A DNA stretch of 64,000 nucleotides from an uncultured Clostridium sp. (lineage in GTDB: Bacteria; Bacillota_I; Bacilli_A; RF39; UBA660), in the NCBI GenBank assembly GCA_964578175.1, contig CAZOBH010000001.1, positions 3,198 to 67,197 of the forward strand. Direction: 5' to 3'. The notes under the pieces are model-generated. The model did not search any database, had not been told where the DNA came from, and worked only from the letters and a program-made list of their open reading frames with translations. Position 1 is the stretch's first letter; each line of letters starts with the position of its first letter. The translations under genes were made by a program, and so were the position numbers. Of the stretch, positions 1 through 64,000 are shown piece after piece.

Positions 1-772
1 CTCCATCTCTTTTAGAAATCTTCTTTCCACCTTCTTTTATAATATGTGGTAGATGAATATATTCAGGAGATTCCCATCCAAAAGCTTTATAAAGTAATAA
101 ATACTTTGGTGTAGATGAAAGGTACTCATTTCCTCTTACTACATGAGTTATACCCATTAAATGGTCATCTACTACATTAGCAAAATTATAAGTTGGATAT
201 CCATCTGATTTTAAAAGTATTTGATCTTCTAAAACACTATTTTCAACACTAATTTTTCCATATACTAAATCTTCATAAGAAGTAGTACCTTCTTTTGGCA
301 TCTTTTGTCTTATAACGTATGGTTCTCCATTTTTTAATTTTTCTTCAATCTCTTCTTTTGAAAGTTTTAAACAATGTCCATCATACATAAAAGGAACTTT
401 TCTAATGTCTGCTTCTTCTCTAAGTTTTTCTAATCTATCTTCAGAACAAAAACAATAATAAGCTTCTCCTTTATCAACTAATTCTAAAGCATACTTTTTA
501 TATAAATCTACTCTTTCACTTTGTGTATATGGTCCAAAATCTCCACCTTCTAAAGGTCCTTCATCAATATGAATATTACATAATTTTAAAGTATTATATA
601 TAAATTCAACTGCTCCTTCAACTTCTCTTTTTTGATCTGTATCTTCTATTCTTAATATAAATTTTCCATTTTGAGACTTTGCAACTAAATACTCAAATAA
701 AGCACTTCTTAAATTTCCAATATGCATAAATCCAGTTGGACTTGGTGCAAATCTTGTTCTTACTTCCTTCAT
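1..772 (-). CDS. gltX: Glutamate--tRNA ligase, N-terminal ~257 codons (3' end runs off the left edge)
   Basis: Own translation of the minus strand from the ATG at 772 gives [32 protein letters not shown]..., with the class-I HIGN signature and a KISKR (KMSKS-like) motif near the window edge. An AGGTGA RBS lies upstream. It is absent from the ORF track because it is truncated. Confidence 0.9.
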
Positions 773-830
773 TTCAATCACCTATCGTTATTTTATCATT
801 TATATTCCTTTAAATCTATATATATAACTT

Positions 831-857
831 AAAAAGAGTGATAAAAGCACTCTTTTT
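831..857 (-). terminator. Rho-independent terminator after the 73-aa ORF, insulating gltX
   Basis: Perfect 10-bp stem AAAAAGAGTG / CACTCTTTTT with loop ATAAAAG. On the minus strand the hairpin runs into a T-tract. Confidence 0.7.
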
Positions 858-869
858 ATTAATTTATTA

Positions 870-1091
870 TTACATATTTTTAATACTTATTAATTCTTTA
901 TATACATTTTCTATATCTTCTTTTTTAATTCCCAAATCTTGTAATATAGCATATGCATATTTAATGTTCATTTTAAAGAAACATTTATCATCATCTAATA
1001 TATTTTTAATCAACTTTTGTTTTTTTATTTCTTCTTCATTTGTTGATGTTTCAATAATCTTTTTGTTTAATTCTCTTAATTTATCTAACAT
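870..1091 (-). CDS. Small hypothetical protein (73 aa), start overlaps the stop of the upstream 608-aa ORF
   Basis: ORF track entry. It overlaps the upstream gene by 11 nt, an AAGGAGG lies about 11 nt upstream, and the composition is lysine/glutamate-rich and helical. I recognise no family. Confidence 0.45.
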   Translation of the reverse strand: MLDKLRELNKKIIETSTNEEEIKKQKLIKNILDDDKCFFKMNIKYAYAILQDLGIKKEDIENVYKELISIKNM

Positions 1092-2898
1092 GATCAGACA
1101 TACCTCCTTTTGAAACTGGCATTTCTTCAGATTCTTCAGCTGCCATCAATATTCCTGGTATAGCTCTTCCAATATCTCTAATAAATCCAAAATCACCATT
1201 ATTAAAATTAGTTACTATTTCTTCTCTAGTAGTTTTTCTAACACCAAAATCAGAATGGTATAGATAATATGTTATATTGTTTTCATCATTAAATCCAGTT
1301 GGTGAAAACGAAATTATTCCAGTTGCAGTTGATTTTTGACCTTGATCCATATTTACCCTATCTTGAACATGTAAGAATGAAATATTATCATTTAACTCAT
1401 TCTCAGTAAATAAAATATGTTTTAATTCAAGAACATATGATAAAGTATCTACTTCTCCAAGACTTGCATCTTCGATTCTATCTAAAAGGATACCAAATCT
1501 ATCTACTAAAGAAACTCCATAATATGTATTTTGTTCACTATCTTCTGTATTAGTTGTATGACTATCTACATGTTGTTGATAAAGTTGAAGCGCTATTTCA
1601 AAATCACCTTCTCCATAACCAGAAATAATATGTTCAAACGTTTCTTCTTGTTCAACTTTTGATACATCTCCTTTTTCCTGTTCAACTATTAATCTATACA
1701 TTTTACTTACAGCAGTACTAAATTTTTCTTGCGTATAAATATTTCTATTCTCACATTTTAACCCTTCTAGTCTTTCATCCCTTTTAGCTCTATAAAGATC
1801 TCCTCTTAAAATTGAAGTGACAGAATCAGCATTTACTATAACATTACCAACTCTAAAAGTTAAATTAGCGTGCCCATCACCATATTGTTCGTCAACTAAA
1901 CCTTTATAATTAGTTTGAAAATTAATAGGTATTTCGCTTAATAACTTAGAATAAATCATATTAAATTCATAACATACTACTTTGTTATTATCTACACTTA
2001 TATCTTTAACATGTTCTAAACTACTATGTTTTCTTTTAACTTCTCCTCTTTGACCCTCAGCATAATATTCATCATCATATTTTAAAATTTTACACATCTT
2101 TATATAGATATAAATTGCTTTCTCTAATTCTGATGCATCCGTTGGCATTCCATCAAGGATTCTATTTCTTAATTCAGAATTTATCTCTACATTCTTATAT
2201 AAAGTATCAGTAGTTTTAAAATATTTATTTACAGCATACGTATCAACAAAATAATCACTTCTTAAAAGACTTAAAGTACCTTCTATTTCTTCTGGCAATA
2301 TATAACGAGACTCAATTTTATTTTCATTAAAATAAGATAAACCAGCATATGCAAAATACTCTATTGGTATTCCTTTAAAATTACCATTTTCGAATAACAA
2401 ATCATATACATCGTCTTCAGCCATCTTCATAAATTGTATTAAATCTTTTACTTTAAATGAATATTCTTTTCCATCAATTGATATAGTATATTCTTCATCT
2501 TTTACACTTTCTTCGAAATTAGAAAAATCAATATCAGAAATAAGTTCTTTTACAAATTTTTTTCCTTCAACAGATTCCTCTATTAATCCACTATTAAAAG
2601 CGTCAATTAATCCATAGATAATTTCAACTTTAGAACAAGAAATAGGTTTATAGAAATCTCCATATTTAATAGAAGTAACCGTAAAAATAGCTTCATCACC
2701 ATTCATGAATCTTTTAATCTTATCATGATAAGTACTATCAAATAAAATCTTTTTTAAGAATTCAACACTTATCTCTATTTCCTCATCTATAACTAATTCC
2801 CCATCATTTAGAAAATCCATTTCATCAATTGATACAAATAAATACTTATCACTATTAAATTGTGGATTGCTTTTTAAAAATTCAGATACTTCATCCAT
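1081..2898 (-). CDS. Large uncharacterised protein with a central transglutaminase-like / papain-fold Cys-His-Asp core
   Basis: The track ORF is 1081..2907 and begins at a GTG inside the AGGTGA RBS, so the ATG at 2898 (MDEVSEF...) is the more likely start. The central segment ELEKAIYIYIKMCKILKYDDEYY...KVVCYEFNMIYSKLLSEIPINF...GHANLTFRVGNVIVNADS follows the transglutaminase-like pattern (helix, Cys, His, Asp). Confidence 0.6.
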   Translation of the reverse strand: MDEVSEFLKSNPQFNSDKYLFVSIDEMDFLNDGELVIDEEIEISVEFLKKILFDSTYHDKIKRFMNGDEAIFTVTSIKYGDFYKPISCSKVEIIYGLIDAFNSGLIEESVEGKKFVKELISDIDFSNFEESVKDEEYTISIDGKEYSFKVKDLIQFMKMAEDDVYDLLFENGNFKGIPIEYFAYAGLSYFNENKIESRYILPEEIEGTLSLLRSDYFVDTYAVNKYFKTTDTLYKNVEINSELRNRILDGMPTDASELEKAIYIYIKMCKILKYDDEYYAEGQRGEVKRKHSSLEHVKDISVDNNKVVCYEFNMIYSKLLSEIPINFQTNYKGLVDEQYGDGHANLTFRVGNVIVNADSVTSILRGDLYRAKRDERLEGLKCENRNIYTQEKFSTAVSKMYRLIVEQEKGDVSKVEQEETFEHIISGYGEGDFEIALQLYQQHVDSHTTNTEDSEQNTYYGVSLVDRFGILLDRIEDASLGEVDTLSYVLELKHILFTENELNDNISFLHVQDRVNMDQGQKSTATGIISFSPTGFNDENNITYYLYHSDFGVRKTTREEIVTNFNNGDFGFIRDIGRAIPGILMAAEESEEMPVSKGGMSDHVR

Positions 2899-2944
2899 AT
2901 CAATCACCTATTTTAAGTATATCATAAACAAGAGGTTCTTTATA

Positions 2945-2971
2945 AAAATAAAAAGAGATTTAAAATCTCTT
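2945..2971 (-). terminator. Rho-independent terminator closing the vWA-to-SPFH operon
   Basis: Stem AAGAGAT / ATCTCTT with loop TTAAA, followed by a T-run on the minus strand. It lies immediately after the SPFH stop at 2978. Confidence 0.7.
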
Positions 2972-2977
2972 TACATT

Positions 2978-3940
2978 TTATTCTTTTGGAGTGTTGTTTG
3001 CGTTATTTACATTATCTTGGATAGCTCCACCAAACATATCTCCCATTTTCATACCCATTACTGAAGCACCAACATTACTTGGATTATTAGCAAGATCTTT
3101 CATAGCTTGAGCTTCACTTAATTTAGTATAAACATCAGCTTCTTCACTTGTAGCGGAAGTTGCTTTCATCTTAATATCTGTTCTTTCTCTCATTGATTTC
3201 TTAACTTCTTCTGGAACATCAATTGAAGCAACAGTTAGTTTAGTAATTTCTACTCCTAAACTATCAGTTTGTTTTGATACATTTTTAATTACATCTTTAC
3301 CAATCTTATCTTGTTCTTTAGCCATTTCATCGAATGAAAGTCCAAGATTTGCAATTTCTGTTGCAATACTAGATTGTACGAATGGAGTTAATGAATTATA
3401 TAACTCACCAACAGTAAATACTTCTTGATCTCCTGTTACATTAGTTAATAAATTAACTGGATTATTAACTTTAACTACATATTCTCCATTAGCACTAATT
3501 TCAATTGGTCCCCATGTTGGATCATTATAAAGTACTGGTTTTTCAGTTCTAAATGTTAACCCAATCTTTTCAGTCAATGAAATAAAGTAAATAGCTTGTT
3601 GATTAATTACTTCTCCTTTATATGCAATACGTTTCATTGCTTCAACTATTTGTGAACCAATTCCTTCAAAAATATTTGTTTGGAATAATGTAGGTGCTGA
3701 AGTATCCATAAAATACATTCCAGGTTCAGTAATGATATCTTTAATTGCTCCATTATCTACTAAGATTGCACATTGTCCTGGTGAAACATAAAGTCTTGAT
3801 TTATCTTGGATTACTCCATTTTCAGTAGTTACTTTAACTAATAAAGTATCCTTATCTAAACTATCACACTTAATAACCTCTTTAAATTGATCGCTGTATT
3901 GTCCACTTACAGCAGTTTGAATTGATTTAATAAATCCCAT
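2978..3940 (-). CDS. SPFH (stomatin/prohibitin/flotillin-like) domain protein, COG4260 / YdjI-like, without the C-terminal zinc ribbon
   Basis: The 320-aa ORF has a strong AGGAGG RBS. The N-terminal region (LYVSPGQCAILVDNGAIKDIITEPGMYF) and overall layout resemble B. subtilis YdjI-type SPFH proteins. This rests on recalled similarity, not a search. Confidence 0.6.
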   Translation of the reverse strand: MGFIKSIQTAVSGQYSDQFKEVIKCDSLDKDTLLVKVTTENGVIQDKSRLYVSPGQCAILVDNGAIKDIITEPGMYFMDTSAPTLFQTNIFEGIGSQIVEAMKRIAYKGEVINQQAIYFISLTEKIGLTFRTEKPVLYNDPTWGPIEISANGEYVVKVNNPVNLLTNVTGDQEVFTVGELYNSLTPFVQSSIATEIANLGLSFDEMAKEQDKIGKDVIKNVSKQTDSLGVEITKLTVASIDVPEEVKKSMRERTDIKMKATSATSEEADVYTKLSEAQAMKDLANNPSNVGASVMGMKMGDMFGGAIQDNVNNANNTPKE

Positions 3941-3949
3941 ATTTTCCTC

Positions 3950-5152
3950 CTATTTATTACTTAAATAATCTTCTATAAGATCATAAGTTTCTTTTTTTAG
4001 ACCACTAGTAACACTAGTTATCTCTTTAGGTATACCATTTATACCAACTTTTGTTACATCGTATTTACCACCAGTTGTTCCTACTCTAAATCCATAATTC
4101 TTCCAAGCTATATTTTGTAATTTTTCATTATCATATGCTTTTAAGTATTCATTTCCTCCTTCAGAGAAAGTTGCAATACAATGTGAATTCCATATTGTTG
4201 GTCTTGGATATAAAATAACTATCTCATCTGCTAATTCTTTATATGCATCACTATATTTGTTATTAAACTCAATTAATGACTTTTCATAGTCAACAATCAT
4301 AGGTTTAGCTCCTTGTCCAGTTTTTAAATATAGTTCAAATAAGTCAGCAGGAGTATTGTTCATATATCCTGATTTCTTATAGAATTCCTTTAATTTAGGT
4401 AATGTTTTTTCTATATTAGCATCACTAAGATCTCCATTTGTCATTACAGATAATAATAATCCATAATATGTAAGTCCTGGAGAAGAACTTGCTGGATCTG
4501 TAGAATAAATATTTATTTTTCCATAAATACTATTTAATCCAATATCAGACCATGTTTTTCCTTCTAATATATAATTTAGTAGTTTATTCATATCGTCTAT
4601 ATAATAAACTCCATTTTCGTTAGTTACTATTTTTTCTTTAATTAATGCATTAGCAACATCTTTCCAACTATAAATTACAATTGGAGTATTAAGAGTTAAT
4701 GACCCATCTAATACTTGATATCTAGCTGCTTCACCGTCTTTTGGTTGTAATTTATAATAGTTGTAATATCTTTCATCTGATGTAAATAAAGCATCATATT
4801 TAGTACAACTAGGACTATTAATGTTTATTGAAGAATCCACTTGATAATGTTGTTCAAATGTTTCTCTTACTAATGGTAATTGAATTGTTTTACCATTACT
4901 CCAAGAATCATATACAACATTTAATTTATATTCATCTTCCATAATCTTAACTATTTCAGGATCAGCAATAAAATCTTCTTTTCCTCCACCCGTTGCTATA
5001 TAAATTGTTTTAAGATTTTTATTACCACCATTAAATGCAGTTTTAATAACTATTGCAAGAATTATTACAACAAGTACTATTGCAACACCAATAATCTTTT
5101 CAACTTTTCCTTCTTTTATTTTACTTAATGGATTGTTATTACTATTGTCCAT
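3950..5152 (-). CDS. Membrane-anchored extracytoplasmic solute-binding-like protein
   Basis: The track ORF is 3950..5161 (GTG start); the ATG at 5152 has better spacing from AGGTG. There is one N-terminal TM helix (IIGVAIVLVVIILAIVI). The ectodomain resembles the N-terminal half of the neighbouring 534-aa protein. Confidence 0.55.
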   Translation of the reverse strand: MDNSNNNPLSKIKEGKVEKIIGVAIVLVVIILAIVIKTAFNGGNKNLKTIYIATGGGKEDFIADPEIVKIMEDEYKLNVVYDSWSNGKTIQLPLVRETFEQHYQVDSSININSPSCTKYDALFTSDERYYNYYKLQPKDGEAARYQVLDGSLTLNTPIVIYSWKDVANALIKEKIVTNENGVYYIDDMNKLLNYILEGKTWSDIGLNSIYGKINIYSTDPASSSPGLTYYGLLLSVMTNGDLSDANIEKTLPKLKEFYKKSGYMNNTPADLFELYLKTGQGAKPMIVDYEKSLIEFNNKYSDAYKELADEIVILYPRPTIWNSHCIATFSEGGNEYLKAYDNEKLQNIAWKNYGFRVGTTGGKYDVTKVGINGIPKEITSVTSGLKKETYDLIEDYLSNK

Positions 5153-5747
5153 CTTCATCACCTACTTCTATATTATCTTTTTCAAATCCTAAATTCTTTT
5201 CAAATATCTTTATTTCATTATCTATATCAATCATCTTAGCTTCTTGCATGTTCTTAAGTTGTTTATCAAATCCACTAGATATTGCTTCGATGAATTTAGG
5301 AGCTTCTTTAATATATTTATTATCATTAGCATTTTGTTCTTTTTTATCTTGTACCATTTTATATTTATAAAGTATTTTATATGTTGCATCAAAGTAATAA
5401 TCGAAGAAATCAAAAGCCTGTTCTACTTTTTTAGGTCGTTGTCTTAATGCTACTAATATTGCGTCAGTCTTCTCTGTAATGTTTTTTATATGTTTATCAA
5501 TTTCTTCATTATTGATTGCTGTTGATAAATTTTGAATTTTAGATGCCATAAAATAATAATTATTTACATCATTTTCATTAAACTGTCTAATATCTTTTTC
5601 TTTAAATAAAAGTATTCCACCAAGTCCTATTAATATTGTTAAAACTAAAGATAATATCAAATGAATATTAAATATTAAATAGAAAATTATAAATGATACT
5701 GAAGCAAGTATAGCAGAATACAAATATCTTCTTTGAATTTGTCTCAT
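5142..5747 (-). CDS. XpaC-like membrane protein (5-bromo-4-chloroindolyl phosphate hydrolysis family, PF10112-like)
   Basis: It has two N-terminal TM helices followed by a helical cytoplasmic domain containing the FDFFDYYFDATYKILYKY motif. The start overlaps the upstream stop (TAATG). Family assignment is from memory of the architecture. Confidence 0.45.
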   Translation of the reverse strand: MRQIQRRYLYSAILASVSFIIFYLIFNIHLILSLVLTILIGLGGILLFKEKDIRQFNENDVNNYYFMASKIQNLSTAINNEEIDKHIKNITEKTDAILVALRQRPKKVEQAFDFFDYYFDATYKILYKYKMVQDKKEQNANDNKYIKEAPKFIEAISSGFDKQLKNMQEAKMIDIDNEIKIFEKNLGFEKDNIEVGDEDGQ

Positions 5748-7351
5748 TAACTATAACTCCTTACTTCTTTAAATGCTTTCTTTAATCCTGATTTACCATC
5801 AAATATCTTACCATTTGTTAAGCTAGTTATTTCACTTAATTGTCTTTCACTTGCCTCACCAAACGTAATTGCGTATACTGGGATATTTTTTGCTTTCTCA
5901 CTAGATCTAAGATAATCAGTTATCTCATATAAACCACCATTATTTGATTCTCCATCAGTCATTAATATTACTGTTTTTGTATAACTATCATCAGTTTTAT
6001 CAAGTATTTTTAGTGCTTCAGCAGTAGGTGAATAAATATTGGTACCACCTTCAGCATATAATCTATAGTTCAGATAATCAATTAAATTTTGCGTATTATT
6101 ACCTTTATAATTAATAGTTATATCTCTTGTATACGCATCAAATGTAATAACAGTAATAATATCTTTTGATGAAAATTGAACTCTAGCTTTACTAGCTTCT
6201 TCTTTTGTTAAAATATAATTCATTGCGTCTTTAAGATCATTCATTCCCTCTCCTGCCATAGATCCAGATTTATCTAGACAAAATACAAAATGTCCTGGTC
6301 TTCTAAACTCTTCTATGTATAAATCAAAAGCTTTTTCCATAACTTTCTTAGATGGGAATTTTTGAGCAACTAAATATTCATTAGTATTAATTCCCCAACT
6401 ACTTTTAAACACAGAACTATCCGCATTTTTATTAACTCCACCATACCAAGTTCTAAATCCTTTTGATTCAAGTTTTTTCATAGTATCACTACTTCTTAAA
6501 AACTTTTGTATTAACTCGAACTTATCTTCTTTCTTTTGATCATTTTCAACATAAGCAAATGGCATATCATTTAGTGCAACACCATCTTTTGGATATATCA
6601 AATATAATGGTTCTTTATTATTTTTTTCAAGTGATTTATTAATATTAATTAATGTTGATTCAAATGATATTACTGCTTCATAATCACCATTAACAAACAT
6701 ATCTTCTAGATATCCTTCATCTCCTGATGTTCTAGTAACTCCACTAAAGAATGCTTTCATATTTGATTTTAAAGTTTGACTATCAAGCATATCTTCTGTT
6801 AATACTTCAGGAGAACCTGCTATTGAATTTAAAAATGCTAAATAACCAGTAGCTCCAGTGTTTGTTGAAAGTGGAGAAGTCATAACATATTTTAAATTAC
6901 CTGATTTTATAGCATTTAAAATATCTTTATTATATACATTCTTACCTACAAAATTTAATTTTTCTGCTTTAGATTTTCTAATACCTATAACTACTGGATC
7001 TATTGCTATTGATTTAGAATTTTCAACTAGGTATGGATTATCCAACATATATGTCCACATAGAATTAGACATCCATACTGCATCATAATTACTACTATCA
7101 TCATTCAATGTCTCTACTATTTCCATATCATCCATATATTCAATGTTTAAATATATATTTTGTTCTTCAGCAAACTTTTCTAATTCTTCTTTATAAGGAG
7201 ATGTAGAACTAGCCGCTAATAAATTAAATGTTCTAGATCCATTAAATAATTCACCTATAGAACTTCCTGCAAATCTAATTAGTACATAAAGTACTATAAT
7301 AACAACAATTACGATACCAATAACTTTTGAACCACTTTTTTTTCTTTCCAT
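5747..7351 (-). CDS. Membrane-anchored substrate-binding + von Willebrand factor A (vWA) domain protein
   Basis: It has an N-terminal TM helix and a solute-binding-like ectodomain. The C-terminal vWA domain (nt ~5762-6292) carries MIDAS residues DKSGS (DxSxS), GGT and MTDGE. Confidence 0.75.
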   Translation of the reverse strand: MERKKSGSKVIGIVIVVIIVLYVLIRFAGSSIGELFNGSRTFNLLAASSTSPYKEELEKFAEEQNIYLNIEYMDDMEIVETLNDDSSNYDAVWMSNSMWTYMLDNPYLVENSKSIAIDPVVIGIRKSKAEKLNFVGKNVYNKDILNAIKSGNLKYVMTSPLSTNTGATGYLAFLNSIAGSPEVLTEDMLDSQTLKSNMKAFFSGVTRTSGDEGYLEDMFVNGDYEAVISFESTLININKSLEKNNKEPLYLIYPKDGVALNDMPFAYVENDQKKEDKFELIQKFLRSSDTMKKLESKGFRTWYGGVNKNADSSVFKSSWGINTNEYLVAQKFPSKKVMEKAFDLYIEEFRRPGHFVFCLDKSGSMAGEGMNDLKDAMNYILTKEEASKARVQFSSKDIITVITFDAYTRDITINYKGNNTQNLIDYLNYRLYAEGGTNIYSPTAEALKILDKTDDSYTKTVILMTDGESNNGGLYEITDYLRSSEKAKNIPVYAITFGEASERQLSEITSLTNGKIFDGKSGLKKAFKEVRSYS

Positions 7352-7413
7352 CTTATCTTCACCATTTTAAATATATCATATTTATACAAAAAAAAATATA
7401 AAAAAAGAAAAGA

Positions 7414-8085
7414 TTATTTTGAAGATAAACGATCTATTTCTTTATCTATAAATTCGCATGTTTTATCTATATCTTCAGCTATCTTTTCTATATCAAATAA
7501 ATCTGATTCATAATATTCAGCATTATCAATTACATTATTAGTATAATTTATAGTGCCTTCATTTCCAAATAAACCAGTTAAATCAAGTTCATCTATATTA
7601 AAATCAAAATTATTATACTCTATTTTTTCAATAGGTAATGATATTAAATTATACTTTTCAATTAAAGGAAGATCCATAGAATGAATATTTTTCCATTTAA
7701 ATTTAGAAAATTCCTCTTTGTTTTCAGTATAATAAATAGAACCATCTTTCTTTATAAATGCATGATTACCATTTACTTTAGTTATATATTTTGGATAAAC
7801 ATAATTTCTCCAATAAGTATCAGTTATTAAATGAGTTAAATATCCTAGATACATCGGATTATTCATTTTATCTTTATATTTTTCATAAAAAGCATCATAA
7901 TCTTCATTCTTTTTACCAAAAGATGAATTATAAAAATGACTTAAATTTCTATTCTCTCCACCAAAAACTTTTGCATTCCTCCAGCAATCAGGAGCAATAT
8001 TACCTAAAGTAAATAGCACATCATCTAATTTATATTTTTTATTTAAGTTTTTAGCAACTGATTCATGTATTGTAAATGGTGGCAT
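7414..8085 (-). CDS. Hypothetical protein, possibly zinc-dependent phospholipase C-like / metal-dependent hydrolase family
   Basis: The 223-aa ORF has an AAGGAG RBS. The N-terminal H...LGNIAPD motif is reminiscent of the Zn_dep_PLPC family. This is a weak assignment. Confidence 0.35.
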   Translation of the reverse strand: MPPFTIHESVAKNLNKKYKLDDVLFTLGNIAPDCWRNAKVFGGENRNLSHFYNSSFGKKNEDYDAFYEKYKDKMNNPMYLGYLTHLITDTYWRNYVYPKYITKVNGNHAFIKKDGSIYYTENKEEFSKFKWKNIHSMDLPLIEKYNLISLPIEKIEYNNFDFNIDELDLTGLFGNEGTINYTNNVIDNAEYYESDLFDIEKIAEDIDKTCEFIDKEIDRLSSK

Positions 8086-8132
8086 ATTATCACTCCTTTA
8101 TAAAATTATATCATAAAAAGGTTAACAATAAG

Positions 8133-8390
8133 TTAACCTTTAAAATTACCAGCTACGCTTTCAATCTCTTGTAATTCAAATCTATATTCTTGTTTAACAT
8201 TAGGATATTTTTCATGATCAACAGTAGATAAGAACATATCTTTTGGTCTAACCCATAAACCACCATCTCCATATAATCTTCTATAAACTACCATATCTTC
8301 TTTAGTTTCAGAGTCTTTAGCAATTCCTTCAACTAAATAATAATCTCCTTTAAAATGTTTATAAATACCATTTATTTTTAATTCACGCAT
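8133..8390 (-). CDS. DUF1653 domain protein
   Basis: YKHFKGDYYLVEGIAKDSETKEDMVVYRRLYGDGGLWVRPKDMFL matches the characteristic DUF1653 core. Confidence 0.75.
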   Translation of the reverse strand: MRELKINGIYKHFKGDYYLVEGIAKDSETKEDMVVYRRLYGDGGLWVRPKDMFLSTVDHEKYPNVKQEYRFELQEIESVAGNFKG

Positions 8391-8399
8391 AATTTCCTC

Positions 8400-10667
8400 C
8401 TATAACAATTTTAAATCAATTAATACATCTTTAACAGTATCTACAGGTATTATTTCTAATTTATTTTTTACTTCTTCAGGTACATCTTTTAAATCATCAA
8501 TATTATCTCTAGGTATAAATACTTTTTTTATTCCTGCTCTTTCGGCCGCCATCAATTTTTCTGGTAATCCACCTATTGGCATAACATTACCACGTAAACT
8601 GACTTCTCCTGTCATTGCGACTTTTTCACTTACTTTTTTCTTAGTCACAAGGGAAGCTAATGTAGTTGTTAAAGTTATTCCTGCAGATGGACCATCCTTT
8701 GGTGTAGCACCTTCTGGTACATGAACATGTAAGTCATTAGATTTAAATAGTTTTGCTTTATCAGGATATAATTCCTTAACAAGACTTATAGCAATTTGAA
8801 CGCTTTCTTTCATTACATCACCAAGTTGTCCTGTAATAATAGTTTTACCACTACCTTTTGTGAATACTGATTCAATAAATAATATTTCACCACCAGCACT
8901 AGTCCATGCGAGACCTGTAACAATTCCTGATTTCTTATTTTTAATTACTCTATCATGTCTTATTTCTTTACTATCTATGTAATCTTTAATATTATTCTTA
9001 GTAACTACTATTTTACTTTCTTCATTTGAAACTATCTTAACAGCTACTTCTCTTGCTAAATGACTAAGAATTCTTTTTAGACTTCTTACACCAGATTCCA
9101 TTGTATAAGAAACTATTATTTTCTCTAATGCTGAATCAGTAATACTTAATTTATTTTTACTCAAACCAGTTTTATCCAATATCTCAGGTATTAGATATTT
9201 CTTCGCTATATTCTCTTTTTCAAGTGGAGAATAACCATTAAACTCTATTACTTCCATTCTATTTAATAAAGCTTCAGGAATTTTATCAACAGAATTAGCA
9301 GTACAAATAAAGAATACATCAGATAGATCATATGGAACATTTAAATAATGATCTGTAAAAGTATTATTTTGTTCTGGATCTAAAACTTCTAAAAGTGCAC
9401 TAGCTGGATCACCATCGTATGAAGTAATTAATTTATCAACCTCATCTAATACAACAACAGGATTAGATTTACCACATTTACATATTCCATCCATTATTCT
9501 TCCTGGTAATGCACCAATATAAGTTCTTCTGTGGCCTCTAATTTCTGCTTCATCTCTTATTCCCCCAAGAGATACTCTAACATATTCTCTATCTAATGCT
9601 TTTGCAATAGATGATGCAATAGAAGTTTTACCAGTTCCTGGTGGACCAACAAATAAAAGAATACTACCGGATTGTTTCTTATTTAGATTCATAACAGCTA
9701 TTTCTTCAATTATTCTTTTCTTAACTTTTTTAAGTCCATAATGTTCTTCATCTAATACTTTCTTTGCTTTCTTTAAATCTATTTCATTATATTGTTCCTT
9801 TTTCCATGATAAAGACGTAATAAAGTCTATATAATCATAAAGCATTCCATATTCTTGTGAGTTATTACCCTCGTTTTTCATTCTGTTAATTACTTTTTCT
9901 GCTTCTTTCAAAGCCACTTTATTCATACCAGACGATTTTATTTTTTGTTCAAATTTACTTATATCATTTTGTTCATCCGGATGCATATTATCTAATTCTT
10001 TTTGTAAATATTCTATTTGCTTTTTTAAAGCATGTTCTCTATATATTCTTTCGTTATCTTCTTGTTCTTTATCTTTTGCTTCTCCATTTACTTCTTCAAT
10101 ATTTATATATTCATAGATTATCTTTTCTATTTTTTTATTTCTCTTCTTATTTGAATCTTCTTTAAGTAATTCATACTTTTCTTTAGGATTTAGATTTATT
10201 AAATCGTTAAGTGCACATATCATTTCACTAAGACTATTCCATTGCATGATAAAGGCACGAGCAACAAATCCCCATTCATATTTTTGGACAAATTTATTTA
10301 ACTTTCTTTTTAATTTATCTAATTTATCTTGTTCTTCCTCAAAAGTAATATCATTAATAGTAGCTATAGCTGAGAACTTAACTTCATAATTATTTTCTCC
10401 AAGAGATACTATATCATCTATTTTTATTCTTTCATCAGTTTCAATAATAGTTAGATCATTTCTAATATCAATTACTTTACCTATTACTCCTATATCTTGA
10501 AAAGATTGTTTGTTAAAATCGTTAAAGATTCTTTTCTTTCTTATTAAAAATATTACTTTATCATCTATTTCTAAATTCTTACCATCCATACTTCTTGCTT
10601 TACTGCCTTTTAAAGCAAGTTCTATTTTGGGTAGAATTATTTGATCATATAATAAAACTATTTTCAT
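8400..10667 (-). CDS. lon: ATP-dependent Lon protease (LonA type)
   Basis: Walker A GPPGTGKTS, a AAA+ module, and the proteolytic serine motif PKDGPSAGITL. Confidence 0.95.
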   Translation of the reverse strand: MKIVLLYDQIILPKIELALKGSKARSMDGKNLEIDDKVIFLIRKKRIFNDFNKQSFQDIGVIGKVIDIRNDLTIIETDERIKIDDIVSLGENNYEVKFSAIATINDITFEEEQDKLDKLKRKLNKFVQKYEWGFVARAFIMQWNSLSEMICALNDLINLNPKEKYELLKEDSNKKRNKKIEKIIYEYINIEEVNGEAKDKEQEDNERIYREHALKKQIEYLQKELDNMHPDEQNDISKFEQKIKSSGMNKVALKEAEKVINRMKNEGNNSQEYGMLYDYIDFITSLSWKKEQYNEIDLKKAKKVLDEEHYGLKKVKKRIIEEIAVMNLNKKQSGSILLFVGPPGTGKTSIASSIAKALDREYVRVSLGGIRDEAEIRGHRRTYIGALPGRIMDGICKCGKSNPVVVLDEVDKLITSYDGDPASALLEVLDPEQNNTFTDHYLNVPYDLSDVFFICTANSVDKIPEALLNRMEVIEFNGYSPLEKENIAKKYLIPEILDKTGLSKNKLSITDSALEKIIVSYTMESGVRSLKRILSHLAREVAVKIVSNEESKIVVTKNNIKDYIDSKEIRHDRVIKNKKSGIVTGLAWTSAGGEILFIESVFTKGSGKTIITGQLGDVMKESVQIAISLVKELYPDKAKLFKSNDLHVHVPEGATPKDGPSAGITLTTTLASLVTKKKVSEKVAMTGEVSLRGNVMPIGGLPEKLMAAERAGIKKVFIPRDNIDDLKDVPEEVKNKLEIIPVDTVKDVLIDLKLL

Positions 10668-10679
10668 ATGTCACCTCTT

Positions 10680-10706
10680 TTAGCAATCTAATATTTTGAG
10701 TGCTAA
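10680..10706 (-). promoter_or_regulatory. CIRCE operator (HrcA binding site) in the lon leader
   Basis: TTAGCAATC-N9-GAGTGCTAA compared with the consensus TTAGCACTC-N9-GAGTGCTAA (one mismatch). It lies 13 nt upstream of the lon ATG and just downstream of the -10 element. Confidence 0.8.
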
Positions 10707-10710
10707 CTAG

Positions 10711-10739
10711 ATTATATTATATTAAATTTAAAATGACAA
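10711..10739 (-). promoter_or_regulatory. SigA-type promoter of lon
   Basis: On the minus strand, TTGTCA (10739-10734), a 17-nt spacer, then TATAAT (10716-10711). Confidence 0.7.
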
Positions 10740-10780
10740 TAGTAATAATAAAAAAAAGAAGTATATTAAATACTTCTTAA

Positions 10781-13282
10781 TTAGTCATTTTTTCCGTGGC
10801 ATTGTTTGTATTTCTTACCACTTCCGCACCAACAAGGATCATTTCTACCTAATTTCTTTTCTTTTTTAACAGGTTTTTGTTTTTCTTTTGCTTCTTCACC
10901 CTTGTTAGAGAATTTATTTTTACTTATTTCTTTTCTTTCAAGATTTTGTGTTATTTGAGCTTTTACTAAGAAATTAGTAACATCTTTATCAATATTTTGG
11001 AACATCTTATCAAATAATTCAAATCCCTCAACTGTATAAGCTCTTAATGGATTTTCTTGACCATAACTTCTTAAACTTATACCTTCTCTTAAGTGAGACA
11101 TTGTATTAATTTGTTCTGTCCAATATTTATCAATAATGTTTAAAGTAATAACTTTTTCAAATTCTTCAGCTATACCAACTGGTACAACACTAATCTTTTC
11201 TTGATATTCTTCAACTATTTGATCATAAATCTTATCAATTAATTGTTCTTCTTTTAAACCATCAACTTCATCAACAGATATATCATTCTTTAATAAAGTA
11301 TTGAAGTATTCAACTATATCAGTAATATCATCATGAGTTAATTTTCCTTCTGGATATATATGAGATTGAACTTCATCAGTAATATGATCTTTAAATGTTT
11401 TTAATACAGTATCATGAATAGATTCATTATCTAATATCTCATTTCTTCTTTCATACATAATCTTTCTTTGATTATTGTTAACATCATCATATTGTAATAA
11501 TTGTTTACGAATATCAAAGTTATTTCCTTCAACTCTAGATTGAGCTGATTCAATTGATTTAGTAAATGTTCTAGACTTAATTGCTTGAGTTTCTGAGAAC
11601 CCAACAGATTGTAACATTCTCTTAATTCTATCTGTACCAAATCTAACCATTAGATCATCTTCCATTGATACATAGAATTGTGTATAACCTGGATCTCCTT
11701 GACGTCCTGAACGTCCACGTAATTGGTTATCTATACGACGAGATTCATGTCTTTCAGTACCTAGTACGCATAAACCTCCAAGTTTTCTAGTTTCATCAGT
11801 TAATTTAATATCTGTTCCACGCCCAGCCATGTTAGTAGCAATTGTAACAGAACCTTTTTCTCCAGCTTTAGCAATGATTTCTGCCTCACGAGCATGGTTC
11901 TTAGCATTTAATACTTCATGCGGAATCTTTTTCTTAGTTAACATCTTACTAATTAATTCGTTTGTTTCGATAGCTACAGTACCAACAAGTACTGGTTGTC
12001 CAGTTTTATGTCGTCTTTCTATCTCATCAACAAGAGCAATGAATTTACCTTGTTTTGTTGAATATAACAAATCTGGTTCATCATCACGAATTACTTCTTT
12101 ATTTGTAGGTATTTGAATAACATACATGTTATATATATTTCTAAATTCTTCTTCTTCTGTTTTAGCTGTTCCTGTCATTCCAGAAAGTTTTTGATACATT
12201 CTGAATAAGTTTTGGAATGTAATAGTAGCTAAAGTCTTAGTTTCTTGATTAATTGTAACTCCTTCTTTAGCTTCAATAGCTTGATGAAGACCATCACTAT
12301 AAGCACGTCCTTTCATAAGACGTCCAGTAAATTTATCAACGATTACAATCTTATCATCTTGTACTACATAATCTACATCTAACTTCATACTATAATTTGC
12401 TTTTAAAGCTTGATTAATACTATGAACTAATGTAGTTTGATCTGTCTCATACAAATTTGAAACTTTAAAATACTTTTCTGCTTTTTTAACACCTTGTTCT
12501 GTTAAAACAACAGTTTTTGTTTTTTCATCATATTTATAATCATCTTCATTAGTTAATTCTTTAGCAAATTTATCAGCACTAGTATATACTGTAGTACTTT
12601 TTAATTCTCCACCAGAAATAATAAGTGGTGTTCTAGCTTCATCTATTAATACTGAGTCAACTTCGTCAACAATACAGAAATTTAATTTTCTTTGTACACG
12701 ATCTTCTTTTTTAACAACCATGTTGTCTCTTAAGTAATCAAATCCTAATTCATTATTAGTTGTGTACATAATATCACAATTATATACTTCCTTCTTTTGT
12801 TCTGGAGTTAAATCTCTTAAGTTAACACCTACTGTAAGTCCTAAAAATTTATGAATATTTCCCATCCAATTAGCATCACGTTGTGCAAGGTATTCATTAA
12901 CAGTAATAATATGTACTCCCTTACCACTTAATGCATTTAAGTATGCTGGAAGCACAGCAGTTAAAGTTTTACCTTCACCTGTTTTCATCTCAGCAATATT
13001 ACCTTGGTGAATTGCTATTGCTCCTAATAATTGTACATAGAATGGTTTTTCTCCAATAACACGAAAAGCTGCCTCTCTTGCAGTTGCAAAAGCTTCAACT
13101 AATATATCATCTAAAGTTTCTCCATCTTCAACTCTTTTTTTAAATTCTTCAGTTTTAGCTTTTAAATCATCATCAGACATCTTACTATATTCTTTATCTA
13201 ATGCTTCAATTTTATCAGCTAATACAGAGAATTTCTTTAATTCTTTATAATCATGATCAAATAATGATTTAATTATGTTCAT
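10781..13282 (-). CDS. secA: Preprotein translocase ATPase SecA
   Basis: Full-length match to the SecA pattern (MKTGEGKTL Walker A, DEVDSVLIDEARTPLIISG) with the C-terminal zinc-binding tail CWCGSGKKYKQCHG. Confidence 0.97.
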   Translation of the reverse strand: MNIIKSLFDHDYKELKKFSVLADKIEALDKEYSKMSDDDLKAKTEEFKKRVEDGETLDDILVEAFATAREAAFRVIGEKPFYVQLLGAIAIHQGNIAEMKTGEGKTLTAVLPAYLNALSGKGVHIITVNEYLAQRDANWMGNIHKFLGLTVGVNLRDLTPEQKKEVYNCDIMYTTNNELGFDYLRDNMVVKKEDRVQRKLNFCIVDEVDSVLIDEARTPLIISGGELKSTTVYTSADKFAKELTNEDDYKYDEKTKTVVLTEQGVKKAEKYFKVSNLYETDQTTLVHSINQALKANYSMKLDVDYVVQDDKIVIVDKFTGRLMKGRAYSDGLHQAIEAKEGVTINQETKTLATITFQNLFRMYQKLSGMTGTAKTEEEEFRNIYNMYVIQIPTNKEVIRDDEPDLLYSTKQGKFIALVDEIERRHKTGQPVLVGTVAIETNELISKMLTKKKIPHEVLNAKNHAREAEIIAKAGEKGSVTIATNMAGRGTDIKLTDETRKLGGLCVLGTERHESRRIDNQLRGRSGRQGDPGYTQFYVSMEDDLMVRFGTDRIKRMLQSVGFSETQAIKSRTFTKSIESAQSRVEGNNFDIRKQLLQYDDVNNNQRKIMYERRNEILDNESIHDTVLKTFKDHITDEVQSHIYPEGKLTHDDITDIVEYFNTLLKNDISVDEVDGLKEEQLIDKIYDQIVEEYQEKISVVPVGIAEEFEKVITLNIIDKYWTEQINTMSHLREGISLRSYGQENPLRAYTVEGFELFDKMFQNIDKDVTNFLVKAQITQNLERKEISKNKFSNKGEEAKEKQKPVKKEKKLGRNDPCWCGSGKKYKQCHGKND

Positions 13283-13356
13283 TTTATCATCTCCTGCTAG
13301 TTACATTTTAACAAATATCCAATATTTATTAAATCATTTTTATACGTTATAGTCAA

Positions 13357-13381
13357 CAAAATCCCTAGTATTACTAGGGAT
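13357..13381 (-). terminator. Terminator after hpf
   Basis: Perfect inverted repeat ATCCCTAGTA-T-TACTAGGGAT, followed on the minus strand by TTTTGTTG. Confidence 0.65.
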
Positions 13382-13389
13382 TATATTAA

Positions 13390-13926
13390 TTACATTGTTT
13401 CAATTATTCCATATTGTCCATCTTTTCTTTTATAGACTAACATTGGTTTCATATCATTTTCATTTTTAAATAGGTAGAAATCATGTCCAATAAGTTCCAT
13501 TTGAAGAATAGCCTCTTCTTCACTCATTGGTTTAGCTTCTACTGTTTTTCTTTTAACAATTTTGTTTTCTTCTTTTTCTTGTGTTTCTTCTATATCATCT
13601 AAAGCAAAAACTCCATAATCTTTATTTTTCTTTGATTGATTTTGTAGTTTTGTCTTATTCTTTCTAATTTGTCTTTCTAGTTTATCAACTAATTCATCAA
13701 TTGCTGCATATACATCTTCTTGCGTTTCTTCAGCACGTAGTAAGAAGTTCTTAAGTGGAATAGTAGCTTCTACTTTTTGTCCTATTTTCTCAACCTTAAT
13801 AACAACTTTTGCCTCAACATCATCTGGATTTTCAAGATATTTGTCTACCTTAGATAATTTCTCTTCAATATGACTTTGTATTGACTTAGTTACTTTAACA
13901 TTATCTCCTCTAACAATTATCTTCAT
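13390..13926 (-). CDS. hpf: Ribosome hibernation promoting factor, long form
   Basis: It has an N-terminal sigma-54 modulation / S30AE domain and a C-terminal dimerisation domain (MSEEEAILQMELIGHDFYLF...VYKRKDGQYGIIE). Confidence 0.9.
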   Translation of the reverse strand: MKIIVRGDNVKVTKSIQSHIEEKLSKVDKYLENPDDVEAKVVIKVEKIGQKVEATIPLKNFLLRAEETQEDVYAAIDELVDKLERQIRKNKTKLQNQSKKNKDYGVFALDDIEETQEKEENKIVKRKTVEAKPMSEEEAILQMELIGHDFYLFKNENDMKPMLVYKRKDGQYGIIETM

Positions 13927-13975
13927 TTTACATCACTCCTTATACCTATATAATAACATATATAAATAAAAAAAA

Positions 13976-15076
13976 CTACTTAGTAGTTTTTCCTCTTCTT
14001 AAAATTTTACTCTCAAATTTCTTAGTTTTTTTCTCTATCTCAGGACTTATTATACTAGTATGTAAAATAAACCAAATAACTATTACAAATAATACTACAT
14101 AAATAATTATTCCTAATTTTCTTCCTTGAACATTATAAATAATTGATGCAATAGAGAATAATAAATCTATTAAATAAACTATTAATACTGTTTTTCTTTG
14201 AGAAAAATTCATTTTTAATAACTGATGATGCATATGATCTCTATCACCTTCAGTAATCTTTTTATGTTTAATAATTCTTCTAATAATTGCAAATGCTGTA
14301 TCAAGTATTGGTATAGATAAAGTAATAAGAGGAACAATTATTGATGTAAGCATAGTTCCTTTAAATCCTAGCAATGATATTACAGCAATAATATATCCTA
14401 AAAACGTTGCCCCTGTTTCTCCTGCAAAAGTTTTAGCTGGATTAAAATTATATAAAAGAAAGCCTAATGTTGCACCAAGCATAATAAATGTTAAAGTTAT
14501 CTCTAATGTTCCATATCTTTGTTGTATAAATGATATTATTCCTATTGTTAAGAAAAATATTGAAGTAATTCCACCACTTAATCCATCTAGTCCATCAATT
14601 AATCTAATTATATTAATACAACCTACTATGAATATTAAAGTAACTAAATAAGATAATATTCCAAAATTAATAGTTATTCCAAAGAATGTTAGTTTATTAA
14701 GTAGTATTCCTCCATAAAAGATAATTACTAGTGATGCAGCAACTTGACCTATTAATTGTTCCTTTGGTTTTAAGGAATTAATATCATCAATCATTCCAGT
14801 AAATATTATAAAGAAACTTCCTATTAGAATAGCGTTCATTTGTATACTATGAACACCAAATAACATATATCCAACAAGAAAACTAATATATATCGCCATT
14901 CCTCCAAATTTAGGAGTAGCTTGCTTATGAATATGTCTATTTCCTTGTTCATCTCTAGGTCTATCAATCGCTCCTATATGATTAGCAATTTTAATTATTA
15001 ATGGCATAACTATAGCTGATACAGAAAATGTAGTTATTACCATCAAAATAATTCTTATTAAATACTCTTGTGACAT
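13976..15076 (-). CDS. tagO: Glycosyltransferase family 4, undecaprenyl-phosphate GlcNAc-1-phosphate transferase (TagO/WecA-like)
   Basis: Polytopic membrane protein with MraY/WecA-family motifs (DDINSLKP, IRLIDGLDGLSGG, GETGATFLGY). Confidence 0.8.
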   Translation of the reverse strand: MSQEYLIRIILMVITTFSVSAIVMPLIIKIANHIGAIDRPRDEQGNRHIHKQATPKFGGMAIYISFLVGYMLFGVHSIQMNAILIGSFFIIFTGMIDDINSLKPKEQLIGQVAASLVIIFYGGILLNKLTFFGITINFGILSYLVTLIFIVGCINIIRLIDGLDGLSGGITSIFFLTIGIISFIQQRYGTLEITLTFIMLGATLGFLLYNFNPAKTFAGETGATFLGYIIAVISLLGFKGTMLTSIIVPLITLSIPILDTAFAIIRRIIKHKKITEGDRDHMHHQLLKMNFSQRKTVLIVYLIDLLFSIASIIYNVQGRKLGIIIYVVLFVIVIWFILHTSIISPEIEKKTKKFESKILRRGKTTK

Positions 15077-15132
15077 AAAATCACCTCTTAATTAATTATA
15101 ATATTAAATTATTTAAAAGAAAACAAGTAAAT

Positions 15133-15154
15133 AAAAACCATCTTAAGATGGTTT
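15133..15154 (-). terminator. Terminator after the DUF1146 gene
   Basis: Palindrome AACCATCTTAAGATGGTT, followed on the minus strand by TTTTT. It overlaps the stop codon. Confidence 0.65.
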
Positions 15155-15341
15155 AATAACACATATATATGTCATATATAAAATTAACAAATAGATATAT
15201 AACTATACAAATTAATATAACAAAGAAAATTCTTGCTTGAACTATATGATTCTTTTTAAATATACCATTTATATTTAAAGATGACATTGCATATATAACA
15301 AGAGGAGAAATCAAAATATATAATAATAATTTATTACTCAT
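15153..15341 (-). CDS. Small integral membrane protein, DUF1146 / YwzB-like
   Basis: 62 aa with two TM helices and a central basic loop, resembling B. subtilis YwzB. The start overlaps the rpiB stop (ATGAGTAA). Confidence 0.5.
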   Translation of the reverse strand: MSNKLLLYILISPLVIYAMSSLNINGIFKKNHIVQARIFFVILICIVIYLFVNFIYDIYMCY

Positions 15342-15819
15342 GTTTTTTATCTCTTTCTACTTTTCTTAGAATTGGATTATTATTATCTTCATATTCTTTT
15401 ATTTGTTCAATTCTTTTGTTATATCGATCTATATTTGAATATTTTGTACAGAAAAAAGTATCAATAATATCTTTTACTTTATAAAAAGCCATCGTTCCAT
15501 TAAGAGCAAGAACATTAGCGTCATTATCTTTTCTTGTAAGTTTTGCTTCTTTTGTACTATCAACTTTAGCGCATCTTACTCCACGTACTTTGTTACAAGC
15601 TATACTTATTCCGATACCTGTTCCACATACAACAATTCCAAAATCTACTGTTTTATTTGCTACCGCTTCTCCAACTTTAAATGCATACTTAGTATAATCA
15701 GTATTTTCCATTGAATCTGTTCCATAATCAAACACTTCATAATTCTTCTTTTTTAAATACTCTATTATTTTAGTCTTAGTTTTAAATCCTCTATGATCAC
15801 TACCAACTGCAATCTTCAT
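15334..15819 (-). CDS. rpiB: Ribose-5-phosphate isomerase B (RpiB/LacAB family)
   Basis: MKIAVGSDHRGF...GIVVCGTGIGISIACNK. The track ORF extends to 15831, but that ATG lies within the AGGTGG RBS, so I start the gene at MKIAV. Confidence 0.88.
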   Translation of the reverse strand: MKIAVGSDHRGFKTKTKIIEYLKKKNYEVFDYGTDSMENTDYTKYAFKVGEAVANKTVDFGIVVCGTGIGISIACNKVRGVRCAKVDSTKEAKLTRKDNDANVLALNGTMAFYKVKDIIDTFFCTKYSNIDRYNKRIEQIKEYEDNNNPILRKVERDKKHE

Positions 15820-15902
15820 ATTCCACCTCAATCATAAAAATTATAACATAACTTTTGTGATTATTTAATGATAAAAACATAAAAAAATAGAGATATTAAT
15901 CT

Positions 15903-16115
15903 CTATTCACTTACTTTATCAAATCCATACTTCTTGTTAAATTTATCTGCTCTTCCTGCATGAGATGTTCTACTTTGTTTTCCTGTATAGAATGGATGAC
16001 ATTTAGAACAAACCTCAACACGCATTTCATCTTGAGTAGATCTAACTGTAAAAGTTTCTCCACAAGCGCATGTAACTTTTGTATCTTTATATTCTGGATG
16101 TATTCCTGCTTTCAT
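15903..16115 (-). CDS. rpmE: 50S ribosomal protein L31 (Cys-containing zinc-ribbon form)
   Basis: MKAGIHPEY...CACGETF...[12 protein letters not shown]. Confidence 0.95.
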
Positions 16116-16205
16116 ATTTCGACACTCCTTCCGCCATGATTAAATATTAATCATAGAAAATATTGCTTTTATAATATAACAAACAATTTTATAAAATGCA
16201 AGTTT

Positions 16206-17489
16206 TTATCGAGTTTTAGTACTTTCTTCTTCTTTTTGAATGACTTTTATATCAGCACCAACATCTCTTAATTTTTCAACTATATTAGAATATCCTCTAA
16301 GAATATGATTTATATTAGTAATTTCAGTTTTTCCTTCTGCTATTAATCCAGCAGCAACCATTGCAGCTCCAGCTCTTAAATCTGTAGCTTCTACTTCTTC
16401 ACCATGTAATGGTGTAGGTCCTTTAAATTTAGCTGACATTCCAATTACTTCAACATTTGCACCCATTTTATTTAAATAAGGTACATGCATAAATCTATTT
16501 TCCCAAATTGTTTCAGTTACTTTTGATTCTCCTTCTGCTTGAGTCATAATTACAGAATAAGGTTGTTGTAAATCAGTTGGGAATCCAGGATATCCTACTG
16601 TTTTAACTTTAGTAGGTAAGAATTTATTTGGTTTAGTAACATATAAATAATCATCTCCTACTTCCATTTCAACGCCAGCTTCTTCAAGTGTTGATAAAAG
16701 TGAAGTTAAATGTGCTGGAATTATATTATCAATTTTTAAATAATTACCAGTTAAAGCACCAATAATTATATATGTACCAGCTTCAATTCTATCAGGAATG
16801 ATTTCATGTCCCTCAATTGTTCCACCTAACTTTTTAACTCCTTCTATTTTTATTTCACTAGTTCCTGCTCCTCTTATTTTAGCACCCATACTATTTAATA
16901 ACATTGCTACATCAGTAATTTCAGGTTCACGAGCAGCATTCTTAATTCTAGTTACTCCATCAGCTAAACATGCAGCAAGCATTATATTTATAGTTGCACC
17001 TACTGATGCAATATCTAAAAATATATCAGCTCCTTTTAATTCTTTAGCATCAACTATATATTTTTTACCTTCATTTTTAACAGTTGCACCAAGTGCTTCA
17101 AATCCTTTTAAATGAAGATTTATTGGTCTTTCTCCAATTTTACATCCTCCTGGAAAATATAATTCAGCATGATGATACTTTCCTAACATAGCTCCCATGA
17201 AATAATAAGAAGCTCTTAATTTTGATGCATACTCTTCTGTTATTTCTTTATTTTCTACATTTGCAGGGTCAATAACAATTGCATTAGTTGATCTTTGTGG
17301 ATTAGCTCCAATATATTCAAGTATTTCTGTTAATGAATCTACATCTTTTATTTCAGGTACATTAGTTAATGTTACTTGTTCACTTCCTAGTATTGCTGCT
17401 GGAATTAAAGCAACACAACTGTTTTTTGCACCATTTATTCTAATAGTCCCACTTAATTCTTTTCCGCCTTCAATTTCAATTACGTCCAT
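16206..17489 (-). CDS. murA: UDP-N-acetylglucosamine 1-carboxyvinyltransferase
   Basis: Full-length MurA pattern: GAKNS, the catalytic-loop PGGCKIGERPINLH, and HILRGY at the C-terminus. Confidence 0.95.
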   Translation of the reverse strand: MDVIEIEGGKELSGTIRINGAKNSCVALIPAAILGSEQVTLTNVPEIKDVDSLTEILEYIGANPQRSTNAIVIDPANVENKEITEEYASKLRASYYFMGAMLGKYHHAELYFPGGCKIGERPINLHLKGFEALGATVKNEGKKYIVDAKELKGADIFLDIASVGATINIMLAACLADGVTRIKNAAREPEITDVAMLLNSMGAKIRGAGTSEIKIEGVKKLGGTIEGHEIIPDRIEAGTYIIIGALTGNYLKIDNIIPAHLTSLLSTLEEAGVEMEVGDDYLYVTKPNKFLPTKVKTVGYPGFPTDLQQPYSVIMTQAEGESKVTETIWENRFMHVPYLNKMGANVEVIGMSAKFKGPTPLHGEEVEATDLRAGAAMVAAGLIAEGKTEITNINHILRGYSNIVEKLRDVGADIKVIQKEEESTKTR

Positions 17490-17571
17490 ATTTCCTCCTT
17501 AAGTATTTCTCCAAGTTCATTTTATCAATTATTTATAACATTATCAATCTATAAAAAATGATATTTGTCTA

Positions 17572-18390
17572 TTAATTTTCAACAAATATCATTCTATCTC
17601 TATTATTTAAATCTTTTAAACATTCTATTTTAGAATCAGGAAGTACTTCTTTAATTAAATTAGTAATATCATCTTTTAAAGTATCTCCAATTTCAAAAGC
17701 AATTATATACTCTTCTTTCAAATTGTTTTTTATATTTTTTAATATTTCTCTATATAAATCTAAACCATCTACTCCACCAAATAATGCTTTATGTGGTTCA
17801 TTAAACCTAACTATATCTTCTATTTCTTCATTTGTTTTTATATATGGAGGATTAGATATTATAACATCATACTTTTCATTTATTCCATCCAGCATATCAT
17901 TATGTTTAAAATTAACTTCTAAACCTAAATTATTAGCATTTTCTTTGGCAACATCTATTGCGTCTAAACTAATATCTAATAAAGTTACAAAAGAGTTTGG
18001 AATAGCGTTTTTTAAAGTTAAACCTATCGCTCCACTTCCACATCCAAGATCAATTATTGATACATTTTTATCATTATATTTATTCTTAATCCTTTTTATC
18101 GTTTCTTCAACTAATTGTTCTGTCTCGAATCGAGGAATAAGAACTCTTTCATCTACATTGAATCTTAATCCATAGAAGTTAACATTTCCAATAACATATT
18201 GAATAGGTTTTCCTTCTTTTAGTTCATTTACTTGCATCTTATATTTTTCAACTATATCATTATCTACTTCTTTATCTAAAATCATAAATAACTCTAATGC
18301 ATTTACTTCTAATAATTCAGCAAGAAGCATTTTTGCAAGATCAGAATGAACTCTTCCTTTACCATATGCTATCAAATCATCAACTGTCAT
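17572..18390 (-). CDS. prmC: Peptide chain release factor N5-glutamine methyltransferase
   Basis: SAM motif [10 protein letters not shown] and the NPPY catalytic motif. The gene overlaps and follows prfA, as is typical. Confidence 0.9.
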
Positions 18391-19447
18391 TTTCAGATCC
18401 TTCTAGTTTTCTTTTAAGATCTTCATTTATAAGAGCTTCTATTATATCTTCTATATCTCCATCCATAACTCTATCTAAATTATTTGTAGTATATCCAATT
18501 CTATGATCAGTTACCCTGTTTTGAGGATAATTATATGTTCTTATCTTTTCAGATCTATCTCCAGTACCTATTTTACTTCTTCTTTCGCTACCTACTTCTT
18601 GTTCTTGTTTTTCTATTTCAGCTTGATAAAGTCTTGCTTTAAGAACCTTCATAGCTTGTTCTTTATTTTGAATTTGACTTCTTTCATTTTGACAAGTAAC
18701 AACTGTATTAGTAGGCAAATGTGTAATTCTAACAGCACTTGGAGTTGTATTTACACCTTGTCCTCCATGCCCACTAGCACAATAAACATCTATTCTTAAA
18801 TCACTAGGATTTATTGTAATATCAACATCTTCTACTTCTGGCATAACAAGTACTGTTGCAGTAGAAGTTTGAACTCTTCCTTGAGATTCAGTAACAGGTA
18901 CTCTTTGTACACGATGTGCTCCATTTTCATACTTTAATTTAGAATAAACATTAGCTCCTTTTACCATGAATTCTATTTGAGAAAATCCTCCTGCAGTACC
19001 TTCTTCATAGTCTATTACTTCTGTTTTAAAACCAATTCTTTCTGCATATCTTGTATACATTCTATATAAATCACCAGCAAAAATATTAGCTTCATCTCCA
19101 CCTGCAGCTCCACGAATCTCCATTATAATATTTTTTCCATCATTAGGATCTTTTGGAACTAGTAACATTTCTAACTTACTTTCCAACTCTTCTTTTTTAA
19201 CGACAATTTCATCATATTCTAACTTTGCCATTTCTCCTAATTCAGGATCTTTCATTAATTCTTTAGTATTCTCTACTTCTTCTTGAGTCTTTTGATATTC
19301 TAAATAAGTATCTACAGTTTCTTTAATTTCAGCAATTTCTTTAGATATATCTCTTGTCTTATTAATATCACTTAATATTTCAGGATCTGATAACTGTTTA
19401 TTAAGTTCTTCATATCTGTTTTTAATTAACTCAAGTCTTTCTATCAT
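18380..19447 (-). CDS. prfA: Peptide chain release factor 1
   Basis: GGQ motif ([10 protein letters not shown]) and a PVT-type tripeptide region ([10 protein letters not shown]). Confidence 0.95.
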
Positions 19448-19506
19448 AGAAATCTCTCCTTTTTCTGTAGTTATTATAACATAATTTAAAAAAGAAAAAA
19501 GAACTA

Positions 19507-19968
19507 TTAATCTTCTAGTTCCATTTCATCTTCATCGATTACAACTAAATCTTTTAAATCATCATCTGAATCATCGAAATCTTCATCATCATTCTCTTGA
19601 TCATAATCAATTTCGTCAGTATCTTCGTCATCCTCTTTTTCTCTTGTTTGATCTAATTCATCATCATCTTCGTCGTCTTCTTCAGTATCTAATGATGTTA
19701 TTTTTTTATTTGTTTTTGAAGATGCATACTTTTCACTTAAATCCCAATTACCATCTTCTAGTAATATGAATCTTTTATCGGTTGTAAGTGTAGTATAGTA
19801 ATCTCCAATTTTATTTTCATAAAAACTATTAGGCAATTCTAGAGAAGTAGTTATTTTTTTAAATAAATCAGCTGTATTCATTGCGCCACATTCTTTGATT
19901 AACATATATGTTAAATCTTTGTGTGAATATAGTTCTAAATCTTCTTTAGACATTTCTTTAATGCTCAT
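19507..19968 (-). CDS. rpoE: RNA polymerase delta subunit
   Basis: N-terminal HARE-HTH-like domain plus a long Asp/Glu-rich acidic tail. The track ORF starts at a TTG inside the GGAGG RBS; the ATG (MSIKE) at 19968 is the likely start. Confidence 0.8.
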
Positions 19969-20037
19969 TAATAATTCCTCCAAAAAAACATAAACATTAA
20001 CTTTATAGCACTATTCATGAAAATACGCAATACTTTT

Positions 20038-21777
20038 TCACATTTTTTCAGGTACTTTAATAGCTAATATATCTAAAAGTAGTTCATTTGTTGATTTAAC
20101 AACGTCAGTTAAAGTTAACCAAGAGTTACGTTTATCTAAATTTTCTTCACTTAAAACTCTATTTTCAGAATAAAATTTATTAAATAGACTAGTAAGTTTA
20201 TATAGGTAATCTGCAATATCATTTAATGATTTTATATCATATGATTTTTTTAGAACATTAGGTAAAGTCATAAGACATTTAATAATCTCTTTATCAGTTT
20301 CACTTCCAATAACTGAATAATCTTTTTCATATTTACCATTTTTATTTAATAAAGATTTCATACGAATTGTTGAATATAGTAAATAAGGTCCTGTTTTTCC
20401 ATTTAAATCTGCAAACTTTTTAGGATCAAACACATAATCTGTTCCTCTAAAAGATAAGAAATCAGCATATTTTAAAGCAGATATTCCAACCATTTCAGAT
20501 ATCTCATCTTTTTCTTTTTCATCTGTAATACTAGGATTAAGTCTAGATTTAGCCTCATCTATAACAACATCGATAAGTCCTTTTAAATCCATAACTCCAC
20601 CGTCACGTGTTTTAAAAGGTTTTCCATCAGGTCCATTCATTGTACCTAATCCCATATGCATTAATATAGTATTGTCATTAACTAAATGTGTTTTATAGCT
20701 TGCTCTAAATACTTGTTCAAAATATAAACCTTGTCTAAAATCGGTAACATACCATATTTCATCTGGATTAAATCTCTCCATACGAGAATAAATTGTTGCT
20801 AGATCTCTTGTTGCATATAAAGTTGCTCCATCACTTTTAATAATAACTAATGGAGGCATTGGTTTATTATCATCTTCTTTTTGAACATCTATTACTAAAG
20901 CTCCATCACTTTCATATACTAATCCAGTACTTTTCATTTTTTCCATTGTTGCTGGAATATATGGATAAGCATCTGTTTCTCCCTCCCATAGGTCAAAGTC
21001 AGTATTAATTTTTAAATAAACTTCTTTTATATCAGCAATAGATACTTTCTTTATAATATTCCAAAGGGCAACATATCCACGTCTGCCTTCATCAAGTTCA
21101 GCTGTTATTTGTCTAACTTCTTCCATTCTATTTTCATCATCTTTTGCTGCTTGACTAGCTCTAGGATATATTTCCCCTAATTCTTCTGGAGTAATTTTAA
21201 AATCTTCATATTCCCCTTCGTAATCAGGATCAAAAAACTTTAATTCAGGATGAAGTCTTTTTATTTCAGATATAACCATTCCAGATTGACGACCTATATC
21301 ACCAAAATGTACATCTCCAATTACTTCTTTACCTAATACTCTAGCAAGTCTTTTTAATGCTTCTCCAATATTTGCGGGTCTTAAATGACCTACATGTAAT
21401 GTTTTAGCAATATTTGCTCCACCATAGTCTAATATAATTTTTCCACTTTTTTCTTTGTCTATGTTAAGTTCTATATCATTTTTAATAATATTAATAAAAT
21501 CCAACATAGCTTTATCTGATATAGAAAAATTAATGAATCCAGGTCCTGCTATATTAACATTAGTAAATCTTTCATCACTTTCTAATTTGTTTTTAATTAA
21601 CTCAGCAATCTCTCTAGGATTTTTATGATATTCTTTTGCTAATTTCATAGCGTCATTAATTTGATAATCACCTAAATCTGGTCTATTTGATTCTGTTAAA
21701 TCAACTTCTTTTATATCAAAACCTGCATCATTTATATATTTTATAATATCTTCTTCTATTTTCTTAATGTAACTCAT
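20038..21777 (-). CDS. argS: Arginine--tRNA ligase
   Basis: Class-I HVGH motif (NIAKTLHVGHLRP), ArgRS N-terminal and anticodon-binding layout, and a conserved DUF1934 neighbour. Confidence 0.92.
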   Translation of the reverse strand: MSYIKKIEEDIIKYINDAGFDIKEVDLTESNRPDLGDYQINDAMKLAKEYHKNPREIAELIKNKLESDERFTNVNIAGPGFINFSISDKAMLDFINIIKNDIELNIDKEKSGKIILDYGGANIAKTLHVGHLRPANIGEALKRLARVLGKEVIGDVHFGDIGRQSGMVISEIKRLHPELKFFDPDYEGEYEDFKITPEELGEIYPRASQAAKDDENRMEEVRQITAELDEGRRGYVALWNIIKKVSIADIKEVYLKINTDFDLWEGETDAYPYIPATMEKMKSTGLVYESDGALVIDVQKEDDNKPMPPLVIIKSDGATLYATRDLATIYSRMERFNPDEIWYVTDFRQGLYFEQVFRASYKTHLVNDNTILMHMGLGTMNGPDGKPFKTRDGGVMDLKGLIDVVIDEAKSRLNPSITDEKEKDEISEMVGISALKYADFLSFRGTDYVFDPKKFADLNGKTGPYLLYSTIRMKSLLNKNGKYEKDYSVIGSETDKEIIKCLMTLPNVLKKSYDIKSLNDIADYLYKLTSLFNKFYSENRVLSEENLDKRNSWLTLTDVVKSTNELLLDILAIKVPEKM

Positions 21778-21778
21778 A

Positions 21779-22129
21779 TTAAATCTCCTTATATATTAAT
21801 TCAAAACTAAAATCATCATTTTCTAACCGATATTCAACTCTATATTCGTTATCATTTTTTTCTATTTCATATACTTCCATATCCATATCAAAGGATAACT
21901 TAAATTCTTTCATATATAAATTAACTTTTTTATTTCGATAGTCTAGAACAAGATTTTTTTCTATATCATCTCTAGTTATAGTGTCATTTTCTAAATCTAC
22001 CATTACTTTTGTTTTAGATTTTTCAACATAAGTTAAAACATTGTTATTAAGTTCTCCAATATAATTACCAGTTTCTTCTATTTTTGCTTTAACTTTTACA
22101 TTTATATCTACTTTCGTCATACTTATCAC
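21779..22129 (-). CDS. DUF1934 (YwiB-like) beta-barrel protein
   Basis: 116 aa, immediately upstream of argS as in B. subtilis ywiB-argS. The assignment rests on size, composition and synteny. Confidence 0.6.
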   Translation of the reverse strand: MISMTKVDINVKVKAKIEETGNYIGELNNNVLTYVEKSKTKVMVDLENDTITRDDIEKNLVLDYRNKKVNLYMKEFKLSFDMDMEVYEIEKNDNEYRVEYRLENDDFSFELIYKEI

Positions 22130-22185
22130 CGATATGCATATTTTATCATATAAATAAACAAAATAAAAGAATTCATAAATGAACT

Positions 22186-23181
22186 CTAATTATTTTGTGC
22201 TTGAACTGAAGTAATTGCAATAACACCTACTATATCATCAGTACTACAACCACGAGATAGATCATTAATTGGTTTCGCAATTCCTTGAGTAATTGGCCCA
22301 TAAGCTTCAGCTTTTGCAAGTCTTTGAACTAATTTATACCCAATATTTCCAGCATCTAAATCTGGAAATACCAACACATTAGCTCGCCCTGCTACTTCTG
22401 AATCAGGTGCCTTTAATTTAGCTACTTCTGGTACTATTGCAGCATCAAGTTGAAATTCACCATCTAATTTTATATCCGGGTATTTTTCTTTAGCTATATT
22501 TGTTGCTTCAACTACTTTTGTTACATCATCATGTTTTGCACTACCTTTAGTAGAATGAGATAACATAGCAACAATAGGTTCTTTTTCTACTAAAATTTTA
22601 AAACTTTTTGCAGATGATTGTGCAATTGATGCAAGTCTATCTGGAGTTGGATTTTGTTCAAGTCCACTATCTGCAAAAATAAATGTGCCATTTTCTCCAT
22701 ATTCACAATTAGGTACACACATTAAGAAGAATGCTGAAACTAATTCTGCATCTTTTGATGTTTTAATAATTTGCAAAGCAGGTCTTAGTGTATTAGAAGT
22801 AGAATGACACGCACCAGATACTATACCATCTGCTTTTCCATCTTTAACTAACATACATGCAAAATACATATAATCATTTAAAATAAGATTTTTAGCTTCT
22901 TCTTCTGTTAATCCTTTTTCTTTTCTCATTTCATATAAATCATTAATATATTTATCTGTTAATTCATACTCATTTGGATCAATAAAAACAATTTGAGATA
23001 AATCTAAATCACTATTATTATTAATAACTTCGTCTTTATTACCAATAAGTATAATATTTGCAATTTTCTCATTTATTGCCTTAGAAGCTGCTTCAACTAC
23101 TCTTCTATCCATACTTTCTGGTAAAATTATTGTTTTAATTTCATTTTTTGCTCTTTCTTTAATATTATCTATAAAATTCAT
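22186..23181 (-). CDS. pta: Phosphate acetyltransferase
   Basis: MNFIDNIKERAK...ILPES.DRRVVEAA...SGACHSTSNTLRPALQIIKT. The track ORF uses an upstream TTG; the ATG at 23181 has an AAGGAG RBS. Confidence 0.92.
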   Translation of the reverse strand: MNFIDNIKERAKNEIKTIILPESMDRRVVEAASKAINEKIANIILIGNKDEVINNNSDLDLSQIVFIDPNEYELTDKYINDLYEMRKEKGLTEEEAKNLILNDYMYFACMLVKDGKADGIVSGACHSTSNTLRPALQIIKTSKDAELVSAFFLMCVPNCEYGENGTFIFADSGLEQNPTPDRLASIAQSSAKSFKILVEKEPIVAMLSHSTKGSAKHDDVTKVVEATNIAKEKYPDIKLDGEFQLDAAIVPEVAKLKAPDSEVAGRANVLVFPDLDAGNIGYKLVQRLAKAEAYGPITQGIAKPINDLSRGCSTDDIVGVIAITSVQAQNN

Positions 23182-23277
23182 TTTTTCTCCTTCTTTCAAA
23201 AATAATTATATCATTTTATAACAATAATTGAATAGTAGACTAAAGTTTGTTATAATTTTTATGATAGAGGTGGTTAT

Positions 23278-23841
23278 ATGATTCCATACATAGTATTAAT
23301 AATATTTGTAATTATTGTATTGATAATTAATAAATTTAAATCAATTTCTACAGACTACAACATTGTTCTTGATAAAATACATTTAGGTGAAAATGAAATT
23401 CAAAGTTTATTAGAAACTAAAACTAATTTAATGGATGAAATATGTGAATATATCAATGATATGAACGAGAATCCTGTATTTTCTTCTATTCAAAAACTAT
23501 CAAAGAAAAAATACGATACATTAAATTATGATAAGGATTTATCTGATATCTATAATGATTTAAAAGAGTACCTATTTGTTAATAAATCTTTTGTACCAGA
23601 AAATGAAATAAACGATAAAATAAAAGAACTATATAAAATAGAAGATGAATTAATAGCAACTAAAAGATTCTATAATGATAATTCAGAAATATTTAATGAT
23701 TTAATCGATCGTTTTCCGGCTAATATAATAGCAAGAAAAAAAGGTTATGAATATAAATATACATACTCATTTGGAGAAGATGAATTCTTTGCAATACTAA
23801 AAGAAAACGAAACTAAACATACCAAAAAAGCAAGAGCATAA
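23278..23841 (+). CDS. lemA: LemA family membrane protein
   Basis: N-terminal TM helix. The C-terminal RFYNDNSEIFNDLIDRFPANIIARKKGYE matches the LemA signature (R.YN..V..YN..I..FP). It is the only plus-strand gene in the left replichore of this window. Confidence 0.6.
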   Translation: MIPYIVLIIFVIIVLIINKFKSISTDYNIVLDKIHLGENEIQSLLETKTNLMDEICEYINDMNENPVFSSIQKLSKKKYDTLNYDKDLSDIYNDLKEYLFVNKSFVPENEINDKIKELYKIEDELIATKRFYNDNSEIFNDLIDRFPANIIARKKGYEYKYTYSFGEDEFFAILKENETKHTKKARA

Positions 23842-23870
23842 AAAAATATCTATTACTAGATATTTTTTTT
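23840..23870. terminator. Bidirectional terminator between convergent lemA and ung
   Basis: Stem ATATCTA / TAGATAT with loop TTAC, flanked by an A-run and a T-run. It overlaps the ung stop codon. Confidence 0.6.
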
Positions 23871-24530
23871 ATTTAGATCCCAATCTATTTCTTTTATTCC
23901 TTTAGACTTTAAAAAATTATTTGTTTTAGAGAATGGTTTGCTTCCAAAGAATCCATTATATGCAGAAAATGGAGATGGATGTGTAGATTCAATTATGTAA
24001 TGGTTTTTATTTGTAATTAAACTTTTTTTAGCCCTTGCATAGCTTCCCCATAATATAAACACAACAGGTTCTTTTTTTTCGTTTATTTTTTTTATTACTG
24101 CATCAGTAAATATTTCCCATCCTTTTCCTTGATGAGATGCTGCCTTATCTTTTTCAACAGTTAAAACACTGTTTAGTAATAGAACTCCTTGATCTGCCCA
24201 TTTAAGTAATGAACCATCATCACATATTTCTATTCCTAAATCATCTTTTAATTCTTTAAAAATGTTATTTAAAGATGGTGGTTTTCTTATCCCTGTTTTA
24301 ACAGAGAAAGATAAACCTTCAGCTTCATTTTCTCCATGGTAAGGATCTTGCCCTAAGATTACTACTTTTAAATCTTTATATTTAGTATGTCTAAATGCAT
24401 TAAATATTTCATTTTTTGGAGGAAAAATCGTTTTTTCCTTATATTCTTTTTCTACAAATGAAATTAATTCTTTAAAATAGTCTTTTTCTATTTCATCTTT
24501 TAATATATTATCCCAATCATTTCCTAACAT
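23856..24530 (-). CDS. ung: Uracil-DNA glycosylase (family 1)
   Basis: VILGQDPYH water-activating loop, the GVLLLN motif and HPSPFS. Confidence 0.95.
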   Translation of the reverse strand: MLGNDWDNILKDEIEKDYFKELISFVEKEYKEKTIFPPKNEIFNAFRHTKYKDLKVVILGQDPYHGENEAEGLSFSVKTGIRKPPSLNNIFKELKDDLGIEICDDGSLLKWADQGVLLLNSVLTVEKDKAASHQGKGWEIFTDAVIKKINEKKEPVVFILWGSYARAKKSLITNKNHYIIESTHPSPFSAYNGFFGSKPFSKTNNFLKSKGIKEIDWDLNKKNI

Positions 24531-26177
24531 CTAATCACTCTCATTCTCATCTATTAATTCATACATAGATAATATTAAACTCTCTTTTAAATTAGAACTA
24601 CTCTTTTCATCGTAATTTTCTATATACTCCTCTGATATTTTATCTATATCTTTATATTTATCTTTATTTTCGTTCTTTTTATTCTTAATTTTATTTAATT
24701 CTTCTGATACTACATATAAATTTTTAGAAATTGATGGATTATTGTAATAATTCGTTTTCTCTTGATAATTATAAGCTAATTTATATAATACTTGTTCATT
24801 ATCTTTTACAGCAACAACATCCATTCCATATGGTAGTCCATTTATTTTACCCATTTGAATACTCATAGTTGGAAAACCAGTTGCAGTTATAACGTATGCA
24901 TATGTTCCACGTGAAGCATGTCTAGCTCCATATACACTATATAAACTCTCTCTTATATTTGGATAAACAACTACATCTAAATTATATTTTTTAAATTTAT
25001 TATTAACATAAGTAGTAAATGCATCTCTTCCTTTTTTTACTGTTGCATATTGACTTGATTTTATATAGTCTTTACTACACCATGATAGATCAACCCAAGA
25101 CATATCACTTACATATCCGCCATTTTTCTTTAATTCTTGAAACGATCTAATAGTTCCGGTTGTACCTTTTAAATACTCATTAAAATCATAACAGAATGAT
25201 GGTCTATTAAATGAATAATAACCATTATAGAAGTCATTTACATAAACAATTTCAGCTCCAAGGCTTTTCATATTTTTTAATGTTTTATTAAATAAATTTT
25301 GAATTCCAGTTGTTACTTTTCCATTAGTTAATTGAGTAGCTACTCCAATTCTTAATCCTTTAAGAGATTGAGTTTTATTTGTAGTATTTTCATATTTTTT
25401 ATCTTTATTTTGTAATATATCTAATAATATAGCATTATCTTCAACATATCTTGTAATTGGTCCTATTGTGTCTCTAGTTTTATCATATTTTATTACACCA
25501 TCACCAGAAATAGAACCCCAAGTAGGTCTAATACCTATTAAGTTATTAGCTGAACTTGGAAGTCTTACTGAACCTCCAGTATCAGTTCCAAGACCTGCAA
25601 CTGCAAAATTAGCAGCTACAGCAACAGCTGTTCCTCCACTTGAACCATAACTTGAATAACTAGTATTATATGCGTTTCTAACATGTCCATAAGAACTATG
25701 TGAATTATAAGCAGATAATGCAAATTCACTCATATTTGTTTTACCAATTATTATTCCTCCGGCATCTTTAATATTTTTAATAGCTGGAGCATCATTTTTA
25801 GGATAATTATCTTTTAAAGCTTTTGTTCCTCCTGTTGTAGGCATTCCTTTAACATCAATATTATCCTTTACAACTATTGGAAGACCAAAGAGCATTGATT
25901 TTCTTCCATTCTTTTTATATTCAACATCAGCTTTTTTAGCTTCTTCTATAGCATCTTTATTTATATATAAAATTGCATTATATTTTTCATTATATTCATC
26001 AATTCTTTCAAGATAAATATTCATTATTTTTTCATATGTTAAGTATCCATCATCAACAGCTTCTTGTATCTCTTCAATATTCATTTCTGTTATATCTATA
26101 CTTGCTTCAGTAATAGAATTAGGCGTTGTTGTATTAATAGTTGCTAGCACTGAGAATAAACCAATTAAACCTTTCAT
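24531..26177 (-). CDS. Secreted amidase-signature family protein
   Basis: N-terminal signal-like segment and the amidase signature GSSGGTAVAVAA...GTDTGGSVRLPS. The substrate is unknown. Confidence 0.75.
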   Translation of the reverse strand: MKGLIGLFSVLATINTTTPNSITEASIDITEMNIEEIQEAVDDGYLTYEKIMNIYLERIDEYNEKYNAILYINKDAIEEAKKADVEYKKNGRKSMLFGLPIVVKDNIDVKGMPTTGGTKALKDNYPKNDAPAIKNIKDAGGIIIGKTNMSEFALSAYNSHSSYGHVRNAYNTSYSSYGSSGGTAVAVAANFAVAGLGTDTGGSVRLPSSANNLIGIRPTWGSISGDGVIKYDKTRDTIGPITRYVEDNAILLDILQNKDKKYENTTNKTQSLKGLRIGVATQLTNGKVTTGIQNLFNKTLKNMKSLGAEIVYVNDFYNGYYSFNRPSFCYDFNEYLKGTTGTIRSFQELKKNGGYVSDMSWVDLSWCSKDYIKSSQYATVKKGRDAFTTYVNNKFKKYNLDVVVYPNIRESLYSVYGARHASRGTYAYVITATGFPTMSIQMGKINGLPYGMDVVAVKDNEQVLYKLAYNYQEKTNYYNNPSISKNLYVVSEELNKIKNKKNENKDKYKDIDKISEEYIENYDEKSSSNLKESLILSMYELIDENESD

Positions 26178-26233
26178 TACATCATCTACTTTCTACTTAA
26201 GAATAACATTACATATTAAAAAAAACAATAAAT

Positions 26234-26689
26234 CTATTTATGATAAGATTCATTGTTTTTTATTTTATATGCTCTATATATTTGTTCTAATAACATAACT
26301 CTAAATAATTGATGAGGGAATGTCATTTTTGAAAAAGATAATCTATAATTGGATATTTTTTTTATTTCTTCTATCAATCCATAACTTCCACCAATAATAA
26401 AAGTTATATTACTATAATTTAAGTAAATATTATCTATTTTCTTAGAAAAGTTAATAGAATCTATTACTTCTCCATCTATATCAAGACATATTATATAATC
26501 TTTTCTATTAATTCTTTTTAATATCTCTTCTCCCTCTTTTTTCATTGCCACTTTTTCTTCTACAAGACCTTCATCTTGTATTTCTACAATTTCTAAAGAA
26601 GTATATTTACTTATTCTTTTTGTATATTCATCTATTGCGTCTTTTAAATATTTCTCTTTTATTTTACCAACACATATTATTTTAATCAT
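26234..26689 (-). CDS. rlmH: 23S rRNA (pseudouridine1915-N3)-methyltransferase
   Basis: SPOUT family, correct size, and the C-terminal motif LSFSKMTFPHQLFRVMLLEQIYRAY. Confidence 0.9.
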   Translation of the reverse strand: MIKIICVGKIKEKYLKDAIDEYTKRISKYTSLEIVEIQDEGLVEEKVAMKKEGEEILKRINRKDYIICLDIDGEVIDSINFSKKIDNIYLNYSNITFIIGGSYGLIEEIKKISNYRLSFSKMTFPHQLFRVMLLEQIYRAYKIKNNESYHK

Positions 26690-27447
26690 ATTTCAATCAT
26701 CTCACTTGCTAACATTTGATGAGTTAATTTAATCTTATCTAAATCAAAGTCAAAGTCTTTTAATTCAGATTTTACTTCTTTTTCTGCTAATTCATAAGTA
26801 TTATTATTTTCACTTATATGAGCAAGATATACATACTTAGTTCTATTAGTTAGTATTTGTTTTAATATATCTGCACAATCAATATTAGATAAATGTCCAT
26901 AATCACTTCTGATTCTATTTTTTAATTGATATGGATAAGGTCCATTATTAAGCATTTCAATATTATAATTAGATTCTAGTACGTATACATCTTTACCTTT
27001 AATATTATTAATATATTTTTGATTTAAATAACCTGTATCAGTTATATATACCATTTCTTTATTTTTATAATTTATTATTAATCCATAACAATCTACATCA
27101 TGTGATAATTTAATAGTATTTATTTGAACATTATCTATAAAGAATTTTTTTTCTATTATTTTTATTTGATTAGGAGGAACTATCTTTAATATTTCTCTAA
27201 CAAGAGGTTCCTCAATATATACATCTGCATCTGTTTTCTTTATAAACACTTTTAATCCCTTAATATGATCACTATGAGTATGAGTTAATATTATGGCATT
27301 TATATCTTTAGGAGTTAAATCTACTTTTCTTAATTCATTTTCAATATAACTAGCAGTAGCACCACAATCTATTAATATTTTTGTATTATCACAAATTATT
27401 AAAGTACAATTTGCTTTTGAACCACTCGTTAATATTTTTATTTTCAT
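26686..27447 (-). CDS. yycJ: MBL-fold metallo-hydrolase, YycJ/WalJ-like
   Basis: HTHSDH metal-binding motif and a C-terminal HLS. The position next to rlmH matches the Bacillus yycJ-rlmH neighbourhood. Confidence 0.65.
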   Translation of the reverse strand: MKIKILTSGSKANCTLIICDNTKILIDCGATASYIENELRKVDLTPKDINAIILTHTHSDHIKGLKVFIKKTDADVYIEEPLVREILKIVPPNQIKIIEKKFFIDNVQINTIKLSHDVDCYGLIINYKNKEMVYITDTGYLNQKYINNIKGKDVYVLESNYNIEMLNNGPYPYQLKNRIRSDYGHLSNIDCADILKQILTNRTKYVYLAHISENNNTYELAEKEVKSELKDFDFDLDKIKLTHQMLASEMIEI

Positions 27448-28970
27448 TACTTAAAGTTTAACTTCTTAAGTGGGTCATAACTAACTGATCCACCATAATA
27501 TGGTTTTCCCTTCCATAATCCAAAATGTAAATGAACTCCTGTTGCTCTACCTTTTTGACCCATAATACCAATTACTTGTCCACTACTTATTGTATCTCCC
27601 GCTTTAACATAAATAGTTTTCATATGGCAGTAAGTTGTATAATATCCATTACTATGTCTAATAATAATTTCTCCATTAGAATCATTTCTCTTCCAAACAA
27701 CTCCATTATTAGCAGCATATATCTTACTATATTTTGTAGCTGTAGAAACTAAATCAACTGCAGCGTGAAGTTTTCTCCATCTATATCCATAAGGACTATT
27801 AATCTTATAAGGTCTTTGAATAGGAAAATGCCATACACCACTTATCTTAACAGTAGGATTCTTATCACTAGTAGAACTTCCTCCTCCACTTGTTGAAGAT
27901 TTTTTAGTTCCACGTAAAACTATTTTATTAACTGCTTTCTTAATAACTTTAGATTTTTGGTTTTCTGTTGTAATTGTTTCACCATTTTCTTTTAATAAGT
28001 TGTAAGAAACTTTAGCTAGTCCATCTTGTCCCTCTTGTTGAACTTTTTCTTTACCTTTTAATAATGTATTATCATCTTTGTATATTGTTTCATAATCAAC
28101 TTTTTCTATTTCTACAACATAATCATCTTCAGCAACAACTATTGCTGGATCAATTGTAGCAACGTTTACGATTTGTCCTGTATATAACAAATTATCTTCA
28201 CTAGTTAAATCTGGATTAGCTACCAAGAATTCATTTGAAGACATTTTGTTATTGAACGCTATTTGTTCAATGGTATCTCCAACTTTAACTTTATATTCTT
28301 TATCATTAGGATTCTCACCAAATAATAAGAATCTATTTAATTCATTATTGTCAGTATATATGTTTTCAGTAACAGGAATATTTCCTTTTTTTATTGTAAT
28401 TTTGTTTTTAATATATATGTTTTCTATTATTCTACCTACATCATCGTCACCGAGTTCTTGTTGTAAGTTTTTAACAAATTTTTCATAATCCTCTTCATTT
28501 ACAAAAGCTTTAATTGTATCTTCAAGAGAATCTACGAAAAGTTTTTTATCTAATACATATATTGTTGATGTTTTAGTAATTTCATCATCATCTGATTCAT
28601 CATTAACTGTCTTTTTAACTCCTTTAATTTTAATTTCATATCCTTCTATTGTAAAAGGAGCTTTTTCTTTAATTTCATCATATATTTCTTCAACTGAAGA
28701 TATTTTATTTGTAAAAGTTTTTTCTTTAACAACATCTAAATTGTTTGGTAAAGATACTTTACTAACTTTATATTTATCTTTTATAAAACTCTCTTCTTGG
28801 TCAATATATCCTTCTAGTTCATCTTTAGATTCAATATAACCTAGAGATTTACCTTCAAGATATACTCTATATAAAGTCCTTGGTTCTTTAGCATGAGTAT
28901 AACCCATAAAAAACACACTAGAACTTAGTAATAAAGCTAAAAATATACCTATAAACACCTTTTTATTCAT
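27447..28970 (-). CDS. Secreted cell-wall hydrolase: LysM + G5 + M23 metallopeptidase domains
   Basis: Signal peptide MNKKVFIGIFLALLL. LysM-like KVKVGDTIEQIAFNN...GQIVNV, G5-like YETIYKDDNTLLKGKEKVQQEGQDG, and M23 motifs HAAVDL...HLHFGL. The ATG at 28970 overlaps the dnaB stop; the track ORF extends to 28991. Confidence 0.85.
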   Translation of the reverse strand: MNKKVFIGIFLALLLSSSVFFMGYTHAKEPRTLYRVYLEGKSLGYIESKDELEGYIDQEESFIKDKYKVSKVSLPNNLDVVKEKTFTNKISSVEEIYDEIKEKAPFTIEGYEIKIKGVKKTVNDESDDDEITKTSTIYVLDKKLFVDSLEDTIKAFVNEEDYEKFVKNLQQELGDDDVGRIIENIYIKNKITIKKGNIPVTENIYTDNNELNRFLLFGENPNDKEYKVKVGDTIEQIAFNNKMSSNEFLVANPDLTSEDNLLYTGQIVNVATIDPAIVVAEDDYVVEIEKVDYETIYKDDNTLLKGKEKVQQEGQDGLAKVSYNLLKENGETITTENQKSKVIKKAVNKIVLRGTKKSSTSGGGSSTSDKNPTVKISGVWHFPIQRPYKINSPYGYRWRKLHAAVDLVSTATKYSKIYAANNGVVWKRNDSNGEIIIRHSNGYYTTYCHMKTIYVKAGDTISSGQVIGIMGQKGRATGVHLHFGLWKGKPYYGGSVSYDPLKKLNFK

Positions 28971-30318
28971 GATTATCACCCTCATCATCATTTCTATAAC
29001 TTAAGAATGTTGAAGTATCTCTTTTAAATAATAAATTAATAGTTTTTACTGGTCCATTACGATGCTTAGCTACAATAAATTCACTAATACTTGTATTATT
29101 ATCTGTTATTTTCTCTTTATTGTAATAATCATCTCTATATAAGAATGCAACTATATCTGCATCCTGTTCAATAGAACCTGATTCTCTTAAATCACTGATA
29201 ATTGGTCTTTTATTTTCACGAGCATCTACTGCACGAGAAAGTTGAGCTAAAGCAACTACTGGAACATTTAATTCCATAGCCATCGTCTTTAATGCTCTTG
29301 ATATATCAGATACTTCTTGTTGTCTATTTCCATTATAATTAGCTCCACTAGAAATTAATTGTAAGTAGTCTATTATAATTAGTCCTAAACCTTCTTCAGA
29401 TGCAGCAAGTCTTCTACATTTACTTCTTATTTCTCCTATTGTTACCCCAGGAGTATCATCCATATATAATTTAGCATCAGATAATTGACTTATAGCTTCA
29501 TTTACTCTTTTCCAATCTTCATTTAATAATTTACCTGTAGCTAATTTGCTTCCTTCTACTTGTCCAAGAGAAGATATCATACGAGAAGCTAATTGTTCAG
29601 CTCCCATCTCCATATTAAATAAAGCAACTGTTTTCCCACTATTCATTGCCACATGTGTAGCTAAATTAACAGCCCATGCAGTTTTTCCCATAGCAGGACG
29701 AGCAGCAACTATTATTAGTTGATTTTCATGTAATCCAGCTGTTAATTTATCAATATCAATCCATCCAGTTGCTATACCAGTTACATCCATTTTCTTTCTA
29801 GCAAGTAGTTCTAAATCTTCTTCTGCCTTATTTAAAACTTCCCTAATTGTTTTAAACTCAGTTGATCTTCTATTCTTTACTACACTTAAGATTTTTCTTT
29901 CAGCGTTATCAATAGTTTCATTAACATCTAACTCTCTATTATAAGCTGATGTTGTAATATCAGTTGATACTTCAATTAATCTTCTTAATAAAGATGCTTC
30001 TTCTACTTCTTTTATATATTGTTCAATATAAGCTGATGTAGCAGTTCTATTTAATATTTCTGTAAGATACTCTACACCACCAACTTCATTAAGTAAATTT
30101 TTATTTTTAAGTTCTGTTGTTACTGTAGTTAAGTCTATCGGTATTTTATTTTCATTCATCTCTTTAATAGTAGTAAATATCTTAGCATTACTATTAGAAT
30201 AAAATGAATTTTCTTGTAACGAATCACAAGCTTTTTGTAACGCACCTTTATCTAAAAACATAGAACCAAGGACAGCTTGTTCTGATTCTATATTATTTGG
30301 TATTTCTTTTGTAGGCAT
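28963..30318 (-). CDS. dnaB: Replicative DNA helicase (DnaB family; DnaC in B. subtilis nomenclature)
   Basis: Walker A ARPAMGKTA, the IIIDYLQL motif and a RecA-like C-terminal domain. Conserved rplI-dnaB synteny. Confidence 0.95.
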   Translation of the reverse strand: MPTKEIPNNIESEQAVLGSMFLDKGALQKACDSLQENSFYSNSNAKIFTTIKEMNENKIPIDLTTVTTELKNKNLLNEVGGVEYLTEILNRTATSAYIEQYIKEVEEASLLRRLIEVSTDITTSAYNRELDVNETIDNAERKILSVVKNRRSTEFKTIREVLNKAEEDLELLARKKMDVTGIATGWIDIDKLTAGLHENQLIIVAARPAMGKTAWAVNLATHVAMNSGKTVALFNMEMGAEQLASRMISSLGQVEGSKLATGKLLNEDWKRVNEAISQLSDAKLYMDDTPGVTIGEIRSKCRRLAASEEGLGLIIIDYLQLISSGANYNGNRQQEVSDISRALKTMAMELNVPVVALAQLSRAVDARENKRPIISDLRESGSIEQDADIVAFLYRDDYYNKEKITDNNTSISEFIVAKHRNGPVKTINLLFKRDTSTFLSYRNDDEGDNHE

Positions 30319-30328
30319 TTAATCACCT

Positions 30329-30769
30329 CTATTTTTCTAGTTTTATTTTAATATTTGCAAATATATCTTTATATAAATTTATTTTTACATCATGGAATCC
30401 AAGAGACGTGATGCTATGATCTAAATCTATATCCTTTTTATTAATCTTAAATCCTAATTTATCTAATTCATCTTTTATTTGTTTTGGACTAACGCTTCCA
30501 AAAACTTTATCTCCTTCACCTGTTTTTACTTTAAATGATAGAGTTTTATTTTCTAATTTTTTCTTTAATTCATTAGCTTCAATTCTATTTGATTCATCCT
30601 CTTGTTTCTCTTGCTTTTTTTCTCTATTAAATTGAGATAGAGTTTGTTCAGTAAGTCTAACTGCATATCCTTTCTTTATAAGAAAATTTTCTGCATAACC
30701 ATCCTTTACCTCTTTAATGTCGTCTTTTTTTCCTTGCCCTTTTACATTCTTTAGAAATATGACCTTCAT
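30329..30769 (-). CDS. rplI: 50S ribosomal protein L9
   Basis: [36 protein letters not shown]. Confidence 0.95.
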
Positions 30770-30773
30770 TAAA

Positions 30774-31748
30774 TCACCTCTTTATATCATTTATTACTTT
30801 ATTTATTAATTTAGTTATTTCATCTAATGATAAATCTATAACTTCTGCAGCAGCTTCAAATTCGGATCCTCCACCTCCAAATTTTTCCATAATCTTACCA
30901 GCATTTACTTTTCCATTAGATCTACAACTAATTCCTATCTTATTTTTATCAATTTTACCATATACAATTGCTAATTCAATATTTTTAAAAGTTAGCAAAA
31001 TATCTGCAGTTTTTGCAAATTCAACTTTGTCATAGATAATATTTTTTCTTCCTTTTGCATAAGCAATATTCTTCTTTGTTTTAACTGATGAAATAATCTT
31101 TTGTCTATTAATATACTTATATATATTTTGTTTCAAATATTCATTTACTACCTTCATTGATGCCCCATTCTTAACTAGATAATGAGAATAGTAAAATGTT
31201 CCTTCTGATACATTTAATTGGTAATAGTTAGTGTCTAAAACTATTCCTCCAAGCAATAAATTTGCTATTTTTTTGGTAATCTCTATTTGCTCGTAATCAA
31301 AAATTGATGATATTATTTCACATGTACTAGATGCTTCTTCATCTACAATCATTAGAGCCTTTTTAATACTTTCTTTATTAGTTCTATGATGATCTATAAC
31401 AATAATATTATTGAATTTATCTAATATTTTTGGATTTTGTATTAATTTTTCTTTATTAGTATCCAATACATAAAGCAAACTATTATTATCAACTAAATCT
31501 TTTAAATCCTTACTTTTAATGAAATTAATTACATCATTAAATTCATCAAGTACCATTTTAACAGCTGTTTCATGTTTAATATCATCAACTATAATATATA
31601 TTTTTTTATTACTTTCTTTTAAATAATAGTTAAAAGCAATACAACTATTGATTGCATCTAAATCCATATTTCTATGAGCAACAACAAAAATATTTGATGC
31701 TTTTTTATTCATTTCTTTAATTGTAGCTAAATTCTCTATTATTTTCAT
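30774..31748 (-). CDS. Stand-alone DHH/DHHA1 phosphoesterase in the gdpP position (no TM/PAS/GGDEF N-terminus)
   Basis: Motifs [12 protein letters not shown] (VIDHHR) and a DHHA1 glycine-rich motif [13 protein letters not shown]. It lies directly upstream of rplI-dnaB, like gdpP (yybT). Confidence 0.75.
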
Positions 31749-31809
31749 AAATACACTCCAAAATCACTTATTATTATACTATACTTTTTCTTATATGTCA
31801 TTTTCTAAA

Positions 31810-31836
31810 ATAAAAAAGACTTATTAAGTCTTTTAT
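31810..31836 (-). terminator. Terminator after spoVG
   Basis: Palindrome AAAGACTTATTAAGTCTTT overlapping the stop codon, followed by a T-run on the minus strand. Confidence 0.6.
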
Positions 31837-32117
31837 TCTTCTTCACTATTTTCTTCAGTATCTTCAGCTTTATCATAAGCTTCAAGAATCTCTTTTTCAA
31901 ACATTGATCTAGTTTCAGGATTAATTGGATGAGCAATATCACGATATCCACCAGTAGCAGTTTTTCTACTAGGCATAGCAATGAATAAACCATTATCTCC
32001 TTCAATGATTCTAATATCATGTATTGCAAAGCAATCATCTAATAATACTGATGCAATACCTTTCATGCGTGAACTATCCTTATTAATTTTACGCACATTA
32101 ACAGATGTAATCTTCAT
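31833..32117 (-). CDS. spoVG: Septation / RNA-binding protein SpoVG
   Basis: MKITSVNVRKINKDSSRMKGIASVLLDDCFAIHDIRIIEGDNGLFIAMPSRK is a canonical SpoVG N-terminus. Confidence 0.92.
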   Translation of the reverse strand: MKITSVNVRKINKDSSRMKGIASVLLDDCFAIHDIRIIEGDNGLFIAMPSRKTATGGYRDIAHPINPETRSMFEKEILEAYDKAEDTEENSEEE

Positions 32118-32158
32118 GTCTGTTCCTCCCTCTTAAAGTACCATCACTTTATAACTTA

Positions 32159-32187
32159 ATTTTATTATTTTATATAGTAAAAGTCAA
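32159..32187 (-). promoter_or_regulatory. SigA-type promoter of spoVG
   Basis: On the minus strand, TTGACT, a 17-nt spacer, then TAAAAT. Confidence 0.5.
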
Positions 32188-32200
32188 TAAAATTGTTAAA

Positions 32201-33649
32201 TTAAACAAGTGATAGTAAATTTTTATTAGGATGTCTTAATTTTCTTAAAGATTTTGCTTCTATTTGTCTTATTCTTTCTCTAGTTACCTCAAACATATTA
32301 CCTACTTCTTCTAAGGTTTTAGTAGTACCTTGTAAAAATTGATATGAAGCCCTAGTAATTTCATTACTATAATTTTGTAATACATAATATACAGTATTAA
32401 TATTTAATTGTTCTTTATTACGATCTTCGCTATTTCCAAATAAATAATTATATTCTGCTGTAACAGCAGCTATAAAATCATAATTTCCACGACTGATATT
32501 TGATTCTCTATAATCATCTTGAGCAATAAACTCCATTATTGTTTTCTTAATACCTTTTTTCTTATCAGCATTAGTTTTAGCTTTAGTTGAAACAGGTTCT
32601 TTACCCTTGTTATATTCTCTATTTAATTCATCTATATCTTTTCTATCTTCTTCAGATAAATGAGTTATAACATATCTTAAACATAAAGCTGCTTTTTCTT
32701 CATCAGATACTACACCATCATATAAACCAATTTTTAATATGTTAACCATTCTTTCTCTAATATTCACTGTATCAAGAGCACTGTTTATAGTTTCAGTTAT
32801 AGTACTTCTCATAGCCATTGTCTCTATATCTGTTCCTTTGTCAGCAATAAAATCTACCAATGTAGAATCTTCTTCTTCACCAATTGGTTGATCTAATGAT
32901 TCTAAATCTAATGCATACTTTTGAATTTCTTTATATCTATCAAGAGTTAAATTACACTTAGCTGCTATTTCTTCAGATGTTGGCTCTCTACCAAGTTCAA
33001 GAGTTAATCTTCTTTCCATCATACTTATTTTATTTATTTGTTCTGTCATATGTACCGGTATTCTAATTGTTCTAGATTGATCAGCTATTCCTCTTGTTAT
33101 AGATTGTCTTATCCACCACATAGCATAAGTTGAAAATTTAAATCCTTTAGTTACATCAAATCTATCTACTGCAATCATAAGACCTTCATTACCTTGTTGA
33201 ATTAAATCTAAGAAATCTAATCCTCTTCCAATATATTTTTTTGCTACAGCAACTGGAAGTCTAAGATTATGACTAGCAAATTCATTTCTTAATTTTTCAT
33301 ATTCTTCTTCAGTTAAATTAGGATCTCTCATTTTAAAGGCTGCAGCTACCTCTTCTTCTCTTGTATATAAAGGAATCTTTCCAATTTCTCTTAGATATTG
33401 AGCTACTGGATCTAAACTTGATTTAGTATTTGATGCATAAATCTTTTTAAACTCTTTTTCAACATCATTATCAACTGCTTCATCTGATATAACATCTATT
33501 CCAGATTGAGCTACAAATCTATCCATTGCATTCTTTTCAGGAGCAGTTAATTCATACTCAGAATACATATCATCTAATTCTTCTATTGTTATTGATTTTT
33601 TTCCGTCTTCTATTAATTTTTTCTTTAATTTTTCTAAGGCTTCTCTCAT
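32201..33649 (-). CDS. sigA: Primary-type sigma-70 factor (RpoD/SigA-like) carrying a ~130-aa insertion between regions 4.1 and 4.2
   Basis: Region 1.2 DPVAQYLREIG, region 2 with the rpoD box YAMWWIRQSITRGIADQSRTIRIPVHM, region 3, region 4.1 IRERMVNILKIGLYDG, and region 4.2 TLEEVGNMFEVTRERIRQIEAKSLRKLRHP. Confidence 0.88.
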   Translation of the reverse strand: MREALEKLKKKLIEDGKKSITIEELDDMYSEYELTAPEKNAMDRFVAQSGIDVISDEAVDNDVEKEFKKIYASNTKSSLDPVAQYLREIGKIPLYTREEEVAAAFKMRDPNLTEEEYEKLRNEFASHNLRLPVAVAKKYIGRGLDFLDLIQQGNEGLMIAVDRFDVTKGFKFSTYAMWWIRQSITRGIADQSRTIRIPVHMTEQINKISMMERRLTLELGREPTSEEIAAKCNLTLDRYKEIQKYALDLESLDQPIGEEEDSTLVDFIADKGTDIETMAMRSTITETINSALDTVNIRERMVNILKIGLYDGVVSDEEKAALCLRYVITHLSEEDRKDIDELNREYNKGKEPVSTKAKTNADKKKGIKKTIMEFIAQDDYRESNISRGNYDFIAAVTAEYNYLFGNSEDRNKEQLNINTVYYVLQNYSNEITRASYQFLQGTTKTLEEVGNMFEVTRERIRQIEAKSLRKLRHPNKNLLSLV

Positions 33650-33706
33650 TTCCTATTCCCCCTTTGAACAGTTATTAAAATACTACAAAATGGTAAAAAA
33701 GTCAAT

Positions 33707-33727
33707 AAAAAAGGCCTTTGCTGGCCT
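33707..33727 (-). terminator. Terminator after rsmA
   Basis: Stem AGGCC / GGCCT with loop TTTGCT, followed by T6 on the minus strand. It overlaps the rsmA stop. Confidence 0.65.
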
Positions 33728-34505
33728 ATAATTGATTAGATAAATCTATAAATGTTTTTATATCAATTTGTTCCGCTCTAGAACTTAGATTAAAGTTATG
33801 TTCTTCTAATACCTTCTCTACTATATCTAAATCATAGTTATATAAATTATTTTTTATTGTTTTTCTTTTAAATCTAAAACTATCTCTAATTAGTTTTAAA
33901 AATTTATTTTCATCTTTAACTTCATATTCACCCTTTTTTCTTTCTAACGAAATAACAATACTATCAACATTAGGAACAGGATAAAAAGAATCTCTTTTAA
34001 CTATAAATAATTTATTAATATTATAATAATAATTTAAATAAACTGTAATTGAAGAATAATCCTTAGTACCAGGTCTTGCACTAAATCTTTCACCTACTTC
34101 TTTTTGAACCATTAATATTACTTTTTTTGTATCTATTTTAGAATTAATAATATGTTCAATAATAGGTGTAGTTATATAGTAAGGAATATTTGCAATAACA
34201 TAAACAAATTCACAATCATATTCTTTAATATCTTCACTAACATTTCTATTTAAAAAATCATCATATATTATTTTTACATTTGTTTTATTAAATTTGTTAT
34301 CTAAAGTTTCTTTTAATTCTAAATCTATTTCATAAGCAAGTACATATTTTGCTTTTTTAGACAACTTAGAAGTTAATGCTCCATCTCCTGGTCCAATTTC
34401 AATAACAAGTGAATTAGATTCAATATTACTACTATCAACAATTTTATCTAATACGTTTTCATCTCTTAAAAAGTTTTGACCAAACTTCTTTTTAAATTTA
34501 TGCAT
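33726..34505 (-). CDS. rsmA: 16S rRNA (adenine1518/1519-N6)-dimethyltransferase
   Basis: MHKFKKKFGQNFL..., EIGPGDGALT and NIPYYITTPI. The track ORF reaches 34538, but the ATG at 34505 follows an AGGTGGGGA RBS and overlaps the upstream stop. Confidence 0.92.
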   Translation of the reverse strand: MHKFKKKFGQNFLRDENVLDKIVDSSNIESNSLVIEIGPGDGALTSKLSKKAKYVLAYEIDLELKETLDNKFNKTNVKIIYDDFLNRNVSEDIKEYDCEFVYVIANIPYYITTPIIEHIINSKIDTKKVILMVQKEVGERFSARPGTKDYSSITVYLNYYYNINKLFIVKRDSFYPVPNVDSIVISLERKKGEYEVKDENKFLKLIRDSFRFKRKTIKNNLYNYDLDIVEKVLEEHNFNLSSRAEQIDIKTFIDLSNQL

Positions 34506-35091
34506 TCCATCCCCACCTAACAATTGTATAAGTAACATTGTTTCTACCTATGTTAACATCTTTTTCAGAAGCAAACAATAGATCCATTAATTCTCCTTTT
34601 ATTGCTCCACCTCTATCTAATATAATTGCGTAAAAATCTTTATATCCTTTTAATCCAGATACTCTTACAACTGTACCACATGGGAATTTTTTATCAGCAG
34701 CTAATATTCTTAATTTTCCATAAGTTTTATCATTGTGATATATATTTCCGTTCTTTGCGTTATGTCTAGGTGGACAAGCAAGATTTCCTCCACAACCCTT
34801 ACAATCAGGCCCATATCCAGTCATTTTACCTGTAAATACAACAGGTTGTCTACTAGCTACTTTAACTACTTCATTAACATTTTTTACTTCTTTAACATCT
34901 ACGTTTTTGTTTTTATATACATATAGTAAATTAACAGCTCTTAATGATCTATTTTTACTTAAATCGTATGTTTTATATGTTTTAACTTCAAAGTTACTAC
35001 AAATAACAAATAAAAAAAGAGCCAAAAAAACCATTATAATTGATAACTTTGATACAAATATAATTCTTTCTCTTTTCTTAGCTCTTATCAT
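34498..35091 (-). CDS. Membrane-anchored 3D-domain (RlpA/MltA-like double-psi barrel) cell-wall protein, short YabE-like
   Basis: N-terminal TM helix. The C-terminal GTVVRVSGL...AIILDRGGAIKGELMDLLF carries the conserved Asp residues of the 3D domain. Its position between tatD and rsmA matches B. subtilis yabE. Confidence 0.7.
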   Translation of the reverse strand: MIRAKKRERIIFVSKLSIIMVFLALFLFVICSNFEVKTYKTYDLSKNRSLRAVNLLYVYKNKNVDVKEVKNVNEVVKVASRQPVVFTGKMTGYGPDCKGCGGNLACPPRHNAKNGNIYHNDKTYGKLRILAADKKFPCGTVVRVSGLKGYKDFYAIILDRGGAIKGELMDLLFASEKDVNIGRNNVTYTIVRWGWNA

Positions 35092-35123
35092 ATTATTTAC
35101 CTTCTAATATCATATTAGCAAAG

Positions 35124-35882
35124 TTAGATATTTAGGTCAAATAATTTTTTTGTATTATCAGTTGTTATTTTTCCAACTTCTTCAATTGATATTTCTTTTT
35201 GTTTTGCTATTTCTTCTGCTATTAATGGAATATATTTAGGTTCATTTTGTTCTCCTCTAAAAGGAGTTGGTGCAAGATATGGAGAATCTGTCTCTAACGT
35301 AATTCTATCAATTGGAATACTTTTTATAGTTTCTTTTAAATTAGTATTTTTAAAAGTAAGAACTCCTCCTATTCCTATATAAAATCCTAATTTCATATAT
35401 TCCTTTGCTGTTTCAATTGATCCACTAAAGCAATGAATAATACCTTTAACTTTATATTTTTTTAATGTATTAATAGTATCTTCTGTAGCATCTCTTGTAT
35501 GAATAACTACAGGAAGTCCTAATTTTTCAGCTAGTTCTAATTGTTTTTCAAATAAACCTATCTGTTTATCTTTATTTTCTTTTACCCAATGATAATCTAA
35601 ACCAATTTCCCCAACACCTATAATTCTTTTATTAGTTTTAATTAATTCTTCTAACCATTCTAAATCACTAGCATTAACATTATCAACTTCATCAGGATGA
35701 AATCCAATCGTTAAATATATATTATTATATTTTTCTATTAACTCTAAAGATTCTATAATATCTTCTTTAGAACACCCACTAACTATTAATACATCTACTT
35801 TATTATCTTTAGCATTGTTTATAACTTTATCTATATCTTCATAATACTCTTTTAATATATGACAATGATTATCAACAAACAT
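35124..35882 (-). CDS. tatD: TatD-family metal-dependent DNase/hydrolase (YabD-like)
   Basis: MFVDNHCHIL..., GEIGLDYH, HTRDA, GIIHCFSG and ETDSPYL. The track ORF extends to 35987 through a low-complexity region that overlaps the metG end; the ATG at 35882 has a GGTGA RBS. Confidence 0.9.
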   Translation of the reverse strand: MFVDNHCHILKEYYEDIDKVINNAKDNKVDVLIVSGCSKEDIIESLELIEKYNNIYLTIGFHPDEVDNVNASDLEWLEELIKTNKRIIGVGEIGLDYHWVKENKDKQIGLFEKQLELAEKLGLPVVIHTRDATEDTINTLKKYKVKGIIHCFSGSIETAKEYMKLGFYIGIGGVLTFKNTNLKETIKSIPIDRITLETDSPYLAPTPFRGEQNEPKYIPLIAEEIAKQKEISIEEVGKITTDNTKKLFDLNI

Positions 35883-35925
35883 ATTTATCACCAAAAAAAT
35901 TATAACATAAAAAAAGATTAATAAA

Positions 35926-37473
35926 TTAATCTTTCTTTTCTTCAATTCTATCATATAAATGAATAGGTTCATTAAGTATAGTTCCAACTTCTAAAGATCC
36001 AAACTCATAAACAGTATCAAAATCCTTTTTATCAGTATTTAATTGTTCAAATATTTTTTCTGCAGTATCAGGTAAAAAGGCTTGTAAATAAACTGAACAG
36101 ATTCTTATACTTTCTAATAAGTTATATAAAACTGTACCTAATCTTTCTTTTTTGCTTTCGTCTTTTGCTAAAATCCATGGAGTTGTATCATCAATATATT
36201 TATTACACTTTCTTAGTGTATCAAATATAATTTGAAGAGAATCACCTATTTTTAATTCATCCATTTTCTTAGGTACTGTGCTATTTAAATCTAATACATT
36301 CTTAATTAGTTCTTTATCAACATCTTCTAAAGACTTATTATCTTGCACTACTCCATCAAAATATTTTTTATTCATGCTTATTGTTCTATTAACTAAATTA
36401 CCTAAAGTATTAACAAGATCACTATTTATTCTTTCTATCAAAATATCTCTTGTATATACACCATCTGAAGCAAATGGAATTTCATGTAAAAAGAAATATC
36501 TTATAGCGTCTACTCCAAACTCATTTACTAGATCATCAGCATAAACAACATTTCCTAAAGATTTGCTCATCTTACCATCCCCAACTATTAACCAAGGATG
36601 TCCAAAGACCTTTTTAGGAAGTGGTAAGTCTAAGCTCATTAAGAAACAAGGCCAATATATAGTATGGAATCTAATAATATCTTTTCCAATTACATGCAAA
36701 TCAGCTGGCCATCTATCTTTAAATTCTTCTGATTCATTTCCATCCGTATCATATCCAATATTAGTAATATAATTCGTTAAAGCATCTAACCAAACATACA
36801 CAACATGTTTAGAATCAAAATCTACAGGTATTCCCCATTTAAACGAAGTTCTTGATACACATAAATCTTGTAGACCTGGTTTAATAAAATTATTAATCAT
36901 TTCATTTTTTCTAGCTTCAGGTTGTATAAAATCAGGATGAGATTCAATATATTCAACTAATCTATCTTGATATTTTGATAATTTAAAGAAATATGCTTCT
37001 TCTTTTTTTGGTTGAACTTCTCTTCCACAGTCAGGACATTTTCCATCAACTAATTGACTTTCAGTCCAAAAAGATTCGCATGGAGTACAATAAAGACCTT
37101 CATATTCACCTTTGTAAATATCTCCTTTATCAAACATCTTTTTAAATATATGTTGAACTTTTACTTCATGATCAGGATCTGTTGTTCTAACAAATCTATC
37201 ATAACTAGTATTCATTATATCCCAAATATTTTTTATTTCACCTGCTACTTCATCTACAAATTCTTGAGGTGTTTTTCCTGCATCTTTTGCTTTTAATTCA
37301 ATTTTCTCACCATGTTCATCTGTTCCAGTTTGAAAATATACATCATAACCTTGTAATCTTTTGAATCTAGCAATTGCATCAGCTAACACTATTTCATAAG
37401 TATTACCAATATGTGGTTTACCTGATGTATAAGCAATTGCTGTACTTATATAATATTTTTTTCCTTTTTCCAT
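35926..37473 (-). CDS. metG: Methionine--tRNA ligase (short, type without C-terminal tRNA-binding domain)
   Basis: MEKGKKYYISTAIAYTSGKPHIGN (HIGH motif), a zinc knuckle CPDCGR and KMSKS. The track ORF extension to 37533 covers the T-box terminator and is rejected. Confidence 0.93.
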   Translation of the reverse strand: MEKGKKYYISTAIAYTSGKPHIGNTYEIVLADAIARFKRLQGYDVYFQTGTDEHGEKIELKAKDAGKTPQEFVDEVAGEIKNIWDIMNTSYDRFVRTTDPDHEVKVQHIFKKMFDKGDIYKGEYEGLYCTPCESFWTESQLVDGKCPDCGREVQPKKEEAYFFKLSKYQDRLVEYIESHPDFIQPEARKNEMINNFIKPGLQDLCVSRTSFKWGIPVDFDSKHVVYVWLDALTNYITNIGYDTDGNESEEFKDRWPADLHVIGKDIIRFHTIYWPCFLMSLDLPLPKKVFGHPWLIVGDGKMSKSLGNVVYADDLVNEFGVDAIRYFFLHEIPFASDGVYTRDILIERINSDLVNTLGNLVNRTISMNKKYFDGVVQDNKSLEDVDKELIKNVLDLNSTVPKKMDELKIGDSLQIIFDTLRKCNKYIDDTTPWILAKDESKKERLGTVLYNLLESIRICSVYLQAFLPDTAEKIFEQLNTDKKDFDTVYEFGSLEVGTILNEPIHLYDRIEEKKD

Positions 37474-37489
37474 ATTATCCCTTCTTTCA

Positions 37490-37701
37490 ATAAAAAAAGT
37501 GATACCAATAAGGACGAATTCTCGTGGTACCACCTTAATTCATAACTAAAGTTATCTCAAAATCTTAACGCGATTAACGTATTAGTTTAATTATTCAACT
37601 AACAAGCTCCAGAACCATTCTCAATACTTTCCTCTAGCTTACTTTCACCTAACTAAGCTCTCTTTTATAGAGTTCCATATATCTCTTTCCTTCTTTGCTT
37701 T
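37490..37701 (-). promoter_or_regulatory. T-box riboswitch leader (predicted Met specifier AUG) controlling metG
   Basis: On the minus strand: stem I motifs AGAGAG and GGTGAAA, an AGTA turn, candidate specifier ATG at 37618-37616, the T-box sequence AATTAAGGTGGTACCACG (37540-37523), and a terminator hairpin plus T7 ending about 37492. Confidence 0.85.
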
Positions 37702-37707
37702 TTTTGT

Positions 37708-37716
37708 ATTATATCA
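37708..37716 (-). promoter_or_regulatory. Extended -10 promoter element (TGATATAAT) for the metG T-box leader
   Basis: Exact TGnTATAAT on the minus strand, just upstream of the leader. Confidence 0.55.
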
Positions 37717-37727
37717 CTTTTAATTAT

Positions 37728-38351
37728 TTATTCAACTGTTTTTTTATTTATATCTTTAAACCTATTAAACGCTTCAGTTGATAAATTCTTTAATGTTTCA
37801 TTTCTTAATAAAACTTCACTCTTGATTTTATCAATAATCGTATCACAATAGAAATCATTTATATAACTAATAATTTGATCTTTAACTTCTTCATTAGGTA
37901 ACTTATAAAGTAAAGATGCTTTTATAGAGAAATTAATACATATTTCTTCTCTTACTTTTAAATCTATATTAGATTCTAACTCTTCTGTTGATTCATCTAT
38001 ATATTTATGAAAATTTTCTATATATTCATCAGTTATATTTTTATAATCTACTTTTTGGTCAAAGAAATTTAATATCTTATCTTTACGTTCTTTTATTCTA
38101 TCAAGAGTTATCTCTTTTAACACTTCTGCTTCTTTAGAAACAAAATCCTCTACTTTATTCTTTTTATAATTAATTCCATTATCTTCATATGTATCTTCTA
38201 TATATCTATTTAATCCAATTTCTTTTAAATCTATAAAATTACTTAAAGTTCTATTTAAAGAATCGGCATTATTATTAATATCAAGATTAATTTTATTCTT
38301 TAATATTTCGAAATTTTTTTCCATAAACATGTCATTTATGTCATCTCTCAT
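37728..38351 (-). CDS. Hypothetical protein (207 aa, helical, Asn/Lys/Glu/Asp-rich)
   Basis: ORF-track entry in the coding orientation of the replichore. I recognise no family or motif. Confidence 0.45.
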   Translation of the reverse strand: MRDDINDMFMEKNFEILKNKINLDINNNADSLNRTLSNFIDLKEIGLNRYIEDTYEDNGINYKKNKVEDFVSKEAEVLKEITLDRIKERKDKILNFFDQKVDYKNITDEYIENFHKYIDESTEELESNIDLKVREEICINFSIKASLLYKLPNEEVKDQIISYINDFYCDTIIDKIKSEVLLRNETLKNLSTEAFNRFKDINKKTVE

Positions 38352-38407
38352 ATTTTCACCTTTTTCCTATTGTAATATTATCAAATCACCTTAATGTAGT
38401 CAAGGAA

Positions 38408-41400
38408 TCAAGTTTCATCTTTATACTTAATTTTATTTAATAACAAAAGTAAATAATATATCGGATGTTTCTCTAATTTAATAGTATCAAGAACTAAAAT
38501 TAAACAATTTGAAGTAAATTGAAATCTAAACATTCTTGTAATTTTACATGCTTCAACAAAGAACTCTTCAACATCAATTCTCTTAGACATTTCTGGACTA
38601 AAAGTACATGTAATAGAATTTTTAGTTTCTTTCAATTCTATAATTTCTAATTTCTTAGCAAGTTTTTCTAACCACTCTTCATGCATATAAATAATCATGT
38701 CTTCATCTAATTTACCAAATCTATCTTCTAACTCAGTTTTTATATCAATTAACTTTGTATAAGAGTCAATTTCACTAATTTTCTTATGAATTTCTATTTT
38801 AAGATCTTCATTATCAACAAATTCATCTTTTATATGAGTAGATACATTAATCAATTGTTTATTATCTGTCTTTTCCTCTGTATCATCTTCTACTATTTCG
38901 CCTTTAATTCTTTTTATTTCGTCATTTAATATTTTAAGGTACATATCTATACCTACAGTATCTATAAATCCAGCTTGTTCACTACCTAAAATGTCTCCTG
39001 CACCTCTTATAGATAAATCTCTTGATGCAATTCTAAATCCACTACCTAATTCAGTAAATTCTTTTATTGCATTAAGTCTTTTAACTGCCGCACTATTTAA
39101 CTCTTTATGACTATCATACATAAGATATGCGTAAGCTATTTTATTACTTCTACCAACTCTACCTCTAATTTGATATAGTTGTGATAATCCAAACCTATCT
39201 GCATCTAAAATAATTAAAGTATTAACATTAGGTATATCTATACCAGTTTCAATAATTGTTGTACAAATTAAAATATCATATTCATGATTAATAAATTTTT
39301 CCATTCTATTTTCTAATTGATCTTTTTCTAATCTTCCATGCGCTGTAATTATTTTAGACTCTGGAACCATTTTTTTAATTTGATATTCTAATTCTTCAAG
39401 TTTATTTATATCATTTAATAAAATAAATATTTGTCCGTCTCTTGCTAATTCTTTATAAATAGCATCTTTTATTAAAGTTTTGTTTTCTCTAATTACATAT
39501 GTTTGTACCGGATATCTATCAACCGGAGGAGTCTCAATTAATGATAAAGATCTAATACCAATTAAAGACATTTGTAAAGTTCTTGGAATTGGAGTTGCAG
39601 TTAATGTTAATACATCTACATTTTCTTTATATTTTTTTAACTTCTCTTTATGAGATACTCCAAATCTTTGTTCTTCATCTATTACTAACAAACCTAAATC
39701 TTTAGGTAAGATATCATTGCTTAAAATTCTATGAGTTCCAAATAAAATATCAATTTTACCATTTGATAAATCGTCTAATATTTCTTTTACTTTAGATCTG
39801 CTTGTAAACCTATTTAAAACAGCTATTTTTACAGGGAAGTTTTTAAATCTATCAATAGCATTATTATATTGTTGAATAGATAAGATTGTCGTTGGGCATA
39901 AATATAAAACTTGTTTACCACTATCAACTGCTTTAAACATAGCTCTAAATGCAACTTCTGTTTTACCAAAACCAACATCACCACATAAAAGTCTATCCAT
40001 TGGTTTACTAGATTCCATATCTCTTTTAATTTGAGAAATGGCAAGTAATTGATCGTTAGTGGGCTCATATGAAAACTGATTTTCAAACATTATTTGTAGT
40101 TCATCGTCTTGATTAAATGCAAATCCACTTTTCATTTCTCTTTCAGCATATATTTTTATTAAATCACTAGCTATATCTTTTACTTTATTTCTAACTTTTA
40201 TCTTTGTTTTTGTCCACTCACTACTACCCAATTTATTAACTTTAGGAACTATTCCCTCTTTACCAGAATACTTACTTATTAAATTAATTTTTTCGACCGG
40301 AATATATAACTTATCATTTCCTTGATAAGATATTTCTAAATAGTCTTTTAATATATTATTTTGTTTTAATGTTTTAATTCCGTTATAAATTCCAATACCA
40401 TTTATGTTATGTACTACATAATCACCAATTTCTAAATTATTTATATTTTTAATCTTTGTAGAATATTTAAAACTTGTTTTATACTTTTCATTTCTAGTAA
40501 TTTTATTAAATAATTCCCCACTAGTTAATACGACTAGATTGTTAAATATAAAACCTTCATTTATATTTTTTTCTATTATATTTATTTTATTTTCATAAAT
40601 ATTACTTTCATTGGTAATTAAAAAATCCTCTTTTATATAATTAGTAAATGAATTAATTTGATATTTATTTAAACAAATGACTATAGTTTTATTTTTGTTT
40701 AACATATCTGTTAAAAAGTTATTAATTGCTTCTATATTTTCATTAAATTTATTAATAGTTTTAACATTGAGATTAAAAATTTTATCAACAGGAACTGTGG
40801 AAATAATATTTGATAAAGTAGAATAAAAAATATAATCTTTATAAATTATTTCATCAAAATCAAACATATAATTGTGTTTATATTCTTTATCAATATCACT
40901 TTTATATTCAATTATTTGGTTTCTTAAAAGATCAACATTTTTTAAAATATCATCATAATTTCTAAAAACAAATAAAGGATTATCTAGATAATTAGAAATG
41001 TTTTCAATATTATTTGATAGTAAAGGTAGATTTTTTTGTTCAAATGTTAAATCATCATTTTTATCTATTAAAAATTCAGTATACGGATAAATACTAATAC
41101 TATCTACTTCTTTTATAGTTTTTTGACTTTCTTCGTCAAAATATCTAATTGAATCAATTTGATCACCAAAATATTCAATTCTAACAGGATGATCAAATCC
41201 TAAAGGAAATACATCTATAACAAAACCTCTTACACCAATTTCTCCTGTTTTATAAACTATACTTTCTTTTACATATCCTAATTCTAAAAGATTAAATATT
41301 AATTCATCTCTTGAATATTCCATATCTTTTTTTAGATTAATAATTTTATTCTTATATAATTCCTTAGAAGGTAGAAATCTTAATAATCCATTTAAATGAG

Positions 41401-41719
41401 TAATAACAATATTGGTTTGTTTATTATTTAATAATTCATTAATTGTATCAAGCCTAGTAATTTTTAAATCAGGACTTATAGCAATTGATTCAGATGTTAA
41501 AAAATCATCCATTGGGAATAAATAAGAATTATTGTTTAGTTTATTCAATTTTGAATATAAATTGTTAGCTTCATATAAAGTAGATGTTACTATAATAATA
41601 CTTCTGTTATTTTCTTTATAATAACTAGAAATATACCAACAAAAAAATTCATCTGTAACTCCAGTTAAACAGATGTTATTTTCTTTTTTTATTTCTATAT
41701 ACTCATTTAATGTTTTCAT
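38408..41719 (-). CDS. mfd: Transcription-repair coupling factor
   Basis: 1103 aa with a UvrB-homology N-terminus, the RNAP-interacting CarD-like domain (GDYVVHNINGIGIY), and superfamily-2 translocase motifs GDVGFGKTEVA, DEEQRFG and QLYQIRGRVGRS. Confidence 0.95.
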   Translation of the reverse strand: MKTLNEYIEIKKENNICLTGVTDEFFCWYISSYYKENNRSIIIVTSTLYEANNLYSKLNKLNNNSYLFPMDDFLTSESIAISPDLKITRLDTINELLNNKQTNIVITHLNGLLRFLPSKELYKNKIINLKKDMEYSRDELIFNLLELGYVKESIVYKTGEIGVRGFVIDVFPLGFDHPVRIEYFGDQIDSIRYFDEESQKTIKEVDSISIYPYTEFLIDKNDDLTFEQKNLPLLSNNIENISNYLDNPLFVFRNYDDILKNVDLLRNQIIEYKSDIDKEYKHNYMFDFDEIIYKDYIFYSTLSNIISTVPVDKIFNLNVKTINKFNENIEAINNFLTDMLNKNKTIVICLNKYQINSFTNYIKEDFLITNESNIYENKINIIEKNINEGFIFNNLVVLTSGELFNKITRNEKYKTSFKYSTKIKNINNLEIGDYVVHNINGIGIYNGIKTLKQNNILKDYLEISYQGNDKLYIPVEKINLISKYSGKEGIVPKVNKLGSSEWTKTKIKVRNKVKDIASDLIKIYAEREMKSGFAFNQDDELQIMFENQFSYEPTNDQLLAISQIKRDMESSKPMDRLLCGDVGFGKTEVAFRAMFKAVDSGKQVLYLCPTTILSIQQYNNAIDRFKNFPVKIAVLNRFTSRSKVKEILDDLSNGKIDILFGTHRILSNDILPKDLGLLVIDEEQRFGVSHKEKLKKYKENVDVLTLTATPIPRTLQMSLIGIRSLSLIETPPVDRYPVQTYVIRENKTLIKDAIYKELARDGQIFILLNDINKLEELEYQIKKMVPESKIITAHGRLEKDQLENRMEKFINHEYDILICTTIIETGIDIPNVNTLIILDADRFGLSQLYQIRGRVGRSNKIAYAYLMYDSHKELNSAAVKRLNAIKEFTELGSGFRIASRDLSIRGAGDILGSEQAGFIDTVGIDMYLKILNDEIKRIKGEIVEDDTEEKTDNKQLINVSTHIKDEFVDNEDLKIEIHKKISEIDSYTKLIDIKTELEDRFGKLDEDMIIYMHEEWLEKLAKKLEIIELKETKNSITCTFSPEMSKRIDVEEFFVEACKITRMFRFQFTSNCLILVLDTIKLEKHPIYYLLLLLNKIKYKDET

Positions 41720-41727
41720 CTAATCAC

Positions 41728-42288
41728 CTACTTATGATTATATTTAGACATCAACCTTTCAAAATCTAAAACTATAAAGTCATCTAATACTTCATTAATT
41801 ACTGGCATCATTTCTTCAATAGATTCCTTAGTACTTTTATCGATTTTTCCAATAACATAATCTTTAGTATCTATATTTGAATTTTTAGAAATACCTATTT
41901 TTAATCTTTTAAAATCAGAAGTATTCAAATGATTTTCTATATTTTTTAATCCATTATGTCCACCACTTGATCCTTTCATTTTTAATCTAAAATTGCCAAT
42001 AGGTAAATCCATATCATCACTAATTATAAGAATATCATCAATAGCAATTTTAAAATAATCAATACATGCTCTTACCGATTCTCCTGATAAATTCATATAT
42101 GTTTGAGGTTTAAGTAATATAACTTTTTCATTATTATAAACAAAATCAGTATATAATCCATTAAATTTTGAATTAGTAATTTCTAACCCTTTTGACTTTG
42201 CATAATTATCAATAAACATAAATCCCATATTATGTCTTGTATTTTCATATTCTTTTCCTGGATTTCCTAAACCAACTATTAATTTCAT
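41728..42288 (-). CDS. pth: Peptidyl-tRNA hydrolase
   Basis: MKLIVGLGNPGKEYENTRHNMGF...GGHNGLKNI. Confidence 0.95.
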   Translation of the reverse strand: MKLIVGLGNPGKEYENTRHNMGFMFIDNYAKSKGLEITNSKFNGLYTDFVYNNEKVILLKPQTYMNLSGESVRACIDYFKIAIDDILIISDDMDLPIGNFRLKMKGSSGGHNGLKNIENHLNTSDFKRLKIGISKNSNIDTKDYVIGKIDKSTKESIEEMMPVINEVLDDFIVLDFERLMSKYNHK

Positions 42289-42292
42289 ATAA

Positions 42293-43135
42293 TCACTTCC
42301 TATGATATTCTTTATATATTTCAGATTTAGTAGTATTCCTGTCTTTTGCTACCATTTTCATAGCTTCTTTTAAATCTTTACCATCTTCTAAATAAAGATT
42401 TATATGGTCTTCTATTGAAATATTACTAAAATCTATTTCCTGTTTATTTCCTTCAACAACTACAACAAACTCTCCCTTAATTTCAAAACAATTTAGTTCT
42501 TTAATTACTTCATCAACTGTTCCTCTATATATTTCTTCATGTAGTTTTGTTAATTCTCTAGAAACAGATATATTTCTATTTCCTAAAACAAGTTTTATTG
42601 AATCTAACATATCTATAATTCTATGAGGAGCTTCATAAAAGATAATTGTAAATTGAATTTGTTTTAATAATTCTAATTCTTTTTCTCTTTTACTTTTCTT
42701 TGCATTTAAAAATCCATAAAACATAAAGTGTGAAGTTGAAAGTCCAGACGCAATTAACGCTGGAACAAATGCATTTGCACCAGGTAACGGTATTACATTA
42801 TAACCTTTTTTTATTGCTTCTTCAACTATTTTATAACCTGGATCACTTATAATTGGTGTCCCTCTATCAGTAACTATCCCAATATTTTTACCTTCATCTA
42901 ATAATTCTATAGCTAATATTTTAGTATTTTCTTCATTATGATCGTTAGAACTTATTAATTTCTTTTTAATATCTAATTTACTCATTAAAGATCCAGTTAT
43001 CCTGGTATCTTCACAAAAAATGACATCAACGAAATTAAGTGTATCTACACTTCTTTTAGTAATATCATCTAAATTTCCAATAGGAGTTGGTATTAAATAA
43101 ACTGATGGTGAATTGTCATAACTCTTTTGGCTCAT
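42293..43135 (-). CDS. rsmI: 16S rRNA (cytidine1402-2'-O)-methyltransferase
   Basis: YLIPTPIGNLDDIT...FCEDTR...SDPGY, a tetrapyrrole-methylase-fold RsmI pattern. Confidence 0.9.
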   Translation of the reverse strand: MSQKSYDNSPSVYLIPTPIGNLDDITKRSVDTLNFVDVIFCEDTRITGSLMSKLDIKKKLISSNDHNEENTKILAIELLDEGKNIGIVTDRGTPIISDPGYKIVEEAIKKGYNVIPLPGANAFVPALIASGLSTSHFMFYGFLNAKKSKREKELELLKQIQFTIIFYEAPHRIIDMLDSIKLVLGNRNISVSRELTKLHEEIYRGTVDEVIKELNCFEIKGEFVVVVEGNKQEIDFSNISIEDHINLYLEDGKDLKEAMKMVAKDRNTTKSEIYKEYHRK

Positions 43136-43137
43136 AA

Positions 43138-43860
43138 TTACCTCCTAAAAATATCTTTAATATGTGGTAAATAGTTACCTTCTTCATCATGAATATATAA
43201 TGGTTTTTCAATTATTAGACCATCTGATCCATTCTTAATTCCTTCAATTAAAAACAAATTAGATCCTGAATTTTCTCTAGGATAAATAAATTGTACTCTT
43301 TTGGGATTAATATTATTTTTCTTCATTTCTTCTAATACTTCTACAAATCTTTCTGTTCTATGTACTAATGCTAATTTGCCTTTATTATTTAAATATTTTT
43401 TCCCTATTTCTATCACTTCATTTAGTTTAATTTCTTTTTCATGTCTCGCAATAACTTTATGAATATCATCATTTAATCTAGAATCATCTTTTAGTTTAAA
43501 GTATGGGGGGTTACATATTATAATATCAAAAAAATTAGGTTCAAAATATTTACCTAAATTTTTCATATTATCATTAATCAATGTAATTTTATTATCTAAT
43601 TTGTTAAAACTTACAGATTCTTTAGCTAATTCATAACATTCTGTTTGTATTTCAATCCCGTATATTTTAGCATCAGTTAATGTTGTTAATATCATTGGAA
43701 TAGGTGCATTTCCAGTACCGAGATCCAATATATTTTTTGTATTTTTATTAATCTTAATAAAATTTGGTAATAAAACAGATTCCAACGAAAAATTAAACCA
43801 ACTAGTATCTTGATATATTTTAAAATCATTATATCCTAATAAATCATTTAGAACTTTCAT
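43138..43860 (-). CDS. tRNA (adenine37-N6)-methyltransferase-like SAM-dependent methyltransferase (YabB/TrmN6 family)
   Basis: DLGTGNAPIP SAM motif and the NPPYF catalytic motif. Bacillus-like position next to rsmI and ricT. Confidence 0.65.
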   Translation of the reverse strand: MKVLNDLLGYNDFKIYQDTSWFNFSLESVLLPNFIKINKNTKNILDLGTGNAPIPMILTTLTDAKIYGIEIQTECYELAKESVSFNKLDNKITLINDNMKNLGKYFEPNFFDIIICNPPYFKLKDDSRLNDDIHKVIARHEKEIKLNEVIEIGKKYLNNKGKLALVHRTERFVEVLEEMKKNNINPKRVQFIYPRENSGSNLFLIEGIKNGSDGLIIEKPLYIHDEEGNYLPHIKDIFRR

Positions 43861-44638
43861 CTAGTGAGATCTCCTCTAAAGTTTTATTTTCATTTTCAAT
43901 TGTATATGTTCTATTAAATAAATTATGACTGATTACCTTTCCCTTTTTACCATTATATTTAACATAACTACCAATTGCTGGAAAATCTTTTTTCATTTCT
44001 ATATATTGTTCATCTTCGTAATTAAAACAACATAATAATCTTCCACATACACCATTTATTTTAGTAGGATTTAGTGCTATATATTGATTTTTAGCCATAT
44101 TAATAGACACACTATTAAAGTCATTTAGGAAAGTGCTACAACATAAAAATCTTCCACATGGACCAATACCACCAATTTCTTTTGCTTTGTCTCTAATTCC
44201 GATTTGTCTCAATTCAATTCTAGTTTTATAAATAGCAGCTAATTTTTTAGCCAATTCTCTAAAATCTATTCTTTCATCTGCTAAAAACTTTATTATTAGT
44301 TCTTTTCTATCAAAAGTGAAGTCTGCAGAAATAAAATTCATGTCTAAATCTATTTCATTAGCAATTTCAATTGCTTTTTTTAATGCATTATCACTATCTT
44401 TTATATTTTTTTCATTTTGCTTAATATCTTTTTCATTTGCAATTCTAATAATCTTTTTTAAAGGTAGAACTAACTCAGAATCAGATACTTCTTTTTTACC
44501 TTCCTTTACTAATCCATATTGCATACCTTTTTCAGTTTCAACTATTACTTCATCACCTTTTTTAACATCTAAATCAGTAGGATCAAAAAAGTATAATCTA
44601 TTGGAATTAATAAATTTAATTGGTACTACTTCATGCAT
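43844..44638 (-). CDS. ricT: PSP1-domain protein YaaT/RicT
   Basis: VVPIKF...YFFDP...GMQYGLV, followed by the PSP1 C-terminal domain with Cys clusters (GPCGRFLCC, GVCGRLLCC). The ATG at 44638 follows a GGAGAGTG RBS, 4 nt after the holB TGA stop. Confidence 0.85.
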   Translation of the reverse strand: MHEVVPIKFINSNRLYFFDPTDLDVKKGDEVIVETEKGMQYGLVKEGKKEVSDSELVLPLKKIIRIANEKDIKQNEKNIKDSDNALKKAIEIANEIDLDMNFISADFTFDRKELIIKFLADERIDFRELAKKLAAIYKTRIELRQIGIRDKAKEIGGIGPCGRFLCCSTFLNDFNSVSINMAKNQYIALNPTKINGVCGRLLCCFNYEDEQYIEMKKDFPAIGSYVKYNGKKGKVISHNLFNRTYTIENENKTLEEISLDESSK

Positions 44639-44642
44639 AAAA

Positions 44643-45488
44643 TCACTCTCCATACATATAAAATACTATTTCATCTATAAAAGTCTTAGGACTAATATTT
44701 AATTTTAAATACTCTTTATATTTATTTATAGCATCTATTTTTTTACTTAACAAAATCTCATTTTTATCATAATTCAAATTTGGTATTTCTTTAAAATATC
44801 TATATTTATTACTTATATTTCTATTAATATATATTAAATCAAAATATATCATTTGTATTTCTTCGAATATGTTGTATATGTCATCTCTACTTAAATCATG
44901 TTCTTTTATATATTCGTAAATATAATATAATGATCGTTTTTTATATTTTTCTATAAGATTAATTATTTTTACAGAATGTGATTCTTCATCTAATTCTAAA
45001 AACACATTTCTTTTTAAACTTATAGTTATACATCTTGATTTAATAGTTTCTATAACTGAATACTTATTCTTGGTTAATAAAATGCCATACACATCATTAC
45101 TAGGTTCTTCAAGAAATTTAAGCAGTTTGTTTGCTGAAGATGAATTTAATTTTTCTGCCTCTTCAATAAAATAAATCTTACAATAACTTTCAAATGATTC
45201 TTTTGAAAAATCTTCTTTTAAATCTTCTATTTGATTTGTCTTAATAAAACCAGAATCAGTTCTTACAATTTTAATATTAGGGCAATTACCTTTTTCTATT
45301 AAAGTTATTTCATCTTTATTAATGCTGTTGTTTTTTGTAATTATCGCTTTAGAAAGATCAATTTCTAGTTTCTGTATATCAATTGAGTCATCTATTTCAA
45401 ACATATATGCATGACTAAGAGAATCATTTTCAATTGATTTTATAATTGTATGATAAAATTCTTCATATTCTCTATAATCATCCAACAT
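44643..45488 (-). CDS. holB: DNA polymerase III delta' subunit-like clamp-loader protein (degenerate P-loop)
   Basis: LSHAYMF motif, LKFLEEP, IKSRC (SRC motif), and synteny recR-holB-ricT. It ends with TGA. Confidence 0.65.
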   Translation of the reverse strand: MLDDYREYEEFYHTIIKSIENDSLSHAYMFEIDDSIDIQKLEIDLSKAIITKNNSINKDEITLIEKGNCPNIKIVRTDSGFIKTNQIEDLKEDFSKESFESYCKIYFIEEAEKLNSSSANKLLKFLEEPSNDVYGILLTKNKYSVIETIKSRCITISLKRNVFLELDEESHSVKIINLIEKYKKRSLYYIYEYIKEHDLSRDDIYNIFEEIQMIYFDLIYINRNISNKYRYFKEIPNLNYDKNEILLSKKIDAINKYKEYLKLNISPKTFIDEIVFYMYGE

Positions 45489-45497
45489 ATATACTCC

Positions 45498-46094
45498 TTA
45501 CTTAATTTCTTTTCTATCGGCTAATGCTCTTTCAAGTGTTATGGAATCAATATATTCTATATCAGCTCCTATTGGTATTCCACTTGCTAATCTTGATATT
45601 TTTATATCCATATCTTCTAATACTTTCTTTATATATAGACTTGTTGTTTCTCCTTCCACAGTAGGTTTTACAGCTATTATTATTTCTTTAAATTTATTAT
45701 CATTAATTCTTTTTAATAATTTATCTATACCCACATCTTCTGGATTTATTCCGTTTAAAGGATCTATTAAATTTTCTAAAACATGATAATAACCATGATA
45801 ACTTCCTAATTTTTCAAATAAGAAAATATTCTTACAATCATCTATAATACATAATTCATCCTGATTTCTCGTTTTGTCTGAACATATAGAACAAATTTCA
45901 TCTTCTGTTATATTAGAACAAATAGGACATTTTTTTATTTTCTTTTTAACATTTTCGATACTATCTTTAAAAAATTCTGCTTTATCATCGTCTAAAGACA
46001 TAACATAAAATGCCAATCTTTCAGCTGTTTTTTCACCAATCCCAGGGAGAAACTTAAAACTTTCTATTAATTCTTTTAGACTATTTGGATACAT
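45498..46094 (-). CDS. recR: Recombination protein RecR
   Basis: LPGIGEKTAERLAF (HhH), a C4 zinc finger CPICSN...CSIC, and a Toprim domain. Confidence 0.95.
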   Translation of the reverse strand: MYPNSLKELIESFKFLPGIGEKTAERLAFYVMSLDDDKAEFFKDSIENVKKKIKKCPICSNITEDEICSICSDKTRNQDELCIIDDCKNIFLFEKLGSYHGYYHVLENLIDPLNGINPEDVGIDKLLKRINDNKFKEIIIAVKPTVEGETTSLYIKKVLEDMDIKISRLASGIPIGADIEYIDSITLERALADRKEIK

Positions 46095-46393
46095 TAAAAC
46101 AACCCTGGTATACCATTAGTATATTTTCCCATTTTCTTCTCAGTTTCTTGATCTACTTTTTTCATTGCATTATTAACAGCTATTATAATCATATCTTCTA
46201 ATGCATCAATATCATCAGCATCTAGAGTCCCTTCATTTTCAATTTTAATTTCTGTAAGTTCCTTTTTTCCATTAATTTTAACCTTAACTAAAGAACTTTC
46301 ACCTTCAAATATAGTATTATTAATTTTATCTTGTTCCTTTAACATTTCTTTTTGTAAATTTTGTACTTGTTTCATTAATGCATTTGGATTCAT
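46094..46393 (-). CDS. ybaB: Nucleoid-associated protein YbaB/EbfC
   Basis: NALMKQVQNLQKEMLKEQ... matches the family and the dnaX-ybaB-recR synteny. The track start at 46402 is a GTG abutting the GAGGAG RBS; the ATG at 46393 is preferred. Confidence 0.85.
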   Translation of the reverse strand: MNPNALMKQVQNLQKEMLKEQDKINNTIFEGESSLVKVKINGKKELTEIKIENEGTLDADDIDALEDMIIIAVNNAMKKVDQETEKKMGKYTNGIPGLF

Positions 46394-46398
46394 AATCA

Positions 46399-48030
46399 TC
46401 ACTCCTCTATTTCTATAATTGATTTATCAAACATTTCGTTTGCTTTTTTTATTATATCACTTTCTTCATTTGTAATATCATTTTGTATATTATCTTCTTT
46501 TTTTGGTTCTTCTATATACTTATATTCAACTTTATTTTTCAAATTTTTAATATATTCATTTTTTTCAAGAATCCATTCATCATCAGTAATAAATATTAAT
46601 TTTTTATTTATATCTAATAATTTGCTTATTGCCTCTTCATATTTTTCAATATTACTATTTCCTTTGTCACAAAATGATCGATACTTGTAAGTTAAAATCA
46701 TATTATTTTTACCAGAAGCAACAGGTTTAGCATCAACTAATGTAGATATAAATGATCCATAACTTTTATCTAAACAATAATCAACTAAATTTTTCCATTT
46801 ATCTTTAATATCACTTAATTCTTGTTTACTAGCGTCAACAAAAGTGTTGTTAATTCTTATTTTCTTAATTTCATCAACATTATTTATTATTTTATTTTTA
46901 TCTTCTTCGATTTTATCTATAATATTATCATTTTTTGATTCAAAAGATACATCTTCATTTTTTTTATCAAAATTTGTTGGTACAAAATCGTTTGTGTTAG
47001 ATAATGAAACATCAGAATCTTGTTTATTATTACCAATACTTAAAACAGTATTTATAAACACAACTTTATCTAACGTAGTTTTTTTCATATCACTTAAGCA
47101 TTCAATTAAAGCATTACCAATCAAACATTTGTTTGTTGTTGATTTTTTAATATTATCATTAATTAAATATTCCAATAAAGCTTTACAAATTTTCTTTAGA
47201 TCTTTACCACTTTCACTATATTTTTCAATAGATTCTATAGCTTCATTTATATTAGAATTTAATATATTATCATATAATATTTCTATTTCTTTATTAGAAA
47301 CATTACCATTTATTATATTAATATCTTCAGATGTAATTTTATCTTCGCAGTAGGAATTAGCAAGTTCTAGCATACCTATTGCGTCTCTCAAACCACCATC
47401 AGAATCATTACATATCTCTTGAATTGCATCATCATCAATTTTAATTTTTTCTTTAGTAGCTATTTCTTTAATTCTTAAAATCATGTCTTTATTATTTATT
47501 TTTTTAAATTCCATTGTATGACATCTTGAAATAATTGTTATAGGAACTTTTTCAATATTTGTAGTAGCTAAAATAAATATTACATGTTCTGGTGGTTCTT
47601 CTAAAGTTTTTAATAATGCGTTAAATGCAGAGTTTGATAGCATATGAACTTCATCTATTATATATACTTTATATTTTAAAAACGATGGAGATACCATAGC
47701 GTTATTTTTTAATTCTCTAATTTCATCTACTCCATTATTGGAAGCAGCATCCATTTCAATTATATCTACACAATTCTCGTCAGCAGAATTTATGCAATTT
47801 TCACATTTTTCGCAACACTTACCATCTTTATAATTATCACAGTTAATCAACCTAGCAAAGATTTTAGCTGTGCTTGTTTTTCCACTACCTCTTGGTCCAG
47901 AGAATAAATAAGCATGAGAAAAAGAATTGTTTTTTAAAGAATTATTTAATATTTTTACAATCACATCTTGTCCATATATTTCATTAAAATTCTTTGGTCT
48001 ATATTTTCTATATAATGATCTGTAATTCAT
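46399..48030 (-). CDS. dnaX: DNA polymerase III subunit gamma/tau
   Basis: YRPKNFNEIYGQ, Walker A GPRGSGKTS, a zinc module (CDNY...CCEKCENC), DEVHML and ISRC. It ends with TGA. Confidence 0.95.
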   Translation of the reverse strand: MNYRSLYRKYRPKNFNEIYGQDVIVKILNNSLKNNSFSHAYLFSGPRGSGKTSTAKIFARLINCDNYKDGKCCEKCENCINSADENCVDIIEMDAASNNGVDEIRELKNNAMVSPSFLKYKVYIIDEVHMLSNSAFNALLKTLEEPPEHVIFILATTNIEKVPITIISRCHTMEFKKINNKDMILRIKEIATKEKIKIDDDAIQEICNDSDGGLRDAIGMLELANSYCEDKITSEDINIINGNVSNKEIEILYDNILNSNINEAIESIEKYSESGKDLKKICKALLEYLINDNIKKSTTNKCLIGNALIECLSDMKKTTLDKVVFINTVLSIGNNKQDSDVSLSNTNDFVPTNFDKKNEDVSFESKNDNIIDKIEEDKNKIINNVDEIKKIRINNTFVDASKQELSDIKDKWKNLVDYCLDKSYGSFISTLVDAKPVASGKNNMILTYKYRSFCDKGNSNIEKYEEAISKLLDINKKLIFITDDEWILEKNEYIKNLKNKVEYKYIEEPKKEDNIQNDITNEESDIIKKANEMFDKSIIEIEE

Positions 48031-48052
48031 AGCATTTTCCTTTCACAATCTT

Positions 48053-48061
48053 ATTATATCA
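48053..48061 (-). promoter_or_regulatory. Extended -10 promoter element (TGATATAAT) upstream of dnaX
   Basis: Exact TGnTATAAT on the minus strand, about 25 nt upstream of the dnaX RBS. Confidence 0.5.
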
Positions 48062-48097
48062 TTTATTTTAAGTGATATAAACACATTTTAAAATCAA

Positions 48098-48113
48098 TGT
48101 TTCACGTGAAACA
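48098..48113. other. parS site 1 (ParB/Spo0J centromere palindrome)
   Basis: Exact 16-mer TGTTTCACGTGAAACA, the Firmicute parS consensus. It extends to the 18-bp palindrome ATGTTTCACGTGAAACAT. Confidence 0.85.
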
Positions 48114-48127
48114 TCGATGTATTTCTA

Positions 48128-48143
48128 CTTTTCTTGGGAAATA
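48128..48143. other. Degenerate NBS-like half site
   Basis: CTTTTCTTGGGAAATA: the right half GGGAAATA is perfect, and the left half has 4 mismatches to TATTTCCC. Confidence 0.3.
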
Positions 48144-48166
48144 TTTTTTTGCTTTTTTATTCATTT

Positions 48167-48182
48167 TATTTCCCAGGAAATA
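48167..48182. other. Noc-binding site (NBS)-like palindrome, one mismatch
   Basis: TATTTCCCAGGAAATA compared with the NBS consensus TATTTCCCGGGAAATA. Confidence 0.7.
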
Positions 48183-48196
48183 TTTTTTTATTAAAT

Positions 48197-48212
48197 TATT
48201 TCCCGGGAAATA
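48197..48212. other. Noc-binding site (NBS), perfect
   Basis: Exact TATTTCCCGGGAAATA. Confidence 0.8.
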
Positions 48213-48257
48213 TTTTTGTTGTTTTTAATTATCATAATTTTTATTTTTTTATTATTA

Positions 48258-48273
48258 TGTTTCACGTGAAACA
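48258..48273. other. parS site 2
   Basis: Exact TGTTTCACGTGAAACA. It shares the longer repeat ATGTTTCACGTGAAACATTATTTGTTT with site 3. Confidence 0.85.
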
Positions 48274-48295
48274 TTATTTGTTTTATCATTCAAAT

Positions 48296-48311
48296 TATTT
48301 CCCGGGAAATA
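48296..48311. other. Noc-binding site (NBS), perfect
   Basis: Exact TATTTCCCGGGAAATA. It shares the flanks AAATTATTTCCCGGGAAATATTTTT with the site at 48197. Confidence 0.8.
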
Positions 48312-48563
48312 TTTTTTTATTTTAAACTAATCTACTTTTTTAATTTTTTTTGAATATATTAGACATATATATAATTCGCTTATAAAATTTTATTTATAGT
48401 TTTAATATTTTATTTAACAAATAAGTTAATATTAACTTATATAATATGAACTAGTACATATAAATATATTCATTTGCTTCTGCCACATAAAATCATGTAT
48501 AAACATTTTATCATTTTAAAAAAATAACATATTAAATCAAAAAATATTTGTGTATTTCATAAA

Positions 48564-48579
48564 TGTTTCACGTGAAACA
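48564..48579. other. parS site 3, abutting the tadA stop codon
   Basis: Exact TGTTTCACGTGAAACA, immediately 3' of the tadA TAA (48580-48582). Confidence 0.85.
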
Positions 48580-49008
48580 TTATTTGTTTCTTATTTTTTT
48601 AAAAAAATCATTGAATGTATTTTCTGCGTCTTTATAGTTATCTAAATATATCAAGTTAATCCCATCTAATATATTAAGAGAATCTTTTTCTAATTTTAAA
48701 TCTGTTTGTTTAATACAATAGTATACATTTTTTATTCTTGATTGTTTTATTGCAGAAGCACACATTGGACAAGGAAATAAGGTAACATAAATATCACAAT
48801 CATCCAATCTCCAGTTATTTATTTTTTTATTTGCTTTTGTTATAGCTATTATTTCAGCATGATCTATTATTAAATTTGATTTATTCTTTTTATTATATGC
48901 CTTTGCAATTACTTTATTATTTTTAACTATTACAGCACCTACTGGAATATCGTTACTTATAAATGCTTTTTTTGATTCTTTTAGAGCTAAATTCATATAT
49001 TTATTCAT
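48580..49008 (-). CDS. tadA: tRNA-specific adenosine deaminase
   Basis: MNKYMNLALKESKKAF...VGAVIV, HAEIIAI and PCPMCASA zinc motifs. The ATG at 49008 has a GAGGTG RBS. The track ORF extension to 49116 runs through the SRP RNA gene and is rejected. Confidence 0.9.
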   Translation of the reverse strand: MNKYMNLALKESKKAFISNDIPVGAVIVKNNKVIAKAYNKKNKSNLIIDHAEIIAITKANKKINNWRLDDCDIYVTLFPCPMCASAIKQSRIKNVYYCIKQTDLKLEKDSLNILDGINLIYLDNYKDAENTFNDFFKKIRNK

Positions 49009-49046
49009 AAAAACACCTCGTACATTTGTATGATTAATTTTATAAT

Positions 49047-49126
49047 AAAAATGATGCACATGAATAATAAATGTTAAGGCTGCTATCTTCCGATTCTGAC
49101 CTGGTTCCATAATCACTCATTGCATC
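49047..49126 (-). ncRNA. ffs: Small (4.5S-like) signal recognition particle RNA
   Basis: The minus strand reads GATGCAATGAGTGATTATGGAACCAGGTCAGAATCGGAAGATAGCAGCCTTAACATTTATTATTCATGTGCATC+TTTTT. The core ACCAGGTCAG..CGGAAG..AGCAGCC matches the E. coli 4.5S domain IV sequence ACCAGGUCAGGUCCGGAAGGAAGCAGCC, with compensatory changes around the GGAA tetraloop. The 5' and 3' ends pair (GATGCA/TGCATC). The exact ends are approximate. Confidence 0.85.
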
Positions 49127-49150
49127 ATTTATAATATATTATATTTTCCC

Positions 49151-51634
49151 CTAATTTTCAATGTTTTCTTGTAATTCTTCTTTATTATCGTTAGATTCTT
49201 CTGTATCTTCTTCGTTTTGTTTTACAATAGTTGTTATTGTTGATACTAATTGATTATCTTTAAGATTTATTAATCTTACTCCTTGAGTATTTCTTCCTAA
49301 TGTTGATATAGAATCAGTACTCATTCTAATTGCAGTTCCTTCATCAGTAATTATCATCAAATCTTCTTCTCCATCTACAATTTTAAATCCGATTAATTCT
49401 CCTGTTTTATCAGTTGTATTTAAAGCTTTAACTCCTTTACTTCCACGATGTGTTTCTCTATATTCACTTACGTTAGTTTGTTTACCATATCCATTTTTTG
49501 TAACAACTAATACATTTTCGTTATTTAAAGATATTGATGCACCAACTACTATCTCATTTTCATTTAATTCTATTCCTTTTACTCCAGAACTTGATCTTCC
49601 CATTACTCTTACTTCATTTTCATTAAATTTAATCATTTTTCCACCATTTGAAGCAATAAGTATTGTTTTAGTTCCATCAGTTTTACCAACATATAAAACT
49701 TCATCATTATCATTTAAAATAATTGCCTTTTTACCATTAGATCTAATACTATCAAATTCTTCAATATTAGTTCTCTTAATCTTACCTTTTCTAGTTACAA
49801 ATAACAAATATTTATTTTCATCATCTTGTTTGATATTTAATACTGATGTAATTTTCTCATCTTTTTCCAAAGGTAATAAGTTTACAATTGGTAATCCTTT
49901 TGATTGTCTTCCAAATTCTGGAATTTCATATCCTTTCAAAGCATATACTTTTCCATAATTACTAAAGAATAACATTTTATCGTGAGTTTCTAAGTTAATA
50001 AGTTTTTCTGGGAAATCTTCCTCATTAGTACTTATTCCTTTAATTCCAACTCCACCTCTATTTTGAGTTCTAAAATTACTTTCTTCAATTCTCTTAATAT
50101 ATCCTTTATTAGTTAAGGTTACTAAGATATTTTCAACTGGAATTAAAGACTCATCTTCAATATAATCAACAGCTGTCATATCAATAGTAGTTTTTCTTTC
50201 ATCTGAATATTTATTTTTAATTTCTAATAATTCATTTTTAACAACATTTAATATATTTGCATCACTTGATAATATTTCTCTTAGTCTTGCGATTTCTTTT
50301 ATTAAATCAGCTAATTCAGCTTCAACTTTGCTTCTTTCCAATCCAGTCAATCTACGTAATTTCATTTCTAAGATTGCTTCTGATTGAACTTCATCTAAAG
50401 CAAATTTTATTTTTAATTGTTCTTTTGCTTCTTCGTCGCTTTCTGCACCTCTAATTATTTTTATTACTTCATCAATATTATCTAGTGCAATTTTAAATCC
50501 TTCTAATATATGAACTCTTGCTTCCGCTTTTCTTAGTTCAAATTGAGTTCTTCTAATTATTATTTCTTTTTGATAATCTATATATTTTGAAATAATATCT
50601 TTTAATCCTAGAGTTTTAGGAGTTCCTTTATCTAACATTAATAGTATTATTCCATAATTTACTTGGAATTGTGTGTGTTTATATAAATTATTTAAAACTA
50701 CTTGAGGATTAGCATCCTTTTTTAAAGTAATAGTTATCTTAATACCATCTTTTAAATCAGTATGGTAATCAGATATTCCATCAATTACTTTGTTATGTAC
50801 TAAATCAGCAACTTTTTTCTTTAATTCAGAAGTATTTACTCCATATGGAACCTCATTAACAATTATATAATGTTTTCCATCTCTTTCTTCAATTTCAGCT
50901 TTACTTCTAATTGTAATTGATCCTCGTCCTGTATCATAAGCTTGTTTAATTCCTTGATTTCCAAGAATTATTCCACCTGTAGGGAAATCAGGGCCTTTTA
51001 TATATTGCATTAATTCTAATGTGTTTATTTCAGGATTATCAATATATGCAACACATCCATCTATTACTTCTCCTAAATTGTGAGGTGGTATATTTGTCGC
51101 CATACCAACAGCAATCCCCATTGTCCCATTAACTAATATATTAGGGAATCTTGAAGGTAATATTTCTGGTTCTTTTTCAGATTCATCAAAGTTAGGTACA
51201 AAATCAACGGTATCTTTATTGATATCTCTTAATAACTCTAATGATATTTTTGATAATTTAGATTCTGTATAACGCATTGCTGCAGCTCCATATCCTTCAA
51301 TATTACCAAAGTTACCATGTCCATCAACTAACATGTATCTATAACTGAAGTCTTGTGCCATTCTTACCATTGCTTCATATATTGAACTATCTCCATGAGG
51401 GTGATATTTTCCCATAACCTCTCCGACAATTCTTGCACTTTTACGATGAGGTTTATCAGGAGTATACCCTGTATCATACATAGAATATAAAATACGTCTA
51501 TGAACTGGTTTTAATCCATCTCTTAAATCAGGTAATGCACGTTGTACAATAACACTCATCGAATATTCAAGAAATGATGTTTCAACTTCACTTACTATAT
51601 TATTTTCTTCTAATCTATCTCTACTATGATCCAT
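49151..51634 (-). CDS. gyrA: DNA gyrase subunit A
   Basis: [16 protein letters not shown], the active-site region AAMRYTE, and C-terminal beta-pinwheel repeats. Confidence 0.97.
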
Positions 51635-51645
51635 ATCAACACCTC

Positions 51646-53571
51646 CTATACATCTAAGTTTTCAACATATACTGCATTTTCTTCAATAAATTTTCTTCTT
51701 GGTTCTACTTCTTCACCCATTAATTTATTAAATACATTATCAGCAGATATAGCATCTTCAACAGTAATCTTTCTTAAAATTCTTTTATTAATATCCATTG
51801 TTGTCTCGTTTAATTCTTCAGCATCCATTTCTCCTAAACCTTTCATACGCATAATGTCGTATTTTGTATTAGGAGATAATGAAGCTAAATATGCATCTCT
51901 TTCTTCTTCATTAAGTACATATTTTATAACTTTTCCATGTTTTATACAAAATAATGGTGGTTGAGCAGCATATACATGTCCTGCTTCAACAATTGGTTTA
52001 AAGAATCTATAAAATAACGTTAATAATAACACTCTAATATGTGATCCATCAACATCGGCATCTGTCATGATTATTATTTTATGATATCTTAATTTACTTA
52101 AATCAAATTCTTCACCAATTCCAGTACCAAATGCAGTAATAATTGTTCTTATTTCTTCATTTGATAAAGCTCTATCTAATCTTGCTTTTTCAACATTTAA
52201 TATTTTTCCCCTTAAAGGAAGTATTGCTTGAGTCATTGCATCTCTACCTTTTATTGCACTACCTCCAGCTGAATCTCCCTCGACTAAGAATATTTCACAT
52301 TTTTCTGGATCTTTATCCTTACAATCAACTAATTTTCCACCAAAATTAACCACATCTAAATCACTTTTTCTTCTAGTTAATTCTCTTGCTTTTTTCGCAG
52401 CAATTCTCGCTCTAGAAGCTGTCATTGATTTATCTAATATTATTTTTGCTTCATCTGGATTTTCTAACAAAAATCTTTCTAATGCCTCAGCAAATATTTT
52501 CTCAGATATATTTCTAACTTCAGCATTACCTAATTTTGTTTTAGTTTGTCCTTCAAATTGAGGATTTGGATGTTTACAAGAAATAATCATAGTTATTCCT
52601 TCTCTAACATCATCACCAGATAATGGTTCATCTTTATCCTTTAAAATATTATTTTTTACACCGTATTTGTTAATAACTCTTGTTAATGCTCTTTTAACAC
52701 CATCTTCATGTGTTCCACCTTCAGGTGTAATAATATTATTAACAAATGAATATATATTAGATGAATATCCTTCATTATATTGAAAAGCTATTTCCAAAGA
52801 AATATCATTCTCTTCTCCTGCTATATCAACAATTGTTTCGTGAATTGGATTTCTATTTTCATTTAGCATTTTTACATATTCAACTAATCCACCTTCATAT
52901 TTATATGATATTTTCTTATCAACTTCTCTTTCATCTAATAAATTAAGTTGTAATCCCTTGTTCAAGAAAGCTAACTCTTGTAATCTAATTCTTAATGTTT
53001 CATAGTTAAATATTGTAGTTTCAGTAAATATTTCAGGATCAGGTTTAAATCTTACTGAAGTTCCAGTTCTTTCTTTTGGACAATCGTCTATTATTTTTAA
53101 ATCTTCTACAGGATGACCTCCATTTTCAAATTTTTGATAATAAACATGTCCATCTCTATAAACTTTTACTTCTAACCATTCACTTAAAGCATTAACTACA
53201 CTAGCTCCAACTCCATGAAGTCCTCCAGATACTTTGTATCCTCCTCCGCCAAATTTTCCACCAGCATGTAATACTGTATAAATAGTTTCAACTGTAGATT
53301 TACCTGTTTTCGGATGTATTCCAACAGGTACTCCCCTACCATTATCAATTACAGTAATAGTATTTTCTTTTCCTATAATTACATCAATATTGTTACAATA
53401 ACCAGCTAAAGCTTCATCAATTGAATTATCTACTATTTCCCAAACTAAATGATGAAGTCCTCTTTCACTAGTAGTACCAATATACATTCCAGGTCTTTTT
53501 CTTACCGCTTCAAGTCCTTCTAGTACTTGAATTGAAGAAGAATCATATACTTCATTTCCTTTGTTTTCCAT
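51646..53571 (-). CDS. gyrB: DNA gyrase subunit B
   Basis: [24 protein letters not shown], the GHKL ATPase, Toprim EGDSAGG, and [10 protein letters not shown]. The track start at 53583 is a GTG within the AAGGTGG RBS; the ATG at 53571 is preferred. Confidence 0.96.
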
Positions 53572-53572
53572 T

Positions 53573-54688
53573 TTATTTTCCACCTTCTTCTATCATATTA
53601 TTTTTTACTTTAAATATTTTTGCATCTTTTAAAATTTTTTTACTTATTTGTCTAATATCATTTGTTGTTATTACTGTTTGATAGTCAGAACTAATATATT
53701 CTATAAGTTTATTTTTCTTTTTCTTATCTAATTCACTAAATATATCATCTAATAATATTATAGGTTTAGATATTTTTTTTTCTTCAAAAATTTTAAGTTC
53801 TGCAAATTTTAAAGAAATAAAAGCTAATTTTTGTTGACCTTGTGATCCATATATTTTAATATCACCTTCATCAATATTTAAATAAAAATCATCTCTATGT
53901 GGACCATATAATGTCATACCTAACGCAATTTCCCTATGTAGATTTTGTTTATATTTATTTTTTAATTTTTCTTTTATCTCTTCGTCTTCAAACTTATTTA
54001 AATCTATATTATTTACATATACTATTTTTAAATTATCTACTTCACTTATATCTTTATATATATCAGTAATATATTTATTAATATAATCAATAAATTCTTT
54101 TCTTTTTTTATAAATAAATATTTCTTTTTCAATTAATTTTTCATTTAATACATCTAAATAATTATAATCACCTAAACTATTAGTATATAAAATCTTTAAA
54201 TAATCATTTCTCATTTTGAGTAATTTATTAAACTCGTTATATATTTTTAGATATTCATTAGATAATTGACTTATCTCAGTATTAATAAAATTTCTTCGGT
54301 CTTGAGGTGATCCTTTTATTATTCTAATATCATCAGGAGACGACAATAATACATAAAGATTTCCAACATAATCAGACATTTTTTTTACTACTGAATCATT
54401 ATATTTTACTATTTTCTTTTTATTATCATATTCTATTGATAATTTTTTAGGAATCTTATCATCTTTAACATTTCCTGATATAATAAATTTAGATGAATCT
54501 AACTTAATTAAATTTGAATCATTTGTCGTACGAAAAGATTTTGTTAAGGCTAAAACATATATACTTTCTAAGATGTTTGTTTTACCTAGAGCATTATTTC
54601 CAATAATAATATTTATTTTATCTGATAAATTTATATCAATTTTTGAATAATTTCTAAAATTTATTAACTTTATTTTTTTAATTTTCAT
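53573..54688 (-). CDS. recF: DNA replication and repair protein RecF
   Basis: [14 protein letters not shown]..., Walker [10 protein letters not shown], the signature GSQGQQK, and Walker [12 protein letters not shown]. Confidence 0.93.
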
Positions 54689-54784
54689 TTTAACCTATCA
54701 AAAACGCTCATATTTTCACCTTAACCCTGTTTAACTATACCTCTACATACATACTTATTATATCACTTATCAACTATTTATTAA

Positions 54785-54809
54785 AGAAAAAGAGAACTAA
54801 AAGTTCTCT
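54785..54809 (-). terminator. Terminator at the 3' end of the comK-like gene
   Basis: Stem AGAGAAC / GTTCTCT with loop TAAAA, followed on the minus strand by TTTTCT. It overlaps the last codons and the stop. Confidence 0.55.
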
Positions 54810-55258
54810 TTCTTACTTATTTTTCTCTTTCTTGAAATTAACTCTAATTTACAAGATCTAGATATTTGATTTTCTAATGATAATTTTGATATATCAAAGT
54901 TAATTGTTTCTTTATTTTTAAAAGTAATCTTTGTTGTTTTATCATCTTTCTCATAACTATCAATATAATTATGATTTATCCAACAGCAATCTTCTAATAA
55001 ACTTGATTTAGTAGGAAAAAATACAATACTTTCAGAATCTTCTACTAAAACTGGAACTTTATAATTACTATTTAATATTTTTTTAGAAGCATCTACTCTA
55101 CCTTGATATGAACTTCCATAATATTCACAGCTTGATTCCATAATTTCATAAGCTTTCTCATTAATTAAATATTGATCATTTACTTCCTTAATTAATGTTT
55201 TATTATACCCAACAGGTATAATTGCCATTGTTTCTTCATTAATTTCATAATTTTCCAT
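54797..55258 (-). CDS. comK: ComK-family competence transcription factor homologue
   Basis: YEINEETMAIIP, SCEYYGSSYQGR, KVPVLVEDSESIVFFPTKS and CCWINHNYI align with B. subtilis ComK (YEVNGATIAVLP, SCRFFGSSYAGR, KPPIMVDPSNQIFLFPTLS, CGWISHVHV). A strong GGGGGAG RBS lies upstream. Confidence 0.75.
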   Translation of the reverse strand: MENYEINEETMAIIPVGYNKTLIKEVNDQYLINEKAYEIMESSCEYYGSSYQGRVDASKKILNSNYKVPVLVEDSESIVFFPTKSSLLEDCCWINHNYIDSYEKDDKTTKITFKNKETINFDISKLSLENQISRSCKLELISRKRKISKKENF

Positions 55259-55333
55259 AATATCTCCCCCAAAAAAATTATGATTAACTTATATCACTAT
55301 TTTTTGGCGATATTTGGCGACTAATGGCTATTA

Positions 55334-56458
55334 TTAATATGTTCTTATTGGTAATACTAATTGAGTTAAGTTAGTATCTTCAATTCCTTTTATTAATATT
55401 GGTTTTACTTCACCCACAAAACTAATTTCTACTTTTTCTTCCTCAAATGATTTTAAAGCTTCCATCATATATCTTGCACTAAATGAAATTCTTATATTTT
55501 CACTATTATTCTTTTCAATTGGCATCTTCTCTTCTACTCTACCAATTTCTGCAGATTGACTTCTAATAAACATTAAATCATCTGTAGTTTCTAATGTAAC
55601 AATATTTTTATCTCTATCTGATGTTAATATGCTTGCTCTATCTATTACATTATATAAATCATTAATATTAATTACTATTTTTAATAATGAATCTTTAGGT
55701 AATAAATTATTAGTATTAGGATAATTTCCACTAATTAATCTAGATTGAAAATAGAAATTCTCTTGTTTAAATAATATTTTATTTTTAAATATATGTAATT
55801 CAATATTATCCTCATTTTCATTTAAAATTCTTACAAATTCAATTACATTTTTACTTGGAATTACTATATTGTATTCTTCATTAGATGGAACATCTAAATT
55901 AATAACTTTTTTAGCTAATCTATATGAATCTGTAGAATTACATTCTAGTATATTTCCATTTATTTTAAAATTAATACCAGTTAATATTTGTCTAGATTCA
56001 TCATTTGATGTAGCAAAAGATGTTTGATTAACTAAAGTTTTAAATGTTTTAGTATTTATATTAATAAAGTTTTTATTTTCCTCTAATACTATCTTAGGAT
56101 ATTCACTATTACTTATTCCATTTAAATTAAATTCACTATTATCTGTGGAAATTAATATTTTAATATCATCCAATACTTCTATATTTATATATTCATCTGG
56201 TAATTTTCTAACTATATCTAATATATATTTTCCTTGAATAATAACAGTTCCTTCTTCATTAATATCCATATTTTCATTATTTTGTGGAATAAAAGTCTGA
56301 ATAGTAATATCATTATCAGATGCTGTTAAAGTTAATCCTTCATTGGTAAGATCAAATTTAATACCTCCTAAAACAGGAATTAAGTTTTTTGTTGATATTG
56401 CTTTTGATACTTTATTTAAATTTTCATATAGAATATCTGTCTTAATTTTTAATTTCAT
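55334..56458 (-). CDS. dnaN: DNA polymerase III beta sliding clamp
   Basis: 374 aa with a three-domain clamp layout, beginning MKLKIKTDILYENLNKVSKAISTKNLIPVLGGIKF and ending LVLPIRTY. Confidence 0.95.
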   Translation of the reverse strand: MKLKIKTDILYENLNKVSKAISTKNLIPVLGGIKFDLTNEGLTLTASDNDITIQTFIPQNNENMDINEEGTVIIQGKYILDIVRKLPDEYINIEVLDDIKILISTDNSEFNLNGISNSEYPKIVLEENKNFININTKTFKTLVNQTSFATSNDESRQILTGINFKINGNILECNSTDSYRLAKKVINLDVPSNEEYNIVIPSKNVIEFVRILNENEDNIELHIFKNKILFKQENFYFQSRLISGNYPNTNNLLPKDSLLKIVININDLYNVIDRASILTSDRDKNIVTLETTDDLMFIRSQSAEIGRVEEKMPIEKNNSENIRISFSARYMMEALKSFEEEKVEISFVGEVKPILIKGIEDTNLTQLVLPIRTY

Positions 56459-56596
56459 AATTTGTTCCTTCTTTCTTATTTATTTTAAATTTTTTATTAT
56501 TATTACTGTTGAAAATGTTAATAACTTTTTTTAACTAATAATAACATTGATTTTTAATTTTTAACCTTGTTATTTATTTGTTAATAAAAAGTATTT
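56459..56596 (-). other. oriC, dnaA-dnaN intergenic part: tandem DnaA-box-like elements, TAA-trio run and AT-rich candidate unwinding region
   Basis: On the minus strand: TTATTAACA-TTTTCAACA (boxes at 56524-56507), then G-TAA-TAA-TAA-TAA-AAAAA (56506-56490), then an A/T-only stretch up to the dnaN RBS. Confidence 0.6.
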
Positions 56597-57973
56597 TTAA
56601 ACATTTTTTATTTGTTTTGTTAAATTTTCTATGGCTTTTTCCACTTCTTTATTCTTTTTCATTTCTTTCTCTACTTTATCACATGAATGGATAACTGTAG
56701 AATGATCTTTTCCACCAAATTCTGTTCCTATTTTAGGAAAAGATTCATCTGTTAATTGTCTACATAGATACATAGCTATTTGTCTAGGAAAAGCTATATT
56801 TGCACTTCTCTTCTTACTTCTTAAATCATCCACTGTAATTTGAAAATAATTAGCTACAGCCTTTTGAATCTTAGCTACATCATTCTTTTCACTAATTATA
56901 TCTTTATTAGTAAATCCATTAAGAGCATCTTTAGCAAGTTCTATATCAATATCTTTTCCCCAAGTAAGTGAATAAGCCATTAATCTTGTTAAAGCTCCCT
57001 CTAAATTTCTAACACTTCCACTAATTGTTGCTGCCATAAACTCTACTACTTCTTCAGGAATTGGTTTTGTTAGTTTTTCTACATCAATTTTCTTTAATAT
57101 AATAGCTTTTCTCAATTCAAGTTCTGGTGGAAAAATATCAACTGCTAGACCCCATCCAAATCTTGTTTTTAATCTATCTTCCAACTTATGTAGATCATTT
57201 GGTGAGGAATCTGATGAAATAATAATTTGCTTATTTCCTTCATATAAAGTGTTGAATGTGTGGAAAAACTCTTTTTGAGATTCTTTTGCTCCACTTAAGA
57301 ATTGAATATCATCTATTATTAATACATCTATATCTCTATATTTTTTCTTAAAGAATCCAACATAATCAAAATTTGATCCATCATCATCTCTTCTATTCAT
57401 TGCTACGAAATCATTTATAAATTGTTCACTCGAAATGTATAAAACTCTTTTATTGCTATGCTCTACTATATAATTTCCTATAGCGTGCATCAAATGAGTT
57501 TTACCTAATCCACTATTTCCATATATAAATAATGGATTATAGATTTTTCCAGGAGATTCCGCTACAGCAAGTGAAGCTGCTTGTGCAAATCTATTACTAT
57601 TACCGACTACAAAATTTTCAAATGTATATTTTTTTATTAAGTTAGAATCAATTTTATAATCAACTGTTTCTTCAGTGTTTCCATTATTCTCATTTAAATC
57701 AACAATTGATTCTTTCTCTTCTTCTATCTCATCTTGTAAAACTAATTCAATATTATAATTATTACCTGTGACCTCTTTTATCGTATTATCAAGTAGATCT
57801 TTATAATTGTTAATTATATTTTTCTTATGAATTTCATAAGGAACCGTAATAATAAATATACCATCCTCTATTTTATATAGAGTTGTATCCATAAACCAAG
57901 TTTGATATGCAAGTGAGTCTAATTCGGAATTTAGTTTTTCTAAGACTTTAGACCATATAGATTGATTGTCCAT
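56597..57973 (-). CDS. dnaA: Chromosomal replication initiator DnaA
   Basis: MDNQSIWSKVLEKL..., AAA+ Walker A GNSGLGKTHL, box VII, and the domain IV DNA-binding helix (HSTVIHSCDKV). The track ORF reaches 58012; the ATG at 57973 follows a GGGGGGAG RBS. Confidence 0.96.
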   Translation of the reverse strand: MDNQSIWSKVLEKLNSELDSLAYQTWFMDTTLYKIEDGIFIITVPYEIHKKNIINNYKDLLDNTIKEVTGNNYNIELVLQDEIEEEKESIVDLNENNGNTEETVDYKIDSNLIKKYTFENFVVGNSNRFAQAASLAVAESPGKIYNPLFIYGNSGLGKTHLMHAIGNYIVEHSNKRVLYISSEQFINDFVAMNRRDDDGSNFDYVGFFKKKYRDIDVLIIDDIQFLSGAKESQKEFFHTFNTLYEGNKQIIISSDSSPNDLHKLEDRLKTRFGWGLAVDIFPPELELRKAIILKKIDVEKLTKPIPEEVVEFMAATISGSVRNLEGALTRLMAYSLTWGKDIDIELAKDALNGFTNKDIISEKNDVAKIQKAVANYFQITVDDLRSKKRSANIAFPRQIAMYLCRQLTDESFPKIGTEFGGKDHSTVIHSCDKVEKEMKKNKEVEKAIENLTKQIKNV

Positions 57974-58066
57974 ATTAAACCACTCCCCCCGGTTTATAAG
58001 TATTAATTTCAATTTAATTGTAGCTTAATTTGTTTAAAAAAGTAAATAGAAAAAAGGGTAAAAAAA

Positions 58067-58204
58067 TTATCAACAACTTATCAACAAATTTATCCACTAT
58101 TATAAGCTTTTATTTTCAATAAATAAAGGAGTTTTCCACATTTTCCACAAATTTTAATTAACAAGCAAATTTTAGTTTTAAACAACCATGTTGAAAATGT
58201 TAAT
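58067..58204 (+). other. oriC, dnaA-upstream DnaA-box cluster
   Basis: Five same-orientation boxes: TTATCAACA (58067-58075, 58078-58086), TTATCCACT (58090-58098) and TTTTCCACA (58132-58140, 58141-58149). One inverted TGTTGAAAA lies at 58189-58197. The consensus is TTATNCACA. Confidence 0.8.
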
Positions 58205-58217
58205 TAATAATTTTATG

Positions 58218-58247
58218 TTGACAATTATCTTGAAATATTATTATAAT
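58218..58247 (+). promoter_or_regulatory. SigA-type promoter of the rpmH-rnpA operon
   Basis: TTGACA (58218-58223), an 18-nt spacer, then TATAAT (58242-58247). Confidence 0.7.
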
Positions 58248-58275
58248 AATGGAGATTTTAATTTGGAGGTGTATT

Positions 58276-58398
58276 ATGAAAAGAACTTATCAACCTAATA
58301 ATAGAAAAAGAGCTAAAAAACATGGATTTTTTTCACGTGTAAAAGGAAAAGTATTAAATAGTCGTAGAAGAAAAGGAAGAAAAGTTTTAGCAAAATAA
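58276..58398 (+). CDS. rpmH: 50S ribosomal protein L34 (40 aa, below the ORF-track size cut-off)
   Basis: Own translation gives [40 protein letters not shown], with a GGAGGTG RBS 5 nt upstream. Canonical position before rnpA. Confidence 0.92.
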
Positions 58399-58448
58399 TA
58401 CTGCTGGTAACAGTGGTTTTTTTATTATATAATGAAACTGGTGATTAG

Positions 58449-58778
58449 ATGAAAAAAAGATATATTGTAAAAAATCAATATGAATTTACTAATATTATTA
58501 AAACATCTAAATATTATAGAAGGTCAATGTTCACTATATATATTAAGGATAATAACTTAGAATATTCGAGATTTGGAATATCAGTTGCAACTAAGATTGG
58601 TAATGCTGTTATAAGAAATAAAGTAAAAAGACAAATGAGAAATATAATAGATAATAGTAAAAATGTCTATAAAAAAAATTTAGATTATATTATAATAGTT
58701 AAGACTAATTATTTAAATTACTCATATGAAGAAGTATTAAATGAATATAGTGAAGTAATAAAATATATTAATAAATAG
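58449..58778 (+). CDS. rnpA: Ribonuclease P protein component
   Basis: 109 aa and basic, with the RNR-type motif AVIRNKVKRQMRNI. It follows rpmH. Confidence 0.9.
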   Translation: MKKRYIVKNQYEFTNIIKTSKYYRRSMFTIYIKDNNLEYSRFGISVATKIGNAVIRNKVKRQMRNIIDNSKNVYKKNLDYIIIVKTNYLNYSYEEVLNEYSEVIKYINK

Positions 58779-58787
58779 GAGTTTTAT

Positions 58788-59705
58788 ATGCATAAAAAGA
58801 AATTATTTGTTTTAGTTCTAGTATTATTATTGTTAACAGGATGTACTAAAACATTAAAAGTAGATGACAAAATAATAAAAAATGAAGAAACAGGTCAAAC
58901 ATTAACACAAAATATATTATGTAGACCTACAGATAAGAATTTATTAAAGATTTATGAAAAGTATGAAAAAGAGACTAAAGTAAGTAAGTTACCTGAATGT
59001 ACTGATTTTAAAGCAAATTCAGGACATGATGAAGGATTATGGACAAATATATTTGTTAAACCATTAGCTTGGTTAATAATTAAACTAGGAGGAATAGTTA
59101 AAAATTATGGTTTAGCATTAATAATTGCAGGTTTAGCAATTAGATTATTGACTTTCCCATTAACACAAAAAACAGCTATGCAATCTGAACTTATTGCAAA
59201 AGCACAACCTGAATTAGATAGAATTGAGAAAAAATATGATGGAAAAGATGATCAAGAATCAATGTTAAAGAAGTCTCAAGAAATTGGTTTAGTATATAAA
59301 AAATTTAATATTAATCCATTTGCTGGATGTTTATATGCTTTTATACAATTACCAATATTTATTGCTTTCTTTGAGGGAATTCAAAGAGTACCAGTAATTT
59401 TTGAAGATAAATTCTTAACATTAAATCTAGGAGTAACACCAGCTGTTGCTTTATCACAAGGTAATTTTCAATATATAATAATTATAATTATTCTTGGATT
59501 AATTACATATTTCTCATTTAAATTTAATGCTACATCATCTCAAAAAAATCCACAAACTCAAATAATGAATAAATCAATGGTAGTTATGATAATTGTTATG
59601 TCATTATTTATGTCTACAGCAATAGATATATATTGGTTAACAAGTAACTCATTTACAATAGTTCAAAATTTATTAATTAAGAGGAGGAAAATAGATGTTA
59701 AATAA
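58788..59705 (+). CDS. yidC: Membrane protein insertase YidC/SpoIIIJ (lipoprotein type)
   Basis: Lipobox LLLLTGC and the conserved 60-kDa IMP core (PLTQKTAMQS...PFAGCLYAFIQLPIFIAFF). Confidence 0.92.
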   Translation: MHKKKLFVLVLVLLLLTGCTKTLKVDDKIIKNEETGQTLTQNILCRPTDKNLLKIYEKYEKETKVSKLPECTDFKANSGHDEGLWTNIFVKPLAWLIIKLGGIVKNYGLALIIAGLAIRLLTFPLTQKTAMQSELIAKAQPELDRIEKKYDGKDDQESMLKKSQEIGLVYKKFNINPFAGCLYAFIQLPIFIAFFEGIQRVPVIFEDKFLTLNLGVTPAVALSQGNFQYIIIIIILGLITYFSFKFNATSSQKNPQTQIMNKSMVVMIIVMSLFMSTAIDIYWLTSNSFTIVQNLLIKRRKIDVK

Positions 59706-60309
59706 GTATGAATTTTCAGGGAAAAGTATTGATGAAGTAAAAAATCAAGCTTTATCTGAATTAAATGAAAAAGAAGAAAACCTTATAATTAATGAAAAAG
59801 AAACAAAGGGTGGATTATTTAAAGGAAAAAAGATTGAATTAGAAGTATATAAGAAAGAAGAAATAGTATCTTATATAAAAGAAGCAATTAAAAAGATAGC
59901 AAGTGATATGGGATTAGATTGCAAAATAGAAACAAAAATGAGAGATGGAATGTTAAACATATCATTATATAGTGATAATAATAATATATTAATTGGAAAA
60001 AATGGTAGAACAATAGATGCTTTATCAACTATAGTAAAACAAATGGTACATAATGAAATAGGAGTTATGTATAAGTTTAATTTAGATGTTGGTGATTACA
60101 AAGTAAAACAACAAAAAAGAATAGAATCACTAGCAAAAAGAACAGCTAGAGAAGTATCTAGAAGCAAAATTGCTGCTAAATTAGATCCAATGAATTCATA
60201 TGAAAGAAGAATAATTCATAATGCATTAAATGATCACAAGTACGTATATACAGAAAGTGAAGGGGAAGAGCCTAATAGATGCGTTGTTATTAAACCAAGA
60301 GAAGATTAG
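59695..60309 (+). CDS. jag: Jag/KhpB RNA-binding protein (Jag_N + KH + R3H)
   Basis: KH-like GKNGRTIDALSTIVKQM, R3H region SYERRIIHNAL, and its position after yidC. Confidence 0.88.
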   Translation: MLNKYEFSGKSIDEVKNQALSELNEKEENLIINEKETKGGLFKGKKIELEVYKKEEIVSYIKEAIKKIASDMGLDCKIETKMRDGMLNISLYSDNNNILIGKNGRTIDALSTIVKQMVHNEIGVMYKFNLDVGDYKVKQQKRIESLAKRTAREVSRSKIAAKLDPMNSYERRIIHNALNDHKYVYTESEGEEPNRCVVIKPRED

Positions 60310-60369
60310 AGATAATTATTCTCTTTTTTTTATTTATATGATACAATATGTTGGATTTGGGGTGATAAT

Positions 60370-61725
60370 ATGCACGATACTATAGCTTGTATATCAACAG
60401 CACTAGGAATAGGAGCAATTTCAATAGTTCGAGTAAGCGGAGAAGACTCAATTAATATAGTTAATTCAATTTTTAAAGGAAAAGATTTAAACAAAGTCGA
60501 AAGTCATACTATTAATTATGGTCATATTATTGATAAGAGTGAAATAATAGATGAAGTATTGGTTAGTGTAATGAAAGCACCAAAAACATTTACTACAGAG
60601 GATATAGTAGAAATTAACTGTCATGGTGGAATTGCAACAACAAATAAAGTGCTTGAATTATTGCTTTTAAAAGGTGCAAGATTAGCAACTCCAGGAGAAT
60701 TTACAAAAAGGGCATTTTTAAATGGTAGAATAGATTTAGTAGAAGCTGAATCAGTAATGGATGTAATAAATGCAAAAACAGACCAATCACGAAAATTATC
60801 TATTAATCAATTAGATGGAAGAGTAAGTAAAATAATAAAAGATTTTAGACAAGAATTATTGGAATTAATAGCTAATATTGAAGTTAATATTGATTACCCA
60901 GAATATGAAGATATAGAAGAAATTACTATTGATAGTATAAAAAAAGAAATGAATAACATTGAAACTAAAATGAATAAAATAGTTAAAGAGAGTGAAAATG
61001 GTAAATTAATAAGAGATGGAATAAAAACAGTTATAGTTGGAAGGCCAAATGTAGGAAAAAGTAGTATATTAAATAGATTATTAAATGAAGAAAAAGCAAT
61101 TGTTACAGATATAGAAGGAACTACTAGAGATATAGTAGAAGGAGAAATAAATATAGATGGAATTATATTAAAATTAGTTGATACTGCTGGAATTAGAGAT
61201 ACTGAAGATAAAATAGAAAAAATTGGGGTAGAGAGAAGTTATAAAGAGATAGATGAAGCTGATCTAGTTATAATGGTTCTTAATAATAATGAAAAATTAA
61301 CCGATTATGATAAAGAATTACTTAATAAAATAAAGGATAAGAATAACATAATAGTTATAAATAAAAGTGATTTAGATAGTAACATAGATATAGAAAGTAT
61401 AGAGTCAGATAATATTATTAAAATTAATACTATAGAAGAGAAAGAAATAGATAAATTAAGAGATAAAATAAAAGAAATATTTAATTTAGATAACATAAAT
61501 AGTGGAGATTTTACGTATTTAAGTAATGCAAGACAAATAGTTCTTGCTAAAGAAAGTCTAGAAATAGTAGAAGAAATAAAAGAAGCATTAAAAAGAAATG
61601 ATCCGGTTGATTTAATAGAAATAGATATAAAAATGATTTGGAATAAATTAGGTGAAATTACCGGAGATAATTATGACGATGAATTAATCGATCAATTATT
61701 CAGTCAATTTTGTTTAGGAAAGTAA
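60370..61725 (+). CDS. mnmE: tRNA modification GTPase MnmE
   Basis: DTIACIST...ISIVRVSG, G1 motif GRPNVGKSS, DTAGIR, and the C-terminal FCLGK. Confidence 0.95.
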   Translation: MHDTIACISTALGIGAISIVRVSGEDSINIVNSIFKGKDLNKVESHTINYGHIIDKSEIIDEVLVSVMKAPKTFTTEDIVEINCHGGIATTNKVLELLLLKGARLATPGEFTKRAFLNGRIDLVEAESVMDVINAKTDQSRKLSINQLDGRVSKIIKDFRQELLELIANIEVNIDYPEYEDIEEITIDSIKKEMNNIETKMNKIVKESENGKLIRDGIKTVIVGRPNVGKSSILNRLLNEEKAIVTDIEGTTRDIVEGEINIDGIILKLVDTAGIRDTEDKIEKIGVERSYKEIDEADLVIMVLNNNEKLTDYDKELLNKIKDKNNIIVINKSDLDSNIDIESIESDNIIKINTIEEKEIDKLRDKIKEIFNLDNINSGDFTYLSNARQIVLAKESLEIVEEIKEALKRNDPVDLIEIDIKMIWNKLGEITGDNYDDELIDQLFSQFCLGK

Positions 61726-63593
61726 GTGATTATGTGTACGATATTATAGTAGTAGGTGGTGGTCATGCAGGATGTGAAGCATCTTTAGCAGGAGCCAGAA
61801 TGAATAATAAAACTTTATTAGTTACGGGTAGAATTGGAAACATAGCTGATATGCCTTGTAATCCTTCAATAGGAGGACCAGCTAAAGGAATTGTTGTAAG
61901 AGAAATAGATGCATTAGGTGGAGAAATGGGTAAAAATACTGATAAAAGTTTTCTCCAAATGAAAATGTTAAATACTAAAAAAGGAATAGCGGTTCAAGCA
62001 CTTCGTGCTCAAGCAGATAAAAAAACATATAAAGAAGAAATGTTAAAAACATTGCAAAGTACTGATAATTTAACTATTAAAGAGGGAATGGTAGAAGATT
62101 TAATTGTTGAAGATAAAAAAGTAAAAGGAATTATTTTGAGTACTGGAGAAAAGATTGAAAGTAAAACAGTTATATTAACTACAGGTACATATTTAAAAGG
62201 TGCAATATTATATGGATCTACAAAATATAGTGGTGGTCCACATGGTGAAGAACCATCATTACATTTAAGTGATAAATTAAAAGATTATGGATTTACTATA
62301 AAAAGATTAAAAACTGGAACTCCACCAAGAATAGAGAAAGAAAGTATAGATTTTTCGAAAACAAAATTAGAACCAGGAGACAGTGTATGTCATAATTTTT
62401 CCTTTTCAAATAAAATTGAGTACGATGTTAATGAACAAGTACCATGTCATTTAATATATACAACACCAGAAACCCATAAAATAATAAATGAAAACTTAGA
62501 TAAATCTAGTATGTATGGAGGATATGTTGAAGGAGTAGGACCTAGATATTGTCCATCAATTGAAGATAAAGTTGTAAGATTTAAAGATAAAGAAAGACAT
62601 CAATTATTTTTAGAACCAGAAAGTTTATCTTATGATGATATATATTTACAAGGATTTTCAACTAGTATGCCTCATGATGTACAAGAAAAAATGGTCCATT
62701 CATTACCAGGATTAGAAAATGCAAAGATTTTAAAATATGCATACGCAATTGAGTATGATGCAATAGATTCAATGCAATTAAAACCTAGTTTAGAAACGAA
62801 AGTATTAGAAAACTTATTTACTGCTGGACAAATTAATGGAACTAGTGGATATGAAGAAGCAGCAGGACAAGGACTTATAGCGGGAATTAATGCAGCATTA
62901 AAGATTAAAAATAAGAAACCATTGATATTAAAAAGAAACGAAGCATATATAGGTGTCTTAATAGATGATTTAATTGTTAAAGGAGTAATAGATCCTTATA
63001 GATTATTAACATCTAGAGCTGAATATAGATTATTACTTAGAAACGATAACGCAGATATAAGACTTAGAGAATATGGTTATGAAATTGGTTTAGTTAGTAA
63101 AGAAGATTATGAAAAATATAAGAATAAAATTAATAATATAGACAAACTTACTAAAGAGTTACAATCCATAAAAATGACACCAGGAGATGAGAGTAATAAG
63201 TTTTTAGATAATTTAAAATCACCAAGATTATTGGATGGAATAAAATTATATGATTTATTAAAAAGAACAGAAGTTAAAATAAGTGATTTAATTCCATATA
63301 TAACTAGTGAGTATGAAGATGAAGTACTTGAACAAGTAGAAATTAATTGTAAATATGAAGGATACATAAAAAAAGAACTAAAAGAAGTTAATAAAATGTT
63401 AGAATATGAAGAAATATCTATTCCTGAAGATATTGATTATAATAAAGTTACTAATTTAGCTAGTGAAGCAAGACAAAAACTTGATGAAATAAGACCAATA
63501 ACAGTTGGACAAGCTGGAAGAATTAGTGGAGTAAATCCAGCAGATATTAATGTACTTATGATGTATTTAAAAAAGGGAAAACAAAATGGATAG
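61710..63593 (+). CDS. mnmG: tRNA uridine 5-carboxymethylaminomethyl modification enzyme MnmG
   Basis: YDIIVVGGGHAGCEA FAD motif with full-length GidA similarity. The start is uncertain: TTG at 61710 (track) or GTG at 61734. Confidence 0.93.
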   Translation: MFRKVSDYVYDIIVVGGGHAGCEASLAGARMNNKTLLVTGRIGNIADMPCNPSIGGPAKGIVVREIDALGGEMGKNTDKSFLQMKMLNTKKGIAVQALRAQADKKTYKEEMLKTLQSTDNLTIKEGMVEDLIVEDKKVKGIILSTGEKIESKTVILTTGTYLKGAILYGSTKYSGGPHGEEPSLHLSDKLKDYGFTIKRLKTGTPPRIEKESIDFSKTKLEPGDSVCHNFSFSNKIEYDVNEQVPCHLIYTTPETHKIINENLDKSSMYGGYVEGVGPRYCPSIEDKVVRFKDKERHQLFLEPESLSYDDIYLQGFSTSMPHDVQEKMVHSLPGLENAKILKYAYAIEYDAIDSMQLKPSLETKVLENLFTAGQINGTSGYEEAAGQGLIAGINAALKIKNKKPLILKRNEAYIGVLIDDLIVKGVIDPYRLLTSRAEYRLLLRNDNADIRLREYGYEIGLVSKEDYEKYKNKINNIDKLTKELQSIKMTPGDESNKFLDNLKSPRLLDGIKLYDLLKRTEVKISDLIPYITSEYEDEVLEQVEINCKYEGYIKKELKEVNKMLEYEEISIPEDIDYNKVTNLASEARQKLDEIRPITVGQAGRISGVNPADINVLMMYLKKGKQNG

Positions 63594-64000
63594 AAATGAA
63601 TTTATAAGAGAAATTAAAAAACTTGGAATAGAATTAAATGACAGGCAATTAAATCAGTTAAACGAGTTTTATAAAATATTAATAGAATGGAATGAAAAAA
63701 TAAATTTAACTACAATTACTGAAGAAAAGGAAGTTTATTTAAAACATTTTTATGATAGTTTAACTTTATATAGAGATATTGATTTAAACAAGAACTTAAC
63801 AATATGTGATGTAGGTACAGGAGCTGGTTTCCCTGGTATAGTTTTAAAAATAGTTTTTCCTAATTTAAAAGTTGTTTTAATAGATTCATTAAATAAAAGA
63901 GTTATTTATTTAAAAGATGTAATAGATAGACTAGGTTTAAAAGATATAGAAGCAATACACACAAGAATGGAAGATTATTCAAAAGAATTCCCTGAAAAAT
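63586..64000 (+). CDS. rsmG: 16S rRNA (guanine527-N7)-methyltransferase, N-terminal ~138 codons (runs off the right edge)
   Basis: Own translation gives MDRNEFIREIKKLGIELNDRQLNQLNEFYKILIEWNEKINLTTIT...DVGTGAGFPGIVLKI. The start overlaps the mnmG stop. Confidence 0.9.
   Translation, partial: MDRNEFIREIKKLGIELNDRQLNQLNEFYKILIEWNEKINLTTITEEKEVYLKHFYDSLTLYRDIDLNKNLTICDVGTGAGFPGIVLKIVFPNLKVVLIDSLNKRVIYLKDVIDRLGLKDIEAIHTRMEDYSKEFPEK

Follow-up and report, generated by a model that had tools for sequence, protein, structure and literature searches.

Organization of the locus

In the window, the whole 64,000-nucleotide stretch of DNA analysed here, four minus-strand genes follow each other between positions 2978 and 7351, namely g1 (5747-7351, 534 aa), g2 (5142-5747, 201 aa), g3 (3950-5161 or 3950-5152, 403 or 400 aa; of the starts at 5152, 5158 and 5161, the ATG at 5152 has the better SD spacing) and g4 (2978-3940, 320 aa). 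The tight gene boundaries claimed by the earlier note can be read directly from the sequence: g1 and g2 overlap in TAATG at 5747 with AAGGAG ahead, g2, with its stop codon TAG at 5142-5144, overlaps g3 by 11-20 nt with AGGTGA ahead of g3, and g3 and g4 are separated by a gap of 9 nt (3941-3949), with TAGGAGG running across the g3 stop codon.

At a distance of 18 nt, the g1 start codon is preceded by an extended -10 promoter element, TGaTATATT (7370-7378, minus strand). Of 85 related loci, 38 show the pattern TGnTAnnnT 10-80 nt ahead of g1, versus 11.5 expected from shuffles (maximum 19). As the genes upstream of the cassette vary between loci, the cassette has its own promoter, which resembles the housekeeping type and is apparently constitutive; nothing points to an ECF-type stress promoter. 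On the other side, an intrinsic terminator consisting of a 9-bp AU-rich hairpin and a U-tract (2942-2972, minus strand) lies 5 nt past the g4 stop codon. The hairpin AAAGAGAUU-UUA-AAUCUCUUU at 2952-2972, followed by UUAUUUUUAU, folds with -10.1 kcal/mol (z = -2.26 versus shuffles). A modest, AU-rich terminator after g4 is thus plausible, whereas the designation as strong does not hold for a stem with two G-C pairs only, the feature owing to which the consensus scan missed it.

The genes g1 to g4 are a real four-gene membrane operon and most probably one transcription unit. More than 90 loci repeat the gene order although their flanks are unrelated, so that the arrangement is not due to chance; at this locus the flanking genes are the housekeeping genes gltX, lon and secA. 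The host is an uncultured small-genome gut bacterium.

Architecture of the encoded proteins

The g1 protein combines an N-in transmembrane (TM) anchor (residues 10-28, by hydropathy; N-terminal MERKKSGSK) with an SBP_bac_11-type domain (residues 46-300; nt 6452-7216, minus strand; Pfam 8e-12) and a MIDAS-containing vWA domain (residues 356-517; nt 5801-6286, minus strand; Pfam VWA 1e-15). Across 86 loci, none of the MIDAS residues D360, S362, S364, T437 and D466 ever varies, in agreement with the proposed anchored binding-protein-like and vWA protein with intact MIDAS, and more than 2,100 homologues have the identical architecture. Judged from hydropathy and the positive-inside rule, the two domains are predicted to lie outside the cytoplasm.

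By the same topology criteria, g3 possesses an N-in TM anchor at residues 20-38. Although a Pfam profile search gave no match for g3, its AF2 model (pLDDT 90.4, pTM 0.86) displays a type-II periplasmic-binding-protein fold, predicted to be extracytoplasmic, with sulfate-, Fe(III)- and molybdate-binding proteins as best Foldseek matches (E about 1e-9, TM-score 0.5-0.67, identity 9-14%). Profile-profile comparison with the g1 family (hhalign, probability 98%, E 1.3e-13) and the predicted fold identify g3 as a distant paralogue of the g1 N-terminal domain, as had been suspected, although this relationship was undetected by BLASTP. The g3 family comprises 676 representative clusters.

The resemblance of g2 (5142-5747, minus strand) to two-TM XpaC proteins is backed by a Pfam match to PF10112 (4e-13, 50.1 bits versus a cut-off of 29.8). 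Two TM helices, at about residues 8-26 and 30-48, form a hairpin ahead of a predicted cytoplasmic domain of four helices (58-78, 81-103, 105-133 and 140-185; AF2 model, pLDDT 86), and the conserved motif FFDYY..T.KI is kept.

The g4 protein matches Band_7_1 (4e-28) and Band_7 (1.5e-13) of Pfam, is soluble, with neither a TM segment nor a SHOCT domain found, and ends with a Gly/Met-rich C-terminal tail. It holds two Cys and no CxxC pairs and consequently is without a zinc ribbon, so that profile and Cys content both agree with the suggested COG4260/YdjI-type SPFH protein lacking this element. The subfamily of this highly conserved protein is small (194 clusters), and every member examined is encoded inside such a cassette. 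To the other Band_7_1 paralogue of the genome g4 is 22% identical; a YdjI-like SPFH gene separate from g4 is located elsewhere in the genome next to a gene for a multi-zinc-ribbon protein.

Distribution of the cassette and displacement of TelA

Across 80 related species genomes, g1-g2-g3 constitute a constant core, while the fourth gene encodes TelA at 71 loci, 57 of them continuing with an AAA ATPase of the CbbX/SpoVK type, and SPFH at six, with three loci cut by contig ends. Within the same family, 17 out of 201 sampled genomes (200 genera) contain the cassette, five with SPFH, 11 with TelA and one as a truncated locus. The close relatives all derive from gut or rumen metagenomes. Recurrence of the SPFH partner with homologues of the fusion protein, set as a check by the earlier note, was found in further genomes: a tight g3-g4 junction of 3-22 nt is common to all 14 SPFH-type loci, which represent at least five genera and have varied flanks. 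In a sample of 300 genomes from the class, XpaC-like genes adjoin a TelA and/or an AAA gene, the SPFH variant excepted, and no further XpaC-SPFH pairing occurs. More than 90 cassettes were examined, and none contains a permease or ATPase of the ABC type.

The absence of TelA and PspA noticed at the locus extends, together with that of TerD, to the whole source assembly (1.14 Mb, 93% complete). TelA has no match in the genome of the window and in three of four other SPFH-type genomes, and the remaining one shows a sub-threshold match only (23.6 bits). Conversely, in each of ten TelA-type genomes tested, TelA resides in the cassette and a g4-type SPFH protein of about 320 aa is absent. In these genomes, TelA and g4 are mutually exclusive genome-wide.

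The SPFH loci fall into a single clade (SH-aLRT 98) of the g3 tree, nested among the TelA-type loci, which shows that SPFH displaced TelA one time; the swap is thus a single, unrepeated evolutionary observation. The sister loci on this tree, L050, L061 and L072, have TelA and are devoid of the AAA gene. The g2 tree, which has a long-branch warning, equally unites the SPFH loci in one clade (96), and its starred set (100) includes the SPFH loci, three TelA-type loci unnamed in the output and two outgroups.

The three core proteins differ in their divergence between the two types of loci. While identity between types versus within types is 49% versus 54% for g1 and 61% versus 66-72% for g3, it drops to 23% versus 44-51% for g2. 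Excess divergence affects all of g2 (ratios 0.24-0.65) and the N-terminal tail and TM helix of g3 (0.60), whereas the ectodomains are free of it (0.89-0.91); the anchor of g3 is 46-54% conserved within types, that of g1 about 19%. That g2 alone diverged strongly along with the swap, and g1 and g3 barely, marks the XpaC-like protein as the probable adaptor to the cytoplasmic partner. Relaxed constraint after TelA loss, instead of adaptation to SPFH, could also have led to g2 divergence; however, g2 still shows 44% identity inside the SPFH clade with its core motif kept. The g2 of the TelA sister clade is 45% identical to that of other TelA loci.

A putative membrane complex and alternative explanations

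With reasonable though not high confidence, we propose that the four proteins assemble into a membrane complex in which the XpaC-like adaptor connects to an SPFH scaffold and which has a role in envelope sensing or membrane stress. In such a complex at the cytoplasmic membrane, g1 and g3 would be outward-facing, type-II-anchored ectodomain proteins which, being without an accompanying ABC permease or ATPase, most likely serve as sensors for a ligand or a surface rather than as transport components. Probably through the conserved N-terminal tail and TM helix of g3, g2 would link them to a cytoplasmic peripheral-membrane scaffold. This scaffold would be TelA in most relatives, usually with the CbbX/SpoVK-type AAA ATPase, and YdjI-type g4 in the lineage where TelA was displaced once, the AAA gene having been lost already in the nearest TelA-type sister loci. 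By analogy to xpaC-telA and YdjI/SamI, we infer that its most likely role is to organise or protect the membrane upon an extracellular cue.

A vWA domain with invariant MIDAS, predicted to be extracellular, might alternatively bind a host, mucus or partner-cell ligand as part of a surface adhesion device, with the binding folds as stalk or co-receptor and XpaC and SPFH merely clustering or anchoring the adhesin in a host-associated reduced-genome bacterium. The exclusive gut or rumen origin of close relatives, the apparently constitutive promoter and the patchy accessory occurrence (17 of 201 same-family genomes) fit this explanation, which is nevertheless unlikely, as most loci pair with TelA, for which the known phenotypes concern tolerance to envelope antibiotics, and as near-constant ectodomains together with cytoplasmic parts that co-vary with the output protein suggest transmembrane coupling beyond mere anchoring. 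Quite unlikely is also that g1 and g3 are orphan solute-uptake or chemosensing binding proteins which deliver a small solute, e.g. an oxyanion or metal, to a transporter encoded elsewhere, with XpaC and SPFH as assembly or quality-control factors. The ligands of the best g3 Foldseek matches, the SBP_bac_11 match of g1 and the name 'toxic anion resistance' of TelA suit an anion theme; on the other hand, the examined cassettes are devoid of permease and ATPase genes, the structural matches of g3 are limited to the TM-scores and identities given above, and fusion of a binding-protein fold to vWA is unusual for transport.

That an unrelated SPFH gene arrived downstream of g3 after TelA loss and is co-transcribed outside of any complex would be compatible with the unique swap, with the lack of a second XpaC-SPFH pairing among the 300 genomes of the class and with the fact that a further YdjI-like SPFH protein, paired with a zinc-ribbon protein of its own, is already present in the genome. 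Such a fortuitous neighbourhood is very unlikely in view of the tight junction in 14 of 14 loci of at least five genera with differing flanks, the occurrence of every examined member of the g4 subfamily in this cassette, the high conservation of g4 and the alteration of g2 and the g3 anchor along with the swap. In the literature, Ter operons are associated with phage resistance, and a weak PADLOC match of the vWA domain to TerY (3e-5, 21.7 bits) could point to Ter-like or anti-phage defence, with a TerY-type vWA and membrane proteins in phage or colicin resistance. This is hardly credible: PADLOC gave no further matches, the genome is without TerD and the housekeeping flanks do not constitute a defence island. 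Of the earlier TerY-like assignment, a generic vWA resemblance persists, whereas the location does not conform, as the vWA domain here is predicted to be outside the cell.

The operon represents a rarer version of a common yet unstudied operon, and a cytoplasmic SPFH scaffold in the place of TelA, a stress protein, provides a clue to TelA function.

Relation to known systems

The two-gene operon xpaC-telA (xpaC-yaaN) of Bacillota such as B. subtilis, Listeria (lmo1966-lmo1967) and E. faecium has published phenotypes related to envelope-active antibiotics and phospholipid microdomains (PMC3498285, PMC12791056, PMC6811118). Listeria lmo1966-67 is bacteriocin-induced and a TelA mutant nisin-sensitive (PMC12791056), while the E. 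faecium xpaC deletion phenotype requires intact TelA (PMC6811118). As in this system, g2 is a PF10112 XpaC-family protein with TM hairpin and cytoplasmic helical domain, and sister-lineage operons hold TelA directly after g3. In contrast, TelA is absent genome-wide with SPFH filling its slot, two extra extracytoplasmic binding-protein/vWA proteins are encoded and g2 is about 23% identical to the TelA-type XpaC of its own relatives.

The sigma-W regulon includes both xpaC-yaaN and pspA-ydjGHI (PMC3498285). In the latter operon of B. subtilis (samGHI), the Band_7_1 SPFH protein YdjI/SamI localises PspA and affects membrane fluidity; it is cytosolic and recruited by the membrane proteins YdjG/H (PMC8581546, PMC13713150). 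Similarly, g4 is a soluble member of the Band_7_1 Pfam family encoded beside small membrane proteins as possible recruiters, and its conserved N-terminal sequence MGFI..(x)..G.(Y/F).D(Q/E)(F/W)K is also present in the YdjI-like paralogue of the genome. Unlike pspA-ydjGHI, the genome is without PspA, g4 has neither zinc ribbon nor SHOCT tail, its partners are XpaC and binding-protein/vWA proteins instead of YdjG/YdjH, and the YdjI-like gene of the host with the multi-zinc-ribbon neighbour lies elsewhere. With TerY of ter (tellurite-resistance) clusters, the locus shares a MIDAS vWA tied, in relatives, to the 'tellurite resistance' protein TelA, as opposed to a predicted position outside the membrane, the fusion to a binding-protein fold and the absence of TerD here.

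A further counterpart is the uncharacterised five-gene SBP-vWA/XpaC/SBP/TelA/AAA operon found in small-genome Bacilli from gut and rumen, which, judged by the g3 tree, is the direct ancestor state of the SPFH variant. The combination of SPFH with vWA and binding modules noticed in the earlier note is real, but not free-standing, as it derives from this much commoner operon. Although g1, g2 and g3 are orthologous with identical order and overlaps, one SPFH gene replaces TelA and the AAA ATPase, with changes to g2 and to the membrane anchor of g3.

Structure of the operon

Four open reading frames, all on the minus strand, occupy 2978-7351 of the window, the G+C content of which is about 26%, and encode g1, a protein combining an SBP_bac_11 and a vWA domain, the XpaC-like g2, g3 as a second anchored binding-protein-like protein and the SPFH protein g4. 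The tightly coupled operon proposed in the earlier note is confirmed at the junctions, as g1 and g2 overlap in TAATG with AAGGAG ahead, g2 and g3 overlap by 11-20 nt with AGGTGA ahead and best spacing for the ATG at 5152, and g3 and g4 are separated by a 9-nt gap with TAGGAGG across the g3 stop; the order g1-g2-g3 recurs in other genomes. The T-rich spacer of 62 nt upstream of g1 contains an extended -10 element on the minus strand (TGaTATATT, 7370-7378), and of 85 loci, 38 carry such an element 10-80 nt ahead of g1, versus 11.5 expected. On the same strand, 5 nt past the g4 stop, a 9-bp AU-rich hairpin is followed by a U-tract (-10.1 kcal/mol, z = -2.26), a plausible terminator, but weaker than the 'strong' one initially described. 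A consensus terminator scan gave no match 3' of g4 because it demands three G-C pairs. The cassette is thus described as an autonomous transcription unit.

Genes flanking the cassette vary by locus. In the window, the region directly downstream of the cassette (870-2907, minus strand) has a 608-aa open reading frame without Pfam or NCBIfam match that overlaps a 73-aa one, while upstream (7414-8390, minus strand) a 223-aa protein, with a weak match to zinc-dependent phospholipase C (31.7 bits) and no obvious signal peptide, is encoded together with a DUF1653 protein. In two related loci (L002 and L003), a DUF1653 gene is also found downstream, at a distance of about 7 kb from the cassette.

Membrane-anchored and cytoplasmic components

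Profile searches support the domain assignments previously made from the sequence alone. The 534-aa g1 possesses an SBP_bac_11 domain (residues 46-300; 45.8 bits versus a cut-off of 25) and a VWA domain (PF00092, residues 356-517; 58.7 bits), each above the Pfam cut-off, with the DxSxS...T...D metal-site motif present and the MIDAS residues D360, S362, S364, T437 and D466 invariant in all 86 aligned loci. Its N-terminus, MERKKSGSK, is followed by a single hydrophobic helix. The 201-aa g2 matches PF10112 (Halogen_Hydrol) with 50.1 bits versus a cut-off of 29.8 (E 4e-13) over profile positions 4-190 of 191, and the 320-aa g4 matches Band_7_1 (PF13421) with 98.9 bits versus a cut-off of 24 (E 4e-28).

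The 400-aa g3, the family of which comprises 676 representative clusters, is without Pfam or NCBIfam match, shows no similarity to g1 by BLASTP, and a search of solved structures by sequence with the family retrieved nothing. Its AF2 model (61 sequences; pLDDT 90.4, pTM 0.86) adopts a type-II periplasmic-binding-protein fold, with sulfate-, Fe(III)- and molybdate-binding proteins as best Foldseek matches (E ~1e-9, TM 0.5-0.67; probability 1.00 to 1sbp, 5um2, FutA and ModA), and profile-profile comparison with the g1 family by hhalign gave a probability of 98% (E 1.3e-13, 285 columns). As the profile-profile match is combined with a shared fold, g3 and the N-domain of g1 are distant paralogues, a relationship suspected from the outset to which BLASTP is blind. 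Homologues of g1 and g3 number more than 2,100 and 3,500 clusters respectively. Both are minimum counts, since scoring was confined to the 8,000 candidates with most words in common; those few that bear names are labelled as 'Bacilli bacterium' metagenome-assembled genomes (MAGs).

For g2, the AF2 model (51 sequences, pLDDT 86) consists of helices 2-26 and 30-48 followed by four helices within 58-185, and positive residues flank the hairpin on its N- and C-side. Together these would suggest an N-terminal transmembrane hairpin preceding a predicted cytoplasmic four-helix domain. A Foldseek search of the PDB gave nothing with E < 0.3, and a likeness of the cytoplasmic domain to ESCRT-III/PspA/Snf7 is unsupported (Shrub match with E 0.59, TM 0.24); sequence searches found no solved structures of g2/XpaC or TelA in the PDB.

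g4 has no hydrophobic or transmembrane segment and ends in a Gly/Met-rich tail. With C25 and C57 as its only cysteines, neither of them C-terminal, it is devoid of a zinc ribbon, as had been noticed, and one or two cysteines are present in all 11 aligned subfamily members. The subfamily is small (194 clusters), and the members examined, down to 50% identity, are all encoded within the four-gene cassette; in the search of solved structures by sequence, the sole match was PH stomatin (5e-4). A recent local duplication is ruled out as the origin of g4, as the other Band_7_1 paralogue of the genome is just 22% identical over the full length. This second protein (402 aa) combines a segment rich in Gly and Met with a C-terminus resembling SHOCT, and the gene directly behind it encodes a YdjG-like protein in which several CxxC zinc ribbons are present. 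The two form a YdjI/YdjG-type pair (L006 1339-3392, on G000:C10 of the window's own genome) in a genome without PspA.

Replacement of TelA by an SPFH protein

The locus represents a variant, specific to its lineage, of the SBP-vWA/XpaC/SBP/TelA(+AAA) operon, with TelA replaced by an SPFH scaffold of YdjI type. In the neighbourhoods of three g1 homologues, the order g1-g2-g3 is fixed, and the next gene encodes a Band_7_1 protein or else TelA, the latter accompanied by an AAA/AAA_lid_6 ATPase. With a 12-sequence g3 alignment as query and each species represented by one genome, a scan yielded 80 loci. The MAGs that carry them, among which are 'Acholeplasma sp. CAG:878' and 'Clostridium sp. CAG:508', are all of gut or rumen origin and probably belong to the RF39 group. 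Classification of the open reading frames at these loci with purpose-built HMMs identified the fourth gene as TelA in 71 loci (with the AAA gene next in 57) and as SPFH in six, three loci being cut by a contig end; the expected co-localisation with SPFH in other genomes is thereby seen. Among 201 genomes (200 genera) sampled from the window's family, the cassette is present in only 17 (as the SPFH type in 5, as the TelA type in 11 and truncated in 1), which makes it a patchy accessory unit of these genomes of about 1 Mb.

On the g3 maximum-likelihood tree, the SPFH-type loci form one clade (SH-aLRT 98) nested in the TelA-type loci, so that one change from TelA to SPFH suffices. The nearest TelA-type loci (L050, L061 and L072) possess TelA and are devoid of the AAA gene, which suggests that the AAA ATPase had already disappeared by the time of the TelA replacement. 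TelA and PspA, the absence of which had been noted for the window, are both missing, as is TerD, from the whole assembly (1.14 Mb, 46 contigs, estimated 93% complete; PspA searched as PspA_IM30). Of four other SPFH-type genomes tested, three are without TelA match and the fourth shows only a sub-threshold one (23.6 bits). Reciprocally, all ten TelA-type genomes tested encode TelA in the cassette and none has a g4-type SPFH protein; the other Band_7_1 and stomatin paralogues are present in them as well. One TelA-type genome carries, in addition to the TelA gene of the cassette, a gene for a divergent TelA paralogue outside it (97 bits; G437:C26:3194-4141).

Some TelA-type cassettes contain additional DNA. 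In L004, g3 and TelA are separated by a thymidine kinase gene (10417-11007) and in L114 by about 1.2 kb (about 6256-7457); in L034 and L058, the AAA gene is shifted by 0.7-4 kb. Insertions are therefore tolerated at the g3/TelA junction, possibly the route by which the SPFH gene entered. Some MAG records with the low-GC, Bacilli-type cassette have odd taxon titles, 'uncultured Muribaculaceae bacterium' (Bacteroidota) for L012, L017, L040 and L070 and 'Actinomycetes bacterium' for L084; they nest among Bacilli MAGs on the g3 tree, and the titles probably reflect mislabelled bins, not transfer.

Beyond the cassette, PF10112 matched 24 of 300 sampled genomes of the class. In the 16 regions retrieved for the best matches, from 14 genomes, genes for XpaC-like proteins adjoin TelA and/or a related AAA ATPase, and no independent XpaC-SPFH pairing was found, the sole pairing being that of the window's congener. 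In another family of the class (L099-L104), longer XpaC-like proteins of 300-345 aa are encoded about 0.5 kb ahead of an AAA ATPase of 620-665 aa, past which TelA is found in some loci only; XpaC-AAA thus exists without adjoining TelA.

Remodelling of XpaC and the proposed receptor

The exchange of the fourth gene is accompanied by selective divergence of g2. Mean identity between SPFH- and TelA-type loci versus within types is 49% versus 54% for g1 and 61% versus 66-72% for g3, and falls to 23% versus 44-51% for g2, while comparison of the TelA-type sister clade with other TelA-type loci still gives 45% for g2. By region, the between/within ratio is 0.24-0.65 for g2, 0.60 for the g3 N-tail and transmembrane helix and 0.89-0.91 for the three ectodomains; within types, the anchor of g3 is conserved to 46-54% and that of g1 to about 19%. 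SPFH-type g2 has kept the core motif FFDYYL..T.KI and lost the TelA-type motif RYDEIENQ.L.S.E.KKF. On the g2 tree, the SPFH-type proteins are one clade (96) within a starred set (100) that also includes three unnamed TelA-type loci and two outgroups, the join of the latter being flagged as a possible long-branch artefact. Import of a foreign XpaC is disfavoured, since this grouping agrees with the sister group seen in the g3 tree; the pattern fits a fast-evolving orthologue.

Mechanistically, XpaC would act as the adaptor touching the cytoplasmic scaffold, with the g3 anchor as a putative part of the same membrane-embedded interface, while g1 may be merely tethered. By analogy, the locus most likely encodes an envelope-sensing, membrane-organising or stress complex, and the earlier proposal of such a role is supported and sharpened into that of a TelA-replacing variant. 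Other readings, which regard g1-g4 as an adhesin, g1 and g3 as orphan transport binding proteins, g4 as a fortuitous neighbour or the cassette as a defence module, are each less consistent with the data. The co-variation pattern fits them worse, the g4 subfamily is dedicated to the cassette, transporter genes are absent, with no ABC-transporter permease or ATPase gene in the window's cassette or in more than 90 related ones, and defence signatures are lacking, a PADLOC search giving nothing beyond a weak generic TerY/vWA match.

That a single trans-membrane receptor can use TelA or a YdjI-type SPFH protein as its output, with equivalent function, is a tentative idea, to which we assign somewhat less than even chances. 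If so, TelA would be a sub-membrane scaffold organising or repairing lipid domains as SPFH proteins do, XpaC the specificity-determining adaptor docking either scaffold, and the conserved g3 N-tail and transmembrane helix would pass an extracellular signal to XpaC; the SPFH clade would then represent a natural 'domain-swap experiment', in which altered XpaC residues map the scaffold-binding surface. The swap is a single event in uncultured organisms, and the function of the complex is inferred. TelA was discovered as a 'tellurite resistance' gene, and in Listeria and Enterococcus XpaC-TelA helps cells to withstand nisin, daptomycin and further agents that act on the envelope. An SPFH protein in the place of TelA, together with selective remodelling of XpaC, leads to the testable ideas that TelA is a sub-membrane scaffold, that XpaC is a docking adaptor and that the pair may be the cytoplasmic arm of a binding-protein/vWA-ectodomain receptor in many bacteria, while YdjI-type SPFH proteins gain a PspA-independent context.

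Comparison with known systems

The sigma-W regulon of Bacillus subtilis includes both xpaC-yaaN and pspA-ydjGHI (PMC3498285). Listeria lmo1966-67 responds to a bacteriocin and the TelA mutant is nisin-sensitive, according to a later account (PMC12791056, citing Collins 2010), and deletion of xpaC in Enterococcus faecium leads to a lower daptomycin MIC and an altered distribution of phospholipid microdomains only when telA is intact (PMC6811118). The SPFH protein YdjI/SamI is cytosolic and is recruited by YdjG/H, which are membrane proteins; it has an effect on fluidity, and without it a membrane partner becomes unbalanced (PMC8581546, PMC13713150). A survey of the PSP system ties Band-7 proteins and AAA ATPases to PspA and leaves TelA, XpaC and vWA unmentioned (Ravi et al.). 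We found no description of an XpaC-SPFH pairing in the literature; a 2026 preprint combining TelA with vWA concerns an unrelated LXG toxin sharing the name.

The Ter (TerZABCDE/TerY) cluster combines TerD-family proteins with the cytoplasmic vWA protein TerY, whereas the window's genome is devoid of TerD, the vWA domain of g1 is located behind a predicted N-in transmembrane anchor and its PADLOC match to TerY reaches only 21.7 bits over 50 residues. g1 by profile and g3 by fold resemble type-II periplasmic-binding proteins, but the cassettes are without ABC genes. Like B. subtilis YdjI, g4 is a Band_7_1 protein and soluble; in contrast, YdjI has a C-terminal zinc ribbon and is co-encoded with PspA and YdjG/YdjH-type partners, while g4 has no zinc ribbon and neighbours g1-g3 in a genome without PspA_IM30. 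With the XpaC family, g2 shares the PF10112 match and, as predicted, the N-terminal two-transmembrane hairpin with a cytoplasmic helical domain, whereas the partner TelA (PF05816), present in 71 of 80 related loci, is absent from the window's cassette and assembly. The closest relative is the SBP-vWA/XpaC/SBP/TelA(+AAA) cassette, to which the window corresponds by orthologous g1-g2-g3 in the same order with coupled junctions and from which it differs in the fourth gene, TelA there and a Band_7_1 SPFH protein here.
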